Below are positions 1 to 64,000 of a stretch of DNA of 64,000 nucleotides, piece after piece. This stretch comes from a virus: positions 3,552 through 67,551 of IMG/VR virus record IMGVR_UViG_3300021090_000016, one strand, 5' to 3'. Numbering within the stretch: position 1 is the first letter of the stretch; every line of letters begins with the position of its first letter. The notes under the pieces were generated by a model. The model ran no database searches. It saw only the letters and a list, made by a program, of their open reading frames with translations, and had not been told where the DNA came from. The position numbers and the translations under genes are program-made.

Positions 1-2688
1 CTCGGCACAGCAGCCAAGAAGATTGGCGTTGGAGCTGGCACGCTCAGGGAGGGAATGGCTGGGCTAAAGGCCGGGACTCCAGAGATCGCCCAGCTGGCTA
101 GCGCTACTGGTAGGTCTGGAGCCGAACTCGCCGGACAACCCCTTCGACAGCTCCTTGGGACTGGCGGCTTGTCCAGTCTACTTGGCTTTGGCGGCACTCC
201 ATTGCTGACTGGAGAAGCTGGTGCCAAAACGCTGGACTATCTTAGCACAGCGGCTGGGTTGGCTGGCAAGGTTCCAGGCATTAAGCAGGTCGTTCAGCAC
301 CCGCTTACCGCAAGGCTTGGATCTGGACTAGCCACACTGTTCCGTCCCGAGAGAGGCGGAATCTTCAATGACGAGCTGGCACGGTACTACGAAAAGAACA
401 TTGGTCCAGCGCTTGAGAAGGCTGAGTTTGGTGTCAGGGAGGGCTACGTTGGTTCACTAAAGGAAGCTGGACAAGCTGGTTATCGTGGTGGTGCTGTAGA
501 GGATCTGGTCCGTGCCGCAGCAGAGGGGAATCTTCCGTCTGGCGTTGCACAAGGAACTGCTGAGTCCGCAGCCATAGCGAAGGGGCTGGAGCATAAGGCT
601 CTGAACGCAGCTAAGCTGGCAGAGCAGCACGAGTGGGGCATCCCTGTGAAGGAGTTGGAGGGCTACGGCCAACCGCGCTATAAGTCAGACGCATCGGTTG
701 GCACTGGAAAATTCGGGCGCAAACAGCTTGACCCATCACATCCATCGATGATCGCCCGCGAAGCTGCGTTCAAGGGTCCGTACCGCAATTTGCCAACGCA
801 GACAATTGAGGACATCCTTCATGACCCCATTGCAGCCGGAGCCGACAAGAGTAGTGCGCGCGATGCGATCATGGACATCATCGCCGGCAAGCAACTTGTC
901 CCAGGGACCGCTGAGTACCAAGCCGCATTTCGACAAGCTTCAGACCTCGCTGGCTTTGCTGGTGGCGTCGGTCTTCTAACCCCGGAGCAAAGATTCTTTG
1001 GCTCGGCGCTTGAGAACCAGGCGCGTGGCACTATGTTCGCTGATAGGGCGATCGCAACGTCTAAGGGTGTGCATGGATTCATCGCAGAAAGCATGCGCCC
1101 AATGGTTGATCTTGGGGCTGAAGGAGTCCCGTTGGACGCAGCACTTTTCGACAAGATGGGGCTCGGGCACAAGGTTTTGACTACTGCCGGAGAGCTTTCT
1201 GCCCCAATGGCAAAGCTGTCTGAGCTGACTGGAAAGTCCGTGGAAGAACTCTCGCAGTACGGCATGCCGGCAGACCTTGCCAACGCTGTCACAAAGCTCA
1301 TGCGGCCCATGTCAACGCCAGAGGCGATGCGTCCGTTCCTCGAAGTCTTCGACGCCGGCACGAACATCCTCAAGAAGCTGTTGACGGTAGTGTTTCCTGG
1401 CTTCCATGTTCGCAATATGGGCACGGTTGTCTGGCAGAACACCGTAGGGGGCATTGGTCCAGAGACACTGCTGGAGGCAAAGAATGTACTGAGCGGGGCA
1501 CCAGCGGCTGGCATGAAGGACATTCCGGCGTTCGCTGGCGCTGGACTCGATGACGTAGGCGCCATGCAGCGTCTAGCAGAAGGCGCCTACGCCAGAAAGC
1601 TGATCGTCCATGGCGTATCGCAGATCGACGCCTCGCTGACCGGAGGCGCAGCAAGGGAAATGTTCGAGGGTCTCGGAACGACCCTTCCAGGCGAGCCGGG
1701 ATGGCTTCCAATGACCGCTGGCAAGACCTTCAATCCGATCAAGCAGGGCGAAGCTGCTGCACGATACGTTGACGCAATGGGACGCATGAGCGCCTACATA
1801 GGATTTCTAAAGCAGGGATTCACCGAGGACATGGCGGCTGGTGGTGCCAAGGCGCTTCACTATGACTACGCGGCAATGACGCCATTTGATAAAGCTGTGT
1901 GGAAGCGGCTTTTTCCTTTTTGGGCTTGGACAAAAAAGAACTCCGAGTTCTTCATCAAGTCCATGCTCTCCGACCCAGCGCTCCCCCAGGCTGGCATCCG
2001 AGTTGGAACCAGCCTCAGAGACCCGAACACTTTCATCCCCGGCTTTATCGGAGAGGGCATAGGGCTACCGATGGCCGGGGCGCCTGAAGGTCATCAGCGA
2101 TACCTCTCCAGCCTCGGTTTGCCAATCGAGGATGAGCCGATCAAGGCGCTCGGTAGCGCACTTCACGGCGAGCCTAGCAGGGCTGTCGGACAGTTGCTGA
2201 GCCAGCTACATCCAGCCCTGAAGTACCCAATAGAGCTTGCGACTGGCACTCAGCTCTTCACGGGCAGGCGCCTTGAGGACCTGAAGCCCAGCACGCTTGC
2301 CAGTGGCCTGTCCCTTGGCTCTGAGGACACCGCCGGGGCACTGAGCCAGTTTATATCCAATACGCCAGCATCCCGCGCGTCCACCGTCATAGACAAGCTG
2401 ATGGACACGCTTGGTCCCAACGCTCGCAAGGGAGCGCCGGAAACTGCGTTGAACCTCTTGACTGGCGCTCGATTGACCGATGTTGATGTGGAACGTCAGC
2501 GGGAGATTGCTGCCAGCAAGATCATCGAGAGCCAGCTCAAGGGACACAAGGGCGTCAAGGTCTTCACCCGCCCATATGCCAAGGTCGCCGATATTCCCAA
2601 CCTTGCACCGGAGGACATCCTGCTTCTTCGGCTCCAGACCGGTCTGGAGAAGAGGGCGCGGGAGCGAATCAAGGTGAAGACAAAGTAG
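1..2688 (+). CDS. Large internal virion (ejection-type) protein, 5'-partial
   Basis: Frame is open from position 1. Ala/Gly-rich, with a C-terminal 'HYDY...LFPFWAWTKKN' motif typical of large podovirus internal proteins. Sits at the end of the late operon. Confidence 0.6.
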   Translation, partial: LGTAAKKIGVGAGTLREGMAGLKAGTPEIAQLASATGRSGAELAGQPLRQLLGTGGLSSLLGFGGTPLLTGEAGAKTLDYLSTAAGLAGKVPGIKQVVQHPLTARLGSGLATLFRPERGGIFNDELARYYEKNIGPALEKAEFGVREGYVGSLKEAGQAGYRGGAVEDLVRAAAEGNLPSGVAQGTAESAAIAKGLEHKALNAAKLAEQHEWGIPVKELEGYGQPRYKSDASVGTGKFGRKQLDPSHPSMIAREAAFKGPYRNLPTQTIEDILHDPIAAGADKSSARDAIMDIIAGKQLVPGTAEYQAAFRQASDLAGFAGGVGLLTPEQRFFGSALENQARGTMFADRAIATSKGVHGFIAESMRPMVDLGAEGVPLDAALFDKMGLGHKVLTTAGELSAPMAKLSELTGKSVEELSQYGMPADLANAVTKLMRPMSTPEAMRPFLEVFDAGTNILKKLLTVVFPGFHVRNMGTVVWQNTVGGIGPETLLEAKNVLSGAPAAGMKDIPAFAGAGLDDVGAMQRLAEGAYARKLIVHGVSQIDASLTGGAAREMFEGLGTTLPGEPGWLPMTAGKTFNPIKQGEAAARYVDAMGRMSAYIGFLKQGFTEDMAAGGAKALHYDYAAMTPFDKAVWKRLFPFWAWTKKNSEFFIKSMLSDPALPQAGIRVGTSLRDPNTFIPGFIGEGIGLPMAGAPEGHQRYLSSLGLPIEDEPIKALGSALHGEPSRAVGQLLSQLHPALKYPIELATGTQLFTGRRLEDLKPSTLASGLSLGSEDTAGALSQFISNTPASRASTVIDKLMDTLGPNARKGAPETALNLLTGARLTDVDVERQREIAASKIIESQLKGHKGVKVFTRPYAKVADIPNLAPEDILLLRLQTGLEKRARERIKVKTK

Positions 2689-2700
2689 AGGAGGCGGACG

Positions 2701-2868
2701 ATGCCACTGTCGAAGGGGAAGAGTGACGCTGCGGTTTCGTCTAACATCAAGGAATTGATGAGTAGTGGCAGACCACAGAAGCAAGCGGTTGCGATCGCAA
2801 TGCGCCAGGCTGGCAGAGGGAAGGTTGGGGTAAGGAAGAAGGGGCGAGTGGGTGTGAGGAGGAAGTAG
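2701..2868 (+). CDS. Small basic phage protein (MPLSKGKSDAAVSSNIKELMSSGRPQKQAVAIA...), 55 aa
   Basis: Hand-translated because it is below the ORF-track cutoff. GAGGAGG RBS; 'NI.ELM..GRPQKQAVAIA' is a common small phage family; Arg/Lys-rich tail. Confidence 0.75.
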   Translation: MPLSKGKSDAAVSSNIKELMSSGRPQKQAVAIAMRQAGRGKVGVRKKGRVGVRRK

Positions 2869-2886
2869 CCCACCCGCCCCAAGTGG

Positions 2887-3870
2887 TTACTCGTCAAATA
2901 GATCCTGGTCGCCATCCACTGCGTTGTCCTGGTTGACATCACCAGGGATCGGGAACTGCTCGCTCCCAGTTCCGGTCAACCTCTTGATTGTCCGCTTGGC
3001 AAGGTAAGCCATAAGCGCCTGCTCGGCCTTCTCGTAGATGATAGTACCATGCACGCCACCGTATGACTTGTTTTTCAATGCCTCAAGGAGACAATTGCGC
3101 AATGTCACCATAGCCTGATCGTCGCGTGGGCATGCCTGCTCGCCGCTTTTCAGCTGTTTGCAAAATGTTGACAGCCTAACCCTGTCATGAGTGTACCAGG
3201 CCCGTGCCACCACAGCGTAGATCGGGGCGATACAGATTCCACGGCGCTTTCCGCCAAAGCTGCGTATCGCAAACTCGATGGCGTCGATATGCTCCTCGAT
3301 GTAGTCAATGACAACCTGGTTTGACACTGGGACCTTGCTGCAATTGCCATCCTTCATGCGGCGAGCAATGGCGACGTGCAGGTGGGTTATAGTCACCATG
3401 CCTGACATCCTGGCACCATCACTTACACTACGGACGCTGCCAGTGTCAAAGACAGGTACGCCTTCCTTGGGCACATCAAAGCACACCATCATCACAACGC
3501 CAATGCCAGACTCGGCGATAGCCTCCAGGCGGTTCTGACCATCCACGAGCCAACCATCCGTGTCAAAGGCAATTCCCTGGTGAGTCTCCCTCCACCTTCC
3601 GTTCTTAATGTCCTCGACCATGAGACCGATCTTCCAGAGCTTCTTCCTACGGTTATTGGGGTGATTCATCTCATCCACAATCCACCGTGCGGCAGACGCC
3701 GAGATGAAGTACCAGCCCCAGGTCATGTTTGTCTTCCTTGGGCTAAGGAGCGACTTGGCGTGGGCCAGTGGATTTTTAATCACTGGCTTCGCCGAAGAGC
3801 AGCTCCTTGCGATCGTCGCCTGATCCTGGTTGTTCATCATCACTGCATTGTTGAACGTCTCTGCGACCAT
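2887..3870 (-). CDS. ParB/Srx-like N-terminal domain protein (start uncertain)
   Basis: 'GIAFDTDGWLVDGQNRLEAI' ParB-like motif. Confidence 0.7.
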   Translation of the reverse strand: MVAETFNNAVMMNNQDQATIARSCSSAKPVIKNPLAHAKSLLSPRKTNMTWGWYFISASAARWIVDEMNHPNNRRKKLWKIGLMVEDIKNGRWRETHQGIAFDTDGWLVDGQNRLEAIAESGIGVVMMVCFDVPKEGVPVFDTGSVRSVSDGARMSGMVTITHLHVAIARRMKDGNCSKVPVSNQVVIDYIEEHIDAIEFAIRSFGGKRRGICIAPIYAVVARAWYTHDRVRLSTFCKQLKSGEQACPRDDQAMVTLRNCLLEALKNKSYGGVHGTIIYEKAEQALMAYLAKRTIKRLTGTGSEQFPIPGDVNQDNAVDGDQDLFDE

Positions 3871-4414
3871 AAAAGAGGTCCTCTCTAATGTCGTTGCCCC
3901 AAACAGTCCAACCATCAACTGCCTGTCTAGCGAATAGTTCCAATCGGGGAGATGGGCTGGACCGTTCGATCAGCAACCTGGTCTTCTCTGGCTTGGCACT
4001 GTGCTCGCCAGAATCTGCCATCAACCAACTATTCAGTTTCTTGCTGCGGAACTTACAGTTCCCACGAACGCCTAGAAGCATTAACTCATGTGAAACCCTC
4101 CAGTAGTTTCCCATCCCAAAGCGATTCTTGATCCACACAAAGCTCGACTTGTATTCAAATCCCCACGCTGCCATGACTACAAGTGCATCTGGCAACAGTG
4201 GGCTTGTGGCCCATAGATGAAGATGGGAGTTATCGGCTGCGAGTTCCTTAATTGGCAGTGCTGCAAGATCGTGGATTGAAAGAGTTGGGTAGTTCTTTGC
4301 AGCACTACTCCTGGTTGCCTTGTTGCTGTACTGCCATGGCGGATCGGCGTAGATGGTCCCGAACTTGGCGCCGGAATCAACGAGCTGCTCCAGTGATTTG
4401 GCAACGTACTTCAT
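3776..4414 (-). CDS. MT-A70 family N6-adenine methyltransferase
   Basis: 'IYADPPW', 'HLHLWAT', 'HSAKP' and 'RLELFAR...GWTVWGN' motifs. Confidence 0.9.
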   Translation of the reverse strand: MKYVAKSLEQLVDSGAKFGTIYADPPWQYSNKATRSSAAKNYPTLSIHDLAALPIKELAADNSHLHLWATSPLLPDALVVMAAWGFEYKSSFVWIKNRFGMGNYWRVSHELMLLGVRGNCKFRSKKLNSWLMADSGEHSAKPEKTRLLIERSSPSPRLELFARQAVDGWTVWGNDIREDLFYGRRDVQQCSDDEQPGSGDDRKELLFGEASD

Positions 4415-4848
4415 CAGTTCCCGTACACTTTGATCGTTGACCCATCCGCCGTCCCATCCCCAAGCCGCTCGTTTATCGCCGCCCGCAACTCAGCCCGAGA
4501 CCGGCAGAGTTCTACATCTCGTTTCATCATGTCACGGAGTACCGCCTCGGGGATCTTCTTGTCAGTAGCCGCCGCCCACTTGACCTGGCAGAGATCCCAG
4601 AGATCATGGTTCGCCTTAACAAGCTGCTTGACCAGCTCCTCAACCCCTCCTTTCTCCAGGATGCGGTCCAGCTCGCCGTGCAGCTCACATTCGGTGTGCT
4701 GCGACTTCAGGCAGTCGATGATGAGCTTCTCGATCAGCTCCGCGATGTTAACTGTCACTGCCTTCTCCTTCTCTTTGTGCCAGAACCTACGGAAGAAAAG
4801 CATCTTGTTGGGATCGCCCGCCAGGAAGAAGCGTTCCAGCATCGTCAT
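4414..4848 (-). CDS. Hypothetical helical protein
   Basis: Its start overlaps the DUF5131 stop and its stop overlaps the MT-A70 start. Confidence 0.5.
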   Translation of the reverse strand: MTMLERFFLAGDPNKMLFFRRFWHKEKEKAVTVNIAELIEKLIIDCLKSQHTECELHGELDRILEKGGVEELVKQLVKANHDLWDLCQVKWAAATDKKIPEAVLRDMMKRDVELCRSRAELRAAINERLGDGTADGSTIKVYGN

Positions 4849-5840
4849 CTGGGAAACTCCTGCACGCGAAGATGCTCGGGCCACTCCGCCGCATCCTTTG
4901 ACACCCTCCCATCCAGCACGATCTGCTTGCGGAAGAACGCCACACCTGCCGCACGACACTGCCGCTCAATGGCCTGGTCCCACTCCAGTGACCACGGGCG
5001 CCTGCCAAGACCGCTCTCGCAGCCTGTGATAACCCAGTCAATGGTGTGGACGCGATTCAATTCAGTAACCGACTCGCCCCACGGTTCGGTTCCGCCAGAA
5101 TCGCGCGGCACGAATTGCTTCAAGGCGTGCATCGTCCCCATCGGTTGGCCTGGGTGATAGGTTGGATTTGTTTTCCAATCATCATCCTTGACAGCCGTGA
5201 GATCCACTGGCCCGAGCATTGGCTCGATGGAAAGGAACCGTACCGCTGCTGGAATCTTGAGCAGAACTGGGATACGCTCGCCGGCGCGCTTCTGGTCCTC
5301 TACCGAAACTCCCAGCCAGACGTTAGGCATGGGCCAGCACGACAGCGCCTTGTTTGGCGGCGGCTGGATGTTGTCAGCCTGGTACGCAATGCGGAACCCT
5401 CGTGGCAGGCTCGGGCCTCCATCGCCCATGTCAATTGACTGCATGTACTCCAGCATCCGCTCCGGTCGCTTCGTCAAGACCTGGTGCGTGTGCTGTGGCG
5501 TCAAAGCCATCGTGGCGAAGCACTTGTCGATCCAGTCGTCTGGCACCCAGGAGCCGAACAGATCCGTCATGTCACACCAGAAATACTTCGTTGGCTTCTT
5601 CCGGCGAATGACTTCCTTGAGCTTGCTTTCGTCGAGGAACGGCTCCATCTCCTTGCTGTGAGGCCCACTGGTGCCACCGTAGGTAGGAGTGCCGAGTCGT
5701 ACCTGGAACGCTGAGGCGTAGCAATTAGCACAGCCCTGGCTGACCTTCTCGCAGTAATGCCCGATCTTGTCAGTATCCATGCTGCGGGCACGTATCGGGT
5801 TGATGCTGTGGTCGGTCCAGGAAATCGCTGTTTTAGCCAT
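4845..5840 (-). CDS. DUF5131 (phage Gp37/Gp68) family protein
   Basis: 'TAISWTDHSINP', 'CEKVSQGCANCYA', 'HQVLTKRPER', 'NVWLGVSVE', 'RFLSIEPMLGP', 'WVITGCESG'. Confidence 0.9.
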   Translation of the reverse strand: MAKTAISWTDHSINPIRARSMDTDKIGHYCEKVSQGCANCYASAFQVRLGTPTYGGTSGPHSKEMEPFLDESKLKEVIRRKKPTKYFWCDMTDLFGSWVPDDWIDKCFATMALTPQHTHQVLTKRPERMLEYMQSIDMGDGGPSLPRGFRIAYQADNIQPPPNKALSCWPMPNVWLGVSVEDQKRAGERIPVLLKIPAAVRFLSIEPMLGPVDLTAVKDDDWKTNPTYHPGQPMGTMHALKQFVPRDSGGTEPWGESVTELNRVHTIDWVITGCESGLGRRPWSLEWDQAIERQCRAAGVAFFRKQIVLDGRVSKDAAEWPEHLRVQEFPR

Positions 5841-6048
5841 TCGTTGCCTCCTTCTTCTCGTGCTTCAGCAGCAAGACGCCAGCCCTGCTCATTGCGTTGT
5901 CCCAAAACTCCAGGTCCTTCTTCCGTAGAAGAGGAGGACCATTCTGGGCGCCGTACAGAAGCCGAAGAACGTCCACCAGCTCAGCTCGCTCGGCTTCCAC
6001 CTCAGCGATCCTGGAGCTATACTTCTCTGCCACCATGTACTGATTCAT
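5833..6048 (-). CDS. Hypothetical protein
   Basis: Overlaps both neighbouring genes in operon fashion. Confidence 0.5.
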   Translation of the reverse strand: MNQYMVAEKYSSRIAEVEAERAELVDVLRLLYGAQNGPPLLRKKDLEFWDNAMSRAGVLLLKHEKKEATNG

Positions 6049-6743
6049 CGCAAGAGTTCCTCGTAGTTGCTCCAGAAAACTGGGTCATTCGTATGTATCA
6101 CGCTCGTCTCCGGGGTGAAGTTGTGGAACGTGAACGACAGATCCGCAGTGTGCCCTATCTTGACAACAGGTCCATCAACGCCTATGTACTTCTCCTTGTG
6201 TGGATGTACCATAGTCCAGAGTGGGTACGTGTGTTGTCTCCAGGTGGGGCAGTTAAAGTCTAAGCTCTTCGTCAGGTGATGCTCGTTGAAGTCCCGATCG
6301 AATGATAGCCGGTGGGCAGGGAACAGCCCGAGCTTCGTTACTTCCGGCAGGTTGAAGTGCAGGTTGCAGAAGTCGATCCAAGGATGACCGGGCCACATGG
6401 TCGTATATGTCAGGGCCTTTCCGCTCTCGGCAAAGCGCTGCTCGAACTTGTACCAATGCCAAGCATCTGTGGGAATCATGTCGGCGTGAAGGAAGCTGGC
6501 TAGGTCAATCCCCTTCAGAGATGCCATATCGATCAGGTGGTTGAGTGCATGGATGATACTCGCCGCCTTGCACGGCTCCTCATCTGCCCAGATCAGATCG
6601 TCGCAGGGGACTCCCATTGGTCTTCCAGGACCATCGTAGTACAGGTACAAACTGCTGGATGGGAAGTGCTTGCGCAGTAGACCAATGCACAGCTTCGCCT
6701 GCTCTAGATCGTTGTGGGAGTTCATGATGAATGCGTGCTTCAC
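6045..6743 (-). CDS. Putative GT-A-fold glycosyltransferase-like protein
   Basis: N-terminal beta/alpha pattern, 'LYYDG', and 'FLHADM' at the DxD-equivalent position. Confidence 0.4.
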   Translation of the reverse strand: MKHAFIMNSHNDLEQAKLCIGLLRKHFPSSSLYLYYDGPGRPMGVPCDDLIWADEEPCKAASIIHALNHLIDMASLKGIDLASFLHADMIPTDAWHWYKFEQRFAESGKALTYTTMWPGHPWIDFCNLHFNLPEVTKLGLFPAHRLSFDRDFNEHHLTKSLDFNCPTWRQHTYPLWTMVHPHKEKYIGVDGPVVKIGHTADLSFTFHNFTPETSVIHTNDPVFWSNYEELLR

Positions 6744-7050
6744 TCGTAGTCCTCCTCAATTCACTGAATCGCTGTAACCCCATGGGATGGGGAACAGCAT
6801 CGGGATCAGGTGGTTCTTGTACTGCTTGGTGTATCGCAAGTAGTGAGCCCCACAATGATCTGGGCAGCATATGGGGCCACACCCGCGTTCCAGGTTCACC
6901 GTAAGCTCGCCCTCCGCGTCACACTTAATGCAGGAGTAAGAGAATACGTCCGCATCATCCTCTCTCCTCAGAAAATGGGTCATCATACCCTTGTGCTCTA
7001 GATTTGGTACTCACTCTCGCTTAGCGGTCGTTCCCATGGACCATCGGTGT

Positions 7051-7497
7051 TCATCCATGCTTTCTTCTCTCCAGTTCTGTGACAGATACGTTGACACACG
7101 GCTTCTCGTTGCCAGAAGAAATCCGCTTAGCCACAACTAAGTGGCAGACCTGCCCATCGTCAAGCCAAAGAATGCCATTGAGCGCATCCAGGATTGCTTT
7201 GGCCAAGTTGTCCACGTCAGGTTTACTGGCGTGCCACTCCCACGGCATCGGCTTAGTCTTCCAGACCCTTGACTTCGGACGGGGCATTAGAAACTGGAGG
7301 GACACCCCGACCGGGCCAACCAGCGGTTTTCGCCCTCTGAGTGCCATGCGGGCGACCAGCCGTGCAGCCAGCTTAAAGGCGTGGATTGGGTGCCCCTTCT
7401 CAGCCTCGTACACAGAAGCGTGCCCGCCACGCCTACACGCCCTCGGGCGAGGCTGAGCGATTGGTATGGCGGGCACGCTAAACTCAATCACTTCCAT
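7051..7497 (-). CDS. rusA: RusA family Holliday junction resolvase
   Basis: 'KPDVDNLAKAILDALNGILWLDDGQV' signature. Confidence 0.9.
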   Translation of the reverse strand: MEVIEFSVPAIPIAQPRPRACRRGGHASVYEAEKGHPIHAFKLAARLVARMALRGRKPLVGPVGVSLQFLMPRPKSRVWKTKPMPWEWHASKPDVDNLAKAILDALNGILWLDDGQVCHLVVAKRISSGNEKPCVNVSVTELERRKHG

Positions 7498-7499
7498 GC

Positions 7500-7769
7500 T
7501 TACTGCTCCAGTTGATCGAGCTCGTTGGCGAACCCAAGGTCTTCACAGGTGCGCTGGGCCATCGCTGCAATCTGGACCAGCTCCTTGGCGATATTGAACG
7601 GCTCACGGCTCTCCTTCCGCAGCCTGGCAATCTCCCACAGCTCGTCAACCTCCTCAAGTATGATAGCCCACCCCTCGTGCAGGCTTGCCATCTTGGGGTG
7701 GTGCTCTCTTGCTACTGCCAGCTCCCTGCGTAGGGCCTGGGCGAACCTGGTTTCACTGACCTGTGCCAT
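7500..7769 (-). CDS. MazG-like all-alpha NTP pyrophosphatase-fold protein
   Basis: 'IILEEVDEL...KELVQIAAMA'. Confidence 0.55.
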   Translation of the reverse strand: MAQVSETRFAQALRRELAVAREHHPKMASLHEGWAIILEEVDELWEIARLRKESREPFNIAKELVQIAAMAQRTCEDLGFANELDQLEQ

Positions 7770-8373
7770 TTGCCTGTTCCTCCTGTGGCTGTTCCTCGTT
7801 CGTAACACCTATGGCTGCTGGCGAACTTGCGTTCCGTCGCCTCCAGAATATCTCCAGTGCATGCTCGATCATCTCCGCCTTGACTGCCCCGACGCCCGGT
7901 ATGTCAGTCAAGACGTGGTTGTCGTTGATGAAGTCGCTCAACTGACCAAGCGTCTGGATGCTAGACGCATGGCACTTCTCGATGATGCCATGCGGCAGCC
8001 CGAGGAAGAGGGTTGATAGCAAGGTGTCCCGCCAGCTCAGATCCTCCTGGGTCTGGTCCTTGGCCTGCGGCGGATGGTTACAGCCATCCTCCACTTCATC
8101 GGACTCGCCTGTAGTGCTGTCGAACATCGGGCACTCTTCCAGCGTGGAGGCCATTGCCTTGTCGAACTCCTCCTGCTTGGCCTCCCACGACTTCTTCAGC
8201 TTCTTGGCTTCGTCATTCGCCTCGAAGTAGGCGCCCTTAGCACTCTGCGTCTCACGCCACTGATTCACTAGATGCCTTGGCACGATCGGCGTGTCAGAAG
8301 GCATCCCGATCCCAGGATTGGGTTGTCCCGTGTTGTCGCTCAGATCGCCGTTTACAACTGCCTCATCGCTCAT
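7753..8373 (-). CDS. Protein with coiled coil and C-terminal HhH / RNAP alpha-CTD-like domain
   Basis: GGAG RBS before ATG 8373; 'SSIQTLGQL...LTDIPGVGAVKAEMI'. Confidence 0.5.
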   Translation of the reverse strand: MSDEAVVNGDLSDNTGQPNPGIGMPSDTPIVPRHLVNQWRETQSAKGAYFEANDEAKKLKKSWEAKQEEFDKAMASTLEECPMFDSTTGESDEVEDGCNHPPQAKDQTQEDLSWRDTLLSTLFLGLPHGIIEKCHASSIQTLGQLSDFINDNHVLTDIPGVGAVKAEMIEHALEIFWRRRNASSPAAIGVTNEEQPQEEQANGTGQ

Positions 8374-8468
8374 CTGTTTCTCCGTGATTGGATATAGTGG
8401 TCCTTCAATTACAGCCCTCATCTTCTTGAGGATGCCCAGGATTGCCTGCCTTTGTTTATGACTGAGCT

Positions 8469-9290
8469 TCAAAAGTTTAGCCATACAGACTCCGTGGTTC
8501 TTCGCTTCTCCTTGCCACCAGCACAGTTCATCGGCACATCGAAGTCCTCCCGTCTCCAGTCCTTGAGATACTCGTCATACATCTCGCTTCGTTTGCCAGA
8601 CAGCATGATCTTGCCCTTCATGAGCCGTATCACTGTCAGAAGACCAATGTGTTGCAACCTGGTCATTTCGCACTCATACACGTCTGGCGATGCTCGCTCA
8701 TCTGGCAGATAAGGAGGATCGAGATAGAAGAGAGTCGTGGGACCATCTTGTTTTACGATCATGTCCGTGGCTGGCTGGTTCAGAATGACAACCCGCCTCA
8801 GTCGAGCGTGGACCTCGGGTAGCCCATCGATTGCCGATAGCCATGCTGCTGCTTGCTCATTCATCCCACGACGCACCCTGGTTTTAGACAATGGGGCAAA
8901 GCTCTTCATCCTTCCAGAGAGAGACTGGCGGCAGTTGATAAAGAAAGCAAAGGCATGCTCCGGCTCGGCACCTGGCACCGGTGTTCGCCTATCATCCAAA
9001 TAGACATGGGCTTCTACCCACTCCTGTTCACTAAACGGCGAGGCGATTGCCAGCCGTTGGAAACTATCGAACCAATCTTGGCGTTGAAGCACGAGCCAGA
9101 AGTTCATCAGCCCTCCGCTCAAGTCGTTGACAACCTCGCTGATCCCATTCGGATCGTTCGCAAGCATCACAGCCAGCGAACCTGCGTATGGTTCAACGTA
9201 GTGGCACCACTGGTCGCGTGGCGGCATCAGCTCGATGATCCGCTTGGCAAGGTACGATTTGCCACCATGATATTTCAGCGGGCTCTTCAC
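8469..9290 (-). CDS. dam: Dam-family (D12 class) DNA adenine methyltransferase
   Basis: 'LKYHGGKS', 'YVEPYAGS', 'VVND', 'FYLDPPY'. Confidence 0.9.
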   Translation of the reverse strand: MKSPLKYHGGKSYLAKRIIELMPPRDQWCHYVEPYAGSLAVMLANDPNGISEVVNDLSGGLMNFWLVLQRQDWFDSFQRLAIASPFSEQEWVEAHVYLDDRRTPVPGAEPEHAFAFFINCRQSLSGRMKSFAPLSKTRVRRGMNEQAAAWLSAIDGLPEVHARLRRVVILNQPATDMIVKQDGPTTLFYLDPPYLPDERASPDVYECEMTRLQHIGLLTVIRLMKGKIMLSGKRSEMYDEYLKDWRREDFDVPMNCAGGKEKRRTTESVWLNF

Positions 9291-9544
9291 GTCGCCTCCT
9301 CATAGGATGGTTGTTACAACGACTTCACAATGCCCAATACCCGTGTCTTTCAAGAATCGCTGCTTACTGACGTAGACCGGATTATTGTCCTTGATGTAAT
9401 TAGTCGCATCGTCGAGCGCGCGGTCAAACTCGTCGCGCAGAGTTGGGAAATCGTCATCGACGATGGCAGTTTGCCTGAACTGATTGCCAAACTTGACCAG
9501 TCGTTCCAACAGCTGCCGTTCTTTCACGACCTTCTCTTCAGGTT

Positions 9545-9889
9545 TCATCTCTTTCCTCCGTTTGCCACAAACCGCCGGATGCGCTTTGCGACAACACCTG
9601 GTCCGCGCTGGCGACCATAACCAATCGGAGAAAACAGGCAAGTCGCTTGATAGTGCGTAATGCTAAACAGTTTGGCAGCTGCATCGAATGCAATGAGCCG
9701 ACCCAAAGCAGGGCACAGCATGTCATATCTGGTCATCAACTTAAGCCCAACCCTCTTGAACGCAGGTATATCGCACGCATGCCCCATGGCGCAGCCAACT
9801 GAGCCGCAGCGCCAAATGTCAATGTTGAAGTTCTTGCGTGGTACAGTGTCAAGATAGTCGGCGAGCTTGAGCAGTCGTTTCTTGTTCAT
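9545..9889 (-). CDS. Hypothetical protein (MNKKRLLKLADYL...CGSVGCAMGH)
   Basis: GGAG RBS; conserved-looking small phage protein with a CxxxxC motif. Confidence 0.55.
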   Translation of the reverse strand: MNKKRLLKLADYLDTVPRKNFNIDIWRCGSVGCAMGHACDIPAFKRVGLKLMTRYDMLCPALGRLIAFDAAAKLFSITHYQATCLFSPIGYGRQRGPGVVAKRIRRFVANGGKR

Positions 9890-10137
9890 CTTGTCTCCTC
9901 TGGTGTTGGCGATCGTGGTGACAGGGCATCTTGGTCCACGCGCAGGTTGTACCTCTTGGCATATTCCAACAGTGCGTCGAGGTAGATACGCCGGAATCTA
10001 GAGCCAGGGATACGAAACCCCGCAACCCCGCCCTCGTCAAAGAGACGGATGATTGTCTGGGCACTGACCCCCAACGCCTCGGCTGCCTGCCCGGTTGATA
10101 CCGTGGCATTGCCACGGGCCTCATTCTCTGTTCCCAT
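9886..10137 (-). CDS. Excisionase-type HTH DNA-binding protein
   Basis: 'STGQAAEALGVSAQTIIRLFDEG..GFRIPGSRFRRI' closely resembles the N-terminal HTH of a Planctomycete regulator family (from recall). Confidence 0.8.
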   Translation of the reverse strand: MGTENEARGNATVSTGQAAEALGVSAQTIIRLFDEGGVAGFRIPGSRFRRIYLDALLEYAKRYNLRVDQDALSPRSPTPEETR

Positions 10138-10439
10138 CAGTTTCTCCCGTTGTTATCCAGCGAGCGGCATACCTCGTCGTGCGCCTCTCTCGCCGTCTTC
10201 TTATCTGAGGACCATATGGGCTCCTCGTTCTTCTTGTCCTTTGCCAAATCGTCCATGATGATCTGGGTTATGAACAGCCCAGGTCGCTGCTCCATGGATG
10301 AGTAGCAACCAACCCAGCTAGTCTTCACCGTGGCAAAGCCGATCCGTGTTATGTCCACTAGGCCATAGCCTGGATCGCGGTACAACTGCTCCCAGCGTTG
10401 CTTGCAGATGTGCAGTCCATTGACATCGGAGTAGTTCAT
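10137..10439 (-). CDS. Hypothetical protein
   Basis: Tightly packed in the operon. Confidence 0.5.
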   Translation of the reverse strand: MNYSDVNGLHICKQRWEQLYRDPGYGLVDITRIGFATVKTSWVGCYSSMEQRPGLFITQIIMDDLAKDKKNEEPIWSSDKKTAREAHDEVCRSLDNNGRN

Positions 10440-10443
10440 CTGT

Positions 10444-10668
10444 CTACCCCCTTATAACCTCGACCTCGATTGGATCGCCCTCCGCCCCAGCCATCTGCTT
10501 TGCCAGGCGAGCAATCTCCTCGTCTTCCCATGACGCCACATTCTCATCGTGGGAAACACCGCTGACGCGGGCGCTCGCCTTGAGTCTCCAGAAGAACTCG
10601 ACTTCACCATCATCAGCGACGTGGGCACGAATATAGTTGAACTCTGACTTTCTAGACTTCTTCTTCAC
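10444..10668 (-). CDS. Hypothetical protein
   Basis: GTGA overlap with the DnaC-like gene. Confidence 0.45.
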   Translation of the reverse strand: MKKKSRKSEFNYIRAHVADDGEVEFFWRLKASARVSGVSHDENVASWEDEEIARLAKQMAGAEGDPIEVEVIRG

Positions 10669-11324
10669 TGGAGCCTCCGGTCCTTTCCTTCCAGGGTGAA
10701 TACCGTTCCTCGGGCAAGCCTGCTAAAGATTCGATCGTCGTAGGTTCGCGCCAGCTTGTCGGGTGACAGGTTGCTGATAGCGATGAACGGCTTCCGCTCC
10801 CTCTCGTCGATGCACTGCTTAACGGCATCGTAGTGGTGATCGCTTACGCTATCCCGGCATCCGATCTCATCCAGCACAACGAGCTTGGCGCTTGCAATCC
10901 ACTTCCACAACTTGTCAGGAAAGATCGTCTCGCCATGGCAAAGCTCGTAGCTGCGTTCGAGCCTCCCTTGCTGAGACTGGATCAGCAAGGCACACAGCCC
11001 CGACACGGTGTAGTACATGCCACCGCCCATCGTGTGGTCCAACAGGCACAGTGCCGCGCAGCTCTTGCCTGTCCCAACAGGACCATGAATGAATAGGGGC
11101 CACGGCTCCTCGCCCATCACCAGGGCACGGATTATTCTCCTAAGTATCGGATCGATCTGATCTACCGACCTTGCCATCATGGGCATGTGACATATCAACG
11201 GCTCCTTGTTCATCCGGAGCTTTGCCAGACCGTATGGACCTGGCTTCGACTCCTCGGATCTTGTCATCTGCCGTGCCGACTCGCACACTTGATCCCACAC
11301 CTTCCCCGGATCTAGGTCTTCCAT
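10665..11324 (-). CDS. DnaC/IstB-like ATPase (helicase loader); start uncertain
   Basis: Walker A 'GPVGTGKS', Walker B 'VVLDEIG', 'ISNL', 'DRIFSRL', 'GKDRR'. Confidence 0.85.
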   Translation of the reverse strand: MEDLDPGKVWDQVCESARQMTRSEESKPGPYGLAKLRMNKEPLICHMPMMARSVDQIDPILRRIIRALVMGEEPWPLFIHGPVGTGKSCAALCLLDHTMGGGMYYTVSGLCALLIQSQQGRLERSYELCHGETIFPDKLWKWIASAKLVVLDEIGCRDSVSDHHYDAVKQCIDERERKPFIAISNLSPDKLARTYDDRIFSRLARGTVFTLEGKDRRLQ

Positions 11325-12030
11325 CCGCCTTCTCCTCATAGAGTCCTGTCCAGCCCTGCTTGATGGAGTAATTGATCGCCGCAACCGCCCTCTCAACACC
11401 CATTTTCACCATGTCCTTGAACTGGCGCCTTGCTCCTTCCTCTGTGACAGAGTTGTGCTTCTGTTTCCTATGCCTGAGCCATGATGCCCATACCTCCCTA
11501 AAGGTTGGCACGTCCAGCTCGGGCGGTATCTGGAACTGTACTTCTTTCGTCTTTACCGAAGGTGGCATACTTGTGGCGCACAGTGCATCCTTTGTGTTCG
11601 GCTGTGTTGCACACGGTTGCACAGCACCGAACAGGTCTTTGCCTTGCGTCTCCAGCGGTTGCACTTGTGCAGGCTTCTGTTTCGCAACAGGCTCGGGCGC
11701 CTGCCTTTCACGTTCTCTCTGTTCTCTCATACGCATGCGATTCCTGACGTATGCCGGGGCATTGTCAACCAGATCGTGGGTCTGGTATGTACCGTCCCCA
11801 AGGTCGTCAATGAGATTGCAAGCGAGAAGGGCGGAGTGCAGTTCCCCATGCTCTCCAGGCCAGTGGCACGCCAGCTCCACATCGGTCTTGTCTCCCAGGT
11901 ACGGAGTTCCATTCTCATAGCCCACACTCCACATCATCTCCAGGTAGCCTAGCACATGCGGTGCAGGCTCCCGGAGGATGTGGCAGAGGCGCCTGAACTT
12001 GGGGTGCGTAAGGAATCCTGGACGGGCCAC
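11140..12030 (-). CDS. Phage replication initiator-like protein
   Basis: N-terminal 'HPKFRRL' wHTH-type region and C-terminal 'W..HRKQK...INYSIKQGWTGLY'; lies directly upstream of the DnaC-like gene. Confidence 0.7.
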   Translation of the reverse strand: MARPGFLTHPKFRRLCHILREPAPHVLGYLEMMWSVGYENGTPYLGDKTDVELACHWPGEHGELHSALLACNLIDDLGDGTYQTHDLVDNAPAYVRNRMRMREQRERERQAPEPVAKQKPAQVQPLETQGKDLFGAVQPCATQPNTKDALCATSMPPSVKTKEVQFQIPPELDVPTFREVWASWLRHRKQKHNSVTEEGARRQFKDMVKMGVERAVAAINYSIKQGWTGLYEEKADGRPRSGEGVGSSVRVGTADDKIRGVEARSIRSGKAPDEQGAVDMSHAHDGKVGRSDRSDT

Positions 12031-12240
12031 GGTGTCATCCCTTTATTACCACGACCTTGAACTTTGGCTCTGGGTTGCGCGGCACAGACCAGCGATTGAG
12101 GCGCGGGTGCCACCGATAGCCAAACTCATGCAGGATAATGAAGGTTTCCCGACTCGACCAGGGGCTCCCAACAGGAGCACAGTCCCTGTAGTCTATCGGT
12201 CGAGAAGGAATCCGCGCTGGAATGCGCAGGCGAATCGTTT

Positions 12241-12525
12241 TCATCTATCACCTCGCAGTTTCAGGCCACGCAGGAGGCGCAGCGGCCGCCCCTCGTCTAC
12301 CCGATTCGTAGCCTGCTTACGTGCCGCCCTAGGCAAACGCATGGGGTTTACGGCATTCCTGCCCCACCAATGTTCGACATCCTGCCACCCATAGAGCCAA
12401 TGCTTGTGCTCGCTCGCATCTGCTTTGTATGGGTTCTTGTCGGTGTATATGCCAGCAATCCTTGCATCGCACCCCAAGTTAAAGGCTCTTGCATGAGCCT
12501 CTCTCTTCTTGTCTGCATCACTCAT
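12241..12525 (-). CDS. Rmf-like (ribosome modulation factor fold) protein
   Basis: 'AFNLGCDAR.AG....NPY......HWLYGW' matches the Rmf pattern. Confidence 0.55.
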   Translation of the reverse strand: MSDADKKREAHARAFNLGCDARIAGIYTDKNPYKADASEHKHWLYGWQDVEHWWGRNAVNPMRLPRAARKQATNRVDEGRPLRLLRGLKLRGDR

Positions 12526-13405
12526 CTTCTACTCCTGGTTCACGTTGCTGTGCTCCATTGCCCGCTGTCGTTGGCGGGGGTGACTTCATCAAGCCAGTCA
12601 GGTAGTCGATGCACTTCTGAAGGTCAGTCTGCGTGAAGTCCTCCCACGACTCAGCCTTTGCCTTCGCCATCCACTTTGCCACCATCCCATCTTGCATCTT
12701 GACCACAGAGATCAAGCGTTGAATCTCAATGACCTGGGGAGTAGTTGCCATTGGGACCGCATGCCGCTCGTCGTTCAGTGAGTAGCCATGGATCTTGGCG
12801 AATGCCTCGATGCTGAGAGGGAACGTCGATGGCACCTTGCCCCTTGGATCGTCTGGGTCACGGCGCCATTTGTGGACCTTGCACTTCATGGGATAGCGAA
12901 ACGTACCGTCGTTGTGCGCGTGCAACACGATATGGAAGTCACCCTCGATCTTCTTTGCGGCATCAGCCTGCTCTCCCACGACCTTCTCCTCCTCCCACTT
13001 TCCCTTCAGGTGGCTGGTGCAGATCAGATGGAAGTCCCCCCACCGCACAAGTTCTCGGACCTTGCGCCACTCCTTAGCCGCCTTGTCACCAGCCGAGCCG
13101 AAATCCTTGACCATCCTTGGATTATGCCGAAGCACTGATTCCTGGTGTAGCGTGGAGAGGTGATCGATTGATAGCTTGTTGAAGTTCTTGAGCTGGTTCT
13201 GTCTCTGGCTCAGAACATCAATCACGTCGATGTAGCTGCCAACCTCAATACGCTCAGAGTTGTTGGCCTTGATCCTGGCATCTGCGTAGGCCAAGCCTCC
13301 ACCAATGTCTGTGTCGAAGATGAGAGCATTCTGGAGGTTGGCTACAAAGAAGCTCTTGCCGCTGCCGCTCTCTCCTGCGATGAGCAGAATCACTCGCTCC
13401 TTCAT
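12518..13405 (-). CDS. AAA_24 / Sak4-like ATPase (recombination)
   Basis: 'IAGESGSGKS', 'IFDTDIG', 'SIDHLS', 'ICTSH'. Confidence 0.75.
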   Translation of the reverse strand: MKERVILLIAGESGSGKSFFVANLQNALIFDTDIGGGLAYADARIKANNSERIEVGSYIDVIDVLSQRQNQLKNFNKLSIDHLSTLHQESVLRHNPRMVKDFGSAGDKAAKEWRKVRELVRWGDFHLICTSHLKGKWEEEKVVGEQADAAKKIEGDFHIVLHAHNDGTFRYPMKCKVHKWRRDPDDPRGKVPSTFPLSIEAFAKIHGYSLNDERHAVPMATTPQVIEIQRLISVVKMQDGMVAKWMAKAKAESWEDFTQTDLQKCIDYLTGLMKSPPPTTAGNGAQQREPGVEDE

Positions 13406-13623
13406 TACGCCACTCCCCTATTATCCAAGGTGATGGTCATGAGCAGAACGCCGCGAGCCGACCAGACCTCATACACACCAGGACCGTGCTGGTGCGCACT
13501 AATCACGGCGTCACGGATGCTGGTGCAGCCGCCTTTCATGATGTAGGTTTCTCCGACCCGATGCCACACGTCTAACACTTTCTCGGGCGCTGGCGATGGA
13601 TAGGTGCAGGGCCTGTCGCTCAT
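13405..13623 (-). CDS. Hypothetical protein
   Basis: AGGAG RBS; TAATG overlap with the ATPase gene. Confidence 0.5.
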   Translation of the reverse strand: MSDRPCTYPSPAPEKVLDVWHRVGETYIMKGGCTSIRDAVISAHQHGPGVYEVWSARGVLLMTITLDNRGVA

Positions 13624-13722
13624 CTGATGCTCCTGAATAAGAGATGGTGATAAGGAGAGCGTGACATAGCGTGCTGAGCTGGCGCCATTTTGCCAGCCGA
13701 CGCTTACTCCGCGCTCTCCAGA

Positions 13723-13790
13723 TGGCGACCGGCAGGAATCGAACCTGCCTCGGTTGGGTTATGAGCCCGCCCAGGCACCAGTCCGCCGCC
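13723..13790 (-). tRNA. tRNA-Met(CAT)-like gene lacking a D-stem
   Basis: Minus strand reads GGCGGCGG-ACTGGTGCCT-GGGCGGG-CTCATAA-CCCAACC-GAG-GCAGG-TTCGATT-CCTGC-CGGTCGCCA. Confidence 0.6.
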
Positions 13791-14002
13791 AGCGGGTGCT
13801 AATCGCTCCCTAAGCACGAAATAGCCCGCACCGTTGCATGCCTGGCTGCGCTGTACACACGCAGGGTGCGTAACCTCACCCCGGCCCACCAGGCATTGCC
13901 ATTTATCAACTTCAGAGGCTGGCTTGCTCAAGGCCCATTACCACGTCCGGCCCTAAGTGAATTTGGCATCGGTACGCAAGCCCCCAAAGTGGTTCGCCAA
14001 GT

Positions 14003-14332
14003 GGCGCGGCAGTCTGCCATTTCTCAGCTTCACTGCCCGACGCCATCGCATAACGAGCAGACGAGCCCCGGATCTATACCGCCACCTGAGCCACCACACT
14101 TGGGGCACTCAAGAACTCTCACTGCTGGCTCCGATGCGAGCCAGCGATCCAGGAGCACTTTTGCCTCTGCTCGCGTTAAGCCGGAGAAGGTCACTTCTTC
14201 GGTGCCAGGCCAGCTGTTAATCTCGACACGGAAGACATGCAGATTCTTCCGCCGCAGTTCAGCCGTCATGGCAGAGTTCAACGACGCATCAAACATTTAG
14301 CCCCTCCAATCAAAAGGCGCGGCAGTCTGCCA
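14003..14332. repeat. 17-bp direct repeat GGCGCGGCAGTCTGCCA (14003-14019 and 14316-14332)
   Basis: Exact copies seen, flanking ORF 14030-14296. Confidence 0.85.
14030..14296 (-). CDS. Small protein with DnaJ-type CxxCxGxG zinc finger
   Basis: 'CPKCGGSGG...CSLCDGVG'; GGAGG RBS. Confidence 0.6.
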   Translation of the reverse strand: MFDASLNSAMTAELRRKNLHVFRVEINSWPGTEEVTFSGLTRAEAKVLLDRWLASEPAVRVLECPKCGGSGGGIDPGLVCSLCDGVGQ

Positions 14333-14600
14333 GCGCCTGTTCGATCTCTCGCTTTCGTCGCTCAGGACCAGAGACGTTCGCACTGACCACAGCCTCAGCC
14401 GGCTCACCGCGCAGCCTGAGAACCTCGCTATGTGTCAGAAACCAACTGTCTCTTTTCTGACCATGCCGGCAGATTGCCTGGAGCAGCCCGACCTTTCTCC
14501 ACCGATGGAGCGTGTCCACGCTGACCGTGCCGCCACGCTCAGAGGGGATGAGCTTTGCAGCTTCAGAGAAGGAGTAGAGCTGTTCCAGTGGCTCAGGCAT
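14310..14600 (-). CDS. Excisionase-like HTH protein
   Basis: 'LYSFSEAAKLI...VSVDTLHRWRKVGLL'; GGAGG RBS; close to the integrase. Confidence 0.7.
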   Translation of the reverse strand: MPEPLEQLYSFSEAAKLIPSERGGTVSVDTLHRWRKVGLLQAICRHGQKRDSWFLTHSEVLRLRGEPAEAVVSANVSGPERRKREIEQALADCRAF

Positions 14601-14823
14601 GACTTGCACCCCTCCGCTTTGGCTTCATTGGCTTCGGCGGATCGGCGATGGCGCGAACAATCAGACAGTACACCGACGACCAGCCCCACGCGCCAATGTC
14701 CTCTCCATCCTCCATCTGGAGCACTAGGCTATGCGCCCGTTCTCCTAAGCCGCCAGTAAACAAGGCATCGGTGATTTTCTTTGCCAGTTGATTCTTTGTC
14801 ACGACACTCTCCAAAGCGCCCAT
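14593..14823 (-). CDS. Hypothetical protein, first gene after the leftward promoter
   Basis: ATG at 14823 lies just downstream of the -10 box. Confidence 0.45.
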   Translation of the reverse strand: MGALESVVTKNQLAKKITDALFTGGLGERAHSLVLQMEDGEDIGAWGWSSVYCLIVRAIADPPKPMKPKRRGASHA

Positions 14824-14839
14824 TCTTGTCACTTGTTTC

Positions 14840-14868
14840 ATTCTACGCATTCAGGATTCTTGTGTCAA
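14840..14868 (-). promoter_or_regulatory. Sigma70-type promoter (leftward)
   Basis: TTGACA-17 nt-TAGAAT on the minus strand. Confidence 0.85.
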
Positions 14869-14906
14869 GGTACAGAAAAACTTATCTCACGAATCCGCAG
14901 AATCTG

Positions 14907-14935
14907 TTGACTGCGCAGAATGCGTAGACTAGAAT
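14907..14935 (+). promoter_or_regulatory. Sigma70-type promoter (rightward, repressor gene)
   Basis: TTGACT-17 nt-TAGAAT. Confidence 0.85.
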
Positions 14936-14997
14936 GAGCAGCTGGAAAGCCATTGTGGCTTGCCACACATACCCGTACCTGTGTTGAGGAGATTGCT

Positions 14998-15222
14998 ATG
15001 GGACGACGCAAGAAGATCGACGGATCGCCAGAAGCCGTTGAATCCGCGAGGGAGCAGACAATCCGTGTCGATGCGAGCCTTGCCCGCATGGCACATGCGA
15101 TCATCGCTATCAAGGGTGGTAGCGTGTCGAAGCTGCTCAGTCCAGTCATCCGACCGTTCATTCTGCGCACCTACGCAGAAGTGATCCAGTCGGCTGCGGA
15201 TGAGCTTCAGAAGGGGAGTTAG
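14998..15222 (+). CDS. Small putative repressor (ribbon-helix-helix-like)
   Basis: The only clear + strand gene in the early region, with its own promoter and a GAGGAG RBS; 'TIRVDASLARMAHAIIAIKGGSVSKLL' beta-helix-helix pattern. Confidence 0.6.
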   Translation: MGRRKKIDGSPEAVESAREQTIRVDASLARMAHAIIAIKGGSVSKLLSPVIRPFILRTYAEVIQSAADELQKGS

Positions 15223-15225
15223 AGT

Positions 15226-16365
15226 CTACCCGAACTTCGCCACGATCTTCGCAGCTCGTTGCAAGGCCCCGTGAGCGTAGACTCGGATGACGCTCGGGTC
15301 GTTGTGCCCGAGGACAAGACTGGCCTGCTCCCAGGCTCGCTCGTTGTCAAGCTCGATCATCGTGGCTACGGCGTGGCGCAACTGGTATGGTGTCCAGTGC
15401 GCCACGCCAGCCCTCTTGCAGCCCCGCGCAACAGCATGATCGTAGCTGTCCACGCGGTAGTAGTTGCCAGCCCTGGCAAGGTTGCGGGCTGCTGCCTTTG
15501 GGGAGAAGCAGAAGTCCTTGTGCCCAGCCGCCTTGAGTAGAAACGCCCGATCCAGAAACGGCTTGAGCATCTCCTGGCAGCGTGGTCCGATCGGTATTCT
15601 CCTGTTCAGACCACGCCATGCGGTCTTGTGCTCAGCCGGAGAGTAGACCCACACCGGAACGCCATCCACGATGAATGCAAGCATGTCGATTTCATCAGGC
15701 TGTAACAATGTCGCCTCTTCAGGTCGGCATCCAGTCCAACGCTGGAACTGGACCAGCCCCTTGACAGGCTCCGGCAGGAATGGCAGCGTCTTCTCCACGA
15801 TGTCATCGGGTACGTTCATGCGAGGTTCTGGGTCGTGTGCCGCCGTCTTTCCTTTCCTCAAGCCAGGCACCGTCCGCAGCCGGTCATACGCCTGGAATGG
15901 GATCAGCTCCTTCCTGGCGCCCCACTTAAAGCACTGACGGATGAAGCTGATCGCCCGGTTGATGTACCGTCTGCTCCACCCAAGCTTGACCATGCTGGTC
16001 TGCACTGCTTCGAGGGCCACTGGCCCGAACTCAGAAACTGTGGCGGTGCCGTACAGATCCAGGAGTGGACCAATCGCCAGCCTGATGCGGGCGTACTGCT
16101 TGGCTGTGTGGTATCCCTTGGCTTCTAGCTTGTAGGACCGGATCAGCTCCGACACCCCCATCCCAGCACCAACGCTGGGCAGCGGCGCCCCACTGCCTGC
16201 CTCCAGCTCGGCGACGACTCGCAGGTAGTTCTGCCTGGCCTCCGGCGTCCCGCTTCTCCCCAGCCATATGTCCTGGCACCTTCCACTTGGAAGGAAGATG
16301 CGGATTCGATCCTGTCCCGATGGATGGCTGTAGACACTGGGTGGCCAGACTTTCTTGCGCGGCAT
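15226..16365 (-). CDS. int: Tyrosine recombinase / phage integrase
   Basis: 'TGCRPEE' (R), 'HKT' (K), 'YQLRH' (HxxR-like), 'LGH' and 'RVYA' (Y) catalytic motifs. Confidence 0.95.
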   Translation of the reverse strand: MPRKKVWPPSVYSHPSGQDRIRIFLPSGRCQDIWLGRSGTPEARQNYLRVVAELEAGSGAPLPSVGAGMGVSELIRSYKLEAKGYHTAKQYARIRLAIGPLLDLYGTATVSEFGPVALEAVQTSMVKLGWSRRYINRAISFIRQCFKWGARKELIPFQAYDRLRTVPGLRKGKTAAHDPEPRMNVPDDIVEKTLPFLPEPVKGLVQFQRWTGCRPEEATLLQPDEIDMLAFIVDGVPVWVYSPAEHKTAWRGLNRRIPIGPRCQEMLKPFLDRAFLLKAAGHKDFCFSPKAAARNLARAGNYYRVDSYDHAVARGCKRAGVAHWTPYQLRHAVATMIELDNERAWEQASLVLGHNDPSVIRVYAHGALQRAAKIVAKFG

Positions 16366-16382
16366 CGACGTTACCTCGAAAG

Positions 16383-16688
16383 TTAGGCGCAAAGATCGCA
16401 GGCTGTGGCAGGGTCGAGGCCACCACCAGACCCGCCACATTTGGGACAGGAAAGCTTGATGACGTTCTCGCCGAAGATTGGGCCACAGTTGGCATCCCAG
16501 AAATCGACGGCTCTCAGGATCGTTCCGTCAGGCCGCGACCATTCCGTAATCACTCGGAACAGTGAACCGACCTTCTCCACCAGCTTGCAGGCACCAAATG
16601 GGTCTCGACACATGCCGCGATAATAGGACTGTGCACCCAGCGGCAGATCGAACCACGTCCCGCCATAGGTAAGATTATTCATCGCCAT
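16383..16688 (-). CDS. Small protein with C-terminal CPKCGGSGGG zinc-finger motif
   Basis: Same motif as ORF 14030-14296. Confidence 0.5.
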   Translation of the reverse strand: MAMNNLTYGGTWFDLPLGAQSYYRGMCRDPFGACKLVEKVGSLFRVITEWSRPDGTILRAVDFWDANCGPIFGENVIKLSCPKCGGSGGGLDPATACDLCA

Positions 16689-17103
16689 CTCTTCTGTACG
16701 AAAGTACATCAAAGTGCGTGATCTCAGGCGGCGTCCGAAGACGCCGCGACTGGACTTTGGGCGGTCAGCGAGTTTGCGCGGCATCAGCTAGGCTCCGGTT
16801 TGGTGAGGTCTGGTTGGTTGTCAGCAAGGAACTGGGCAGCTCTGTCGATCGCTATCTGGCAGCTTGCACGGTAGCATGGCCGATCTGCCCCCAGGTGGAT
16901 AATTTCCAGCAAATCCAGGAGAATGGTGGTAATTTCGGACCTTTTCAGCCCACATGTTGGGCACTTCACGTTGAAGGTGTCCATCGACTGTCCTTTCTCA
17001 AGAGAAGTGGGTGGCGCGCACCACACTATTCGCGCCGTTCAGTTGATACCTGGCAACGTGCCAGGATGAGGGAAGTGCTTCTACAGTAGGGAGTTGGGGA
17101 GAA

Positions 17104-17145
17104 TACGCCTGGAGGGATTCGAACCCCCAACCTACGGCTCCGTAG
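17104..17145 (-). other. Putative attP core: 3' half of tRNA-Arg(ACG)
   Basis: Minus strand CT-ACG-GA-GCCGT-AGGTT-GGGGG-TTCGAAT-CCCTC-CAGGCGT-A with no matching 5' half; about 740 bp upstream of int. Confidence 0.8.
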
Positions 17146-17540
17146 AACGCTGTCCAGTCAGCATCTCTCATAACGCAACCATATACTGAAAGCGATGTTA
17201 CCATGTCGTAGACCGATTACAAGAGGATCGTGGAATACCTCGACATGGATGCAAAACACTGCGAATAACAGTGGTGTCTCACCCAATAGGGGTAGAGTGG
17301 GTGCGCTCCGTCCGTGGAGCCCAGCACAGGAGATCATGGTCAGTTCGCCGAGGCCAGTCTACGGGCCGGCTACTCCAGTCCCGCTGCTTCGAGCGCCTCT
17401 TGCCGCGTGCGGCCCTTGCCGTGGGTCGTATTGCCGGACACGCTGCCGTCGATGATGTATTGCCAGCCGCCGCCAGGGGCCGGCTCGCAGGTCTCGATCA
17501 CGTCCCAGCAGCCGGACTCATAGCGCTTGACATACGGAGT

Positions 17541-17858
17541 CATCGTCGTCTCCTCGCGTTCGTTCTTCATCATCGTCTCCCTGGTTAGGTTCCCGGCGGC
17601 GTGAGCCGCCACTCGTCACTGGTCATCTGCGATACGCTCAGCCGCAGTCTGGTACATTTCTCGCCGGATGCTTTCCGCGTCTTCGCAGCCCCATCTATCG
17701 CGGCTCACCTCCCACTGCTCCAGCGAGCATCCATATAGCTCCTGTACCCACTGTGTCACCTGCGCTCGCGTCGCGCCCTGCCATGGGCAATGGTACGGGC
17801 ACAGCTCCCAGGTCGTCTCAGCCATCGTCGTCTCCCTCGCGTTAGGTTCCCGGCGGCG
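17541..17858 (-). repeat. Repeated gene-leader sequence (minus strand: CGCCGCCGGGAACCTAAC...GGAGACGACGATG)
   Basis: 18-bp identical copies at 17584-17601 and 17841-17858; RBS/ATG part at 17541-17560 and 17823-17843. Confidence 0.8.
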
Positions 17859-18076
17859 GGGGCAGCTCGCTTTCTGGCTTGAACCTGATGTCAAGCGTTC
17901 CATGCACCACCAACCGTCTCAGCTCAGCCCGCAGGCGCAGGACCTCGGCAATCAGGCGCGGCACGTACTGTATGTACGTGTTCAGCGTCATCTTGTGTCC
18001 AACGGCGAGGGCGTCAGCCAGCTCTCGCAGCTCGGCATCCGTCGTCAGCATCAGCTGTTGTGGGTCGCTCATTTCT

Positions 18077-18557
18077 CTATCCTTTCTTCGTGCTTGCCTC
18101 GATCCTCAGTCGCCGGTACGGAATGGTCCACCACAGATCCATGTCCTTGATCTCAGCCCGGTGGACCCAGAAGAACTGGATGGCTACGATCACCGCCCAC
18201 GCAGCGGCGTAGTCCATCTTGCCCAGCTTGCGAGCCAGCCCTTCCACCCGATCGCTTGCGTTCTCGTTGAACCAGCGCCCGCACGTCGGGTCCATAGAGT
18301 TGCGTGCTTCCAGGGATTCAGCCAGCGCCTTGCCTGGGCTCTCGATGTCAGGGGTAATCTCGATGCCACGAAGGGCATCGGCAAGGCACCACCATTCCGG
18401 GCCATCCAGCGCCCCCGCCAGCTCTACCGTCTGCCGGGCGATGAGCTGCGCCCAGCAGCGGATTGCCTGGTTGAACCGGGTACTTGAGAATCCGCACAAG
18501 ATGGTGGACGCAGGTTCACCTGGGTACACTGAGGTCTGCTTGTCACGCTGCCCCATC
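18077..18557 (-). CDS. Hypothetical protein (start approximate)
   Basis: GAGGAGG RBS before MGQRDKQ. Confidence 0.5.
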
Positions 18558-19086
18558 GCATCCTCCTCGTAGTTGAGTTGTCTTTCCATTGTCAGCATAG
18601 CCTCCAGTTGTTTGGCCGGCAACCTCCTACTCGAAACGACTCCTGGCCTCAACGACTTCAAGGGCGATCTTGTTGAGGGCGATTCGTGTGTTAACTCCCC
18701 ACTCGGTGTCAGCTGCCTCGTGGGATACTTTTGAGGCAGCGAACCGGATCAGAGCCTGGATTCCATTCTCGTCAACGATCTGGTTCAGTTCAGCGATTTC
18801 CGCGTCACTCAGACGGGATTTGGCATTGGCGTACATAGCTTGTCTCTCCAGTTGTTGGGTCGTCCACTTCATGGGAACCGCCTCTCCTCCAGCATGTCCT
18901 GTACCAAGCCGCGTTCGAGGTCTTCTGTGCAGATTTCCGCACAGGCGTTGATGCAGGCGACGATGCGTGGCACATGCTTCCAGAACTCGCCAGCTTGCAT
19001 GCTGTCCAAAATTGTGTTGCCAGCCCGATCGACGATCGTGTGCGACTCGAAGCCAAGCTCGATGTGCCAGGGCTCAGATGCGTTAT

Positions 19087-19407
19087 TCACTTCTCTCTCC
19101 TCTCTGCCTTGGCGATGGCAGCTTTGAGTTTGGACTCGGTGGTGACAGTTGGCTGGCCATCCAGCGTATGGTGGTAATCGTTCAGGGCGAGCTTGCACGC
19201 CTCCAGAAGATCGTCGTAAGAATTGCAAGCGGTGACGATGAAGATGCTGTTATCGGTATCCTCCGCTTCATTGGTGCGCAAGCGGATTCCGTTGTAAGTG
19301 AGCAGGCAAACGGGGAAGCCGTCAAGGCAGTCGCCAATCTGCCGATCGTTCCTTCCGCTCCTCTCTCGTTCTTGGATCTCCCAGGGTACAGGTGTGTGCT
19401 TGTTCAT
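19087..19407 (-). CDS. Small phage protein of the 'HTPxPW...IVxACN' type
   Basis: Common phage early-gene motif. Confidence 0.55.
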   Translation of the reverse strand: MNKHTPVPWEIQERERSGRNDRQIGDCLDGFPVCLLTYNGIRLRTNEAEDTDNSIFIVTACNSYDDLLEACKLALNDYHHTLDGQPTVTTESKLKAAIAKAERREK

Positions 19408-19997
19408 TTCTTCCCCCTTTTCTCTAGAAACTCATGGTGTAGTGCCGCCAGGGGCAGGTCGGACACAGGGATTGGCTCGGACCAGAACTTCTTCCACAAG
19501 TCAAGGACGCGCTGCTTAAGAACACGATCTTGTCCGTCTGCTCTTATTGTCATCGCATAGTTATCTGCACCTGCAAGATTCGCCAGCCCAACGATCAACC
19601 ACTTCCACTTTTCGGAAGGATCTTTTTCATGAGATGTAACCCAGATGGTTTTAGGGCTAGAGGTACGGTACGTACTCCACTCTCCAGTGATAACAACTGA
19701 TCCAAGCCCAAGGACGTGCGCTGCCAGGTTTGCAAATAGTCGCGCCGTCTCATGGTCATATGCCCTTCTGAACGGCAGCCTCATCGCTTTCGAGATGCCA
19801 GGGTCAGGGCCGATGGACCACTTCTTTACGACGGGCTTCTTGATCGCTGGGTACTGCTCATCCAATGCATTGCGAACCTGCCTCAGCATCCCCGCGAAGG
19901 CACGCCTGGCGTATCGCCGTGCGATGCGGCGCCCGCCCGACTGCTCAAGCCTGGACACCAGCCGTCCGAGCTGCTCAATCTTCTCGATCAGGCTCAT
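19404..19997 (-). CDS. Hypothetical protein
   Basis: GGAGGAG RBS; overlaps its neighbours. Confidence 0.5.
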   Translation of the reverse strand: MSLIEKIEQLGRLVSRLEQSGGRRIARRYARRAFAGMLRQVRNALDEQYPAIKKPVVKKWSIGPDPGISKAMRLPFRRAYDHETARLFANLAAHVLGLGSVVITGEWSTYRTSSPKTIWVTSHEKDPSEKWKWLIVGLANLAGADNYAMTIRADGQDRVLKQRVLDLWKKFWSEPIPVSDLPLAALHHEFLEKRGKK

Positions 19998-20880
19998 CGT
20001 ACATCTCCTCCAGCGCAGCCTGGTGTTCAGCAGCCAGGCAAATGTCAGCCAGTGGGAAAGGTCCCTCCATCAGCGTGGCAAGCAGTGCATTGAGCTTGTC
20101 TCTGTACGTAGCATGCGGTCCCCACTCACTAGGCGAGAGATCGTCACACAACAAACCGATCCAGGTGTGCCAATCATGGGCGACTCTACCTGGGTTGAAG
20201 TTTGTCTTGGAACAAAGAGCTATCTGTACATCGTCCATAATCACAACATCTGGCAATGGTCGCCCATCAAGGAAGAAGAAGATCCGTGCCAGGGCAGACG
20301 CCATCCGGGGGTTGAACGGATCGGTCAGGGGATTCATCGGTCGCTTTCTGCTCTTCACTTCTTCCTCCTGATGGGCGGAACGATCTCCTTGCCGATGCGC
20401 CACAGCAGCATGTATCGCAGGTACTCAGTCTCCGTGAGACGGATGGCGTTTGTCATGCCATCGCTAAGTATTGTGTGCTCTGCCCCATCTGGGTACACTA
20501 CGTCAGGCACAAGGCTTATCATCCTTCGGACATAGCTTACGACAACAGGAACCCAACGCCCCGACCTTGTGCCATAGTAGAACTTCTGTATCAGCAGCTT
20601 GTCGCCAGCCTTGACCACGCGGATCACTTGCACTCCTTCTAAGTCAGCTTGCCGATCTTGTCGAGGAACAGTAGGCGGAGCAGCTCTTCCTCTGACTCGA
20701 TCTTGCGCATTTCTTCGTTGCGGACAAACCATATATCGTCGCTGCGATCGAGCAAAGTTGCCTTGTATAGTAGGTCATAGGACGTATCGTTTCCTACAAC
20801 GATGCCAACGCAGGGGAATCTGACAGAGCAAACCCCCACAATACCATTCGTCAGGAAGTGGTCCCCCTCCTTGAACTCGC

Positions 20881-22179
20881 TCACGGCTCTATCTCCACGT
20901 CGATGCGCCTGCCGAACGGAGGCTCAGCCTTGTTATCCCCGGTCACACACCAGATTACAGGGATGTCCGGTGCCTGATCTGGAAAGTCACAGTACAGGTC
21001 GGTTAGACAGATGGCAACGGATGGCTCCTCTTCGCACTCTTCCTCGATCCACTTGAAGAATGGGACTGTGCTTGTCCCGCCTCCGCCCTTCGGCTCCAGC
21101 ACAAGCGGGCCATCGCTCGGCTTCCATCGTTGGACGTGTTGGATTGCAGCGTCACAGTAGACGATCACTAGCTCGCAGTCATAGGCGGCTAGGATGCCGG
21201 TCAGCTCTCCGCCGAAGACCTTCATCTCAGGCAGTGAGATTGATCCACTGGTATCGAACCAGCAGACCACCTGACCTATCTCTTCACTCCTCATCCCCGG
21301 CAGGTAGATCCCCTGGTGGATGAGCCTTCTGTTAGGCGGAGTCCAACTATAATCGTTCTTAGAATGTGAAGTCACATAGTCCGCCAGCTCACGCTTCCAA
21401 TCCTTCTGCGGAGCGAGTAGCTCATCCACTAGACGGTCGATGCCAGCAGGCAGCGTGCCCTTCTGCTTTGCCATCTGTCTAGCTTGAGCGACAGCAACCT
21501 TCCAGTCTTCTTCAGCCGCTCGCTGGTCCGCAGGGCTCATGTCCTTTGGCTCTCTGACACCACCACAGCCGCCTGGGTCGGTGTCTGTGTTGTCATCATC
21601 ATCTCCGTCATTGTCCTGTGGTCCTGGAGGGCTGGCTGGGTTTCGCTTCTTCCCAGCAGCCCTGCCACCCTTCAGATCTTTGGGCAAGTTTGGGTAGTAC
21701 CACTCGGCGGACATCCTGGGCGGAAGATCCTTGAACAGTCCCTCGCCAGGCATCAGCCTGCCCTTCGGCAGCTTCAGCCCGCAGTCCACTTCCACCATCG
21801 CGTTGATAGATAGGTCTGCTGCCAGGTTCCACTCAAACGGATCGCGCCACTCCCGTCTGGTGTGATGTTTAAAGGCTGGGTGCATGCACTCGTGAGACAG
21901 CACTGCCACTTGTTCGTCTGGTTCTAGAGAACACCACCACTCTGGGTTATACCACAGATGGGAACCATCTGTGCATGCAGTCCTTATAGACCAGTCAGGA
22001 ATCCTCCTGCCTGGGCCAGCGATCTTAAGGGCGAGGTAGGCGAAGAATCTATGAATTGGGTCATTGCCAAGAACCAGTTTGGCAAGCTCCTTGCCAATGG
22101 CCTTGTCTGCTTTCTCCTCCAGCACAGACCGCTTAGCCATTTCTTCTAGGCGTGCCATGCCATCATTGAAATTGCTCAT
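20881..22179 (-). CDS. DUF2201-type metallopeptidase + VWA domain protein
   Basis: 'TACTDG', HExxH 'HECMH', 'WNLAADLSIN'; MIDAS 'DTSGS', 'GGGGT', 'LTD'. Confidence 0.9.
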   Translation of the reverse strand: MSNFNDGMARLEEMAKRSVLEEKADKAIGKELAKLVLGNDPIHRFFAYLALKIAGPGRRIPDWSIRTACTDGSHLWYNPEWWCSLEPDEQVAVLSHECMHPAFKHHTRREWRDPFEWNLAADLSINAMVEVDCGLKLPKGRLMPGEGLFKDLPPRMSAEWYYPNLPKDLKGGRAAGKKRNPASPPGPQDNDGDDDDNTDTDPGGCGGVREPKDMSPADQRAAEEDWKVAVAQARQMAKQKGTLPAGIDRLVDELLAPQKDWKRELADYVTSHSKNDYSWTPPNRRLIHQGIYLPGMRSEEIGQVVCWFDTSGSISLPEMKVFGGELTGILAAYDCELVIVYCDAAIQHVQRWKPSDGPLVLEPKGGGGTSTVPFFKWIEEECEEEPSVAICLTDLYCDFPDQAPDIPVIWCVTGDNKAEPPFGRRIDVEIEP

Positions 22180-22181
22180 TC

Positions 22182-22481
22182 TTATTTCCTCCCAGCGGAA
22201 GCGAGAAGCGATCCACGCAGAACCGACAGCATTACTTCCTCGATCCGATCCTTGGCTTGTGGAAACAGATCCATCAGGATGTCCCACACATCGGGCTCGA
22301 CTTGGAGCCGATGCTTGGCAATGAACTCGAACAGTTCCCATGCGCCATACTCGTCCTTACAGGCAAACTCTTGGTAGACGCGAGGCGATACGATATGGAC
22401 CGCATCAGTGACTTCGATCGGGTCACGGTAGATTGCGAACTTGCGCTTAGGAAGACTGATCTTGGAGAATCCATGCTTCAC
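22182..22481 (-). CDS. Hypothetical protein
   Basis: Operon packing. Confidence 0.45.
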   Translation of the reverse strand: MKHGFSKISLPKRKFAIYRDPIEVTDAVHIVSPRVYQEFACKDEYGAWELFEFIAKHRLQVEPDVWDILMDLFPQAKDRIEEVMLSVLRGSLLASAGRK

Positions 22482-23002
22482 GGCAACACTCCCTTTGCCA
22501 GAAAGTATTCCTCTCCGTCTGAACGCAGTGCGTCCTGCCTATCTTGCAGCGCCTTCCATAGCGTGGCGATGTTCCTGATCGTCAGCCGCTCCGTTGCCAT
22601 AAGCGCCTCGATCCATGTGCTCCCCGTTCCAGGCAGATAGACCGACCGTCTCCACTTCACCTTCGACTCGCTAAAGTCCTCCTGTTTGGGCCAGGCTATG
22701 TCAGTGGCACCAAATCCCCATCCGTCCAGTAGTGATTCGCCGATGATTACTCTTTCACCGAGCACAAGCCCGCCAACCAGGTAGCCATCGTGGCCTGCTG
22801 GAAGCCAGATGACTCCTCCGGCAATGAGTTTATTGCCATCTGAGATACTCTCCAGCCCAATGCAGCGCACCTCAGCAACGCACTGGATGACACCCGGCAA
22901 GATCAGCTTTGCCTGCCTGTTGGTCATGACCAGTCCCCGTGGGTCGGGCGAGGGCAACTGCTTGTCAATCTCTGCGAGAACCTTGGACACCTCAAGCTGC
23001 AT
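22478..23002 (-). CDS. Hypothetical protein
   Basis: Operon packing; GGAG RBS. Confidence 0.45.
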   Translation of the reverse strand: MQLEVSKVLAEIDKQLPSPDPRGLVMTNRQAKLILPGVIQCVAEVRCIGLESISDGNKLIAGGVIWLPAGHDGYLVGGLVLGERVIIGESLLDGWGFGATDIAWPKQEDFSESKVKWRRSVYLPGTGSTWIEALMATERLTIRNIATLWKALQDRQDALRSDGEEYFLAKGVLP

Positions 23003-23837
23003 TGGAAGTCTCCCGAGCTGCCGACGCCAGGATGGTAGCCCGCATGATCGACTCTTCCGTTCGGTCCACGGAGGAACGCAGGCTCTCCAGCCCGATGCCG
23101 AGCAGCGCCTCGTACTCCTTGATCTTCTCCTCCAGTGCCAGAGCTTCTCCCTGACGGGCTATCAGCGCCTTCTTCTTCAGCTTGCCGCTCTTGATCTCTC
23201 CCTCAATTTCATTCAACCGCTGCTCGATCTCCCCGGTCAGGCCAGCGATGATTGCCTTGATCGAATCGGGGTCGATGACCAGCTTTGCCAAGTGAACCTG
23301 GCTGGGGTTCTTGAAGCTCGCCGACTCCACAACTGCGGCGATCTTCCGCCACGTTTCCAGGGTGGCTGGCGGGATGAAGTACGCGCCCCTGCCGACAGGG
23401 AAGTGCGTGCCGCCCAGGTGCTTGATGAGGTGGACCAGGCAAGCAGTCACCTCAGCCGTGCGGACCAGGCCCCTGTGCTCGTTGAAACTGTCAACGATGG
23501 CTTGGATGTTCGCTGGCGCCCCAGGGTAGAACGTCATGGCGTTGTTCGCGTCAATGGTCACGCTGAACAGCCGGTCCACCCGATTCTCCGTGTCGGTGAT
23601 CGGCACCACCTGCCGCACCTCGTAGCCATCATTGTTCTTCAGCGCTGGGATCAAGAACACCGCCCCACGGTGCGTATCCTCCAGCGCGTCCTTCAATCCC
23701 TGCGTTGCCGTCCGCTTGCAGGGAGCGAACTTGCTAAAGCCCTCCTGCTTGAACCCGTCCACGAGAAGCTGCCTTCGGCTCCACATCGGGATCTTCCATC
23801 CGGTCAGAAGTCCGTAACCGTACTCACGCTCAATCAT
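22992..23837 (-). CDS. DUF3150/DUF6744-like protein with C-terminal coiled coil
   Basis: 'GRGAYFIP' and 'YEALLG' motifs; lies between the AAA and VWA genes; AAGGAG RBS. Confidence 0.55.
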   Translation of the reverse strand: MIEREYGYGLLTGWKIPMWSRRQLLVDGFKQEGFSKFAPCKRTATQGLKDALEDTHRGAVFLIPALKNNDGYEVRQVVPITDTENRVDRLFSVTIDANNAMTFYPGAPANIQAIVDSFNEHRGLVRTAEVTACLVHLIKHLGGTHFPVGRGAYFIPPATLETWRKIAAVVESASFKNPSQVHLAKLVIDPDSIKAIIAGLTGEIEQRLNEIEGEIKSGKLKKKALIARQGEALALEEKIKEYEALLGIGLESLRSSVDRTEESIMRATILASAARETSNAA

Positions 23838-24126
23838 CGTTGTCTCCTTTGGTGTACTCGACACCTAAACGTGTTTGAAGAAAGTGTGCTGCCGCTCCTC
23901 CGTGCCTGGCTAAGTGCCTGGCGAAAGGGCTCATCGCCTCATCACCTATCGTGTGGTAACGCATCGGGTGCCAGCCACGCCCGTCATCGCACCAACATCT
24001 GACAGTGTGTCCTGCTGCCCTGGCTATACAAATCCCCATCTCCGTTGGGTGTGCATACGCCAGGTGCATCACAAGGTCTTGCAGCCATGAAAAGGATTGG
24101 TCACAGTACATGCACTCGTGCATCAT
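23830..24126 (-). CDS. C2H2-type zinc-finger protein
   Basis: 'CMYC..F.....L..HLAYAH'. Confidence 0.55.
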   Translation of the reverse strand: MMHECMYCDQSFSWLQDLVMHLAYAHPTEMGICIARAAGHTVRCWCDDGRGWHPMRYHTIGDEAMSPFARHLARHGGAAAHFLQTRLGVEYTKGDNDD

Positions 24127-24304
24127 TCATCACTCCATTCTTCCCTCCATCTCCGTGGCAGAAAGCCGCCGTTCTGAATCCACTCGTCCAGGGCGAGGAC
24201 TAGCTCGGCGAGGCGGCAGAAATCGCCTGGGCAGATATGGTAAGGATCATTGACAATAAGTTTGGCCAGGCTCAGTTGCTCGCACATATTGGCGTCAGGG
24301 TCCA

Positions 24305-25324
24305 TCAGTTCTTCCCTCCTATGTATCCACCCGCAGGGTAGAGAATGTCGCGGTGCTTTTTCATCCAAGCTGCCGCCTCATTGATGCAGGTGATCTCTGA
24401 ATTGACGAACGCCGCATCTCTGACCAGAAGACAGCTGTACTCGTCGGGCAGTCGGTCGGCGTACTGCATGATGCCCCTTAACTGCTTCTCGCTTGCATCC
24501 TTCGCTCGATCTGCTAGTGCCGTGCAGAGGGCGATGGCAATGCTCGGCTCCTTTGGGATCATTGCCTTCTCGGGGTTTGCTATCACCCCGTCAGGGTCCG
24601 GCAGATCACGATAGTTACGGGCGAAGCCGATGTATTCATGTGCAACAGTGCCGACGATCCCTTCCGTAACCTGTGTCTCCAGATCAAACGAGACAAGAGG
24701 ATGCACATTGGACACCATTTCCCACGACCTGGGCGTCCCGAAGGCGCGCTCGTTGAGTTTTGGGTCGAACGTCATCAGAGACGTTGGCTTGAAGTTCAGA
24801 TACCCCCTTACCTCGGGTATGATTCCATTTTCCATTGCCCACATATTCCAGTCCTTGTGGTCCACTTCAACGTCCAGGTGAACGAACCTGTTCAGGAGCG
24901 GAGTTATCATGCGGTGGCATCCTGCTCGGTCTTCCTGGCGATTGCTGCATGCGACGACCCAGGCGCCGTCTGGGAGGATGTAATCCCCACATCGTCGATC
25001 CAAGGTGATCTGCATGGCCGCTGCGTGCATGAGCTGTGGGCATTGCGCCAGCTCCTCAAGGCAAATGATTCCGCGCCATTCTCTGTCTTGTGGGAACAGG
25101 GAGTTGACCCAGTAGATCATTCGCTTCTGGACATCGGCGATGGGGAACTTCAGATCGCTTGGGTCGTGATAAATCAGGCGCACGTCCAGGAATTTCCCCT
25201 CCAGCAATGACGCAAGCTGCCGGCACATCTGCGACTTGCCAACGCCCGGTGGGCCAGAAAGCAAGACTGGTGGCTTCGCCTTGGAAATAGCTTGCATGGT
25301 ACGGATGATGTCGCTAGGCTTCAT
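24305..25324 (-). CDS. MoxR/AAA_5-type AAA+ ATPase
   Basis: 'GPPGVGKS', 'ICLEEL', 'ACSNR', 'LLNRF', 'TPRSW'. Confidence 0.9.
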   Translation of the reverse strand: MKPSDIIRTMQAISKAKPPVLLSGPPGVGKSQMCRQLASLLEGKFLDVRLIYHDPSDLKFPIADVQKRMIYWVNSLFPQDREWRGIICLEELAQCPQLMHAAAMQITLDRRCGDYILPDGAWVVACSNRQEDRAGCHRMITPLLNRFVHLDVEVDHKDWNMWAMENGIIPEVRGYLNFKPTSLMTFDPKLNERAFGTPRSWEMVSNVHPLVSFDLETQVTEGIVGTVAHEYIGFARNYRDLPDPDGVIANPEKAMIPKEPSIAIALCTALADRAKDASEKQLRGIMQYADRLPDEYSCLLVRDAAFVNSEITCINEAAAWMKKHRDILYPAGGYIGGKN

Positions 25325-26124
25325 GACACTCCTCTCGAAAGGGTGGAGGGCCAGCCCCGGACCATTTGCAGTGGGGAAGGGGCTGGCTGTTCTTGTTTAC
25401 CAGTCGCGCTCTCGAAGGATCACGGCTCGCGTGAACCCCTCGATTCTTTGCGTCCCGTCGCAGTTGTTGGCGAGGTGCCTGATGTTTCCGTCCGAAACCT
25501 CGTCAACCTCACTGTTGCAGTCATGCTCCACGAAATAGACCGGCAGGTCAGGTGGCATGTAGTTCAGTTTCTCTACCAGCTCTCTGACAGTCATAGGATT
25601 TCTCTCTGGTAAGTGGCGAGCGTTGCTTTGATTTGCTCCAGTGCGTCACGTATTCTATTGCACTCGCTTTCTATCGCCTCCAGTTTGGAGCGGAGGCACT
25701 CGCACACAAAATGGGCTTCGCAGTAGTACGTTCTCTTGTTCGTCTCTAAGTCCCAAAGGCGTTCAAAGGTCCTTTGCCGACAGCCCTTGACGGCGCATGG
25801 TTGGTTAAATGGCATCTTTTCCATTGCCGTTCCATTGCTCGCGTTCATCTGTCCTCCTCTTCATCATCTAGATCGAACCCATAGTTTTCACAGTAGTCCG
25901 ATAGCGTATTGACCAGGCGAGCGCGGCTCTTTCTCAGGGCGAGCTTGGTTATCATGGCAACTTGCTCGTTGGACCAGCATGCTTTCCGTGCCGCCACCCT
26001 AAACCGTAGAAGAAGGGAGGCGGAGTTGCTCTCTCCCATCACAACGCACTTGACCTTTGGCAGGCGGAGCAGCTCCTTTCGTTTCATCTTCTTGGTGCTC
26101 ATTGGACCAGACATCGCTTCTCCT

Positions 26125-26505
26125 TCACACGATCTTTGCCTTCATCATCGCGCCAGCAAGCTGCCTCCAGGCGTCCTCAATCTCTTGGACAGCAACCTTG
26201 TGCGCCGACAAGGTTGTCAGGTGGAACAGCACGCTGTCAGCCCGCTTGAGCGCTGCCAGCAATTCGGGGAGCGCCAGGATGATAGCTTTCACACGCTCCC
26301 CTGCTTCCATCTGGTACTTGAACTCCAGGCTATCCGAGTAGTAGTTGGTATGGTGCTTCTGCAACCAAGGTACGAGCCCCTTGGCTTGAGCAAGCTCTTG
26401 GTCATGCCTGCACAGGATCACGATGACTGGCGCACTAACCTCGAATGGCAGCGTTGCCAGGTACTGCCACACGTCATCTTGGATGGTGGTTGCTGATGTG
26501 GTCAT
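26125..26505 (-). CDS. Hypothetical protein (paralog of 26753-27034)
   Basis: Shared 'W..L..LPFE..APV...KG...L.KH'. Confidence 0.5.
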   Translation of the reverse strand: MTTSATTIQDDVWQYLATLPFEVSAPVIVILCRHDQELAQAKGLVPWLQKHHTNYYSDSLEFKYQMEAGERVKAIILALPELLAALKRADSVLFHLTTLSAHKVAVQEIEDAWRQLAGAMMKAKIV

Positions 26506-26752
26506 GAGCTCCTCCTTGGAGGAAAGTCTGGTCGAATCGGCTTGTCACCGAACCTGTTCAATATAATGCCAAGCTCGCTCGTTGCGTCTTGGAGGTCCTT
26601 CTTGGCTTGGCTAAGCGAAACGTCCAGCTCGCAATAGGCGTTCTCTTCCCAATCACAGTTGAAGTGATCTCGGATTGACTGCAACGCCTTGTCTGCCTGC
26701 TCGATGAGATTCCGGGCCTCACGGAGCGCTGACTTACTCTGAAACCTCTTCT

Positions 26753-27034
26753 TCATACATCCTCCTTCTTGTCAGGAGTCACGAGCAAGGCGGCGAGCCG
26801 CTGCATCTCGTCGTACCCTTGCTTAATGAGCTGGTCTTCCTTGCTACCGTGCAAGGACAATATGAGCTTGTCCTTGTGCTTCTTGAGGAATGCAAGGAAG
26901 CCCTTGCAAACCAGCTGCCTGTGCTGGCACTCGCCCGGAAATCCCTTTAGCAGGAAGCTGGCGACTGGAGCGCCTTGCTCGAACGGGAGTTCGATGAGCC
27001 CACGCCACAGTGTGTCGATCTGCTCGTCGGTCAT
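26753..27034 (-). CDS. Hypothetical protein (paralog of 26125-26505)
   Basis: Shared motif as above; GGAG RBS. Confidence 0.5.
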   Translation of the reverse strand: MTDEQIDTLWRGLIELPFEQGAPVASFLLKGFPGECQHRQLVCKGFLAFLKKHKDKLILSLHGSKEDQLIKQGYDEMQRLAALLVTPDKKEDV

Positions 27035-27633
27035 ATGCTCTCCTTTGGATCATCCATTGGCATGAGTAATGCGTCGAACGTCTGCTCATTGTTTGGTCCG
27101 CCTCGGGCTGACAAGCCGATGGGAATGCCTTGCCCAAAGTATTTCAGGGTCACACTGCCGTATTTGTGAATCTTCCCCTGGATCTGCTGGCACACCTCCA
27201 GCAAACTGATGAGCAGAGCCACGTTCAGGGTGACTTCGGCAAGTGGCGCGTTCTTCGGGCGAACCGTGTCAGTGCTTGGGAACCTAAGCCCATTATCTTG
27301 CACGACAGTGACCGTCTCGGTCCCACGCTGCATCACCACCCCGTTCGCGGTTCTTTCAACTGCAATGGGAAGACGGATAGCGCCATCTGGTCCCATTGCC
27401 ATTGCCTCACTCCACTTGGACTGCGGAATGAGCACAGCCCACTCTTCTGCCTGGCGCTCCGCCACAGATGGAAACACGCCCTGCACAATAGCCAGACGCC
27501 TTCCGTCCGTTGCCTCGACCCGGTAGCCATTCCCGACCGCACACAGCTTGACGTAAGAGAGCGCATACCTTGCTGAGTCTTTGCTGGCGATCGTCGCCAA
27601 TCCCTTCAGATTCCTATGCAGGTAAATCATCAT
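27031..27633 (-). CDS. DNA polymerase III beta-clamp-like protein (partial domains)
   Basis: 'ASKDSARYALSYV...ATDGRRLA...FP' resembles the DnaN central domain. Confidence 0.65.
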   Translation of the reverse strand: MMIYLHRNLKGLATIASKDSARYALSYVKLCAVGNGYRVEATDGRRLAIVQGVFPSVAERQAEEWAVLIPQSKWSEAMAMGPDGAIRLPIAVERTANGVVMQRGTETVTVVQDNGLRFPSTDTVRPKNAPLAEVTLNVALLISLLEVCQQIQGKIHKYGSVTLKYFGQGIPIGLSARGGPNNEQTFDALLMPMDDPKESI

Positions 27634-28117
27634 TCCTCCTTATTTGGCTTCCAGCAGTCCATCAAGGCGCAGGCAAGCAAGCGACCGTCGAATCCTTCTT
27701 TATCTGCGGCTGTCATTGGACCAGCAGGGAACAGGCCGAAGCGAACGCCAGCCCGCTCGCTGTCTGTGAACTTCGCCCACATTTCCGTCGCCTTTGAGTG
27801 ACACAATAGCTTCATGGTCTTCTCAGCATCGCTCATCTAGTTCTCCTTGTATTGATGCCACAGAAAGAAAGGCTGAGTTGCTGCCGAGGCACAAAGGCCA
27901 CGATCTATAACGCCATCATCTATGGAGCACCCAGCCTTATGCTGCCTTTGTGTTGTCGGGCATCTCGACCAGGACCGGGCGCACCAAGCCCCGGAGGTAC
28001 GCTCCTGGGAACGTAATCAGGAAGAACTCGGCTGCCACCTTGCTCTCTAGGATGGAGTTGTAGTAGCCCACCAGTTCCTCACTCCAGTCATCACGCCTGG
28101 TCAGAACAAGCTGGTAC

Positions 28118-28849
28118 TTAGGCTCGTACACGCTTCCCTCGCTTTCTTACATTGGGCGCAGCCTTCTTCTTTGGTGGGCGAAGTTCCCAGAGCATGTGCC
28201 GAAGGCGCTTGTTGAGCAACCCCTCGGAAGCAGGGCTTGTGTCTCCGAAGAGAATCCAACACGCCTCCTTGAGCTTCTCTACGTCAGGTCGATCGTTTGC
28301 GACCAGGCCACCAAGGTTTACGATTCCGAACCGAAGGCACGAGCCTACGTCATACCTGACACCTGTAAGGCTGAGACCGTAATCCATGCGTTCCCAGAAC
28401 GCTTCGGCGGCTTTCAGCCTCTCCAGCGGACACTTGCCGAAGAGCTTCTTGGCTGCAATGAAAGCCGCCTTCGTGTGTTCGTTGGCAAACCCTTTGTCTT
28501 TCACGACCTGCTCTGCCCATTCCAGGACAAAGCGCCTGAGCACGTCGGTGGCATCTGCCAGCCAAACGCAGGTCCGATGCGAGGCTGCTGCCTTGTCGGT
28601 TCGCAGGTCGATAGTCCCTGAGAGGATCACCCGTTGGATCAGCGTGCCCTTAATGTACCTCAATGCGTCGATGGGGCGTTTGCTGGCGTGCAGCCCATTG
28701 ACACATGCCATGATCTTGCCAATCACCCTCATTGTCCTGCCAGGGCGGACCTTGTGGCGAGGCACTTCGTTATAGCTCACAGTCATCCCATCGGCGGGCA
28801 GCCAGTGCCAGCCGATGTACGTTGTTGCCTTCTTCTTTACCTCACTCAT
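28118..28849 (-). CDS. Conserved phage hypothetical protein ('C.NGLHAS..P.DAL.Y' family)
   Basis: Recognisable motif; AGGAG RBS. Confidence 0.55.
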   Translation of the reverse strand: MSEVKKKATTYIGWHWLPADGMTVSYNEVPRHKVRPGRTMRVIGKIMACVNGLHASKRPIDALRYIKGTLIQRVILSGTIDLRTDKAAASHRTCVWLADATDVLRRFVLEWAEQVVKDKGFANEHTKAAFIAAKKLFGKCPLERLKAAEAFWERMDYGLSLTGVRYDVGSCLRFGIVNLGGLVANDRPDVEKLKEACWILFGDTSPASEGLLNKRLRHMLWELRPPKKKAAPNVRKRGKRVRA

Positions 28850-29109
28850 GATTGGTTCTCCTTTCGTGGTTGGTGTCCTAGCGCTGCCATCAGGAAGTGC
28901 CCATGCACTCGACCGCTTCTATCAGCAGAGCTGGCAAGGTGTTCAGCCATTTTGATGATGTCAGTGGTTGCAAAGCCACAAGGGCATACGGCTCCCCCTT
29001 GCAATTCTCGACAATGGCGGAACATGAGATGGCGTGCAAGTTCTCTGAATCCATGAAACGCATGGCCACAGATCGGGCAGGTCGCCGTGCCCCTGTCGAG
29101 GTTGCTCAT
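28846..29109 (-). CDS. C2H2-type zinc-finger protein
   Basis: 'CPIC..F.....L..HLMFRH' followed by 'CPCG...HL...H'. Confidence 0.55.
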   Translation of the reverse strand: MSNLDRGTATCPICGHAFHGFRELARHLMFRHCRELQGGAVCPCGFATTDIIKMAEHLASSADRSGRVHGHFLMAALGHQPRKENQS

Positions 29110-30191
29110 CTTCTAGCACTCGCTTCAAAGGCTACGAAGACCGGGCTCCCATCTTCGCGCCGCCACTGGCAATTACGGTAGGAGATCCTCTGGCCTTGGC
29201 TCAATGAGCCACCGTTGAGCTTTCTCCACTCGCTCGGGCAAACAATGGTCCCAGCAGGGAACTCTCGCGCCTCCATCGTCTGGTAGTTCACGACGAACGT
29301 GACTGGGATAGCCAGCACGCTCAGGCTTTTCATCTGCCGCCTCTTTCCACAGACCGGGCATTTCATGGCTTACCCCACCTTCTTCGCATGGACATAGGGC
29401 CAGATCAGGACGCGGATGATCTTCTGTGGCATGGTCGCCATGATCCGGTGTGCCTCTATCCTCGCATCCCTGCGCGTCTTATAGAGGCGACAGTCGTTCG
29501 TCTCAGAGAAGTCAGCGAACGTCACGATGAGGTAGAACATGGAATGCCCCCTTGGATCAGTGAAACACTCTTTCGGGAACTCCACTGACCCATAGCATGG
29601 ATGTTCAGTTGTTAAGTTCCCTATCTTGTGAACTGGAAGCCTGTCATCAACCAGAACAAACACGGTATTGCAGTATTGACACATTCCTTCCTTCATGGAA
29701 CTCCACCTTTCATGTGTGGATAGACTCCAGCATCGCCAGCAAGTCCCTGGCAATGACCTGGGCGTCCTCGCCCTTCTTGATCCGTTCAGCGACACCCTCG
29801 GCGAAGATGGCTCCAATGGGTGGCTCGTTGGCGGCAATTCTCAGTAGAGTTCCAGCAAGCAAGCAGTCGGGTGAGCCAACAAGCCCTTGCTGTCCTGGGA
29901 ACCACCACATCTCATCGCGGTACTTTGCATCAGCACAGGAGCGCAGCTCGGCTGCGCTCCTGTCGTCGATGATTCGTCGGAACATGGCGCTACCCCCTAT
30001 CATGCGGTGAACTGGACGACAGCCCAGCGGAATCTGCCATTGGCAGTAGAGCGGATCTTGACCTTGTTGACACCGTTCTTGGTCTTCCGGCGATCATGAA
30101 GTGGAAGAGAGTGATAGATGGTCTTTGGCATCCTCACGATCTCGGTTGGCTGAACGCTCATGGTGAACCTCCAGGGTAAGAGTGTGTAGAG

Positions 30192-30265
30192 TTGGGGATC
30201 AGGGAATCGAACCCTGTTGTCTCGTGCTCCCAAGGCACGCGGCTCAGCCATCTGCCACATCCCCA
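30192..30265 (-). tRNA. tRNA-Pro(TGG)
   Basis: Acceptor TGGGGAT/ATCCCCA, anticodon arm CGTGC-CTTGGGA-GCACG, T arm CAGGG-TTCGATT-CCCTG. Confidence 0.85.
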
Positions 30266-30335
30266 AGTGCATCCTCCACCGGAACCCCACCCTCCACCAA
30301 AGGGTGGCCCCTCCACCGATTGCCGCACAGTCCAC

Positions 30336-30545
30336 CTAGTCGTAGTAGTTGCCGCAGAGGTGGGCCTTGCTTACCACGGCACACGTCTTGCCGTCCACCG
30401 TGTCGAGGATGGGGACGTTGGGGAAACGTCCCTCCACGATCACAACGGGGACGTAATGCTTCCGGCAAGCATGGGGCTGGCAGAACTTTCGGACCTCCTC
30501 CAGCACATCTGTGGGGATACGGGACACGTCGGCTCTGCTGTACAT
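30336..30545 (-). CDS. Hypothetical protein
   Basis: AGGAG RBS. Confidence 0.45.
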   Translation of the reverse strand: MYSRADVSRIPTDVLEEVRKFCQPHACRKHYVPVVIVEGRFPNVPILDTVDGKTCAVVSKAHLCGNYYD

Positions 30546-30851
30546 GGCAATCTCCTGAAAGGCATCCTCCACCGATCACTTTCACAGCTCGTCCAAGAAC
30601 CTCTCGATGTTGCGGACTCGACCTAGAGCCATATTGATGTTGGGGTCCGGCCTGTTGTCTAGGCAGAACCTGATCTCGCGTGCTTCGTGACCAAGGTGCT
30701 CACGGACCTTGGTAGCCTGACAGGCAATCTGCTGGCGCACGATCTCTTGCCAGTGCTCTGTAACCTGAATATGTTCTTCCACTGTCATGGCAAGCTCCTT
30801 AAAAGCACCACACACCAATCCACACTGGCCCGCCTCGCTGTCGAGGGAGCG

Positions 30852-31040
30852 CTACGCGGGCAGCTTCTCGCCGGGCTTCATGGGCAGATCCCACTTCAGC
30901 CCATAGTCGGCAGCCATCTTGTGGAAGGCGAGTTTCTCCTCGTATGACAACTCCCGCAGCTCGGCGGCGAAGACGGCTACCGAGGTGCCCGGACGGAAGC
31001 CGAAGAACTCCTTCATGCCAGCGGTGAATGACTTGCTCAT
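30852..31040 (-). CDS. Hypothetical protein (MSKSFTAGMKEFFG...)
   Basis: AGGAG RBS. Confidence 0.55.
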   Translation of the reverse strand: MSKSFTAGMKEFFGFRPGTSVAVFAAELRELSYEEKLAFHKMAADYGLKWDLPMKPGEKLPA

Positions 31041-31107
31041 CTGATGATCTCCTGTTTGGACCTGTTGGGTACGCAATACAAGCATCCTCCACCGAGGATG
31101 GTGTTGA

Positions 31108-31359
31108 CTACGCGGGCAGCTTGGGCAGCTCTTTGCTGCCGACGATGGTGAGGTTGAGACCGACCTGGACGGAGCAGGGCACCCCGTCCACCTCGACCAC
31201 GGTCTTTCCGTTGATGTTCCAGCCCAGGGAGCCGGTGGAGAAGTCCCTGGGCAGAGCCGGCATGACAGTGCCTGCGATCTGTACCGTGAGCGGCTTGGCC
31301 TTGCTCAAGAACTGGTGTCGGGACACCGGGCAAATCGTCTTCTTGAAACCGTTCGCCAT
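31108..31359 (-). CDS. Small beta-rich conserved protein (FSTGSLGW...VQVGLNLTIVGSK), first gene of the early operon
   Basis: Directly downstream of the promoter at 31411-31439. Confidence 0.6.
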   Translation of the reverse strand: MANGFKKTICPVSRHQFLSKAKPLTVQIAGTVMPALPRDFSTGSLGWNINGKTVVEVDGVPCSVQVGLNLTIVGSKELPKLPA

Positions 31360-31410
31360 GACAAACCCCTTCGATAGAAGAAACGTGAATCGGTCAATCT
31401 GCACACTTCA

Positions 31411-31439
31411 ATTCTACGTCACGTTTCATGTTTCGTCAA
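31411..31439 (-). promoter_or_regulatory. Sigma70-type early promoter
   Basis: TTGACG-17 nt-TAGAAT, overlapped by GAAACGTG motifs. Confidence 0.8.
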
Positions 31440-31851
31440 CTCACTTGCAATGAATTGTATCGGTGAGGCGCTTCCATCGACACGTTTCTTTCTTTCTGTC
31501 GTGTCGCAGAGTGCGGCTGCCTGTATCGCGTGAGGATGCCCCAGGATGCGTCCGGAGCGCTGCCGTCGACACAAGAGTCGTGTGGCAGCGCATAGCGCCA
31601 CATGCGGCATCGTAGGAGGATCCGCGCTCCCATCGAAGGGTTTTGGATTTTGAAAGGGGGGTAAGGGGGGTTTGTATTTGTATTAGGGCTGGGCTGGGCT
31701 GGGAGGTGAACACGGCGGACGCACTTGTGTTCGCTTGTGCGTTTGTGTGCAACACATAACTAAAGAGTTAGGTGGAAGTGAACGCGAGCGCGCTACCATC
31801 GTTGGGCTGGGCGCGCTACTATCGCCAGCCGGTCGCGGGTGATTGGCGATA

Positions 31852-31900
31852 GAAACGAAAATACCCCGCGTGGGAGGATGAGTCCTCCCACGCGGGGTAT
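31852..31900 (-). terminator. Intrinsic terminator
   Basis: Perfect 18-bp inverted repeat (31861-31878 / 31883-31900) followed on the minus strand by a U-rich run; downstream of ORF 31947-33290. Confidence 0.8.
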
Positions 31901-31946
31901 AGGTGTTACTGGACGTTGTACCGTTCGGGGTGTCAGCAGCCCACTA

Positions 31947-33290
31947 CTAGGCGACGGTTGCCAGCTCGGAGCCGTTCCCGACCTTCCATCCGTTGCCGTG
32001 GCCAATCGCTGCCCTGTCATGCTCCAGCTGCGCGGCCCGCAGGGCGTCCTCGCGCTCCTTTGCGACTGCCGCAGACGTTCCTGCGGCATACTCCTTGTCC
32101 TGGCGCTCCTGCGCGTGCGACTTGATGAATGCCATGACGGCCTTGCGAAGCTCGCTCGGGATATCGCGCTCTTCCTTGACCAGCCGGACGATCTCCAGGA
32201 TAACATCCGTCCAAATGGGATGCCGCTTGATCCCCTCCAGCATCATGCTTGCGTAGTCACGGGCGCTCGACTTCTTGCCCGTCTCCTCGCAGTAGGTCAA
32301 CCAGTTCGTCGGCTTGCCTGCTGGCGGATTGCCAGGGGGCACTGTGTCGTCATCCTCATCATCGTCGGGGCCAGTCTTTACCGTGACCGGCGGGGTAGTG
32401 GAGTCCGGCGTCGTCGCGGGCGGATTCTTGCGCTCCGCCGCTTCCGCTTCCTTGCGCTTGGCATACGCTTCCGGCGCGGTCAAGCGCTCGCATTCGTCCC
32501 TGAGGGTATCTAGCGTCACGCGCTCACGGTCGGTCCGGCATGCGCGGCTGAATAGATCCCGCGCATCGGCGTCCACTGCCGAACCCTTGAGCCGTGCGGT
32601 TCCTTCCGTGTCGATCTCTACCAGCCGTTCCGACAGAACGCGGAGGCGCGAAAAGTCGATGTCCTTCCAGCCCTTGCCGCTTGCCTTGCCGTTCCCCTTG
32701 CTCTTGTAGTCGCTCAGCAAGCCGACCGCCAACGTCAACCGCATGAAGAGATTGACATCGGTGTGGCTCTTCTTGCTCGCCAGCGGCGCGATGCGGTCCT
32801 TGCAGATCGACACCGCGAACGCCCGGTCCTTCTCCGACCGGAGCAAGCCCACGTCCTTCCTCCAAGCGAGAAAGTCGAGCGCGTCCTGCCCAGTCAAGAT
32901 CCGGGACACCGCGAGAGCGGTGTTGCCCGCATGGTAGTCCTTCGCCAAGCGAGCCAGGATCTTCTCGCCTTCCTTCTGCTGGCTCTCAGTCATCTCCGCG
33001 ATAGCCGTTGCTCCGGTCGGGATCTCTCCCTGATCGATGACGGACTGCTCGCTTGACAGCGTATCCTCATCCTGAGGAGCGTTGATCAGCGCGGCTTCGT
33101 CCTCGCTGATCGGCTCATTCCGCTCAACCCTTGCGACCGCGAGCTGCACGCACAGCGCGTCAATCTGCGCTCCAAGCGCTTCCGCCTCCTGCGACTTCAG
33201 ATCGGCAATCGCCCCGAGCTGCACGGTCAGCGCGTCAATCTGTTCCTGTACGGGGTTGACAACTTCGCCATTCTCGATAGCTTCAGACAT
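31947..33290 (-). CDS. Hypothetical 447-aa charged, helical protein (stand-alone pre-early gene)
   Basis: Long ORF with its own terminator and a structured leader. Confidence 0.7.
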   Translation of the reverse strand: MSEAIENGEVVNPVQEQIDALTVQLGAIADLKSQEAEALGAQIDALCVQLAVARVERNEPISEDEAALINAPQDEDTLSSEQSVIDQGEIPTGATAIAEMTESQQKEGEKILARLAKDYHAGNTALAVSRILTGQDALDFLAWRKDVGLLRSEKDRAFAVSICKDRIAPLASKKSHTDVNLFMRLTLAVGLLSDYKSKGNGKASGKGWKDIDFSRLRVLSERLVEIDTEGTARLKGSAVDADARDLFSRACRTDRERVTLDTLRDECERLTAPEAYAKRKEAEAAERKNPPATTPDSTTPPVTVKTGPDDDEDDDTVPPGNPPAGKPTNWLTYCEETGKKSSARDYASMMLEGIKRHPIWTDVILEIVRLVKEERDIPSELRKAVMAFIKSHAQERQDKEYAAGTSAAVAKEREDALRAAQLEHDRAAIGHGNGWKVGNGSELATVA

Positions 33291-33578
33291 GGGTAAACCT
33301 CTACATAGGTTTGCCTTCCGGGCAGGGGAGCGTTAACTCTCCTGCCCGACTTGCTGCGCTGCCCGGCACATGCCAGACAGACCGCATACCCATGCCATTA
33401 GCCACTTAAGGCATTTGGCATGCACACCGAATTGTCAATCCGTTCCCACTGCCAGGGACCGGGATACTCGGGTTGACCGCTCTGGGAGCGTAACAGCCGA
33501 GTAGTGCATTGCATGCCGCGTTTGGACGGCTCACACCATTGGTGTAACGGGTTTACGGGTATCCATACCCGCCATCAC

Positions 33579-33788
33579 CTAGCACCGAACGCTTGCACGG
33601 CTCCTGCAGGCGTACACCACGCCGCCAGCCGAGTTGATGATGCGAAACCTGGCACGCGGGCAGAGCAGCGTGACCGGGTGCGCCAGATCGACGACCGACC
33701 GTGCCTCCTTGTCCTCGCCGGGCAGCACAACCGCCCACTGCTCCCAGGTGTCGCCGTAGTCATACGTTACCTGCACGATGTCGTTCAT
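33579..33788 (-). CDS. Hypothetical protein
   Basis: AGGAG RBS; promoter at 33839-33867. Confidence 0.5.
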   Translation of the reverse strand: MNDIVQVTYDYGDTWEQWAVVLPGEDKEARSVVDLAHPVTLLCPRARFRIINSAGGVVYACRSRASVRC

Positions 33789-33838
33789 GCTGATTCTCCT
33801 GAACAAAAGTGAACCGCGCCGGACCTTCCGGCAAGACA

Positions 33839-33867
33839 ATCATGGACCACGCGCAGCTGCAAGTCAA
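33839..33867 (-). promoter_or_regulatory. Promoter, copy 1 of a duplicated pair
   Basis: TTGACT-17 nt-CATGAT. Confidence 0.6.
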
Positions 33868-34160
33868 GGCAAAATCGTTGCGACCGGCAGCCTGGCGGTA
33901 GCCGCGTACAGCCGTTCGAGCAGCATACACTCTCGGATGACCATGATTTCTCTCCATTACTTGACAGGGAATAGCCGGTTGAAACGTTTGGCGTCAACGT
34001 AGTTGTCCTTGCCAACGCAAGCCGCGAGCTGCGGATGCTTGCGGGCAAGCTCGCAACCCTTGCCCCGGCATACGATGACAGTCACGATTGCGTAGGCTTG
34101 CTGGCGGGTCACTCTGGCTCCTGAACAATTTTTCAGCAGGGGCATTCTGGGAACCAGGCA

Positions 34161-34189
34161 ATGGTAGTTCACGCTCAGCTGGTTGTCAA
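34161..34189 (-). promoter_or_regulatory. Promoter, copy 2 of a duplicated pair
   Basis: TTGACA-17 nt-TACCAT; shares the upstream 14-mer and spacer similarity with copy 1. Confidence 0.65.
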
Positions 34190-34410
34190 CCGAAAATCGT
34201 TGCGACAGGCAAAATAGCCGAAACCTCATTATTGATCGGCACTTACGCCGAATCTCCTCCCGCGCTTGTCCGGTTCCAATACGTATTGGAAGGAGACAAC
34301 TGCCTGGCAAAATACTGTACAACAGTTCATGCGCCCAGCCCCTCGCCAGCAAGAGACAGTACCCCGGCAGGAACAAGAGGATGTATGACTGCCAGTATGG
34401 TAGCATGCGT

Positions 34411-34482
34411 GGACCGGAATGACCGGAGAGACCGGAAGGATGAGGTGACTGGGCGGACCGAGGGGACCGAGGGGACCGAAGG
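34411..34482 (+). repeat. Short tandem GACCG(G/A) repeats with ~9-nt period
   Basis: ggaccggaat gaccggagag accggaagg ... ggaccgagg ggaccgagg ggaccgaagg. Confidence 0.7.
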
Positions 34483-35100
34483 TAAGCTGAAACATGCTAA
34501 TCCTCATCTACTTACTGAACATTCACCCTTCCCCTGTCACTGCTGTGTAGTGTGCTGTGTAGCGGAGCCGTGTGCCTGGTTGGAGGATCACGCGGGCGCG
34601 GCAGATGATTGTCGAGACGCGCGGTGCGAACGGGGAGCGCGGGCAGCGGCGCACGCAGCGTATCGCAGACCCGGGCCCGACCCCCCAGAGGACAGACGGT
34701 ATAGGTAAGCTTCCCCTGCCATGGTTTTTCACCTTTTGGCAACTGGTGGGGCATTGGGCAGGAGGCAGGCAATGTCCATGGATTGGTCTATGTGCTGAAC
34801 GGAGAGTGGGTAGGGTTGAGAGGACATGGAGATCAGGAAGGATAGACAGGATAGTGAGTCAGCGCGCAACGACAGCTGGGGCAGTGTTCGAACAGTTACG
34901 GAGTCACTGTTCGAACAACTCCGGCTCGCGGGATCGATGCCATCAGTTGCGCGAGCTTTCGGATACCTCTTCCCTCGCCTGGGCAAGCGTCTCCAGTCCC
35001 AGGGTCGTTGGGCAAGTTTGGTTGCTGCACCTTTATCGCCTCGGCGGTCGGTAGTGCAGCCGTTGAACCGTGTGCCCAGTCGAGGGGCTATGGATCGAAA

Positions 35101-35226
35101 GTGGGCTGTTCGGGAATCGAACCCTCAATGCATGCCATCCCAGGTCGCCGGCCTTGTACACGGGGTTGAACCGCTGTGGGATGGGTCACTCCTCGGCGGG
35201 CCATTGCTGGGCACCGCCGCAGCCCA
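35101..35226 (-). ncRNA. tRNA-like RNA (~126 nt) with an enlarged central arm
   Basis: 7-bp terminal stem TGGGCTG/CAGCCCA, T-loop GGG-TTCGATT-CCC, stems CGGCGG/CCGCCG and CCATCCCA/TGGGATGG. Confidence 0.55.
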
Positions 35227-35260
35227 GCTTGAACTGTCAAGGATTACTTGACAGTTGCGA

Positions 35261-35563
35261 TCACTCTAGTCTGAACAGAAGATCGACCAACCACCATGCG
35301 ATCACGGTTATAAGTGCAGCGGTCGAGACAGCGCCAACACCCATCAAGGCCAGGTCCATGACGGACGACTTGGGATGGAACTGGTGATCGCCGCACCAGT
35401 CATCGGGCTCGGTCACTGGCCAGACCGCACAGTCCCTGTCCTCTGGGTCGATGTCATCGTCTACCTGCTTCATGACGAGCCGAGGCGATTTGGCTCTGCA
35501 GAGCCCGCCGGATGATCCGAATTCCTCGTTCCAAAACCTGCAATTCTCACACTTCGGTTCCAC
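35261..35563 (-). CDS. Small Cys-rich (CxxC...C...WC) protein with C-terminal TM helix
   Basis: 'CENCRFW...GLCR..SP...WP.T..DDWCGDH'; GGAGG RBS. Confidence 0.6.
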   Translation of the reverse strand: MEPKCENCRFWNEEFGSSGGLCRAKSPRLVMKQVDDDIDPEDRDCAVWPVTEPDDWCGDHQFHPKSSVMDLALMGVGAVSTAALITVIAWWLVDLLFRLE

Positions 35564-35782
35564 GTTCTCCCCTCCATTTCAGCAGTCGTCGCGCGACCTG
35601 CCGTTGTACTTCCTGTCGGAGCGCCCAGGCTTGTTGCTGGCTTTTCCAATCCAATCGACAAACCTTGGCTTGCGTTTGCCGGGAGCACAGTCAGCGCAAA
35701 GACCAGTGCTCGGGTCGATCACCCGAAGGCAAGTACAGCGTAAACAGCGGTCTTTTCTCTCATCCATCGCATCCTCTGGCTC

Positions 35783-35810
35783 ATTCTACGCGCCATTCGT
35801 CACAAGTCAA
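35783..35810 (-). promoter_or_regulatory. Sigma70-type promoter (leftward)
   Basis: TTGACT-16 nt-TAGAAT. Confidence 0.6.
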
Positions 35811-35868
35811 CCTCTAGACCGTCACGTGTGACAAAAAAGAAATAGTAGGTAATTTGTGTTTTCTGCAC

Positions 35869-35897
35869 TTGACTTCCGACACAAGTATCCGTAGAGT
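35869..35897 (+). promoter_or_regulatory. Promoter for the structural operon
   Basis: TTGACT-17 nt-TAGAGT with an AT-rich upstream element. Confidence 0.65.
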
Positions 35898-35952
35898 GTG
35901 AATTAGGCGAGACTAAATGCTGCACTTAGGCAGCGCTAACACAGGGTATTCC

Positions 35953-37077
35953 ATGGCTGTCGAAGACAATCTGCTTTCAGGCGGCAATTCGATCAATGAC
36001 GACGGTGGCCCGCCGGCGACGGTTGCGTCCCAGGTGTCCACCCCGAGCGCTCAAGCGCAACCCCCTCTGCCGGCCAGCTCCCCTCCGGCTGCCACCACAG
36101 GCCAGTTGGGGGGTGAGCAGGCCGGTTCTCAGGGTGAATGGACCGGGATCAGAGATGCGCTTCGCAGCCAGGGCATCAACCTGCCAGATGGGTTGGACGA
36201 CCAGGCGATCGTTCGGCAGCTCGGTCAGTCGTACCAGCAGGCTCAGCAGTATCAGAACCAGGTCCGCCAGCTGGAGCAGTACGCTCAGTACGGTCAGGCC
36301 ATCATGCCTCACTGGGACAAGTTCCAGGGCTGGCTTCAGGAACAGAACTCGGCGGCTCAGGCAAAGCAACAGAAGGACGCGCAGGCGCCTTGGTACTCCA
36401 AGTGGCACAACCCGCCTGAATACAACCAGGCGTGGGACCGGCTGATTGAGCGTGACCCGGTGACTGGTCAGCTTCGCGTGGTTCCGGGCGCCGACCCGAC
36501 GATCCTTCCGAAGTACACCCAGTACCAGGCATACCAGAGACAGACGGCTGAGAAGCTGTTGGCGAACCCGTACCAGTTCTTCGAAGAGCCGATCCGGCAC
36601 ATCGCCCAGGAAGTTGCCGAGAAGATCGCCAAGCAGAACCTGACGAGCTATCAGGACAACCTCTTCTCTGACAATTTCGTTCAGCAAAACGCGAGCTGGT
36701 TGGTGCAGAAGGACCAGAGCGGTCGCGCGGTTTCGCTGACGCCCGAGGGCCAGGCATTCCGTGGATTCGTTCTCGAAGCAGAGCAGATGGGTGTCAAGGA
36801 CGTGCGAGCCCAGCAGCACTACGCGACCCGGATGTTGGAGAGAGAGCTTGCCCTGCAAAATCTCCAGAAGAACGGGAACGCACAGACCGGCGATGACAAG
36901 AAACAGGCTTATCTGAACCAAGCAGCCGGCGCAAACCATGTGCCCGGTCAGTCCGGTTCGATCCAGATCAAGAACGGCAGCGCTACGACCCAGAACCCGT
37001 CACTCACTTTGCCTGAGCGACTGCGCCAGGCATTTGAGAGTAGCGGGATCACCGACAAGAACCTTCAGCTTGCTTGA
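35953..37077 (+). CDS. Putative capsid scaffolding protein
   Basis: Gln-rich helical protein immediately upstream of the capsid gene. Confidence 0.65.
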   Translation: MAVEDNLLSGGNSINDDGGPPATVASQVSTPSAQAQPPLPASSPPAATTGQLGGEQAGSQGEWTGIRDALRSQGINLPDGLDDQAIVRQLGQSYQQAQQYQNQVRQLEQYAQYGQAIMPHWDKFQGWLQEQNSAAQAKQQKDAQAPWYSKWHNPPEYNQAWDRLIERDPVTGQLRVVPGADPTILPKYTQYQAYQRQTAEKLLANPYQFFEEPIRHIAQEVAEKIAKQNLTSYQDNLFSDNFVQQNASWLVQKDQSGRAVSLTPEGQAFRGFVLEAEQMGVKDVRAQQHYATRMLERELALQNLQKNGNAQTGDDKKQAYLNQAAGANHVPGQSGSIQIKNGSATTQNPSLTLPERLRQAFESSGITDKNLQLA

Positions 37078-37103
37078 ATGAAAGTGCAGAGGAGGGGTGA
37101 GCG

Positions 37104-38207
37104 ATGCCCGTACCAGACTGGTCAAGAGTTGCAAACACCACGATTCACCAGTACATCCGCGACGAGGAAGTCAATATCCTCCGTGGCCGGAAGCTGCTGA
37201 GTCTGATGAAGAACAAGGGCCGAATCACGTTCGGTCACTCCGGCGACTTCATGGACTGGAAGGTCCGCTACAAGCGTGCCCCTATGCAGGGCTACGCTGA
37301 CAGCGACACCCTGACCTTCAGCCGGCGCGATCGGTGGAAGACCGCCCAGCTCGACTGGCGCGGCTACGCGGCTACCGACCAGTTCACCAAGCTGGAGTCC
37401 CTCAAGAACCGGGGCACCGAAGCCATTATCAAGTTCTGGAGCCAGATCGCTCAGAACCTGATGGATGACATCGAAGACCAGTTCGGCGACGAGCTGTACA
37501 TCGACGGCAACGCCTCCGGCAACTCCAAGCGGCTGCACGGTATCGAGTCGTTCATGGGCAACTCGGGCGCCTCTGGTACGACTGGCGCTGTGGTTGCGGT
37601 TCCGTCCGACACCTATGCCGGTCTGACGACTGGTCTGGGCGACTACGGCGGAAGCTGGACACAGGGCACTGGTGGTACTGCCTGGCCCAGCGCGACTGGC
37701 GATGCCCAGTACGACTTCTGGAGCCCGCTCCTGGTGGACTACGGCGATGCCGACTGGGCAGCGAGCGGCGTCACCTGGGCAGACACCTGCAAGGAAGCAC
37801 TTCGCTTCGGCATCATCAAGCAGAAGAACAGGGCCAAGAGTGCCAAGGGCGGTCTGGACCTGATCCTGGCGAACGATGAGCTGTACCGTCTGTTCGAGGA
37901 TGCTCTGGACAGCCGTGAGCGGACGATCATTCGGCGCGGCGAGAGCCCCGGTGGCATGTACGCCCTAGGCTTCTCCGATATTGTCAACTGGGACGGCGTG
38001 GACATCACCTACGAATACGGTGTCCCGGCTGGCGTGGCATATGGCCTGCCGATGTCTGCCCTTGAAATGCGCAGCCTCCAGAAGCAGCTCTTCATCCCGA
38101 CCGGGCCGGATGAGGACATTGCGAGCCAGAGCTTCCGGTTCTCGATCGATTTCTTCGGAAATATGCGTTTCAACCCCAGGGGCTTTGTCAAATGGCTTGA
38201 CCTGTGA
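37104..38207 (+). CDS. Major capsid protein (HK97 fold)
   Basis: 367 aa, strong GAGGAGG RBS, strongly biased codon use; 'ELYIDG...LHGIES' pattern; lies after the scaffold gene. Confidence 0.85.
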   Translation: MPVPDWSRVANTTIHQYIRDEEVNILRGRKLLSLMKNKGRITFGHSGDFMDWKVRYKRAPMQGYADSDTLTFSRRDRWKTAQLDWRGYAATDQFTKLESLKNRGTEAIIKFWSQIAQNLMDDIEDQFGDELYIDGNASGNSKRLHGIESFMGNSGASGTTGAVVAVPSDTYAGLTTGLGDYGGSWTQGTGGTAWPSATGDAQYDFWSPLLVDYGDADWAASGVTWADTCKEALRFGIIKQKNRAKSAKGGLDLILANDELYRLFEDALDSRERTIIRRGESPGGMYALGFSDIVNWDGVDITYEYGVPAGVAYGLPMSALEMRSLQKQLFIPTGPDEDIASQSFRFSIDFFGNMRFNPRGFVKWLDL

Positions 38208-38240
38208 TCGACGGGGTAAGCGAAAAGAGAGGGTACTGAT

Positions 38241-38879
38241 ATGTCACGCGACGAAAACACCCCCTTCCAGCGGGGCGAGACGTTCTACAACGGCGGGACC
38301 ATCGACTCCAACAACCTTGGAGGCGCAAACCTCGAAGGTCAGGAGCGCGACTTCGAGGACCTGGACTACTCCGCCCTGACTGGCGTTCGTCCCGCCCGTA
38401 CCAACCGGCTCGTTACTTGCCGGTGCGTGCGGAACGTGGGGGCTGTCGCACTGAAGCCAAAGGAGTTGGTCCGGTTCCAGAACACTGCTGGCGTTCGACC
38501 TGGCAGGGTTGACGGTAAGACCACAGTGACCGCAGCCGACTTCGCCGGCGTCGTGGACGAATGGCTTCCAGCGGCTGGTGTGCCGGTCAACGATCTGTTC
38601 TGGCTGGCAGTGGCTGGCCCGACTGAGATCCTGACGCCTCTGGAGGGTGATGTCAACAACGTGTTCGCCGTTGGCGATGTGGTGATTGCTCACACGGGCG
38701 CCACTTCTGGCGCAACCACGTCTGGGCGCGTCATCGTTCAGGGACTGGGTGCCGCAACCACGGTTGCCGAAGACGTGGCTGCCAACAAGATCCAGAACCG
38801 CGTTGGTCAGGCTGTCTCGGCCAGGACCACCGCCAACACGAACGTGGGCTTGCTTGTGGACGTGTTCCGCCGCTGGTGA
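38241..38879 (+). CDS. Capsid decoration/cement protein
   Basis: Thr/Ala/Gly/Val-rich, directly after the MCP and followed by a terminator. Confidence 0.6.
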   Translation: MSRDENTPFQRGETFYNGGTIDSNNLGGANLEGQERDFEDLDYSALTGVRPARTNRLVTCRCVRNVGAVALKPKELVRFQNTAGVRPGRVDGKTTVTAADFAGVVDEWLPAAGVPVNDLFWLAVAGPTEILTPLEGDVNNVFAVGDVVIAHTGATSGATTSGRVIVQGLGAATTVAEDVAANKIQNRVGQAVSARTTANTNVGLLVDVFRRW

Positions 38880-38907
38880 AAATACCTTGCAGGACCGCCG
38901 CCGTTCG

Positions 38908-38950
38908 CCCGCTCCGCCTGCCTTTGCAGGGCCAAGGCGGGGCGGGTTTT
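38908..38950 (+). terminator. Intrinsic terminator
   Basis: CCCGCTCCGCCT...AGGCGGGGCGGG followed by TTTT. Confidence 0.7.
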
Positions 38951-38951
38951 A

Positions 38952-39023
38952 GCCGGCTTAGCTTAACGGCAAAGCCGCCCGCTTGTATCGGGAAGATTGG
39001 GGGTTCAAGTCCCTCAGCCGGCT
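38952..39023 (+). tRNA. tRNA-Thr(TGT)
   Basis: Acceptor GCCGGCT/AGCCGGC, anticodon arm CCCG-CTTGTAT-CGGG, T arm GGGGG-TTCAAGT-CCCTC. Confidence 0.8.
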
Positions 39024-39182
39024 CTTGTATTCTCATAACCTGTTGTGCGCGCGGTTGGTACTGACAAGCGGTCCAGAGGGTTAGATTCCCTGAAGCCTGT
39101 TGGCCTGGAGCGCAACTGCTTGTTGGGTGCCTGGCAAACGCCCAATGCCATGCATGGCCAGGACTGATAATCCTGGCCAACT

Positions 39183-39256
39183 GTCGGGGTAGAGGAGTGG
39201 TTGTCTTCGCCTGCCTCATAAGCAGGAGATCGCTGGTTCGAATCCAGCCCCCGGCC
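39183..39256 (+). tRNA. tRNA-Met/Ile2(CAT)
   Basis: Acceptor GTCGGGG/CCCCGGC, CCTGC-CTCATAA-GCAGG, GCTGG-TTCGAAT-CCAGC. Confidence 0.85.
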
Positions 39257-39567
39257 CTATGGCACGAACCGGGATATGCGAGAAGTGTGGCAAGCATGGA
39301 TGCGTGATATTTCACGATCCCCTCGAATACTGCCTGGATTGTTACCTTCTTGCGTGCGGCTTTGAGCCGATCGTTGAACCAGAGCTTCTACCGTCAGACC
39401 TAGATGACGACTATTACAACCCTGGTTCGCGGTCTGATCGCTTTCTCGGCGGAACCCCAAGCCATCGCGTGCGTCTGCATAACCTTCCTGGGCATGAACC
39501 AGAATGTTCTGACATTGCCTATCAGGGAGAGTAACCTCCTGTCGCCTTTACTCGACCCGGGGTGTAA

Positions 39568-40596
39568 ATGACTCCTGCGAAGCTCAATGTCTTTTTCGCT
39601 TTCTTCAGTTACTCCGGCAACGGCGGCTTCTCTTCTTGCCACCCTTCTCTCAGAGGATGGTTCGCCGAAACGCTTCTCAAGTGTAAATCTGACGAGCGCG
39701 TTGGGGAGATTCTGGACAAGGATTTCTCTGATACGCCAATCACTATGACGCGCAATGCCGCTGTGCAGATGGCGAAGAAAGCAAGGGCTGATGTGCTGGT
39801 CATGATTGATTCAGACCAGTACCCAGACCGGGAGTTGGCTGAGGGCGATCCATTGGCCAAGCCGTTCTGGGACACGTCGTTTGACTTCCTCTACAAGAGG
39901 CGCGTCGAAGGCAAGGTCACGGTGATTGCAGCGCCGTACTGTGGCCCGCCTCCGCACAACAACGTCTACGTCTTTCGCTGGGCCAACTGGAACAACTACT
40001 CTCCAGACCAGAACATTCGCATTGAGCAGTACACGCGCGAAGAAGCTGCCCATAGAGCTGGAATTGAAGACGTAGCCGCGTTGCCCACTGGGCTCAGTAT
40101 GTTCGATATGAGAGCCTTCGATCTCATCGACAATCCTTACTTCTACTACGAGTACAAGGGGGATGGCGAGCTGTGCAATCACTGTTGTCAACGCAAGCCT
40201 GGACCGCAGGCAGAGAAGAACAGTACGGAGGATGTGACTGTCACCAGAGACATCTCATTGCACGGTCAGGCCATGCTGGGGTACAGCCCGATCTTTGTGA
40301 ACTGGGACGCCTGGGCTGGTCACTGGAAGCCTCTGTGCGTGGATAAGCCGAAGCCTCTGACCATTGACAACGTTGGCGCGAAGTACAAGCGTGCTTTCGA
40401 GAGCGGAATCCGTGGTAACTCCCGGCTGGTGATCCTTGACCCAGGGGCACAGAAGGCGCACGTCGTCTCGAGGCTAAGGACCGGCGACGAGATTGTGGAG
40501 AAGGAGCCAATAATCCACAGGCTCAACAAGGGTCTGGACGACGAAATGGTTCGGGAGAAAGATTGGCTTCCCAACGGCGCCAAGGTGATGCCATGA
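39568..40596 (+). CDS. GT-A fold (GT2-like) glycosyltransferase
   Basis: 'ITMTRN', DxD 'MIDSD', 'PTGLSMFDMRAF', 'TEDV', 'AGHWK'. Confidence 0.75.
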   Translation: MTPAKLNVFFAFFSYSGNGGFSSCHPSLRGWFAETLLKCKSDERVGEILDKDFSDTPITMTRNAAVQMAKKARADVLVMIDSDQYPDRELAEGDPLAKPFWDTSFDFLYKRRVEGKVTVIAAPYCGPPPHNNVYVFRWANWNNYSPDQNIRIEQYTREEAAHRAGIEDVAALPTGLSMFDMRAFDLIDNPYFYYEYKGDGELCNHCCQRKPGPQAEKNSTEDVTVTRDISLHGQAMLGYSPIFVNWDAWAGHWKPLCVDKPKPLTIDNVGAKYKRAFESGIRGNSRLVILDPGAQKAHVVSRLRTGDEIVEKEPIIHRLNKGLDDEMVREKDWLPNGAKVMP

Positions 40597-40751
40597 ACGA
40601 AGCAGTTCTGGTCCAGGGGCTGATCGACGACGCCATTAACCGTCTTGAGAAGGCGGTCCAGATTGTCTACTGGACTGGGTTTAGCCAGGGCGCGGCGGCT
40701 GCTGCCATCGGACTGATCGTGCTGTTCATGCTTTTCGGGAGGCGGACGTGA
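40593..40751 (+). CDS. Small membrane protein
   Basis: ATGA overlap; C-terminal TM helix. Confidence 0.5.
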   Translation: MNEAVLVQGLIDDAINRLEKAVQIVYWTGFSQGAAAAAIGLIVLFMLFGRRT

Positions 40752-41614
40752 GGCAATTTACGCTGACCATTCTGGTTGTGGCTGCTGCTGGGCTCGTATG
40801 GATGGCATTCTTCCATTCGCCTGCTCCGGCTCCTTCCCCAGCTCCTGCGCCTATCAAGCAGCCCGAGCCAAAGCCAACCCCAAAGCCAGATCCGAAGCCT
40901 AGGAACCCGCTCTGACCGAAGGAAAATGCAGGGGCTGCGGTCGCAGCCAAGGTGCTCGAAACGACGGATGGCGGCCTGATGATTCGTGAGGGCGATAGCT
41001 GGGTGCGTTACGTGCCAAAGGTTGAAGCAAAGGTAGGCGGGGCTGTCAGCCCTGATGGCGCGGAGCAGATCCAGTGTGATTTTCCTGGTCAGTACCACAT
41101 GAGGAACACTGGAGGCATGGGACCGCGTGGACCTGGCAGTGGTGACGGGCTGTGCGTTTTCACCAGCATTGAGCACAGTGCCATTCACCAGAACGTCCCT
41201 GAGCTGATCGGCTTCCAGAAGTGGATGATGAGGAAACCAGGTGGCGGCTACCCCGAGAAGGTGGACGCCATGATCGACCAGTTCTGCAAGGAGCGCGGTC
41301 TGGCAAAGCCCAACTATATCCAGGTGCAAGGGCCTGACCTTGAGGTTATCCGCCTTGCATGCAAAACGGGTCGTATGCCTGCTGTGACCTACGGCGTCAG
41401 CCCGTCTGGTCGCTATGGCGGGCAGAGGATTCTCCACATGGTCAACGCCCCGCACGGCTCGCAGGCTTGGTTTGCTGTGCTGGACAACAACTATATCGAG
41501 CCACGCGAGGGGGCTTATGAGTGGCTCTCGCCGCAGGAGTTCAGCCGTGCTTACGGGAGCGGCTGGAGCGTGATCTTGCTTGCACCGCCACCGCCGCCAG
41601 TGCCAACGAACTGA
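40748..41614 (+). CDS. Signal-anchored papain/C39-like cysteine peptidase containing an in-frame TGA at 40913-40915
   Basis: GTG 40748 encodes a TM helix and Pro-rich linker; the same frame continues after TGA into 'GLCVFTS' (Cys), 'HMVN' (His) and 'LDNN'. Confidence 0.6.
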
Positions 41615-41619
41615 GGTAT

Positions 41620-42564
41620 ATGATGCGACTCTTCCTTTTGTCCGTCTTTCTTGCCATTCCAGTGCAGGCAATTGCCCAGTGTGGACCTGGTGGGTGTTCC
41701 TCGGGCGGCTCGTTTGCCCAGCAAGCAGATTCTCAGTGGAAGCATGATTCCATCGCCTACGATCGTGTCCACTGGTACGAGAATGGTCAACCAGTGAAGA
41801 CCTACTGGTACGACAGTGGCGAGACGACCGTATACACGCCGTTTGTCGTCGGGAAGGCTGCTGTCAAGGATTCTGCTGCCAAGTGCTGCTTTTGCTCACC
41901 CAATTGCACATGCAAGTGCGATTGCAAGTGCAGCACGATAGGGACAAAGTGCAACAGTTGCTGCCCCTGTGCGCCAAAATCCGAAGCGATCCCGCCAGAC
42001 AGAAACTACGGGATCATGCTGGATAAGATGCGCGAAAACTGTGACGAAACCAGGTACAGCATCACGGACTGGCGTGGTCAACACCAAGTCACCAAGGGCC
42101 AAGCCCTGGACGCCGTGAAGAGCAAGCTCAGCGATGACAGTGGGAAGAATCCGGTCGTTATCGTCGGTGGGACTGTTGAGCAGCGGAACACGGTGATTAA
42201 TGACCTCGCCGGCAGTCCTAGCCTGGTGTGGTTCAAGGACAAGGCGCTTGTACAGACCTATCCTGACGCCAGCCACTATCAGCTTGAAGGCTTCAAACTG
42301 CCACAGGACGAGCGCTTTAAGAAGTCTGGGTTTATGATCGCTCTGCTGACTCCTCCGAACAGGGACGGGTTCGGCAAGCTGCTGTACGCCCAGTACGACT
42401 ACGACGGTGGGGCAGAGAAGTTTTCCATCCAGGCTCGCCCAAGGGTTGACCCGAACTTCGATCCGAACAAGAAGGACCCGGTAAGCGGCGGTTTCCCTAA
42501 CATCCCGTGGTGGATCTACCCGTTGGCTGGCGCCGGCATCGCCCTCTTCATCATCAAGAAGTGA
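41620..42564 (+). CDS. Secreted/membrane-anchored protein with Cys-rich segment
   Basis: Signal peptide, 'CCFCSPNCTCKCDCKC...CNSCCPC', C-terminal TM helix followed by KK. Confidence 0.65.
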   Translation: MMRLFLLSVFLAIPVQAIAQCGPGGCSSGGSFAQQADSQWKHDSIAYDRVHWYENGQPVKTYWYDSGETTVYTPFVVGKAAVKDSAAKCCFCSPNCTCKCDCKCSTIGTKCNSCCPCAPKSEAIPPDRNYGIMLDKMRENCDETRYSITDWRGQHQVTKGQALDAVKSKLSDDSGKNPVVIVGGTVEQRNTVINDLAGSPSLVWFKDKALVQTYPDASHYQLEGFKLPQDERFKKSGFMIALLTPPNRDGFGKLLYAQYDYDGGAEKFSIQARPRVDPNFDPNKKDPVSGGFPNIPWWIYPLAGAGIALFIIKK

Positions 42565-42573
42565 GTGACTTCA

Positions 42574-42879
42574 ATGGATTACCTCTCTTTGGCTGGTGGC
42601 GCTGGCGGCTGCTGCCTCGTCTTGCTTGCCATTGCCTATCGCTCGGGCTTGCTTGAGAAGCTACTGTCTTTGCTCAGCAAGAAGCAGACTGTCAGTCCTA
42701 CGAAGGTCGATAATGTTCGTCCTGGGTCTGAATTGGAAGTCTTCCTGGCTCGGCATCAGAGAGACCAGGAGCGGCTCGATGCTGAGCGAACCATGATCCA
42801 CGACTTCCTCAACCAACAGCCGCCAGGGGCAGGTGTGCCTCTAGGCGTGTTCCCCAAACCGGAGAAAACCGATGCTTGA
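42574..42879 (+). CDS. Membrane protein (N-terminal TM)
   Basis: Hydrophobic N-terminus. Confidence 0.5.
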   Translation: MDYLSLAGGAGGCCLVLLAIAYRSGLLEKLLSLLSKKQTVSPTKVDNVRPGSELEVFLARHQRDQERLDAERTMIHDFLNQQPPGAGVPLGVFPKPEKTDA

Positions 42880-43036
42880 CACACTTCTCGCTACGTTCCC
42901 TGGCTGGAAGGCTGCGATTACCGGAGTTGGCCAGGTAGCTTTCGGCGTGTACCAGATCACCCAGGGCAACCTCGAAGCCGGCATCGCCCTGATCGCCGCT
43001 GGCGTCGGTCTGCTCTTCGAGTCGGTGCGCAATTAA
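42872..43036 (+). CDS. Holin-like 2-TM protein, 54 aa
   Basis: Hand-translated as MLDTLLATFPGWKAAITGVGQVAFGVYQITQGNLEAGIALIAAGVGLLFESVRN; GGAG RBS. Confidence 0.5.
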   Translation: MLDTLLATFPGWKAAITGVGQVAFGVYQITQGNLEAGIALIAAGVGLLFESVRN

Positions 43037-43254
43037 TGCCCACGCACAGTCCAGTGGTGTTCAGTCGCATCTATGCCTCCATGCAACGACACGCTAATGC
43101 GTGGCGTGGTGGAGAACAACGAGACCCTGTGGATGGCCAGCATAACCTTGCCAGCGTAGTCTGGTGCGCTATGGCTTTGATGGAGTACGAGAGAACGCAT
43201 CCCGAGCTTGACGACAGAGCGTCCAGTTTTCCTGCTAAGGAACTTGACACATGA
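43036..43254 (+). pseudogene. C-terminal half of a DUF5664 dATP/dGTP diphosphohydrolase-like domain
   Basis: 'SRIYASMQRHANAWRGGEQRDP.DG.HNLA....CAMAL'; the N-terminal 'KY...NW.KG' part is absent. Confidence 0.55.
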
Positions 43255-43793
43255 GCAACATCTTCTACCTGGCGATGGCCCACGCACTGCTATATGGACC
43301 GGCGATCAACTACGAAGACATCCCTGACCAGTTTGACGTTCCACTCTTTCAAGCATTCGTTGCCCTGGCAATCGAAGATGAGATCGTTGGAAGAGACGAG
43401 CCATGGAACCAGGGAAACTTCCGTAGCGAGGTGATGGATTGCCGTGGGCGCCTTCCTCAACTTGAAGGTTGCCCCAGGCTGGCTGAGGGATCATGGCTGC
43501 CATCAGAGAAGATTTGCTACGCCAACTATCACTTCGCCAAGTCGATCGCCTACAGGCTGGAGTGGATGGCGGAAGCGGACCAAACAAACGCCGAAGAGTG
43601 GCAAGAGGCTGCACAAGAGATCAACAAGCGTGCCTGGATTTGGTGTGACGCTGCCAGTTGTATGGGGGCTGGCGGTGTCATGGCGAAGCGTCAGGCCATG
43701 AAGGGTCTGCGGGACAGGATTGGAATGGATCATTGGTGCAACGGCACCATCCCGGAGCCGGTCCCTATGCGATACCTGACGCGAGGTGACTGA
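43251..43793 (+). CDS. Hypothetical protein
   Basis: ATGA and TGATG overlaps. Confidence 0.55.
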   Translation: MSNIFYLAMAHALLYGPAINYEDIPDQFDVPLFQAFVALAIEDEIVGRDEPWNQGNFRSEVMDCRGRLPQLEGCPRLAEGSWLPSEKICYANYHFAKSIAYRLEWMAEADQTNAEEWQEAAQEINKRAWIWCDAASCMGAGGVMAKRQAMKGLRDRIGMDHWCNGTIPEPVPMRYLTRGD

Positions 43794-44407
43794 TGCCTCG
43801 CAAAAAGCCCAAGCCAGACGCAGAAAAGCTACGTGGCAGCATCCTCCAGGAAGTTCTTCATGGCAAGGATCTGCCTCACTTGTCCGAGCTGGCGGAGCAG
43901 TTCGTCATACAGTGGGGAGGCGCAGCAGCCTTCGCCAAGGAGCTTCGGAAGATGTTCAAGGAGGCTGCGCCTGCCGGAGTTGTTCAGGTAAAGATCATGG
44001 ATATGGTACTGCGCTGCATCAGGCTCGTGATGGACAGCCGGGTGCCAGTGGGTGATCTGGGGATTGTCTCGGACGAGGATCTTGAGAAGCTGTTCGGGGT
44101 GATGATCGAGAGGTCTGGGTATGGCAGGGCAAAAGAAGGGACAGCGGAAGAAGCGGCTAATCCTTCGTCCGGCGAATCGACCGAAGACGACGCCGCCACC
44201 TCTCCCGTTCACACTGCCGCCTCCTGTACCGATCCCGAACCACTACACGCCGCCCCCGGTGGAGCCGGACGAACAGGCACTATCGGCGGCATGTGCCCAG
44301 GAGATGCGGTCGGTCCTGATGGAGCGGGCCAGGCGGCAGGTGGAAGCACTGAAGCTGTACGAGCCCCTGTCGGTCCAGGCGGCGTTTCATCAGTCGAAAG
44401 CACTTGA
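43793..44407 (+). CDS. Putative terminase small subunit
   Basis: Lies directly upstream of terL; 'DL..VSDEDLEKL' helix. Confidence 0.5.
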   Translation: MPRKKPKPDAEKLRGSILQEVLHGKDLPHLSELAEQFVIQWGGAAAFAKELRKMFKEAAPAGVVQVKIMDMVLRCIRLVMDSRVPVGDLGIVSDEDLEKLFGVMIERSGYGRAKEGTAEEAANPSSGESTEDDAATSPVHTAASCTDPEPLHAAPGGAGRTGTIGGMCPGDAVGPDGAGQAAGGSTEAVRAPVGPGGVSSVEST

Positions 44408-45899
44408 GCGAATTGTCCGTGGATCGAATCAGTCTGGAAAGACCCTGAGTGCAGCGGTTGAGTTCGCCAGGGCAGTGACCAAGCAAGACCCGTTCCAGAA
44501 GTACCGGACGATCGACACGGCGATTGTAGTTGGCAAGGACGGCAAGCATCTTGGACACACGATTTGGGAAAAGCTGTTCAAGCCGGGTGCCTTCCAGATC
44601 ATACGTGATGAGGTCACTGGAAAATGGCGGTCTTTTCGTCCATGGGTTGCCGAGGATGTTGTAAGGGCTGGGGAGGCATCCGACGCCCCGCCGCTTATCC
44701 CTGAGCGACTGGTGAAGTGGAATGAGATTGCGTGGGAGAGCAAGCGTGAGAACATCCCCAGCGTTGTCCCGCTCCTGACTGGTTGCAAGATCCTGTTCTT
44801 CTCATCGTTGGGAAAGCCGCCACAGGGCATGCTCGCTGGCTATGGCTGGTTTGATGAAGAGATTGTGGACCAGCAGTGGTATCCAGAAATCTCGGCACGC
44901 TTGCTGCGGAAGGGTGGGTGCTTTGTCTGGAGCGCAACGCCACAAGCGGGTACTGAGCAGCTTTATGCCCTGCACGAGCGGGCGGAGCAACAGGAATTCG
45001 CAAACCGGCAGCCAAGGACGGTTGATGAGTTCGTCCTACTGCTCGACAGCAACCCGCATGTCAGCGATGCCAACAAGCAGGCTCTTGCGGAGAAGTATAC
45101 GGATGAGGAGCGTGCAGTCCGCATCGGTGGTGAGTTTGCCTTGCTCAGCTATCGTGTGTTCCCTGAGTACAGCATGGCAACACACGGCGTTGACTACCTC
45201 CAGATCCCGAACAACTGGACGCGGTATGCGAGCGTTGACCCAGGCAGACAGGTCTGTGCGGTCCTGTTCTTGGCAGTTCCTCCACCGGAGGAGAACGCTG
45301 GAAACCATGTGTATCTATATGACGAGCTGTACATCCAGAACGCGGACGCAGAGCAGTTCGGTCAGGCCATGAAGAGGAAGGCGATGGGACAAGAGTTTCA
45401 TGCCTTCATCATCGACAACCACGCTGGGCGGCAGACTGAGATCGGTAGCGGCAGGACGATTGAGGAGCAGTACACCGATGCGTTACGCAGGCACAAGGTC
45501 AAGAGTAGGACTACGGGACACGGATTTGTGTGGGGGGCATCCAACGTCCAGGCGGGAATCGAGGCAGCGCGAGACTGGATGCGGATTCGTCCTGACGGGA
45601 CCACGAAGCTGCGGGTTCTGAGGCATACGTTGTCGAGCTTTGACTACGAGGTCAAGCGCTATCGCTACAAGCGGGTGGCTGGACTGACGACAGATGAGCC
45701 TGAGACAAGGGGTGCCGTCCACCAGATGGCGAACCTGCGCTACCTGGCGTCTCACCAGCCTCGCTTTATGAAGGCTAAGCCAGGACAGGTGGCAAAGAGT
45801 GGCGCGGTGGCAGCGTTCCAGAGGAAGAAGTATCTTCGCAAGAAGATGCACGGCGAGGAACAGGGCTACGTTCGGCTTGGTCCAGGAGGCAAGCGATGA
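44121..45899 (+). CDS. terL: Terminase large subunit (start may be ATG 44304)
   Basis: Walker A 'GSNQSGKT', Walker B 'GWFDEE', motif III 'SATP', RNase H-like 'SVDPG'. Confidence 0.9.
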   Translation: MAGQKKGQRKKRLILRPANRPKTTPPPLPFTLPPPVPIPNHYTPPPVEPDEQALSAACAQEMRSVLMERARRQVEALKLYEPLSVQAAFHQSKALERIVRGSNQSGKTLSAAVEFARAVTKQDPFQKYRTIDTAIVVGKDGKHLGHTIWEKLFKPGAFQIIRDEVTGKWRSFRPWVAEDVVRAGEASDAPPLIPERLVKWNEIAWESKRENIPSVVPLLTGCKILFFSSLGKPPQGMLAGYGWFDEEIVDQQWYPEISARLLRKGGCFVWSATPQAGTEQLYALHERAEQQEFANRQPRTVDEFVLLLDSNPHVSDANKQALAEKYTDEERAVRIGGEFALLSYRVFPEYSMATHGVDYLQIPNNWTRYASVDPGRQVCAVLFLAVPPPEENAGNHVYLYDELYIQNADAEQFGQAMKRKAMGQEFHAFIIDNHAGRQTEIGSGRTIEEQYTDALRRHKVKSRTTGHGFVWGASNVQAGIEAARDWMRIRPDGTTKLRVLRHTLSSFDYEVKRYRYKRVAGLTTDEPETRGAVHQMANLRYLASHQPRFMKAKPGQVAKSGAVAAFQRKKYLRKKMHGEEQGYVRLGPGGKR

Positions 45900-46339
45900 A
45901 GACGGTGGCAGAGAGCGGCATTCTGGCAGAAGACATTGCGGTATCGGCGTACCGGGCATTTGCCCAGTCCCTGAACAACACGGATGATGCCGGACAACAG
46001 CTCCCCGAATGGGAGCGTCTATCGGAGGTGATCCAAGATTTCTGGCTTCGTGTGGCACAGGTGGCGATCGCCATGATCGAGGAAGCCCAGGAGCTTCGCT
46101 GGGTAGACCTGGCTGCCGAACTGTTTCGAGCGCTCGCAAAGCCTCAGTGTGAAGCAGCTGGGGTTGATGTGCCTGTATTCCAGGGACAGAACGCAAGGGC
46201 ACGGTTTGCATGGGAGGCGACAGCCCGGCACCTCGCCAACCTGATCGACGCGGAGCCGGGAGACATAGGTGGCCTGGACGAACTGGAGCGCAAGTGGCGC
46301 GGCTGGGCTGACATCAAGGCAGAGAAGGAGAAACAATGA
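45896..46339 (+). CDS. Hypothetical protein
   Basis: GGAGG RBS; ATGA overlaps. Confidence 0.55.
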   Translation: MKTVAESGILAEDIAVSAYRAFAQSLNNTDDAGQQLPEWERLSEVIQDFWLRVAQVAIAMIEEAQELRWVDLAAELFRALAKPQCEAAGVDVPVFQGQNARARFAWEATARHLANLIDAEPGDIGGLDELERKWRGWADIKAEKEKQ

Positions 46340-46749
46340 GTTTCGAGGCATCGGACGTTAGCGTGGGTCAGATTGTCAACTGGTATCCCGATGGCGACAA
46401 GAACCAGGAACCGCTGCCTGCCATCGTGACTGGGGTTGGATGGGACTCTTTGTGTCTCGGGGTCTTCAGCAAGGAGATCCACAACCACCTTATCAGGGAC
46501 GGCTGCCGGCACATCAGTGATCCACGCACCAAGAGCAATGAGATGCGTGAGAACGGTGGCTGGGACCACACGGAGCAGCACAAGCAGTTCCTTGACTTGA
46601 AGGCGCGCGTGGATCGGCTTTGGGAAGAGCTGATCCTTGGCGTGAATCGTCAGAACGATGACGCGCCCATTGAGAAGAGGGTTGGCTTGATCGACCTGAC
46701 CTACGGCGAGTCGCGCCCGCAGCTTCGGTCTGCTTCAGAGGCAGTGTGA
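46336..46749 (+). CDS. Hypothetical protein (SH3-like 'SVGQIV.W...PAIVT.V')
   Basis: AAGGAG RBS. Confidence 0.55.
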   Translation: MSFEASDVSVGQIVNWYPDGDKNQEPLPAIVTGVGWDSLCLGVFSKEIHNHLIRDGCRHISDPRTKSNEMRENGGWDHTEQHKQFLDLKARVDRLWEELILGVNRQNDDAPIEKRVGLIDLTYGESRPQLRSASEAV

Positions 46750-46807
46750 CTGACATGACGGATCTACACTTGCAGGTTATGAGCCTGGTTGGGAAGGGGG
46801 TGGGTCG

Positions 46808-48715
46808 ATGATCCACCCCCTCCAGCCAATCGTTGCGAAGTGGCAAGAGAAGATCCGCATGGCCCTGGACTATAAGAAGACGCACTTCCAGGAAGATGCT
46901 GACGAGGCGATGTTCTTCTTCGACGGCCCTTACGACGCGATGTACAGCCAGAGCAAGTCGAAGGATTCCAAGGGCTTTGTCTACCAGGGGGACGACTCCG
47001 ACTTTCCCAAGCCCAGCTTTGCGATGACGGTCAATAAGGTCGCGGAGTTGGTGCAGCTCTTTGGTCCCGCCTTGTATCACCGGAATCCTGTGCGGCAGGT
47101 CAATCCTCGCAAGCCGCCCCAGATGCCGCAAGAGTTCCTGATGATGTTGCCGCCTCAGATGCAGCAGCAGTACGGGATGGTGATGCAGCAGGCGGAGCAA
47201 GGTCGTTGGACGGATGCAGCCAGAGCTGAGGTGTTGCAGCACTATCTGAACTTCACGCCAACCGCGCTGAACCTTCAGGATCATTTCAGGAATATGATTG
47301 AGGAAGCGCTTATAAAGGGCATGGGTATTGTCTGGCCCGAGGTCTATCAGCCGATCGGCGCGCCGTACCGCATGGTCGGGAGCTTCTTCGATACTGTAGA
47401 CAACCTTGTGATTGACCCGGATGCTGAGTCGAAACGTGATGCAACATGGGTTGCACGTAAGTGTTGTCACCCAGTTTGGAGAGTCGAGGAAGAATACAAG
47501 AATCCAAGGGGAACCCTGCGCGGGAACCTGGAGTCAATGGATCGCCAGGCAGGGGTAAACACGGATAAGGATGGCGACTACTGGAGAAAACAGGGCCAGA
47601 CGAATGACCTGCTCGTCTACTGGAAGATTTACTCCAAGATGGGCATAGGTAATCGCCTGAGTGGCGTGAAGATTCGGAGCGAAGCCGATGCCGTGATGGA
47701 GTCGCTTGGAAAGTATTGCTTCCTGGTGATCGCTGATGAGATCCCATACCCTCTGAATCTGCCCACGTCACTGATTGAGACGGCGACCAGCGATGAAGAG
47801 ATCAAGCAGCGTCTGGAATGGCCAACGCCTTTTTGGGCGGAGGATGGCTGGCCATTCAGTGATCTTTCCTTCCACACAAAGCCTCGGCAGGTGTGGCCCA
47901 TCTCGCATATGAAGCCTGGTATGGGAGAGTTGAAGTTCATCAACTGGGCGATGAGTTTCTTGGCTGGCAAAGTGAAGATCGCATGCCGTGACTTCGTAGT
48001 CATTGCCAAGAGTGCCGGAGAGGAACTCAAGAGCATCATTCAGAACGGGCAGGACTACACACTTATAGAGCTTGAGAAGGCCCATGGAACCATCTCGGAA
48101 GTAGTCCAGTTCCTACAGCATCCCGGCTTCAATGGCGACATTTACAAGGTAATTGAGGCCGTAACTGAAAATTTTGAGAAGCGCGTTGGCCTGACCGACC
48201 TGGTGTTCGGCATGTCGAGTCGGCAGATGCGATCGGCGAGCGAGGCGCAGGTCAAGAGTGACCAAATCCAGATTCGCCCGGACGACATGGCACAGAAGAC
48301 AGAAGTAACCGCAACAGACGTTGCCCGAAAGGAAGCCTTGGCTTGCCGCTGGCACCTCAAGGCTCAGGACGTGCAGCAGGTGATGGGCAAGGAGGGATCG
48401 TACTGGTGGAGCCAGCTCGTGGAGTCGAGCGACCCGGCAGAGATTACGCATCAGCTCGAATATCGCATCGAGGCTGGTAGTGCCCGCAAGCCAAACAAGG
48501 AGCGGGACGCGCAGAACATGAAGGACGCGGTGCAGACGCTATTCCAGCCGCTGTTCACCTACGCTCAGGCAACTGGGAACGTGAATCCGCTTAATGCTCT
48601 CATCACTGACTGGGCCAAGAGCCTGGATATGGACCCGAGCAGGTACATACTGTCCACGCCGCCTCCACCTGAGCCGACAGGAAAGCCCACAGGACAGGGC
48701 CAACAGACCGCATGA
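46808..48715 (+). CDS. Portal protein (P22/podovirus-like)
   Basis: 635 aa downstream of terL; 'ALIKGMGIV', 'LVIDPDA', 'VGLTDLVFG...RSASEA', 'IEAGS'. Confidence 0.85.
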   Translation: MIHPLQPIVAKWQEKIRMALDYKKTHFQEDADEAMFFFDGPYDAMYSQSKSKDSKGFVYQGDDSDFPKPSFAMTVNKVAELVQLFGPALYHRNPVRQVNPRKPPQMPQEFLMMLPPQMQQQYGMVMQQAEQGRWTDAARAEVLQHYLNFTPTALNLQDHFRNMIEEALIKGMGIVWPEVYQPIGAPYRMVGSFFDTVDNLVIDPDAESKRDATWVARKCCHPVWRVEEEYKNPRGTLRGNLESMDRQAGVNTDKDGDYWRKQGQTNDLLVYWKIYSKMGIGNRLSGVKIRSEADAVMESLGKYCFLVIADEIPYPLNLPTSLIETATSDEEIKQRLEWPTPFWAEDGWPFSDLSFHTKPRQVWPISHMKPGMGELKFINWAMSFLAGKVKIACRDFVVIAKSAGEELKSIIQNGQDYTLIELEKAHGTISEVVQFLQHPGFNGDIYKVIEAVTENFEKRVGLTDLVFGMSSRQMRSASEAQVKSDQIQIRPDDMAQKTEVTATDVARKEALACRWHLKAQDVQQVMGKEGSYWWSQLVESSDPAEITHQLEYRIEAGSARKPNKERDAQNMKDAVQTLFQPLFTYAQATGNVNPLNALITDWAKSLDMDPSRYILSTPPPPEPTGKPTGQGQQTA

Positions 48716-48730
48716 TTAAATGGTGAAAAA

Positions 48731-49264
48731 ATGTCAATCATGGTGCTTGTTGGGATGTTGTTTCTGGCGGTCTGGTGCCTTGTTTTCGGCTGGGTATTTG
48801 GCTGGGCGCGCGGGTGGAAGGACTGGGTAAGTGCAGTAAAAAGGAGCAGGTCTGCCTCCAAAACAGGAGAAGCCGGCAGCATGAGCAAGTCCAATCTAGA
48901 GAAGATACAGGATACATTCGATGCCGATGAAGACACCAAGGAGATGGTCCTGATCGGTCAATTGCCAACAACCATCGCCGCTATTGCCGCAGAAGCCATG
49001 GAGAATAAGGACGGGCAATCGAAAACGTACAGAATTTCTCTTGGCAGCACTGAGCCATACATGCACATAGCTAGGTTAATCCAGGAGAGGTTTTTCCCTT
49101 CAGCACCACAGCTTGAAGCCGGCGGTTTTTCCAAGATGCTTGCAGGAGGCCCCATGCCTGCGTGGGTTGTAATCAGACAAGTGGCTATGCAAATAACAGA
49201 CAAAGCCAGAGAGCATGGCCACTACATTCCAGAATCAGAAGTAGAACTACTCGCTAACAAATGA
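48731..49264 (+). CDS. Hypothetical protein with N-terminal TM
   Basis: ORF track; slightly more AT-rich than its neighbours. Confidence 0.45.
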   Translation: MSIMVLVGMLFLAVWCLVFGWVFGWARGWKDWVSAVKRSRSASKTGEAGSMSKSNLEKIQDTFDADEDTKEMVLIGQLPTTIAAIAAEAMENKDGQSKTYRISLGSTEPYMHIARLIQERFFPSAPQLEAGGFSKMLAGGPMPAWVVIRQVAMQITDKAREHGHYIPESEVELLANK

Positions 49265-49540
49265 AACCGTCATGAGCGAATTTCAGTGCCCTTGCGGTAA
49301 CACAGTGCCGTTGGACTTGCTTCGATGGACGGCGTGTGTGCTAGGAAAGCCAGGCGACTTCGATCCTGGCGGCGTCCATAGATGGCAAAGGGTGTGCGAG
49401 GACTGTGCAATAGCCATACGACAACGGCGGGCGGTTTGCCTGCATGAGTACAAGACCTTTATGGTCAAGCGTGAGGATGGTTGCAAGGTTCCCCTCCTGG
49501 TCTGCCAGGGGTGTGGGCTCCAAAAAATGGGGAAGCCAAT

Positions 49541-50062
49541 ATGAGTTTGCCCAGGGTCAGTGATGACATGCAGATTCAGAGAGCCTATGAGGAGTGCCGA
49601 GACAACGGCTGCTCTCACATGCTCGCTGAGATGCTCGCCCTCCGTCAGCCTCCGATGAGCAAGACCGACCGAGAGTTCCTCGAAGGTCATTGCAACGGCA
49701 ACCAGTTCGAGCGCACGCCATACGCCGGAAACTACTATCGCAAGGTGGCCAAGAAGGCAGGCATGGACATCACCGGCAAGGTCTATCAGGCTGGTCTGGC
49801 TGAGTACCCTGGCGATCCGCATGCCTGGGTGTCAGGCAGGAGTGACGTAAAGCGGCGATGTGAAGAGAAGGGCTGGGGCTGCGATGGGGCGGTTACTTTG
49901 CCAGTCAGAAACATCAGGGCGCCAGACGAGATTGCTGTCGCAGATGACATCCTGGAGGAACGTGTCCAGGACGCCATTGATCAGCAGCCAGAGCTTGCAT
50001 CCAAGAGAGCTGAGCTTAAGCATGAGATCAAGGAAAAGATCAAGCCACACTGGTCCAAGTGA
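49541..50062 (+). CDS. Conserved phage hypothetical protein after the portal
   Basis: 'GLAEYPGDPHAWVS.RSDVKR.CE'. Confidence 0.6.
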   Translation: MSLPRVSDDMQIQRAYEECRDNGCSHMLAEMLALRQPPMSKTDREFLEGHCNGNQFERTPYAGNYYRKVAKKAGMDITGKVYQAGLAEYPGDPHAWVSGRSDVKRRCEEKGWGCDGAVTLPVRNIRAPDEIAVADDILEERVQDAIDQQPELASKRAELKHEIKEKIKPHWSK

Positions 50063-50075
50063 CAGAGGAGAAGCT

Positions 50076-50927
50076 GTGGCAAAGAAGAAATCGCAAGAAG
50101 TCCGCAATGTGGTGGTCATCAGCGACACCCATATCGGGTGTCGGGTTGGCTTGTGCCACCCGGATGGCGCAACGCTGGACGATGGCGGGCTCTACTTGCC
50201 ATCCAAACATCAGCGAACCGTCTGGTCATACTGGGAGGAATTCTGGGGAGAGTGGGTTCCAAGAGCGACACACAACGAGCCATTTGCGGTTGTACACAAT
50301 GGGGATGTAATCGACGGTGTTCATCACAATTCCACGACCCAATGGTCGCACAATCTGGAAGACCAGGCAGAGCACGCCTACAAGATTCTAAAGCCAATCG
50401 TGGACCTGTGTGAAGGGCGATTCTTTCAGATCAGGGGCACCGAAGCACACGTTGGAAAGTCGGCTGTTGACGAGGAGAGGCTTGCCAAGCGTCTTGGTGC
50501 CATTCCGAACGATGAAGGGCAGTTTGCTCGATACGAGCTGTGGCTGCGTCTGGCGGGCAAGCTATGCCACTTCCTGCACCACGTTGGGACCACTAGCTCA
50601 GGTCAGCACGAGTCGAGCGCCGTGAACGCTGAGCTTGCAGCCATGTACCTTGAGGCTGGTCGCTGGGGAGAGGAGCCTCCTCATGTGGTTGTCAGAAGCC
50701 ATCGCCACTCCTCCATCGAGGTTAGGCTCCCGTCTGATGATGGCTACGCCATTGTGTTCGTAACGCCGGCTTGGCAGCTGAAGACACCGTTTGCATGGCG
50801 GGCTGCTGGCCCGAGGGTCAAGACGCCACAGCTCGGCGGGTCATTAATCCGTGCTGGTGATGAAGAACTGCATACCAGGCACCGTGTCTGGAAGATCAAG
50901 AGGTCGAAGGAGGTTATCCTTGGCTGA
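50076..50927 (+). CDS. Calcineurin-like metallophosphoesterase
   Basis: 'ISDTHIG', 'NGDVIDG', 'GTEAH', 'HH', 'SHRH'; GAGGAG RBS. Confidence 0.85.
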   Translation: MAKKKSQEVRNVVVISDTHIGCRVGLCHPDGATLDDGGLYLPSKHQRTVWSYWEEFWGEWVPRATHNEPFAVVHNGDVIDGVHHNSTTQWSHNLEDQAEHAYKILKPIVDLCEGRFFQIRGTEAHVGKSAVDEERLAKRLGAIPNDEGQFARYELWLRLAGKLCHFLHHVGTTSSGQHESSAVNAELAAMYLEAGRWGEEPPHVVVRSHRHSSIEVRLPSDDGYAIVFVTPAWQLKTPFAWRAAGPRVKTPQLGGSLIRAGDEELHTRHRVWKIKRSKEVILG

Positions 50928-51210
50928 GAACATCATCACGGTTGAAGAATGGCTGCAAGAATTGAGGCGTGTCAGCGAGGTCAAGGGCGACGGGAACGAC
51001 GCACTTACTGTCCGGGAAATGTCATCACTTACTGGGAAGCACGTTAGCTGGGTAAGGGAGCAGGTTCGCAAAGGTCTGCAAGACGGGTCGATCGTGCCAA
51101 CCAAAAAGCCATTCGTTGGGATAAATGGTTACACGGTTCCAGTCCCGGCTTATCGAATCGTCGGCAAGAAGAAAAAGGGGATGAGTCATGGTGCTATCAA
51201 ACAAGGTTGA
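50920..51210 (+). CDS. Small HTH DNA-binding protein
   Basis: 'LTVREMSSLTGKHVSWVREQV'; GGAGG RBS with TTG start. Confidence 0.55.
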   Translation: MAENIITVEEWLQELRRVSEVKGDGNDALTVREMSSLTGKHVSWVREQVRKGLQDGSIVPTKKPFVGINGYTVPVPAYRIVGKKKKGMSHGAIKQG

Positions 51211-51577
51211 GAACTATCTTGCGATCGTGATGTCCGACCCGGCGATCGGTCGTGAGATTTTCGCCGCCCTCAAAGCAGCAACAACGCTTGTTGATGCCGG
51301 CGCTCAGGTGTCTGCGTACACCCAGACTTATTCCACGGCTAACAAGACGCATGCTGATCCAACGGCGGCCGCACTGGGCGGGTCACTGACCGGCACGCTG
51401 GACAACATCCTTGCCGACGTTAGCGGCGCGTTCGATGCGACGGCAATTGCCACCATCAACAAGAACTTCAAGGAATTCCAGGACGAGCTGACAAAGATGG
51501 TCGCTGACATGGCGGACATCAAGCAGCTTGTCAACAGCGTCATCGACGATCTACAGACGCTTGAACTGCTTCATTAA
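51188..51577 (+). CDS. Head-fiber-like virion protein
   Basis: C-terminal 'LVNSVIDDLQTLELL' coiled motif. Confidence 0.45.
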   Translation: MVLSNKVENYLAIVMSDPAIGREIFAALKAATTLVDAGAQVSAYTQTYSTANKTHADPTAAALGGSLTGTLDNILADVSGAFDATAIATINKNFKEFQDELTKMVADMADIKQLVNSVIDDLQTLELLH

Positions 51578-51594
51578 CACGCGGAGGTACAGCC

Positions 51595-51843
51595 ATGATC
51601 GTACTGGCTTGGCTGGCTGCCTTCGTAATTGCTATAGGGGTTGATTACTCTTATGCCCGCTGGGTCATCGCTCTCGCCGGAAGAAGGCGAGCCTCCGCCG
51701 CCTTCTTTTCTGCTCTGTGTACCGTGCTGGGGACTGTTTCCGTCGTGGTATGCGTTGGCGAGTATTCTGCCATCATTCCGACGGCTTTTGGTCATGCCCT
51801 GGGGACGTGGATAGCTGTAGGGCCACCCCGAGATGAGGACTGA
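51595..51843 (+). CDS. Small multi-TM membrane protein
   Basis: Three hydrophobic segments; GGAGG RBS. Confidence 0.55.
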   Translation: MIVLAWLAAFVIAIGVDYSYARWVIALAGRRRASAAFFSALCTVLGTVSVVVCVGEYSAIIPTAFGHALGTWIAVGPPRDED

Positions 51844-51845
51844 AC

Positions 51846-52811
51846 GTGGCAGTCGAAGTCTTTTCCAATGATGCTGTCAGCCCGCTCAACGGCGCGATCG
51901 ACGACAACGATCTAACGCTGATAGTGGACAGCGCGTCTGACTTCCCTGCGACTGGCAACTTCCGCATCAAGATCGATGATGAGATCATGCTGGTTACTGG
52001 CGTCTCCAGCAACACGTTTACGGTCACGCGCGCTCAGGAGGGCACTGCCGCTGCCAGCCACCTCGACAATGCCACGGTGGCTCATGTGCTGACGGCTGGA
52101 GCTTTGGACACTCGCCTCATAGATGAGGTGTATACGGACACCTACGCCAACCGCCTGGCGGTGGCGAAGTCGGGGCGGCTGTTCCTGCCAAACAACGGCT
52201 TCCAGATCGAGAGGGACACCGGGGCAGCATGGGCACCGTGGGGACCGCTGTTCCCACTCACGGCTCCAGTGAGCAACGACTTCGCTTGGATCAACCAGGG
52301 CAGTGCTTCGATAACGACGACGAATGGAGGCATCTATCTGCTGGCCCCAGCCCATACTGGCATCGACTACAAAGTCAGGAAGAAGGCGGCGCCGGCAACG
52401 CCGTACACGATCACGGCTGCCTTCTTGCCACAGGTACGGTCGCTCGACAACCATTCATGCGGGTTGCTTTTCCGCCAGTCTTCAGATGGAAAACTTGCCG
52501 CCCTTGCCTATGTCCATGCCACCAGCGCAATGAACTTCCAGTCGCTGAAGCTGACAAGTCCTACGGCGTTCAGCGCCCAGTACACGATCGAGACTGTTCG
52601 CCAGGGATTTGGGCCTCTGATGTTCATGAGGATTGCGGACAACGGCACCAGCCGGATTGTTTCGTACAGTGTGGACGGAGTGAATTTCATGGCGCTCCAC
52701 ACGGTAGGCAGAACTGATTTTCTCACGGCTGATGAAGTAGGATTCTTCTCAAACAGTGACACCACGGGCGGTGATGCCGCTATGACTCTCCTGAGTTGGA
52801 AGCAAGCATAG
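51846..52811 (+). CDS. Tail fiber/spike-like virion protein with lectin-like C-terminus
   Basis: 'IDDEIMLVT....TFTVTRAQEGTAAASH' virion module. Confidence 0.6.
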   Translation: MAVEVFSNDAVSPLNGAIDDNDLTLIVDSASDFPATGNFRIKIDDEIMLVTGVSSNTFTVTRAQEGTAAASHLDNATVAHVLTAGALDTRLIDEVYTDTYANRLAVAKSGRLFLPNNGFQIERDTGAAWAPWGPLFPLTAPVSNDFAWINQGSASITTTNGGIYLLAPAHTGIDYKVRKKAAPATPYTITAAFLPQVRSLDNHSCGLLFRQSSDGKLAALAYVHATSAMNFQSLKLTSPTAFSAQYTIETVRQGFGPLMFMRIADNGTSRIVSYSVDGVNFMALHTVGRTDFLTADEVGFFSNSDTTGGDAAMTLLSWKQA

Positions 52812-52823
52812 GAGATTCCAACC

Positions 52824-53309
52824 ATGCCAGGCGGACCGATATTTCCACGAAGCGACTACCCAGTCACTGCTGATCGTGTGTTCCCGAACATCCACGTTGG
52901 AGCCGGGGCGAACTCGAAACACGAACGGGGTTTCGGTGTCGAAGCCAGCGTTGGAGCCGATTCTACCTGGCGTCTTCGGTTCCAGATGCCAACCACGCTG
53001 CCGAGCGGTACGGGGAAGCTGAGGCTACGGGCTCTCGCTAACGCAACGAGTGGTGTGGCCAAAGTCAATCCCAAGTGGGTATCTGTCGCTATAGAAGAAG
53101 ACCCAAGCTCGGCAACGCTGGTTGCTGAGGGGACATCGACGTTGACCTGGGCGGCTGGAGACAACGACCAGTACAAAGAGCTTCTCATCACGCTCGACGC
53201 TGACACGCTGGTAGCCAGCGAAGAGGTTATCATGGATCTGGTCTTTGAGACCGCTTCCTGGACATTGGCTGCTGTAAGCACCTGGATTCCTTCGATTATT
53301 TGGGAGTGA
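52824..53309 (+). CDS. Virion structural protein (beta-rich)
   Basis: AGGAG RBS; tail-region context. Confidence 0.5.
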   Translation: MPGGPIFPRSDYPVTADRVFPNIHVGAGANSKHERGFGVEASVGADSTWRLRFQMPTTLPSGTGKLRLRALANATSGVAKVNPKWVSVAIEEDPSSATLVAEGTSTLTWAAGDNDQYKELLITLDADTLVASEEVIMDLVFETASWTLAAVSTWIPSIIWE

Positions 53310-53314
53310 TTGTC

Positions 53315-53581
53315 ATGGCTTTAACTGGCGCCGAGTCTCTGAAGATCGCTCGACAACTCGGACGTGAAATCTTTACAAGAACGAGTTCTACCGCCACTCT
53401 CTCGACTGACGATCTCAAGGCGGCGGCGAATGATCTTGAGGCGTTTATTGTTGCCAACGCTGCTGCCATAAACTCATCCTTGCCGCTTCCATTCCGCACC
53501 GTGGCGACGATTCAACAGAAGCGGTTGTTGTTGGCCCTGGTCGCAATCCATTTGTCTGGGATACTCGATCTTGGGGGCTGA
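53315..53581 (+). CDS. Hypothetical protein
   Basis: GGAG RBS. Confidence 0.5.
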   Translation: MALTGAESLKIARQLGREIFTRTSSTATLSTDDLKAAANDLEAFIVANAAAINSSLPLPFRTVATIQQKRLLLALVAIHLSGILDLGG

Positions 53582-53584
53582 CAA

Positions 53585-54757
53585 ATGGCCAGGAGCTTCG
53601 GGGCTGCCTCCGACCAGGTGGCTTACAATCATGCTCTGCCGACGACTACGGGAACGGTGGCCCTGTGGTTCAGGCCAAATTGGGCGCAGACGGACAACGC
53701 CGACCATGTGATGTTCGATGGTCGTGTCACGGGGGACTACTTCCGAATTCAGAAATGGACGGACAACAAGCTCTACGTTGGCTGGTTCAATGGTTTGCTG
53801 GCTATAGCCAGCGGTAGTTATACCATAAACCAGAATGCCTGGAACAGCATCATAATCGTTTGGAGCGATTTATCAAACGTCCTTACCTGTTACCTCAACG
53901 GAACTCAGATCGGGCAATTGACCTCGGCGTTCACCACCTCAACGCTGACGAGCGAAAGGATTGGCAACTACGACAGCGATTATCAGTCACAGGTGGACTT
54001 CGATGGAAGGATAGCCGAGTTCGTCGTCTGGGGGGTCGAGCTGAACGCAAATGATATAGCTTCTTATCACAAAGGTTGTCTGGCGTGGGACATACGGCGT
54101 AGTTCTCTCAGAGACTATTTCCCACTTGAAGGAATAGCGAGTCCTGAACCGAACTACGGAAGTACGCCGAGTGCGTCTGGAACGCTGACGGGGACTGCGA
54201 GAGCTAACCATGCCCCCGTGGTCCTGTTTAGAGTGACTGGATGGGGCTCTTATGAGCAAACCCCAGCAAAGGCGACGTTCTCGAATTCGATCACGCTGAC
54301 ACCCAGCTTTGCGCCGGCTCCTGTGATCGTCAGTGCGTTTACGGGGATGCTTGGAACTGGTATCAGCCGGCTGGGAAACATTATACTGGCGTTCGACAGC
54401 ACGTTGGCTACAGAGTTCTCAAGCTCGCTCACGCTCACTCCAACGTGGCTTCTTTCAAAAAGCAGGGTGTCATTCGATAGCACGATCACGCTTACGCCAA
54501 CGCTATTTCCAACGAGGGTAGGCGCGTTCTTTGATAGTTCGCTGACCCTAACATCGACGCTGTTTCCTTTGCGGGTGGGAGTGTTCTTTAGCAGTTCATT
54601 CACGCTTACGCCAGTGTTTTTCCCTGAAACAATTGGCGCGTCTTTCAACAGTGCGTTCACGCTGACAGACGAGTTTACGCTTGAGTCGGTGACTACGCAG
54701 ATATATGAGGGAAGCGGCAGCCTTACGGGCGGATTCCAAGTGATGGGCGGGCTGTAA
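53585..54757 (+). CDS. LamG/concanavalin-like domain virion protein with C-terminal 19-aa repeats
   Basis: 'TVALWFRP', 'W..IIIVW', 'YLNG', 'FDGRIAEFVVW'; FxSxxTLTP repeats. Confidence 0.75.
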   Translation: MARSFGAASDQVAYNHALPTTTGTVALWFRPNWAQTDNADHVMFDGRVTGDYFRIQKWTDNKLYVGWFNGLLAIASGSYTINQNAWNSIIIVWSDLSNVLTCYLNGTQIGQLTSAFTTSTLTSERIGNYDSDYQSQVDFDGRIAEFVVWGVELNANDIASYHKGCLAWDIRRSSLRDYFPLEGIASPEPNYGSTPSASGTLTGTARANHAPVVLFRVTGWGSYEQTPAKATFSNSITLTPSFAPAPVIVSAFTGMLGTGISRLGNIILAFDSTLATEFSSSLTLTPTWLLSKSRVSFDSTITLTPTLFPTRVGAFFDSSLTLTSTLFPLRVGVFFSSSFTLTPVFFPETIGASFNSAFTLTDEFTLESVTTQIYEGSGSLTGGFQVMGGL

Positions 54758-54758
54758 G

Positions 54759-55349
54759 ATGTACCAGTTCGATCCTGACGACACCGACGTATCAGTCTAC
54801 GTCCGACTGAGGGACGATGATGATGGTCTGCCCAAGACAGGGCTGGTATTCAACTCAGCTGGCGTGCAGTGCTCGTACACGCGAGCCGGTGGATTGGCAA
54901 CAACGATTAGTCTGGTCACGCTGGCGGCGGCAGACTCCGCCCACTCGGACGGAGGCTTCAAGGAACTGGACGCGACCAAGGCGCAGGGTGTGTACAGGAT
55001 TGACTTGCCGGACGCTGTGTGCGCTCAGGGTGTAAAGTTCGCCATTGTGAGCATTAAGTTTGATGATGTGATCGCTGAATCTGTCATAGTCTTGCTTCGG
55101 CGTACACCAGCAGGGGCTGGGTCGATTGAATTCACGATCACTGTCAACAACGATGATACCGGAAACCCAATCGCCGGGGCTTCTGTCTGGGTCACGAGCG
55201 ATGCAGCGGGCACCAACGTCATCGCGGGCACGCTGGCAACCGATGCAGCGGGCCAGGTCACGTTCTTCTTGGATGCTGGGACGGCTTACGTCTGGGTGGC
55301 TGCCGAGGACTACACGGGGACGAATCCTACGCAAGTTACTGTGAGCTGA
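54759..55349 (+). CDS. Virion protein (Ig-like domains)
   Basis: 'GVYRIDLPDA', 'PIAGASVWV...TDAAGQVTFFLDAGT'. Confidence 0.6.
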   Translation: MYQFDPDDTDVSVYVRLRDDDDGLPKTGLVFNSAGVQCSYTRAGGLATTISLVTLAAADSAHSDGGFKELDATKAQGVYRIDLPDAVCAQGVKFAIVSIKFDDVIAESVIVLLRRTPAGAGSIEFTITVNNDDTGNPIAGASVWVTSDAAGTNVIAGTLATDAAGQVTFFLDAGTAYVWVAAEDYTGTNPTQVTVS

Positions 55350-55350
55350 C

Positions 55351-56586
55351 ATGGCAACGTCTGCAACAATCACCCTGGAACCAACCTCTGCTCCGGCACC
55401 GGCAGCACAGCAGACACCCCACACAGAGAGGACAACCTACTGGGACATGGTTGAATATCTCCGGGACTTCCTGGGGGCAGACGTACAGGGTGTTGTGCCT
55501 CGCGTGGTCAAGCGGGCTATTCACTCAGCATTGCGTCAGATCCCGAACGAGCACAACTGGAGCTACTTCTACACTCACGGAAGGGTGAACCTGAACGCTC
55601 CCCAGGACGATGGCACGATCGCATTTGATCTCACGGGCGGGGCGCAGGAGAGGATGGTCACGCTGACCGGGGCAACCTGGCCAGCCTGGGCGGCGAGCAG
55701 TGGCTACCTGCGAATCAACAACGTGATCTACCAGATCGATCGCAGGGTTTCATCGACCGTTCTGGTTCTCGACCCAGTTCTGACGCCGACAGAGGACATC
55801 GCGGCATTGACGGAGTACACGCTGTTCTCAGACACGTACTTGCTCCCAGAAGACTTCATCTCGATGGACCGGGGGCTGAACGAAGACAACTGGTACGGCA
55901 TGTCCTGGGTCCATCCGAGGGAATGGCTGGAGATTACCCGATACGTTGACAGCTTCAGCAACTCCCCGAGATTCTTCAGCATTACGGGATCGCCTGATGT
56001 TCCGGGACGCATGGCGCTGCGAGTGTTCCCTTACCCGGACACGGCTCGTAGCCTTGACTTCCTTTACAAGCGGCGTCCCAGGACAGCGACGATCGATCAG
56101 TACACCACGGGGACGGTGACTGTAACAGCCGGAAGCACGACGGTATCTGGCAGCCAGACGGCATTCACCAGTGCGATGGAGGGCTCGGTGATCCGGCTGT
56201 CCACAGATGCAGTTAACCTGCCAAGTGGCCTGGATGGCGATAGCCCGTTTTCGGTTGAGCGGACGGTGAAGACTGTCACCAACTCAACTTCGCTGGAGGT
56301 TGACGAAGCGATTGACGTGGCGCACACCGGCGTCAAGTACAGGCTGTCAGACCCGGTTGACGTGGAAGACGGGGCGATGCTGGAGGCGTTCTATCGCTTG
56401 AGTGAGATGCACGCTGGCATCCAGCGGAAGCACAAGGACCGGATGGTTCTGGAGAAGGCGTACACGGATGCCATGATTCTAGCCAAGGAAGCTGATTGCA
56501 GGGTGTTCCAGGTGAGGGTGGTTGGCCAGCAGAGGGGGTTCCGACAGCGGTTGGCGGACATGCCAAGTGGTCCTGACGTGAGCTAG
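55351..56586 (+). CDS. Head-tail adaptor / tail tubular protein A-like
   Basis: 'HNWSY', 'YLLPEDF', 'PRFF...VFPYPD' motifs. Confidence 0.65.
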   Translation: MATSATITLEPTSAPAPAAQQTPHTERTTYWDMVEYLRDFLGADVQGVVPRVVKRAIHSALRQIPNEHNWSYFYTHGRVNLNAPQDDGTIAFDLTGGAQERMVTLTGATWPAWAASSGYLRINNVIYQIDRRVSSTVLVLDPVLTPTEDIAALTEYTLFSDTYLLPEDFISMDRGLNEDNWYGMSWVHPREWLEITRYVDSFSNSPRFFSITGSPDVPGRMALRVFPYPDTARSLDFLYKRRPRTATIDQYTTGTVTVTAGSTTVSGSQTAFTSAMEGSVIRLSTDAVNLPSGLDGDSPFSVERTVKTVTNSTSLEVDEAIDVAHTGVKYRLSDPVDVEDGAMLEAFYRLSEMHAGIQRKHKDRMVLEKAYTDAMILAKEADCRVFQVRVVGQQRGFRQRLADMPSGPDVS

Positions 56587-56798
56587 TCATGGAGATCTTC
56601 AAAGTAGATGGCAAGTATCTGAACCTGGAAGCTGTTGCAGCTTGCGTAGCCAAGCGTTCTCAGAATGGTCAACTCAGCAGCGTCCACGTCAATATGATGG
56701 GCGGCATGAAGTATGTGCTAATAGGATCGGATGCCGTGACGTTTCTGGTATGGATGGAAAAGAACAAGAACCTGAACGCATAGCCAGGAGTATCGTAC

Positions 56799-57095
56799 AT
56801 GCTTTCCATTGTACTTTTCGTGTCGCTGCTCGCCATCCCAGGAGCACCTCCAACGGTGGACGACTCCAAGAAGGTGGAGGCGGTGAATAGACCGCCAGAC
56901 ATGGGCGGCTTTGTTGGAAGCATCAGCATGGGAGGGAGGCTGGCGATCATGGATGGCACACTGGTTGTCTTTGATGGCAAGCCTGCTGTCTGGGAAGATG
57001 TCCCAGATGAGGGGACGGAGCTTGTGGAAATCACCATCGACGTGAAAAGAAGGATGGTCATTCGCATCGTGTACAAGACGTTGAAGGACTTCTGA
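56799..57095 (+). CDS. Hypothetical secreted protein
   Basis: Signal-peptide-like N-terminus; AGGAG RBS. Confidence 0.5.
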   Translation: MLSIVLFVSLLAIPGAPPTVDDSKKVEAVNRPPDMGGFVGSISMGGRLAIMDGTLVVFDGKPAVWEDVPDEGTELVEITIDVKRRMVIRIVYKTLKDF

Positions 57096-57096
57096 C

Positions 57097-57273
57097 ATGG
57101 CTGAGCAGCCTCGCAAGAGCGTGGAGATCAAGGACTTCCCTGGGCTCATGAACGACATGGACCCAGACGACATTCCACCTGGCGCAGCCGAGGTGCAGAT
57201 CAACGCAACCTGCGTCCAGGTTGGCCAGCTCACTGTGCGTTCCGGTCTTCGCCTTGTTTCCTTTGAGGATTGA
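57097..57273 (+). CDS. 58-aa protein resembling the N-terminus of podovirus tail nozzle proteins
   Basis: Hand-translated 'IKDFPGLMNDMDPDDIPPGAA...N....GQLTVRSG'. Confidence 0.6.
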   Translation: MAEQPRKSVEIKDFPGLMNDMDPDDIPPGAAEVQINATCVQVGQLTVRSGLRLVSFED

Positions 57274-57276
57274 GTG

Positions 57277-57792
57277 ATGCACTTCGTTGGCTATGCCCCG
57301 CTGGGCGAGAACTTCGTGTTCCCTCTGTTGACCAAGGATTCCGTCAACGAGCCCCTGGAGCCGTCAAGCCTGCCTCCGTTCAGGGTGTACTCGGCGGCTG
57401 GGCTGATGGCTAATGGAACGGGCAGCGGCGCCAAGTTGAATACAGGCACGGTCACTGGTGCAACCAACGCCGCACCAATCGTCATTACCAGTACAGCGCA
57501 TGGTCTAAAGACTGGCACACAGGTAACGATTACTGGGGCTGTTGGCAACACGGCAGCCAACGGTACGTTTGTCATCACCAGGATAAGCGACGACACGTTC
57601 TCGCTGGATGGATCGACTGGGAACGGAACCTGGACCTCGGGTGGTACCTGGCATGTGTCTGGACTACACACGGTTACTGTCCCGGTCACGGAGGGCAACG
57701 GCTACGAGCCAGGGACCAGCTACTTTGTGCTGGTCGAGTGGGTCATTAGCAGTCAGACCTACGGAGACGTGTTCATTTTCACGGTGGTGTAA
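57277..57792 (+). CDS. Virion protein with FCCH-like beta module
   Basis: 'TGATNAAPIVITSTAHGLKTG..VTITG..GNTAANG.F'. Confidence 0.65.
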   Translation: MHFVGYAPLGENFVFPLLTKDSVNEPLEPSSLPPFRVYSAAGLMANGTGSGAKLNTGTVTGATNAAPIVITSTAHGLKTGTQVTITGAVGNTAANGTFVITRISDDTFSLDGSTGNGTWTSGGTWHVSGLHTVTVPVTEGNGYEPGTSYFVLVEWVISSQTYGDVFIFTVV

Positions 57793-58208
57793 TGTTCATC
57801 GGCCGCTACCAATTGGGGCAGTCGGTCCCGATCGCCGTCCAGACGGAGGGCGCTCCTGGCAAGCCCGAGCTGTCGGACGACGTGCCGGTTGCCGACCTGT
57901 TCACCGCAGCAGGCGCGCTGGTCCTGAGCAAGCGGCTGCCAATCGTAGATCGCTTTGGGGTAACAGGATGGTTCCTGCTGCCCGTCTTCCTGGATGAGAC
58001 GTTCGAGGAAGGCAACTACTTGGTGAATGTCCACTGGGCCGATGATGGGGACGCCAGGGCAAAGACGTACAGATTTGAGATCGTCCCAGGTGGGGATACG
58101 GACGGTGCTGTTGTAGCCATGCACGCCTACGATCGCCCGCATGGAAAGTTTCTTGTGCAACAACTCGACTCCGGCAGGATCGTTGCCGGACGCAACCCAA
58201 GACTGTGA
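57792..58208 (+). CDS. Virion-region hypothetical protein
   Basis: TAATG overlap. Confidence 0.55.
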   Translation: MFIGRYQLGQSVPIAVQTEGAPGKPELSDDVPVADLFTAAGALVLSKRLPIVDRFGVTGWFLLPVFLDETFEEGNYLVNVHWADDGDARAKTYRFEIVPGGDTDGAVVAMHAYDRPHGKFLVQQLDSGRIVAGRNPRL

Positions 58209-58216
58209 GAAGAGAC

Positions 58217-58777
58217 ATGAGCAAGTTCAAGTTCTTCAGCAATTTCGGAGCCCGGATTCGCGGCAGCCGCCCAAAGGTCAATGACCGGCTCCGCGTGGGC
58301 GGTTACTTCACCTTTACCGCTCGCAACAAGGATGGCTCGATCGCCTGGCAGGAGAAGTTGGTTCCGAACGGTGTTACGAACGCCGGGCTCAATGACCTGC
58401 TCGACGTGTACTTCGACGCAGGAACCCAGGACACTACCTGGTTCATCGGACTGGTAAACAACGCTGGGTTCACGGCGTTTGCTGCGGCTGACACCTCGGC
58501 GTCTCACTCAGGCTGGACTGAACTGACCGATTACACCGAAGCAACCCGCGTGGCCTGGGTGCCAGGCGAGCCTGCGAGCCAGTCGATTACTGGACCGGCG
58601 GCCACGTTTACAATCAATACCACTGTGGCCATTAAGGGCGCATTCCTGATAGGGATCGACACTAAGGGAGGCACCACCGGCATCCTCTTCGCCACAGGGG
58701 CATTTGGCTCTGTCCAGAACCTGGTGAATGCCCAAACGCTGGACGTAACGTATACATGTGCCGCAGCTTCAAGTTGA
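58217..58777 (+). CDS. Tail fiber-associated structural protein
   Basis: 'N.VTNAGLNDLLD', 'W.E...Y', 'TLDVTY' family motifs. Confidence 0.65.
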   Translation: MSKFKFFSNFGARIRGSRPKVNDRLRVGGYFTFTARNKDGSIAWQEKLVPNGVTNAGLNDLLDVYFDAGTQDTTWFIGLVNNAGFTAFAAADTSASHSGWTELTDYTEATRVAWVPGEPASQSITGPAATFTINTTVAIKGAFLIGIDTKGGTTGILFATGAFGSVQNLVNAQTLDVTYTCAAASS

Positions 58778-58792
58778 TGGAGGGTTTGAGCA

Positions 58793-59005
58793 ATGGCTGA
58801 CTTCTCCGACAGCTTCAGCAGCACGGTGACTGTAACGCCATCGACTGGCGGCATCACCAGACCCAATCTGGTGAGCCGCACCGTCACGCTTACTCCGACG
58901 TTTCTTGACGAACGCACGGTAACGCTGGATGACCACGTTGTCTCCATTCGTGCCAGGTTCCGGGCGTTCAGCGGGTACTTGGCTACCAAACGGTATCGGG
59001 AGTGA
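58793..59005 (+). CDS. Small protein with TVTxTP repeats
   Basis: GGAGG RBS. Confidence 0.45.
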   Translation: MADFSDSFSSTVTVTPSTGGITRPNLVSRTVTLTPTFLDERTVTLDDHVVSIRARFRAFSGYLATKRYRE

Positions 59006-59008
59006 CTC

Positions 59009-59167
59009 ATGAGGCTTGCGCGCATCACGTCGCAATACTTCTGCGCCAGCGTAGTAATTGGCGCGCGTGCTGCGCCGATCGTCCATTACATGGTGACATG
59101 GGGCGAAGATCGTATCAAGAGCTACTGCCAATCAAAGGGATGGGAGCTGTTAATCAAGGAAGTATGA
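59009..59167 (+). CDS. 52-aa conserved phage protein (RAAPIVHYM.TW...I..YC..KGW)
   Basis: Hand-translated; GGAG RBS. Confidence 0.55.
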   Translation: MRLARITSQYFCASVVIGARAAPIVHYMVTWGEDRIKSYCQSKGWELLIKEV

Positions 59168-59168
59168 C

Positions 59169-61190
59169 GTGCCCAACGATTTTTCCTCAACCCCGGAGGG
59201 TCTGCTCTTCATCGCCTCTGGGATGGACCCGGTGATGAAGTGGGACGGGCTTGACCCCCAGCTCACGACGGTTGGCGTGCGCGCTCCTGAAACAGCCCTG
59301 ACGCTTGCAGGCTCTGGCACCGGCACCATCACCGGAGCATACACCGCTTACCAGAGGTTTGTTGACGCGGACGGGAACTTCTCGAATCTCAGCCCGGTGT
59401 CAATCGAAGTGACGGTGGCCAGCGTGCTGACCATCACCTATACAGGCGTGGAGATCCCGCAGGAGGCGAAGATTGTCAGCCGCCAGATACTCCGTAACAC
59501 AGCAGGGCAGGCGGACACCTACTACGTGGATGTGGACACGACCGACCTGGGCGCGTCCACATTTTCCTCGACAAAGACCGACGCCTTGCTCTCTGCTGAG
59601 ACGGAAGTTCCCATATTCAACCCAGATGGGTCGGTTAACGCGAACCGTTTTGGCGTGCCCCCGAACCACAAGTCTCTTCTGGCGCACCATCTGGGCAGGA
59701 TGTTCGCAGCCGGCGAGGTGGTATACACGCGAGGGTGCGTGCAAGTCACGCTTGGCTCAACCACTGTGACCGGCATCGGGACCGAGTGGACGGAAGAAGT
59801 GGACGGTCGATTCCTTTGGGTAGCTGGTGCCCCAGAGAGTTACGAGATTGAGTCAGTCGATGTTGCTGCACAGACACTGACGTTGACGGCTGTGTACCAA
59901 GGATCGACCGACAAGTTCGCAGGCTACGGTATTCGCCCACCGCCAGCAGAGCGGAGGCTGCTCTACTACACCGAGGCTGGTCTACCTGAAGCCTGGCCCC
60001 CAACAAACGCTCTGCCGCTCCAAGAGGACGGTGATGAGATCACCGACCTGTACACGAACGGCGCCTACCTGTTCTTCGTAGAGCGCAGGCACATTTACCG
60101 GATGACGTTCAAGGACGATCCTGGTCTGGACGGCGGGATATTCCTTGCAGCATACCGTGGGTGCGTCAACCACAGATGCACAGTCATCGTCGAAGACATC
60201 GCTTATATGCTTGACGAGGTTGGAGTCCATGCCTTCGAGGGGAACGAATCCAAGCCGATCAGCCAACCAATTCAACGGCTGTTCAAGGGTGGCGACGAGA
60301 TTGACCTGAAGATCAACTGGCGGGCCAGCAGCTTCTTCCACGCGACCCACTACCCGCAGCAGAACACGATTCGGTGGTTCGTGGCTCTTGGCGGTGACTA
60401 CTTGCCACGGCATGCCCTGGCTTTTGATTTCCGGCGCGAGGCATGGTGGATCGAGGAGTTCAGGCACAAGGCTGGCGCATCGGCTGTCATGTTTCTGATG
60501 GGAGAGCCACAGGTCTACTTGGGGTCGGAGGGCAGGCGGGTCTTCGCCTTCTGGCAGGGAACACTGGACGGGCCGGCAGAGGGGGCTGGCGATGTCCGTG
60601 GAAGCGTTGGTTCGGCAACCTCAACCTCGATCACTGCCACGGGCGCCATCTTCCCCACCGCTGGCGTGGTCAACTCCCCGCTGTGGATCGTTAGTGGACG
60701 CGGCAAGGGACAGTGCCGGCAGATCGTCAAGGTGACAGGGAGCATCCTCTACGTCAAGGAGCCGTGGCTCATTGAGCCAGATGCAACGTCCACCTACCAG
60801 ATCGGAGGCATCCATTGGCGGTACAGGACTGGAGAGTTCCGCTTCATCCAGGATGAGCAGAACAACCCCAGGAGGGTAGAACTGCTCTTCACTCCAACAG
60901 AGGAAGGTGCGATAATGAACATGCGCATCTTCCTAGACCGATCAGACATCCCATCCGAGTGGACTGCCGACTTCGCGCTGGACGATGGGCGCGGGTTCTC
61001 GACCTACCGCAACAAGCCTGACGCCGAGATGGACCTGACCAAGAACAACGGCTTCTGCCAACACCGAATCGATGGATGCAAAGACTTCTACCTGGACGGT
61101 CCCAGGTTCATTCAGATTGAACTAGGAGGCGTTCAGAACAGTGATCCGGTGGAGATCCTCGGCATGGCGATCGATGGAGCAACCCAGTGA
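59169..61190 (+). CDS. Tail nozzle / tubular protein B-like (beta-propeller)
   Basis: 673 aa beta-rich protein; 'HLGRMF', 'PEAWP', 'GCVNHR', 'ISQPIQ' motifs. Confidence 0.7.
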   Translation: MPNDFSSTPEGLLFIASGMDPVMKWDGLDPQLTTVGVRAPETALTLAGSGTGTITGAYTAYQRFVDADGNFSNLSPVSIEVTVASVLTITYTGVEIPQEAKIVSRQILRNTAGQADTYYVDVDTTDLGASTFSSTKTDALLSAETEVPIFNPDGSVNANRFGVPPNHKSLLAHHLGRMFAAGEVVYTRGCVQVTLGSTTVTGIGTEWTEEVDGRFLWVAGAPESYEIESVDVAAQTLTLTAVYQGSTDKFAGYGIRPPPAERRLLYYTEAGLPEAWPPTNALPLQEDGDEITDLYTNGAYLFFVERRHIYRMTFKDDPGLDGGIFLAAYRGCVNHRCTVIVEDIAYMLDEVGVHAFEGNESKPISQPIQRLFKGGDEIDLKINWRASSFFHATHYPQQNTIRWFVALGGDYLPRHALAFDFRREAWWIEEFRHKAGASAVMFLMGEPQVYLGSEGRRVFAFWQGTLDGPAEGAGDVRGSVGSATSTSITATGAIFPTAGVVNSPLWIVSGRGKGQCRQIVKVTGSILYVKEPWLIEPDATSTYQIGGIHWRYRTGEFRFIQDEQNNPRRVELLFTPTEEGAIMNMRIFLDRSDIPSEWTADFALDDGRGFSTYRNKPDAEMDLTKNNGFCQHRIDGCKDFYLDGPRFIQIELGGVQNSDPVEILGMAIDGATQ

Positions 61191-61741
61191 GCTTCTTTTT
61201 TAAACAGGCCATCCGGTTGCTTCGCACGAAATGGAAGTCTCCGCAACTGCTTGCGGAAGAGCTTTACTCGATGTTCCAGGCGGACGTGCCAAATGAGACG
61301 GACCAGCCGGTCATCATTAACTCATCCTCCGACGACCCACCGTTGCAAGTAAGGGACTTCGGCGACGGGGATTTCCTGATCGAGTTCGGCGACAAAAATG
61401 GGAGTCTTGGAGGAATCATAGCCGATGAGAATGGACAGTTCCAGTTTGCTGATCCGCCGGCATCGGCAGGAGAATCGCCGACTCCGCAAGAGCCGGCGGA
61501 TGGGGGTGGTAGTGGTATCCCAGGGAAGATCACTGCCCACGTTTCCGGGTCGAACTATTCAGTTGCCCTGTATGGAAATGGACCAGATGCAGCAGTAACG
61601 GCAACGGTCACTGTTAAGCAGCTTCAGATTGCAACAGGCGAAGTGATTCCGACCAACACCTGGGTTCTTGTTGCCAAGCAGACTGTAAGCCAGGTTGACA
61701 TCTACTCGATGCAAGTTCCTGTGTGGCTAAACGATCTGTGA
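61187..61741 (+). CDS. Virion-region hypothetical protein
   Basis: GTGA overlap. Confidence 0.55.
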   Translation: MSFFFKQAIRLLRTKWKSPQLLAEELYSMFQADVPNETDQPVIINSSSDDPPLQVRDFGDGDFLIEFGDKNGSLGGIIADENGQFQFADPPASAGESPTPQEPADGGGSGIPGKITAHVSGSNYSVALYGNGPDAAVTATVTVKQLQIATGEVIPTNTWVLVAKQTVSQVDIYSMQVPVWLNDL

Positions 61742-61748
61742 GAACACC

Positions 61749-62630
61749 ATGGGAATTATGCTCGAAAAGGCACTGCGGTTGCCGGCGTTTAGGTTCAGTG
61801 CCGTATCGGGGTTTGTGTACCCGATGGAGGTGTACTCCTGGGCGAACAAGCTCATCAAGACCAGTGACCGCAAGAAGGCTCCGGTGGCGTGGCAGCCTAA
61901 TCAGGCAGCCAGCTATTACGGGCAGACTGAGGCGGCGTTCCTGGCTGCATCGAACAGGACAAGGGTTATACCAGATGCTCTGTGGGGTGAGCCTGGACGA
62001 AGACTTGTCGTTCCTCGTGCAGTGCTGCTCAATGAACCGTTGTTCTTCTACTCTTCGCTTTCTGACCTGTTTACTCCGTTGCATGATGCGCTTGCTGCCA
62101 AGAATGTATGGGTTGGGAGAGGAGTAGATTATGACGGCTGGACCGATGGCGCGCTTTCGATGACGTTGCCGCATGCCGCTGAGGAGGATACTAGCGACAC
62201 CACCCAAAACGGAACCTTTGTTAACACGGTTCCTATACCATCGCCAGAGGAGTGGGTTGCAGGCGAGATCATGTATGTCGATTATTGCGAGATGCTTGGA
62301 CAGATCAATGGTCCGTGGGCAGATTCAAATTTTGACTGGACACAAGTAGACGTGCATGTTAACCACCGACAACGATGGATTGATGTCGTACAGGATGCCT
62401 ACCCAAGATACGAACGGTTCCGCCACCATGTTTGTTTCAATGTGGACAATGTTTCAACCCCAAGTCCTGAGTGGACGGCTGGCAAACCGGCGTTCATTGC
62501 AGCGGTTACGGATGCTTGCGATGCGTTAGCGGCATACGGCGTTACGTGTACAGTCATTGAGAATATCACCAGCGTCGATCAGATCAAGGACGACATACGG
62601 AACGCCGTGACCGCGTTCTTCGACTTGTGA
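61749..62630 (+). CDS. Virion-region hypothetical protein
   Basis: ORF track. Confidence 0.55.
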   Translation: MGIMLEKALRLPAFRFSAVSGFVYPMEVYSWANKLIKTSDRKKAPVAWQPNQAASYYGQTEAAFLAASNRTRVIPDALWGEPGRRLVVPRAVLLNEPLFFYSSLSDLFTPLHDALAAKNVWVGRGVDYDGWTDGALSMTLPHAAEEDTSDTTQNGTFVNTVPIPSPEEWVAGEIMYVDYCEMLGQINGPWADSNFDWTQVDVHVNHRQRWIDVVQDAYPRYERFRHHVCFNVDNVSTPSPEWTAGKPAFIAAVTDACDALAAYGVTCTVIENITSVDQIKDDIRNAVTAFFDL

Positions 62631-62642
62631 CAGGAGTTTGCT

Positions 62643-63305
62643 ATGGGCATCCGAGACACAGGCTTTGGCCTCAACTACAACATGGGCTTCAAGGGCGGAC
62701 GTGGTGCCGGCAGTGGTGGCATTTCCACCGGGCAGAACGAGGCGCAGGGAGCGTTCGATCGCATCCAGCATGACAAGGATCTGGCTGGGGCGATGGCTCG
62801 CGCCAGGCTTCCGATCGACGCTCAGCAGTCACGGTTCAATCAGCTCTTCCCGTTCCTCCAGGGTCAGCTTGGAAACTTCCAGTCTGGTGCGTTTACAGCA
62901 GGTGGGCAGAGTGGGCCAGGTCCTGAATACAAGGCTGGCCCGATATGGAACCAGGACCAGATCCAGGGACAGGTGAATGCACTGCGGGCTTCAAACGATC
63001 AGTCCACGGCTGGACGCACTACACAGATGCAAAAGGAGCTTGCCGGCAGGGGGTTCGGCTCCAGCTCGCCCCTGGCAGCATCGCTGGCTGCTCAATTCCA
63101 GGGTCAGCGCATGGCTGAGAACACCAGGGGCGAGCGGGAAACGCGCTGGGGTGCTGCCGAAGGCAACGCCGCCCAGGAACTGAAGGGGTTTCAGGCACTT
63201 GAGCAACAGTTCGCCTCTCGTCAGGGAGAGGACATCGAACGCCGGAAGCCTTACATTCAAGGAATGTCTGGACTGCTTGCGTCGATTGCCAACCTATTTG
63301 GATAG
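62643..63305 (+). CDS. Internal virion (DNA ejection/pilot-like) protein
   Basis: Gly/Gln/Ala-rich; 'LAGRGFGSSS'; AGGAG RBS. Confidence 0.6.
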   Translation: MGIRDTGFGLNYNMGFKGGRGAGSGGISTGQNEAQGAFDRIQHDKDLAGAMARARLPIDAQQSRFNQLFPFLQGQLGNFQSGAFTAGGQSGPGPEYKAGPIWNQDQIQGQVNALRASNDQSTAGRTTQMQKELAGRGFGSSSPLAASLAAQFQGQRMAENTRGERETRWGAAEGNAAQELKGFQALEQQFASRQGEDIERRKPYIQGMSGLLASIANLFG

Positions 63306-63313
63306 GAGATACC

Positions 63314-63475
63314 ATGTGGTGGTCTATTCTGTTGTCATTGACTCTCACGCTGCTGAAGTGGCTTCTGTCTGAGGACGGTCCACTGAAGCCGAAAGATGAA
63401 GCCAAGCTACGTGAGTTCTTCGCTATCACCGACAAGGCCCGCCGGCAAACGCAGGCGCGAGGCATCGTTCTGTAG
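63314..63475 (+). CDS. Small protein with hydrophobic N-terminus, 53 aa
   Basis: Hand-translated; AGGAG RBS. Confidence 0.45.
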   Translation: MWWSILLSLTLTLLKWLLSEDGPLKPKDEAKLREFFAITDKARRQTQARGIVL

Positions 63476-63485
63476 GGAGTAGATC

Positions 63486-64000
63486 ATGGCAAGCTATCGA
63501 CAAGCATATGGTCCGCCTGACCCACGCGCCTACTCGCAGGGAAACGACGAGACTGAAGCGTTTCTCAACGCGCTTCGCCGTAACGCCGAGGTGACTGCGG
63601 TTGGTGGACCTGGTGCCAAGGTTGCTCAGAGTACGAGCCGCTACGTCCCTGGCAGCCTGGAAGAGATCCAGAAGGCGATGGCTGGCGGTGCGCCTCCGCA
63701 GGCAACAGGATGGCAGAACCCTGCCATGCAGGCATCGCCGTTCGCCGGGTTGCCAGGTCAGCCATCGGTGCGTCAAAGCGGCAACACCACTATCGGGGAG
63801 TTTCCAGCCACGCCGACTGACAACCCGTTCTTGAAAGCCTTGAGCAACATCAAGCCACTGGGAAGCGTTCGAGATGCCGAGGTTGCAATGGGACCGAGCC
63901 CTGTCTCCTGGACGATGCAGTATACAAACCCTGTTGAGTATGCCAGGTCACTGCAAGAGCGACAGGGAAAGGCGGCGGACCTATTCAGCGCGTCGCAGGG
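63486..64000 (+). CDS. Internal virion protein, 3'-partial
   Basis: GGAG RBS; frame open to the window end. Confidence 0.55.
   Translation, partial: MASYRQAYGPPDPRAYSQGNDETEAFLNALRRNAEVTAVGGPGAKVAQSTSRYVPGSLEEIQKAMAGGAPPQATGWQNPAMQASPFAGLPGQPSVRQSGNTTIGEFPATPTDNPFLKALSNIKPLGSVRDAEVAMGPSPVSWTMQYTNPVEYARSLQERQGKAADLFSASQ

Follow-up and report, generated by a model that had tools for sequence, protein, structure and literature searches.

An in-frame UGA and a conserved SECIS-like hairpin in a phage cysteine peptidase gene: a candidate for selenocysteine decoding

Results

Layout of the peptidase locus

The window, that is, the whole 64,000-nucleotide stretch analysed here (IMG/VR record IMGVR_UViG_3300021090_000016, positions 3,552 to 67,551), contains a gene for a cysteine peptidase whose reading frame is split by a TGA (Table 1). 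An earlier, sequence-only reading of the locus had described a frame that opens with an anchor and a linker at GTG 40748, reaches TGA 40913-40915 and then remains open to 41614. When the ORF was translated again, these coordinates and the frame were reproduced, and no stop was observed after this TGA until TGA 41612-41614. The same reading had stated that the peptidase part possesses no convincing ribosome-binding site of its own, which held only in part: the pairing of ATG 40979 with the anti-SD sequence was modest and similar to that of other genes here, and it was weaker than that of GTG 40748 (background: mean -2.9 kcal/mol, 5th percentile -7.2 kcal/mol). Several small membrane proteins, which are candidate holins, flank the peptidase gene.

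Table 1. Positions of the features at the peptidase locus, numbered from the first letter of the window.
Feature	Position	Strand	Basis or remark
Upstream small membrane-protein gene	40593..40751	+	Without a Pfam or PHROG family; GTGA overlap of its stop with GTG 40748
SD-like GGGAGG for GTG 40748	40738..40743	+	Anti-SD duplex -10.3 kcal/mol
Peptidase gene codons 1-55: hydrophobic anchor and Pro-rich linker	40748..40912	+	Translation
In-frame TGA, next base C; place of the relatives' linker Trp codon	40913..40915	+	Hairpin-anchored alignment
Remaining in-frame linker	40916..41020	+	28-codon stretch replaced in frame in a co-occurring strain
17-codon ORF, +1 frame	40926..40979	+	Stop overlaps ATG 40979; possible reinitiation relay; anti-SD -5.7 kcal/mol
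Hairpin, 6 bp, GGUC tetraloop (loop 40939-42)	40933..40948	+	Member of a conserved, covarying RGUY-loop class
In-frame ATG, possible independent start	40979..40981	+	Public gene call P0002 (211 aa) starts here; anti-SD -5.7 kcal/mol
Papain-like Cys-His-Asp peptidase domain and stop codon	41021..41614	+	AF2 model, Foldseek, invariant residues
Neighbouring exported-protein gene, Cys form	41620..42564	+	Signal-X-G-P-x-G-C motif, TGT 41680-82; without RGUY hairpin

The TGA in other assemblies

Subsequently, the TGA was compared with contigs of other runs, all of which are assembled sequences and not raw reads. In run X1, which is possibly the source run, a single contig at a depth of 35.6 was identical to the window across 40300-42300. 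Record 13 of run X4, which belongs to a different study, showed 0 differences over 40892-41113, and record 18 of run X5 showed 0 differences over 40762-40915, the end of the contig falling exactly at the TGA. The contigs of run X3 left 40865-41066 uncovered. The TGA-bearing allele was thus found in X1, X4 and X5, including an independent assembly, and in runs dated 2018 and 2025; these identical contigs confirmed that the TGA is genuine and ruled out a sequencing error as its source. Furthermore, TGA terminates 38 of the 64 crude ORFs of the phage, the large terminase among them. Reassignment of TGA to Trp was accordingly rejected, TGA being an ordinary stop in this phage. A phage-borne suppressor or Sec tRNA was also rejected, as the tRNAs found were Met, Pro, Thr and Met only. 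The record is rated 100% complete.

Fold and relatives of the peptidase

The AF2 model of the domain had a pLDDT of 95 and a pTM of 0.90, and Foldseek matched it with a probability of 1.0 to 2bu3, 8z4h and 3erv. No Pfam or PHROG match was obtained for the peptidase, and a profile search of the PDB gave chance matches only. The domain resembled in fold those of the primitive phytochelatin synthase Alr0975, the pseudomurein endoisopeptidase PeiR and the mycobacteriophage Lysin A peptidase (Foldseek E 5.7e-5 to 1e-3, TM 0.43-0.53), with which it shares the conserved Cys-His-Asp but not membership at the level of sequence. The window retains the invariant Cys, His and Asp-Asn-Asn. Together, the modelled fold and the triad identify the domain as a papain-like (clan CA) cysteine peptidase. 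A putative role as an endolysin or otherwise in lysis is suggested by its location upstream of the terminase genes, by the small membrane proteins on its flanks and by the matches to phage-lysin folds.

Comparison with relatives indicates that the two halves of 40748-41614 are one ancestral gene. The gene was uninterrupted, with a sense codon instead of the TGA, in 208 of the 210 related loci, and a hydrophobic N-terminus lay in the same frame in 173 of 180 loci by an automatic test, in 208 of 210 at a looser threshold and in all 80 viral loci. All of the 17 invariant columns of the peptidase domain were kept in the window protein. The proteins P0003-P0007 are 65-70% identical. Collections of viral, metagenome and genome sequences yielded no close DNA relative (>63% identity) for the window gene, and hence the exact ancestral codon rests on an alignment anchored on the hairpin; MAFFT alone set the stop one column off the Trp. 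With the N-terminal part of the protein as query, no close fused or short relatives were retrieved.

In the hairpin-anchored alignment, the peptidase linker sites carried UGG in 26 of 28 cases, UGA in two (the window and locus L179) and Cys in none. Conservation of the UGA, which the sequence-only reading had named as support for Sec, was therefore not found, since the sense codon of the relatives was identified as that for Trp. Cys at the aligned column, which it had also named as support, was absent from the peptidase and was confined to the sister site of the neighbouring gene. Trp at this column had been taken in advance to indicate Trp readthrough or a point mutation; Trp was what we observed, and yet the hairpin was conserved. 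A programmed readthrough stop is expected to be conserved among relatives, and the stop here occupied only the two sites mentioned. In the case of L179, the closest relative shared 53% identity, over the domain only, and no start codon lay in frame from its TGA to the domain. Other damaged copies in the family contained a TAG (L178) or frameshifts (L127, G147 and G065), visibly broken members amounting to approximately 2-3% of the family in MAGs.

The hairpin downstream of the TGA

A hairpin at 40933-48 with a GGUC loop 23 nt past the UGA had been proposed, with further lower pairings. Its position and loop were reproduced (stems 40933-38 and 40943-48), and the minimum-energy fold contained the hairpin together with the lower pairings. 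The 6-bp stem, the GGUC loop and the distance of 23 nt after the UGA correspond to the selenoprotein-type hairpin in the cited part of PMC1794560. The folding energy of the hairpin was unremarkable (z = -0.33); the 40 nt after the TGA ranked in the top 7.9% and the 50-60 nt after it in the top 16-21%. A perfect 6-bp hairpin lay within the SECIS distance range at 5.1% of positions (3291/63938). Perfect stems of 5 bp or more that close a GGUC(N) loop were rare (2.37 Mb of related DNA contained 60), and the hairpin was the sole one of this kind on both strands of the window. A search of Rfam gave nothing relevant and no match up to E = 10.

A low-depth co-occurring strain (record 3 of X1) was also observed, in which 40925-41029 (105 nt) was swapped in frame for 21 nt. 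This replacement rebuilds a GGUC-loop hairpin 20 nt past the codon position.

A conserved element of codon and hairpin

We observed 65 distinct contexts in which an RGUY tetraloop follows UGG at a distance of 15-23 nt, mostly 20 nt. Among 289 distinct RGUY hairpins, TGG was located exactly 20 nt upstream in 55, and in 1-19 at each of the other distances. When the linker-Trp loci of the peptidase were examined (n = 28, L179 included), 22 had, 17-23 nt downstream, a GGUC or AGUU loop closed by a stem of 5 bp or more; six Trp-bearing linkers were without an RGUY tetraloop hairpin, and the closest protein relatives belonged to that 'LPW' subtype. The covariation score of the hairpin was 0.867 (20 rows) or 0.852 (45 rows) in rows selected for possessing a hairpin, compared with 0.19 for shuffles (0/500) and at most 0.2 for a slid partner. 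In 18 of 21 proteins, the residue pairs on either side of the central Val followed the base pairing. L075 and L179 carry the hairpin in another reading frame, with the distance between codon and hairpin retained.

Two other explanations of the hairpin were considered and rejected. One was that it is a by-product of the peptide A-P-V-G-A; all six such loci, however, used CCG and GTC (backgrounds 58% and 51%), the wobble bases of which are complementary, and the pairing was also kept with A-S-V-D-A, D-S-V-E-S and A-A-V-A-A as well as in the other frame of L075 and L179. A frameshift site at UGG-GGN was likewise dismissed, as no consistent slippery pattern was apparent by eye. These results indicate that the hairpin is a genuine RNA element, under selection and SECIS-like in its geometry.

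The window fits this element (an RGUY tetraloop 15-24 nt after a UGG or UGA codon, a stem of 5 bp or more and a frame that is open to either side) with its gap of 23 nt and its stem of 6 bp. It is nevertheless atypical in its 23-nt spacing and in having CCG after the UGA instead of the usual GGN. With model R2, which consists of UGR-GG, a 20-nt spacer and the hairpin and was trained on UGG rows only, the hairpin part alone of the window was aligned (12.8 bits, E 2.7) and a full-length match was not obtained; the full-length scores of L249 and L044 were 24.7 and 23.1 bits. This model missed L179 and L077, and its genome searches were noisy: 9 of 151 genomes gave a match at E <=1, mostly unconvincing, among the best 150 or 45 candidates scored per genome. 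Model R1, a hairpin covariance model, did not find the SelD and formate-dehydrogenase SECIS elements of the clade. As for the earlier proposal that the hairpin is a SECIS for this UGA, its conservation, its covariation and its tie to the codon are in favour, but in the relatives it accompanies UGG, and it has not evolved for the UGA of the window.

Recurrence of UGA and the neighbouring exported gene

UGA at the hairpin-linked codon was found in the peptidase gene of the window and of L179 and in the neighbouring exported gene of L044, L073, L008 and L077, which indicates that it recurs independently in other lineages. The in-frame TGAs that split either family were at the hairpin-linked codon in six of six cases, the neighbouring-gene family having been examined at this codon only. 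Among five planctomycete genomes, the best match of model R2 was L249, in which a signal peptide is followed by UGA-G-P-N-G-C and a hairpin.

In the neighbouring gene, the equivalent column switches between UGA, UGG and Cys, and the hairpin accompanies UGA or UGG only. Trp forms had a hairpin in 14 of 14 strict contexts and the RGUY type in 19 of 29 loose contexts, and Cys forms had an RGUY hairpin in none of 26 loose contexts. In a quick tree of this gene, which includes several rows per ORF and spurious UGA rows (L047, L182 and L187), the codon types were intermixed, with at least five changes each for Trp and Cys. A lipobox reading of the G-C motif was rejected by eye, the -3 position being unsuitable.

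Candidate hosts and their selenocysteine machinery

Planctomycete MAGs made up 12 of the 20 genome matches, and the host of the phage is probably a planctomycete. The sequence-only reading had asked whether candidate hosts possess selenocysteine machinery. SelB was above the cut-off in all ten planctomycete genomes carrying homologues, and SelD with an in-frame TGA, that is, a Sec-containing SelD, was found in four of five. A planctomycete gene of the formate-dehydrogenase type has a GGUCU loop 18 nt past its own UGA.

Discussion

The reading that we favour, tentatively and with somewhat less than even confidence, is that 40748-41614 is one gene whose UGA is decoded as Sec by the SelB of the host. 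The product would be a papain-like cysteine peptidase, exported and anchored in the membrane, that belongs to the phage lysis or envelope cassette. The UGG or UGA codon and the RGUY hairpin would together act as a SECIS-type signal to which the SelB of the host binds; insertion of Sec at the UGA would yield the full-length anchored enzyme, and ribosomes terminating there would release a membrane peptide of 55 residues. The residue might form a selenylsulfide with the catalytic Cys and thus keep the tethered enzyme latent. There is no partner Cys near the UGA of the window, and Sec at this position is without evident chemistry.

A wider form of this reading, which we regard as possible but rather doubtful, is that the hairpin functions as a SECIS wherever it occurs and that UGG with a SECIS serves planctomycete phages, and one host gene or more, as a fail-safe Sec codon. 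Sec would then be inserted if SelB and Sec-tRNA are available and Trp if they are not, truncation never occurring, and the UGA forms would be the strict version. The anchoring of the lysis peptidase, and perhaps its latency, would depend on the selenium status of the host.

Alternatively, the TGA may be a tolerated nonsense mutation of TGG, with an unanchored peptidase made from ATG 40979, directly or by reinitiation from the 17-codon ORF. The enzyme would reach the wall via a holin, for which the flanking small membrane proteins are candidates, and the hairpin would serve another purpose and be present as it has always been after this Trp codon. The change is a single transition, further copies in the family are broken, and the window departs from the consensus element. 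In addition, the public gene call begins at ATG 40979, whose anti-SD energy (-5.7 kcal/mol) is comparable to that of the terminase gene (-6.5 kcal/mol) and which the stop of the 17-codon ORF overlaps. However, the splitting TGAs in the sets examined are all six at the hairpin-linked codon, the other breaks being TAG or frameshifts. L179 could not start between its TGA and the domain, and all intact homologues are predicted to be exported. Furthermore, an unrelated role of the hairpin predicts that it should occur in the Cys forms, where none of 26 had it. We consider this explanation, the main rival, less likely than not; if it holds, the locus is an ordinary tolerated mutation and the conserved hairpin beside a Trp codon is still unexplained.

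Less probable by far is that a near-cognate Trp-tRNA reads UGA-C, perhaps aided by the hairpin, which would restore the ancestral Trp and give a minor anchored form besides a major short peptide. The aligned residue of the relatives is indeed Trp; moreover, among the stops leakage is greatest at UGA and is favoured by C at +4, tRNATrp is a near-cognate reader and downstream structures can stimulate readthrough (PMC7026636, cited part). The evidence for stimulation by structures is, however, mostly from eukaryotic systems in that part of the source, and readthrough leaves unexplained both the hairpin kept by covariation beside UGG, where it is unneeded, and the absence of the hairpin from Cys forms. 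That the gene was recently inactivated and has no functional product, the intact downstream frame reflecting a young mutation, would accord with the proportion of visibly broken members in MAGs, but is very improbable given a complete record, an allele at considerable depth in X1 and in runs of 2018 and 2025, the intactness of every invariant residue and the recurrence of UGA at the same codon elsewhere.

If decoding of the UGA as Sec is correct, a bacteriophage gene uses the selenocysteine machinery of its host. A phrase search of the literature collection used here found no paper on phage selenoproteins and gave matches for 'viral selenoproteins' only. Such genes would be systematically split or mis-started by gene callers, as in the public call of 211 aa from ATG 40979. 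The wider form would represent natural SECIS-directed decoding at a Trp codon, for which, going by the cited part of PMC3834832, an engineered E. coli system is so far the only precedent.

Several known systems bear comparison with the locus. The endolysin Lyz of phage P1 is a SAR endolysin, with an N-terminal membrane tether and disulfide caging. By analogy, the window peptidase is also tethered at its N-terminus, and a thiol or selenol in the tether could cage the catalytic Cys. The A1 protein of phage Q-beta arises by programmed readthrough of UGA by tRNATrp, which gives a short and an extended product; in Q-beta, a conserved stop separates an already complete protein from its C-terminal extension, whereas in the window the stop is lineage-specific and severs an export anchor. 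The SECIS of E. coli fdhF, the prototype, has a GGUC apical loop, as does the window hairpin.

Bacterial SECIS elements that lie within the ORF and act through SelB (PMC1794560 and PMC7026636, cited parts) likewise have an in-frame UGA followed within approximately 20 nt by a GC-rich hairpin with a conserved G(U) in the loop. They differ in that most relatives here carry UGG, neither UGA nor Cys, and keep the hairpin, and in that the residue is in a Pro-rich linker and not at a redox site. SECIS-like remnants after conversion of Sec to Cys, as described in the cited part of Zhang et al. 2006 (PMC1794560), are also hairpins downstream of a sense codon. Here, however, the Cys forms are without the hairpin (0/26) and the Trp forms keep it; because it is retained in the latter through compensatory changes, it does not appear to be a decaying remnant. 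The closest parallel in arrangement is engineered: SECIS-directed insertion of Sec in E. coli occurs at UGG as well as at UGA (PMC3834832). Xu et al. (NAR 2013, PMC3834832) obtained from UGG with a bacterial SECIS mixed Trp and Sec products by wobble decoding, with no truncation, and stated in the cited part that they were aware of no earlier study describing Sec insertion at UGG. Their system was recombinant, with selA, selB and selC overexpressed, and the present element is predicted from sequence; the arrangement that they engineered is the same as that of the 65 natural contexts observed in this study.

A papain-like cysteine peptidase gene interrupted by UGA

The layout claimed by the sequence-only reading was found as described, from the GTG start through the 55-codon anchor and linker and the in-frame TGA to the downstream hairpin and the open frame ending at 41614. 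We tentatively regard this stretch as one gene in which UGA would be decoded as selenocysteine (Sec, U) through a SECIS-type hairpin carried by the family beside a UGG or UGA codon. This is the most likely of the readings compared, and a split of the gene by a TGG-to-TGA mutation is its main rival. The IMG/VR source record, of which the window covers 64 kb, is 67.5 kb long and complete by its rating. Furthermore, the TGA was confirmed in assembled contigs (not raw reads) of three sequencing runs: X1, possibly the source run, is identical to the window at a depth of 35.6; X4 record 13, from a different study, has no differences over 40892-41113; and the X5 contig has none as far as the TGA, where its coverage reaches.

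Features of the interrupted gene and of a planctomycete candidate
Feature	Position	Strand	Remarks
GTG start	40748	+	overlaps stop of small upstream membrane-protein gene; strong Shine-Dalgarno match upstream (-10.3 kcal/mol)
Codons 1-55, hydrophobic helix then Pro-rich linker	from 40748	+	ends at the TGA
In-frame TGA	40913-15	+	frame of GTG 40748 stays open beyond, to 41614
6-bp hairpin, GGUC loop	40933-48	+	UGA-to-loop gap, 23 nt
L249 (planctomycete MAG)	G004:C20:9221-9257		signal peptide-UGA-G-P-N-G-C; AGUU-loop hairpin 20 nt on; C-terminal membrane helix

The downstream part gave no sequence match in Pfam, PHROG or PDB and 427 database relatives at E <= 1e-3. An AlphaFold model from 58 sequences (pLDDT 95, pTM 0.90) resembled papain-like folds, namely Alr0975, PeiR, C39-like proteins and phage lysin peptidases (TM 0.43-0.53), and Cys, His and Asp-Asn-Asn were invariant across the homologues. 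The gene sits amid small membrane proteins, directly upstream of terminase genes. Because the label is based on gene position and predicted fold, we only infer that the peptidase is an endolysin. Genes for tRNA-Thr and tRNA-Met lie at 38952-39257, directly upstream of the cassette, and genes for tRNA-Met and tRNA-Pro elsewhere.

Among the homologues, P0106 (386 aa) is interrupted exactly at the catalytic Cys by some 170 inserted residues that look like an intein and terminate in H-N-C. In others, such as P0110 and L004, the signal anchor is separated from the peptidase domain by a thioredoxin-like domain (PF13098) that has a C-x-x-C motif. A C-P-x(3-4)-C-P pair is common in the Pro-rich linkers, upstream of the Trp; the window linker has no Cys.

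State of the frame in relatives

The comparison took in 210 related loci, of which 80 came from viruses, 80 from metagenomes, 20 from genomes and 30 from an order search; 176 of the 210 are distinct over the compared stretch. Signal peptide or anchor and peptidase domain share one open frame in 208, including all 80 viral loci; the exceptions are L127, with a frameshift, and L179, with an in-frame TGA in the linker. The peptidase family as a whole therefore does not conserve the TGA. The sequence-only reading had looked to a TGA and hairpin conserved together as a sign of Sec; the hairpin is conserved among homologues and the TGA is not, and the interpretation given there is, as a whole, partly supported.

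Further broken copies carry a TAG within the domain (L178) or frameshifts (genomes G147 and G065). The TAG, in one MAG (L178/L215), falls on a conserved Trp inside the peptidase domain; the frameshifted genes L216 (G147) and L217 (G065) belong to two other MAGs, and L127 to a metagenome contig.

A hairpin conserved beside a tryptophan codon

A scan of all loci for perfect stems capped by a GGUC(N) loop gave 60 in 2.37 Mb, and only one in the whole window. In stop-free homologues they group at two sites, the linker-domain junction of the peptidase and just 3' of its gene. When the comparison was anchored on the hairpin, a Trp codon was observed at a fixed distance 5' of it. TGG stands exactly 20 nt upstream of 55 of the 289 distinct hairpins with an RGUY tetraloop, whereas every other spacing between 8 and 32 nt accounts for 1-19 of them; 65 distinct UGG contexts carry the hairpin under open-frame criteria. 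In 22 of the 28 linker-Trp loci, L179 included, this codon is followed 17-23 nt on by a GGUC or AGUU loop on a stem of 5 bp or more; the RGUY hairpin is absent from six Trp-bearing linkers.

In rows selected for having a hairpin, the stem covariation score was 0.867 (20 rows) and 0.852 (45 rows); 500 shuffles gave about 0.19 and never attained these values, and sliding the partner gave 0.2 at most. The residues on either side of a central Val track the base pairing in 18 of 21 independent proteins (Pro/Gly, Ser/Glu or Asp, Ala/Ala), the loop shows no variation at its synonymous positions, and at L075 and L179 the hairpin lies in another reading frame at an unchanged distance from the codon. 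These features point to selection on the hairpin as RNA rather than through the peptide. Because the Trp codon of the UGG relatives L010 and L030 lies 23 nt 5' of the loop, the same gap as in the window, we read the TGA as its counterpart, one transition away. A co-occurring low-depth strain (X1 record 3), compared over 40885-41058, shows three differences in 40885-40924 and has 105 nt including the hairpin swapped in frame for 21 nt, which again make a GGUC-loop hairpin, with different stem letters, 20 nt past the codon position.

The sister site in the neighbouring gene

The second cluster marks the start or fusion junction of a neighbouring exported protein, homologous by blastp to window 41620-42564. 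It carries the motif signal peptide-X-G-P-x-G-C, where X is Cys, Trp (UGG with hairpin) or UGA (with hairpin), depending on the phage. With UGG, the hairpin is found in all 14 strict contexts, and an RGUY hairpin in 19 of 29 loose ones; with UGA (L044, L073, L008, L077), it lies 19-24 nt downstream in each. In contrast, none of the 26 loose contexts with Cys (12 in the strict set), among them the window's own gene (TGT 41680-82), has an RGUY hairpin. Hairpin presence therefore depends on the upstream codon, and this dependence argues that the hairpin may function in decoding that codon.

A U-x4-C spacing fits these four UGA loci, L179 and L249. On a quick tree of the neighbouring gene, which holds several rows from a single ORF and the spurious UGA rows L047, L182 and L187, the W, C and U codon types are interspersed, and starred branches require a minimum of five changes for W, five for C and three for U. 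The UGA locus L044 groups with the UGG locus L049 as its sister, and the UGA locus L008 is the partner of the Cys form in the window. Together with about 40 other loci, the window gene and the four UGA loci form a candidate phage selenoprotein family. Some phages have an in-frame fusion of this gene to the peptidase via the X codon. In AT-rich phages (L134, L141, L145, L196, L197, L200), the coding sequence of the neighbouring protein holds a second recurrent hairpin (8-bp stem, GGUU loop), set 16 nt downstream of a Trp codon.

Selenocysteine machinery in candidate hosts

Planctomycete MAGs make up 12 of 20 genome matches to the peptidase, and within one planctomycete order 78 of 267 genomes have a copy. 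Of the Sec machinery that the earlier reading had proposed looking for in candidate hosts, SelB scored above the curated cut-off in all ten planctomycete genomes tested and SelD in four of five, with one in-frame TGA each. A hairpin with a GUG or GGUCU loop follows the SelD TGAs by about 33 nt, and a formate-dehydrogenase-type gene has a GGUCU loop 18 nt after its UGA. These SECIS elements were not picked up by a covariance model of the phage hairpin (R1), and Rfam gave no match to the hairpin.

A second model, R2 (UGR-GG, 20-nt spacer, hairpin), was trained on UGG rows only. Its best match in five planctomycete genomes was a small gene with UGA, L249 (24.7 bits), a candidate small exported selenoprotein. 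R2 aligned only the hairpin part of the window (12.8 bits) and missed L179 and L077. These shortfalls, the negative R1 and Rfam outcomes and the six Trp-bearing linkers lacking the RGUY hairpin all weigh against a SECIS. Weak extra matches of the UGG-plus-hairpin model (E 0.65-4.3) fell in other genes, at L008 minus strand 622-651 and 817-855 and at window 57814-57858.

Alternative readings and precedents

In the main rival, TGG mutated to TGA, the change was tolerated and translation of the enzyme begins at ATG 40979; we judge this less likely than Sec decoding. The peptidase part had been thought to lack a convincing ribosome-binding site, but that ATG does have a modest one; the codon dependence of the hairpin at the sister site argues for decoding. 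Readthrough of the UGA as Trp appears improbable. UGA is the leakiest stop, leakage is favoured by C at +4 and tRNATrp is a near-cognate reader, according to a review (PMC7026636). In the window phage TGA is the most frequent stop (38 of 64 crude ORFs), and no suppressor tRNA or tRNA-Sec is encoded. A dead gene is the least probable reading.

Related cases have been published. Xu et al. (PMC3834832) report Sec insertion at UGG by the E. coli machinery if a SECIS lies downstream, with a Trp/Sec mixture and no truncation as the outcome, and state that they were aware of no earlier study of such insertion. Remnant SECIS-like hairpins after a Sec-to-Cys change are described by Zhang et al. (PMC1794560).
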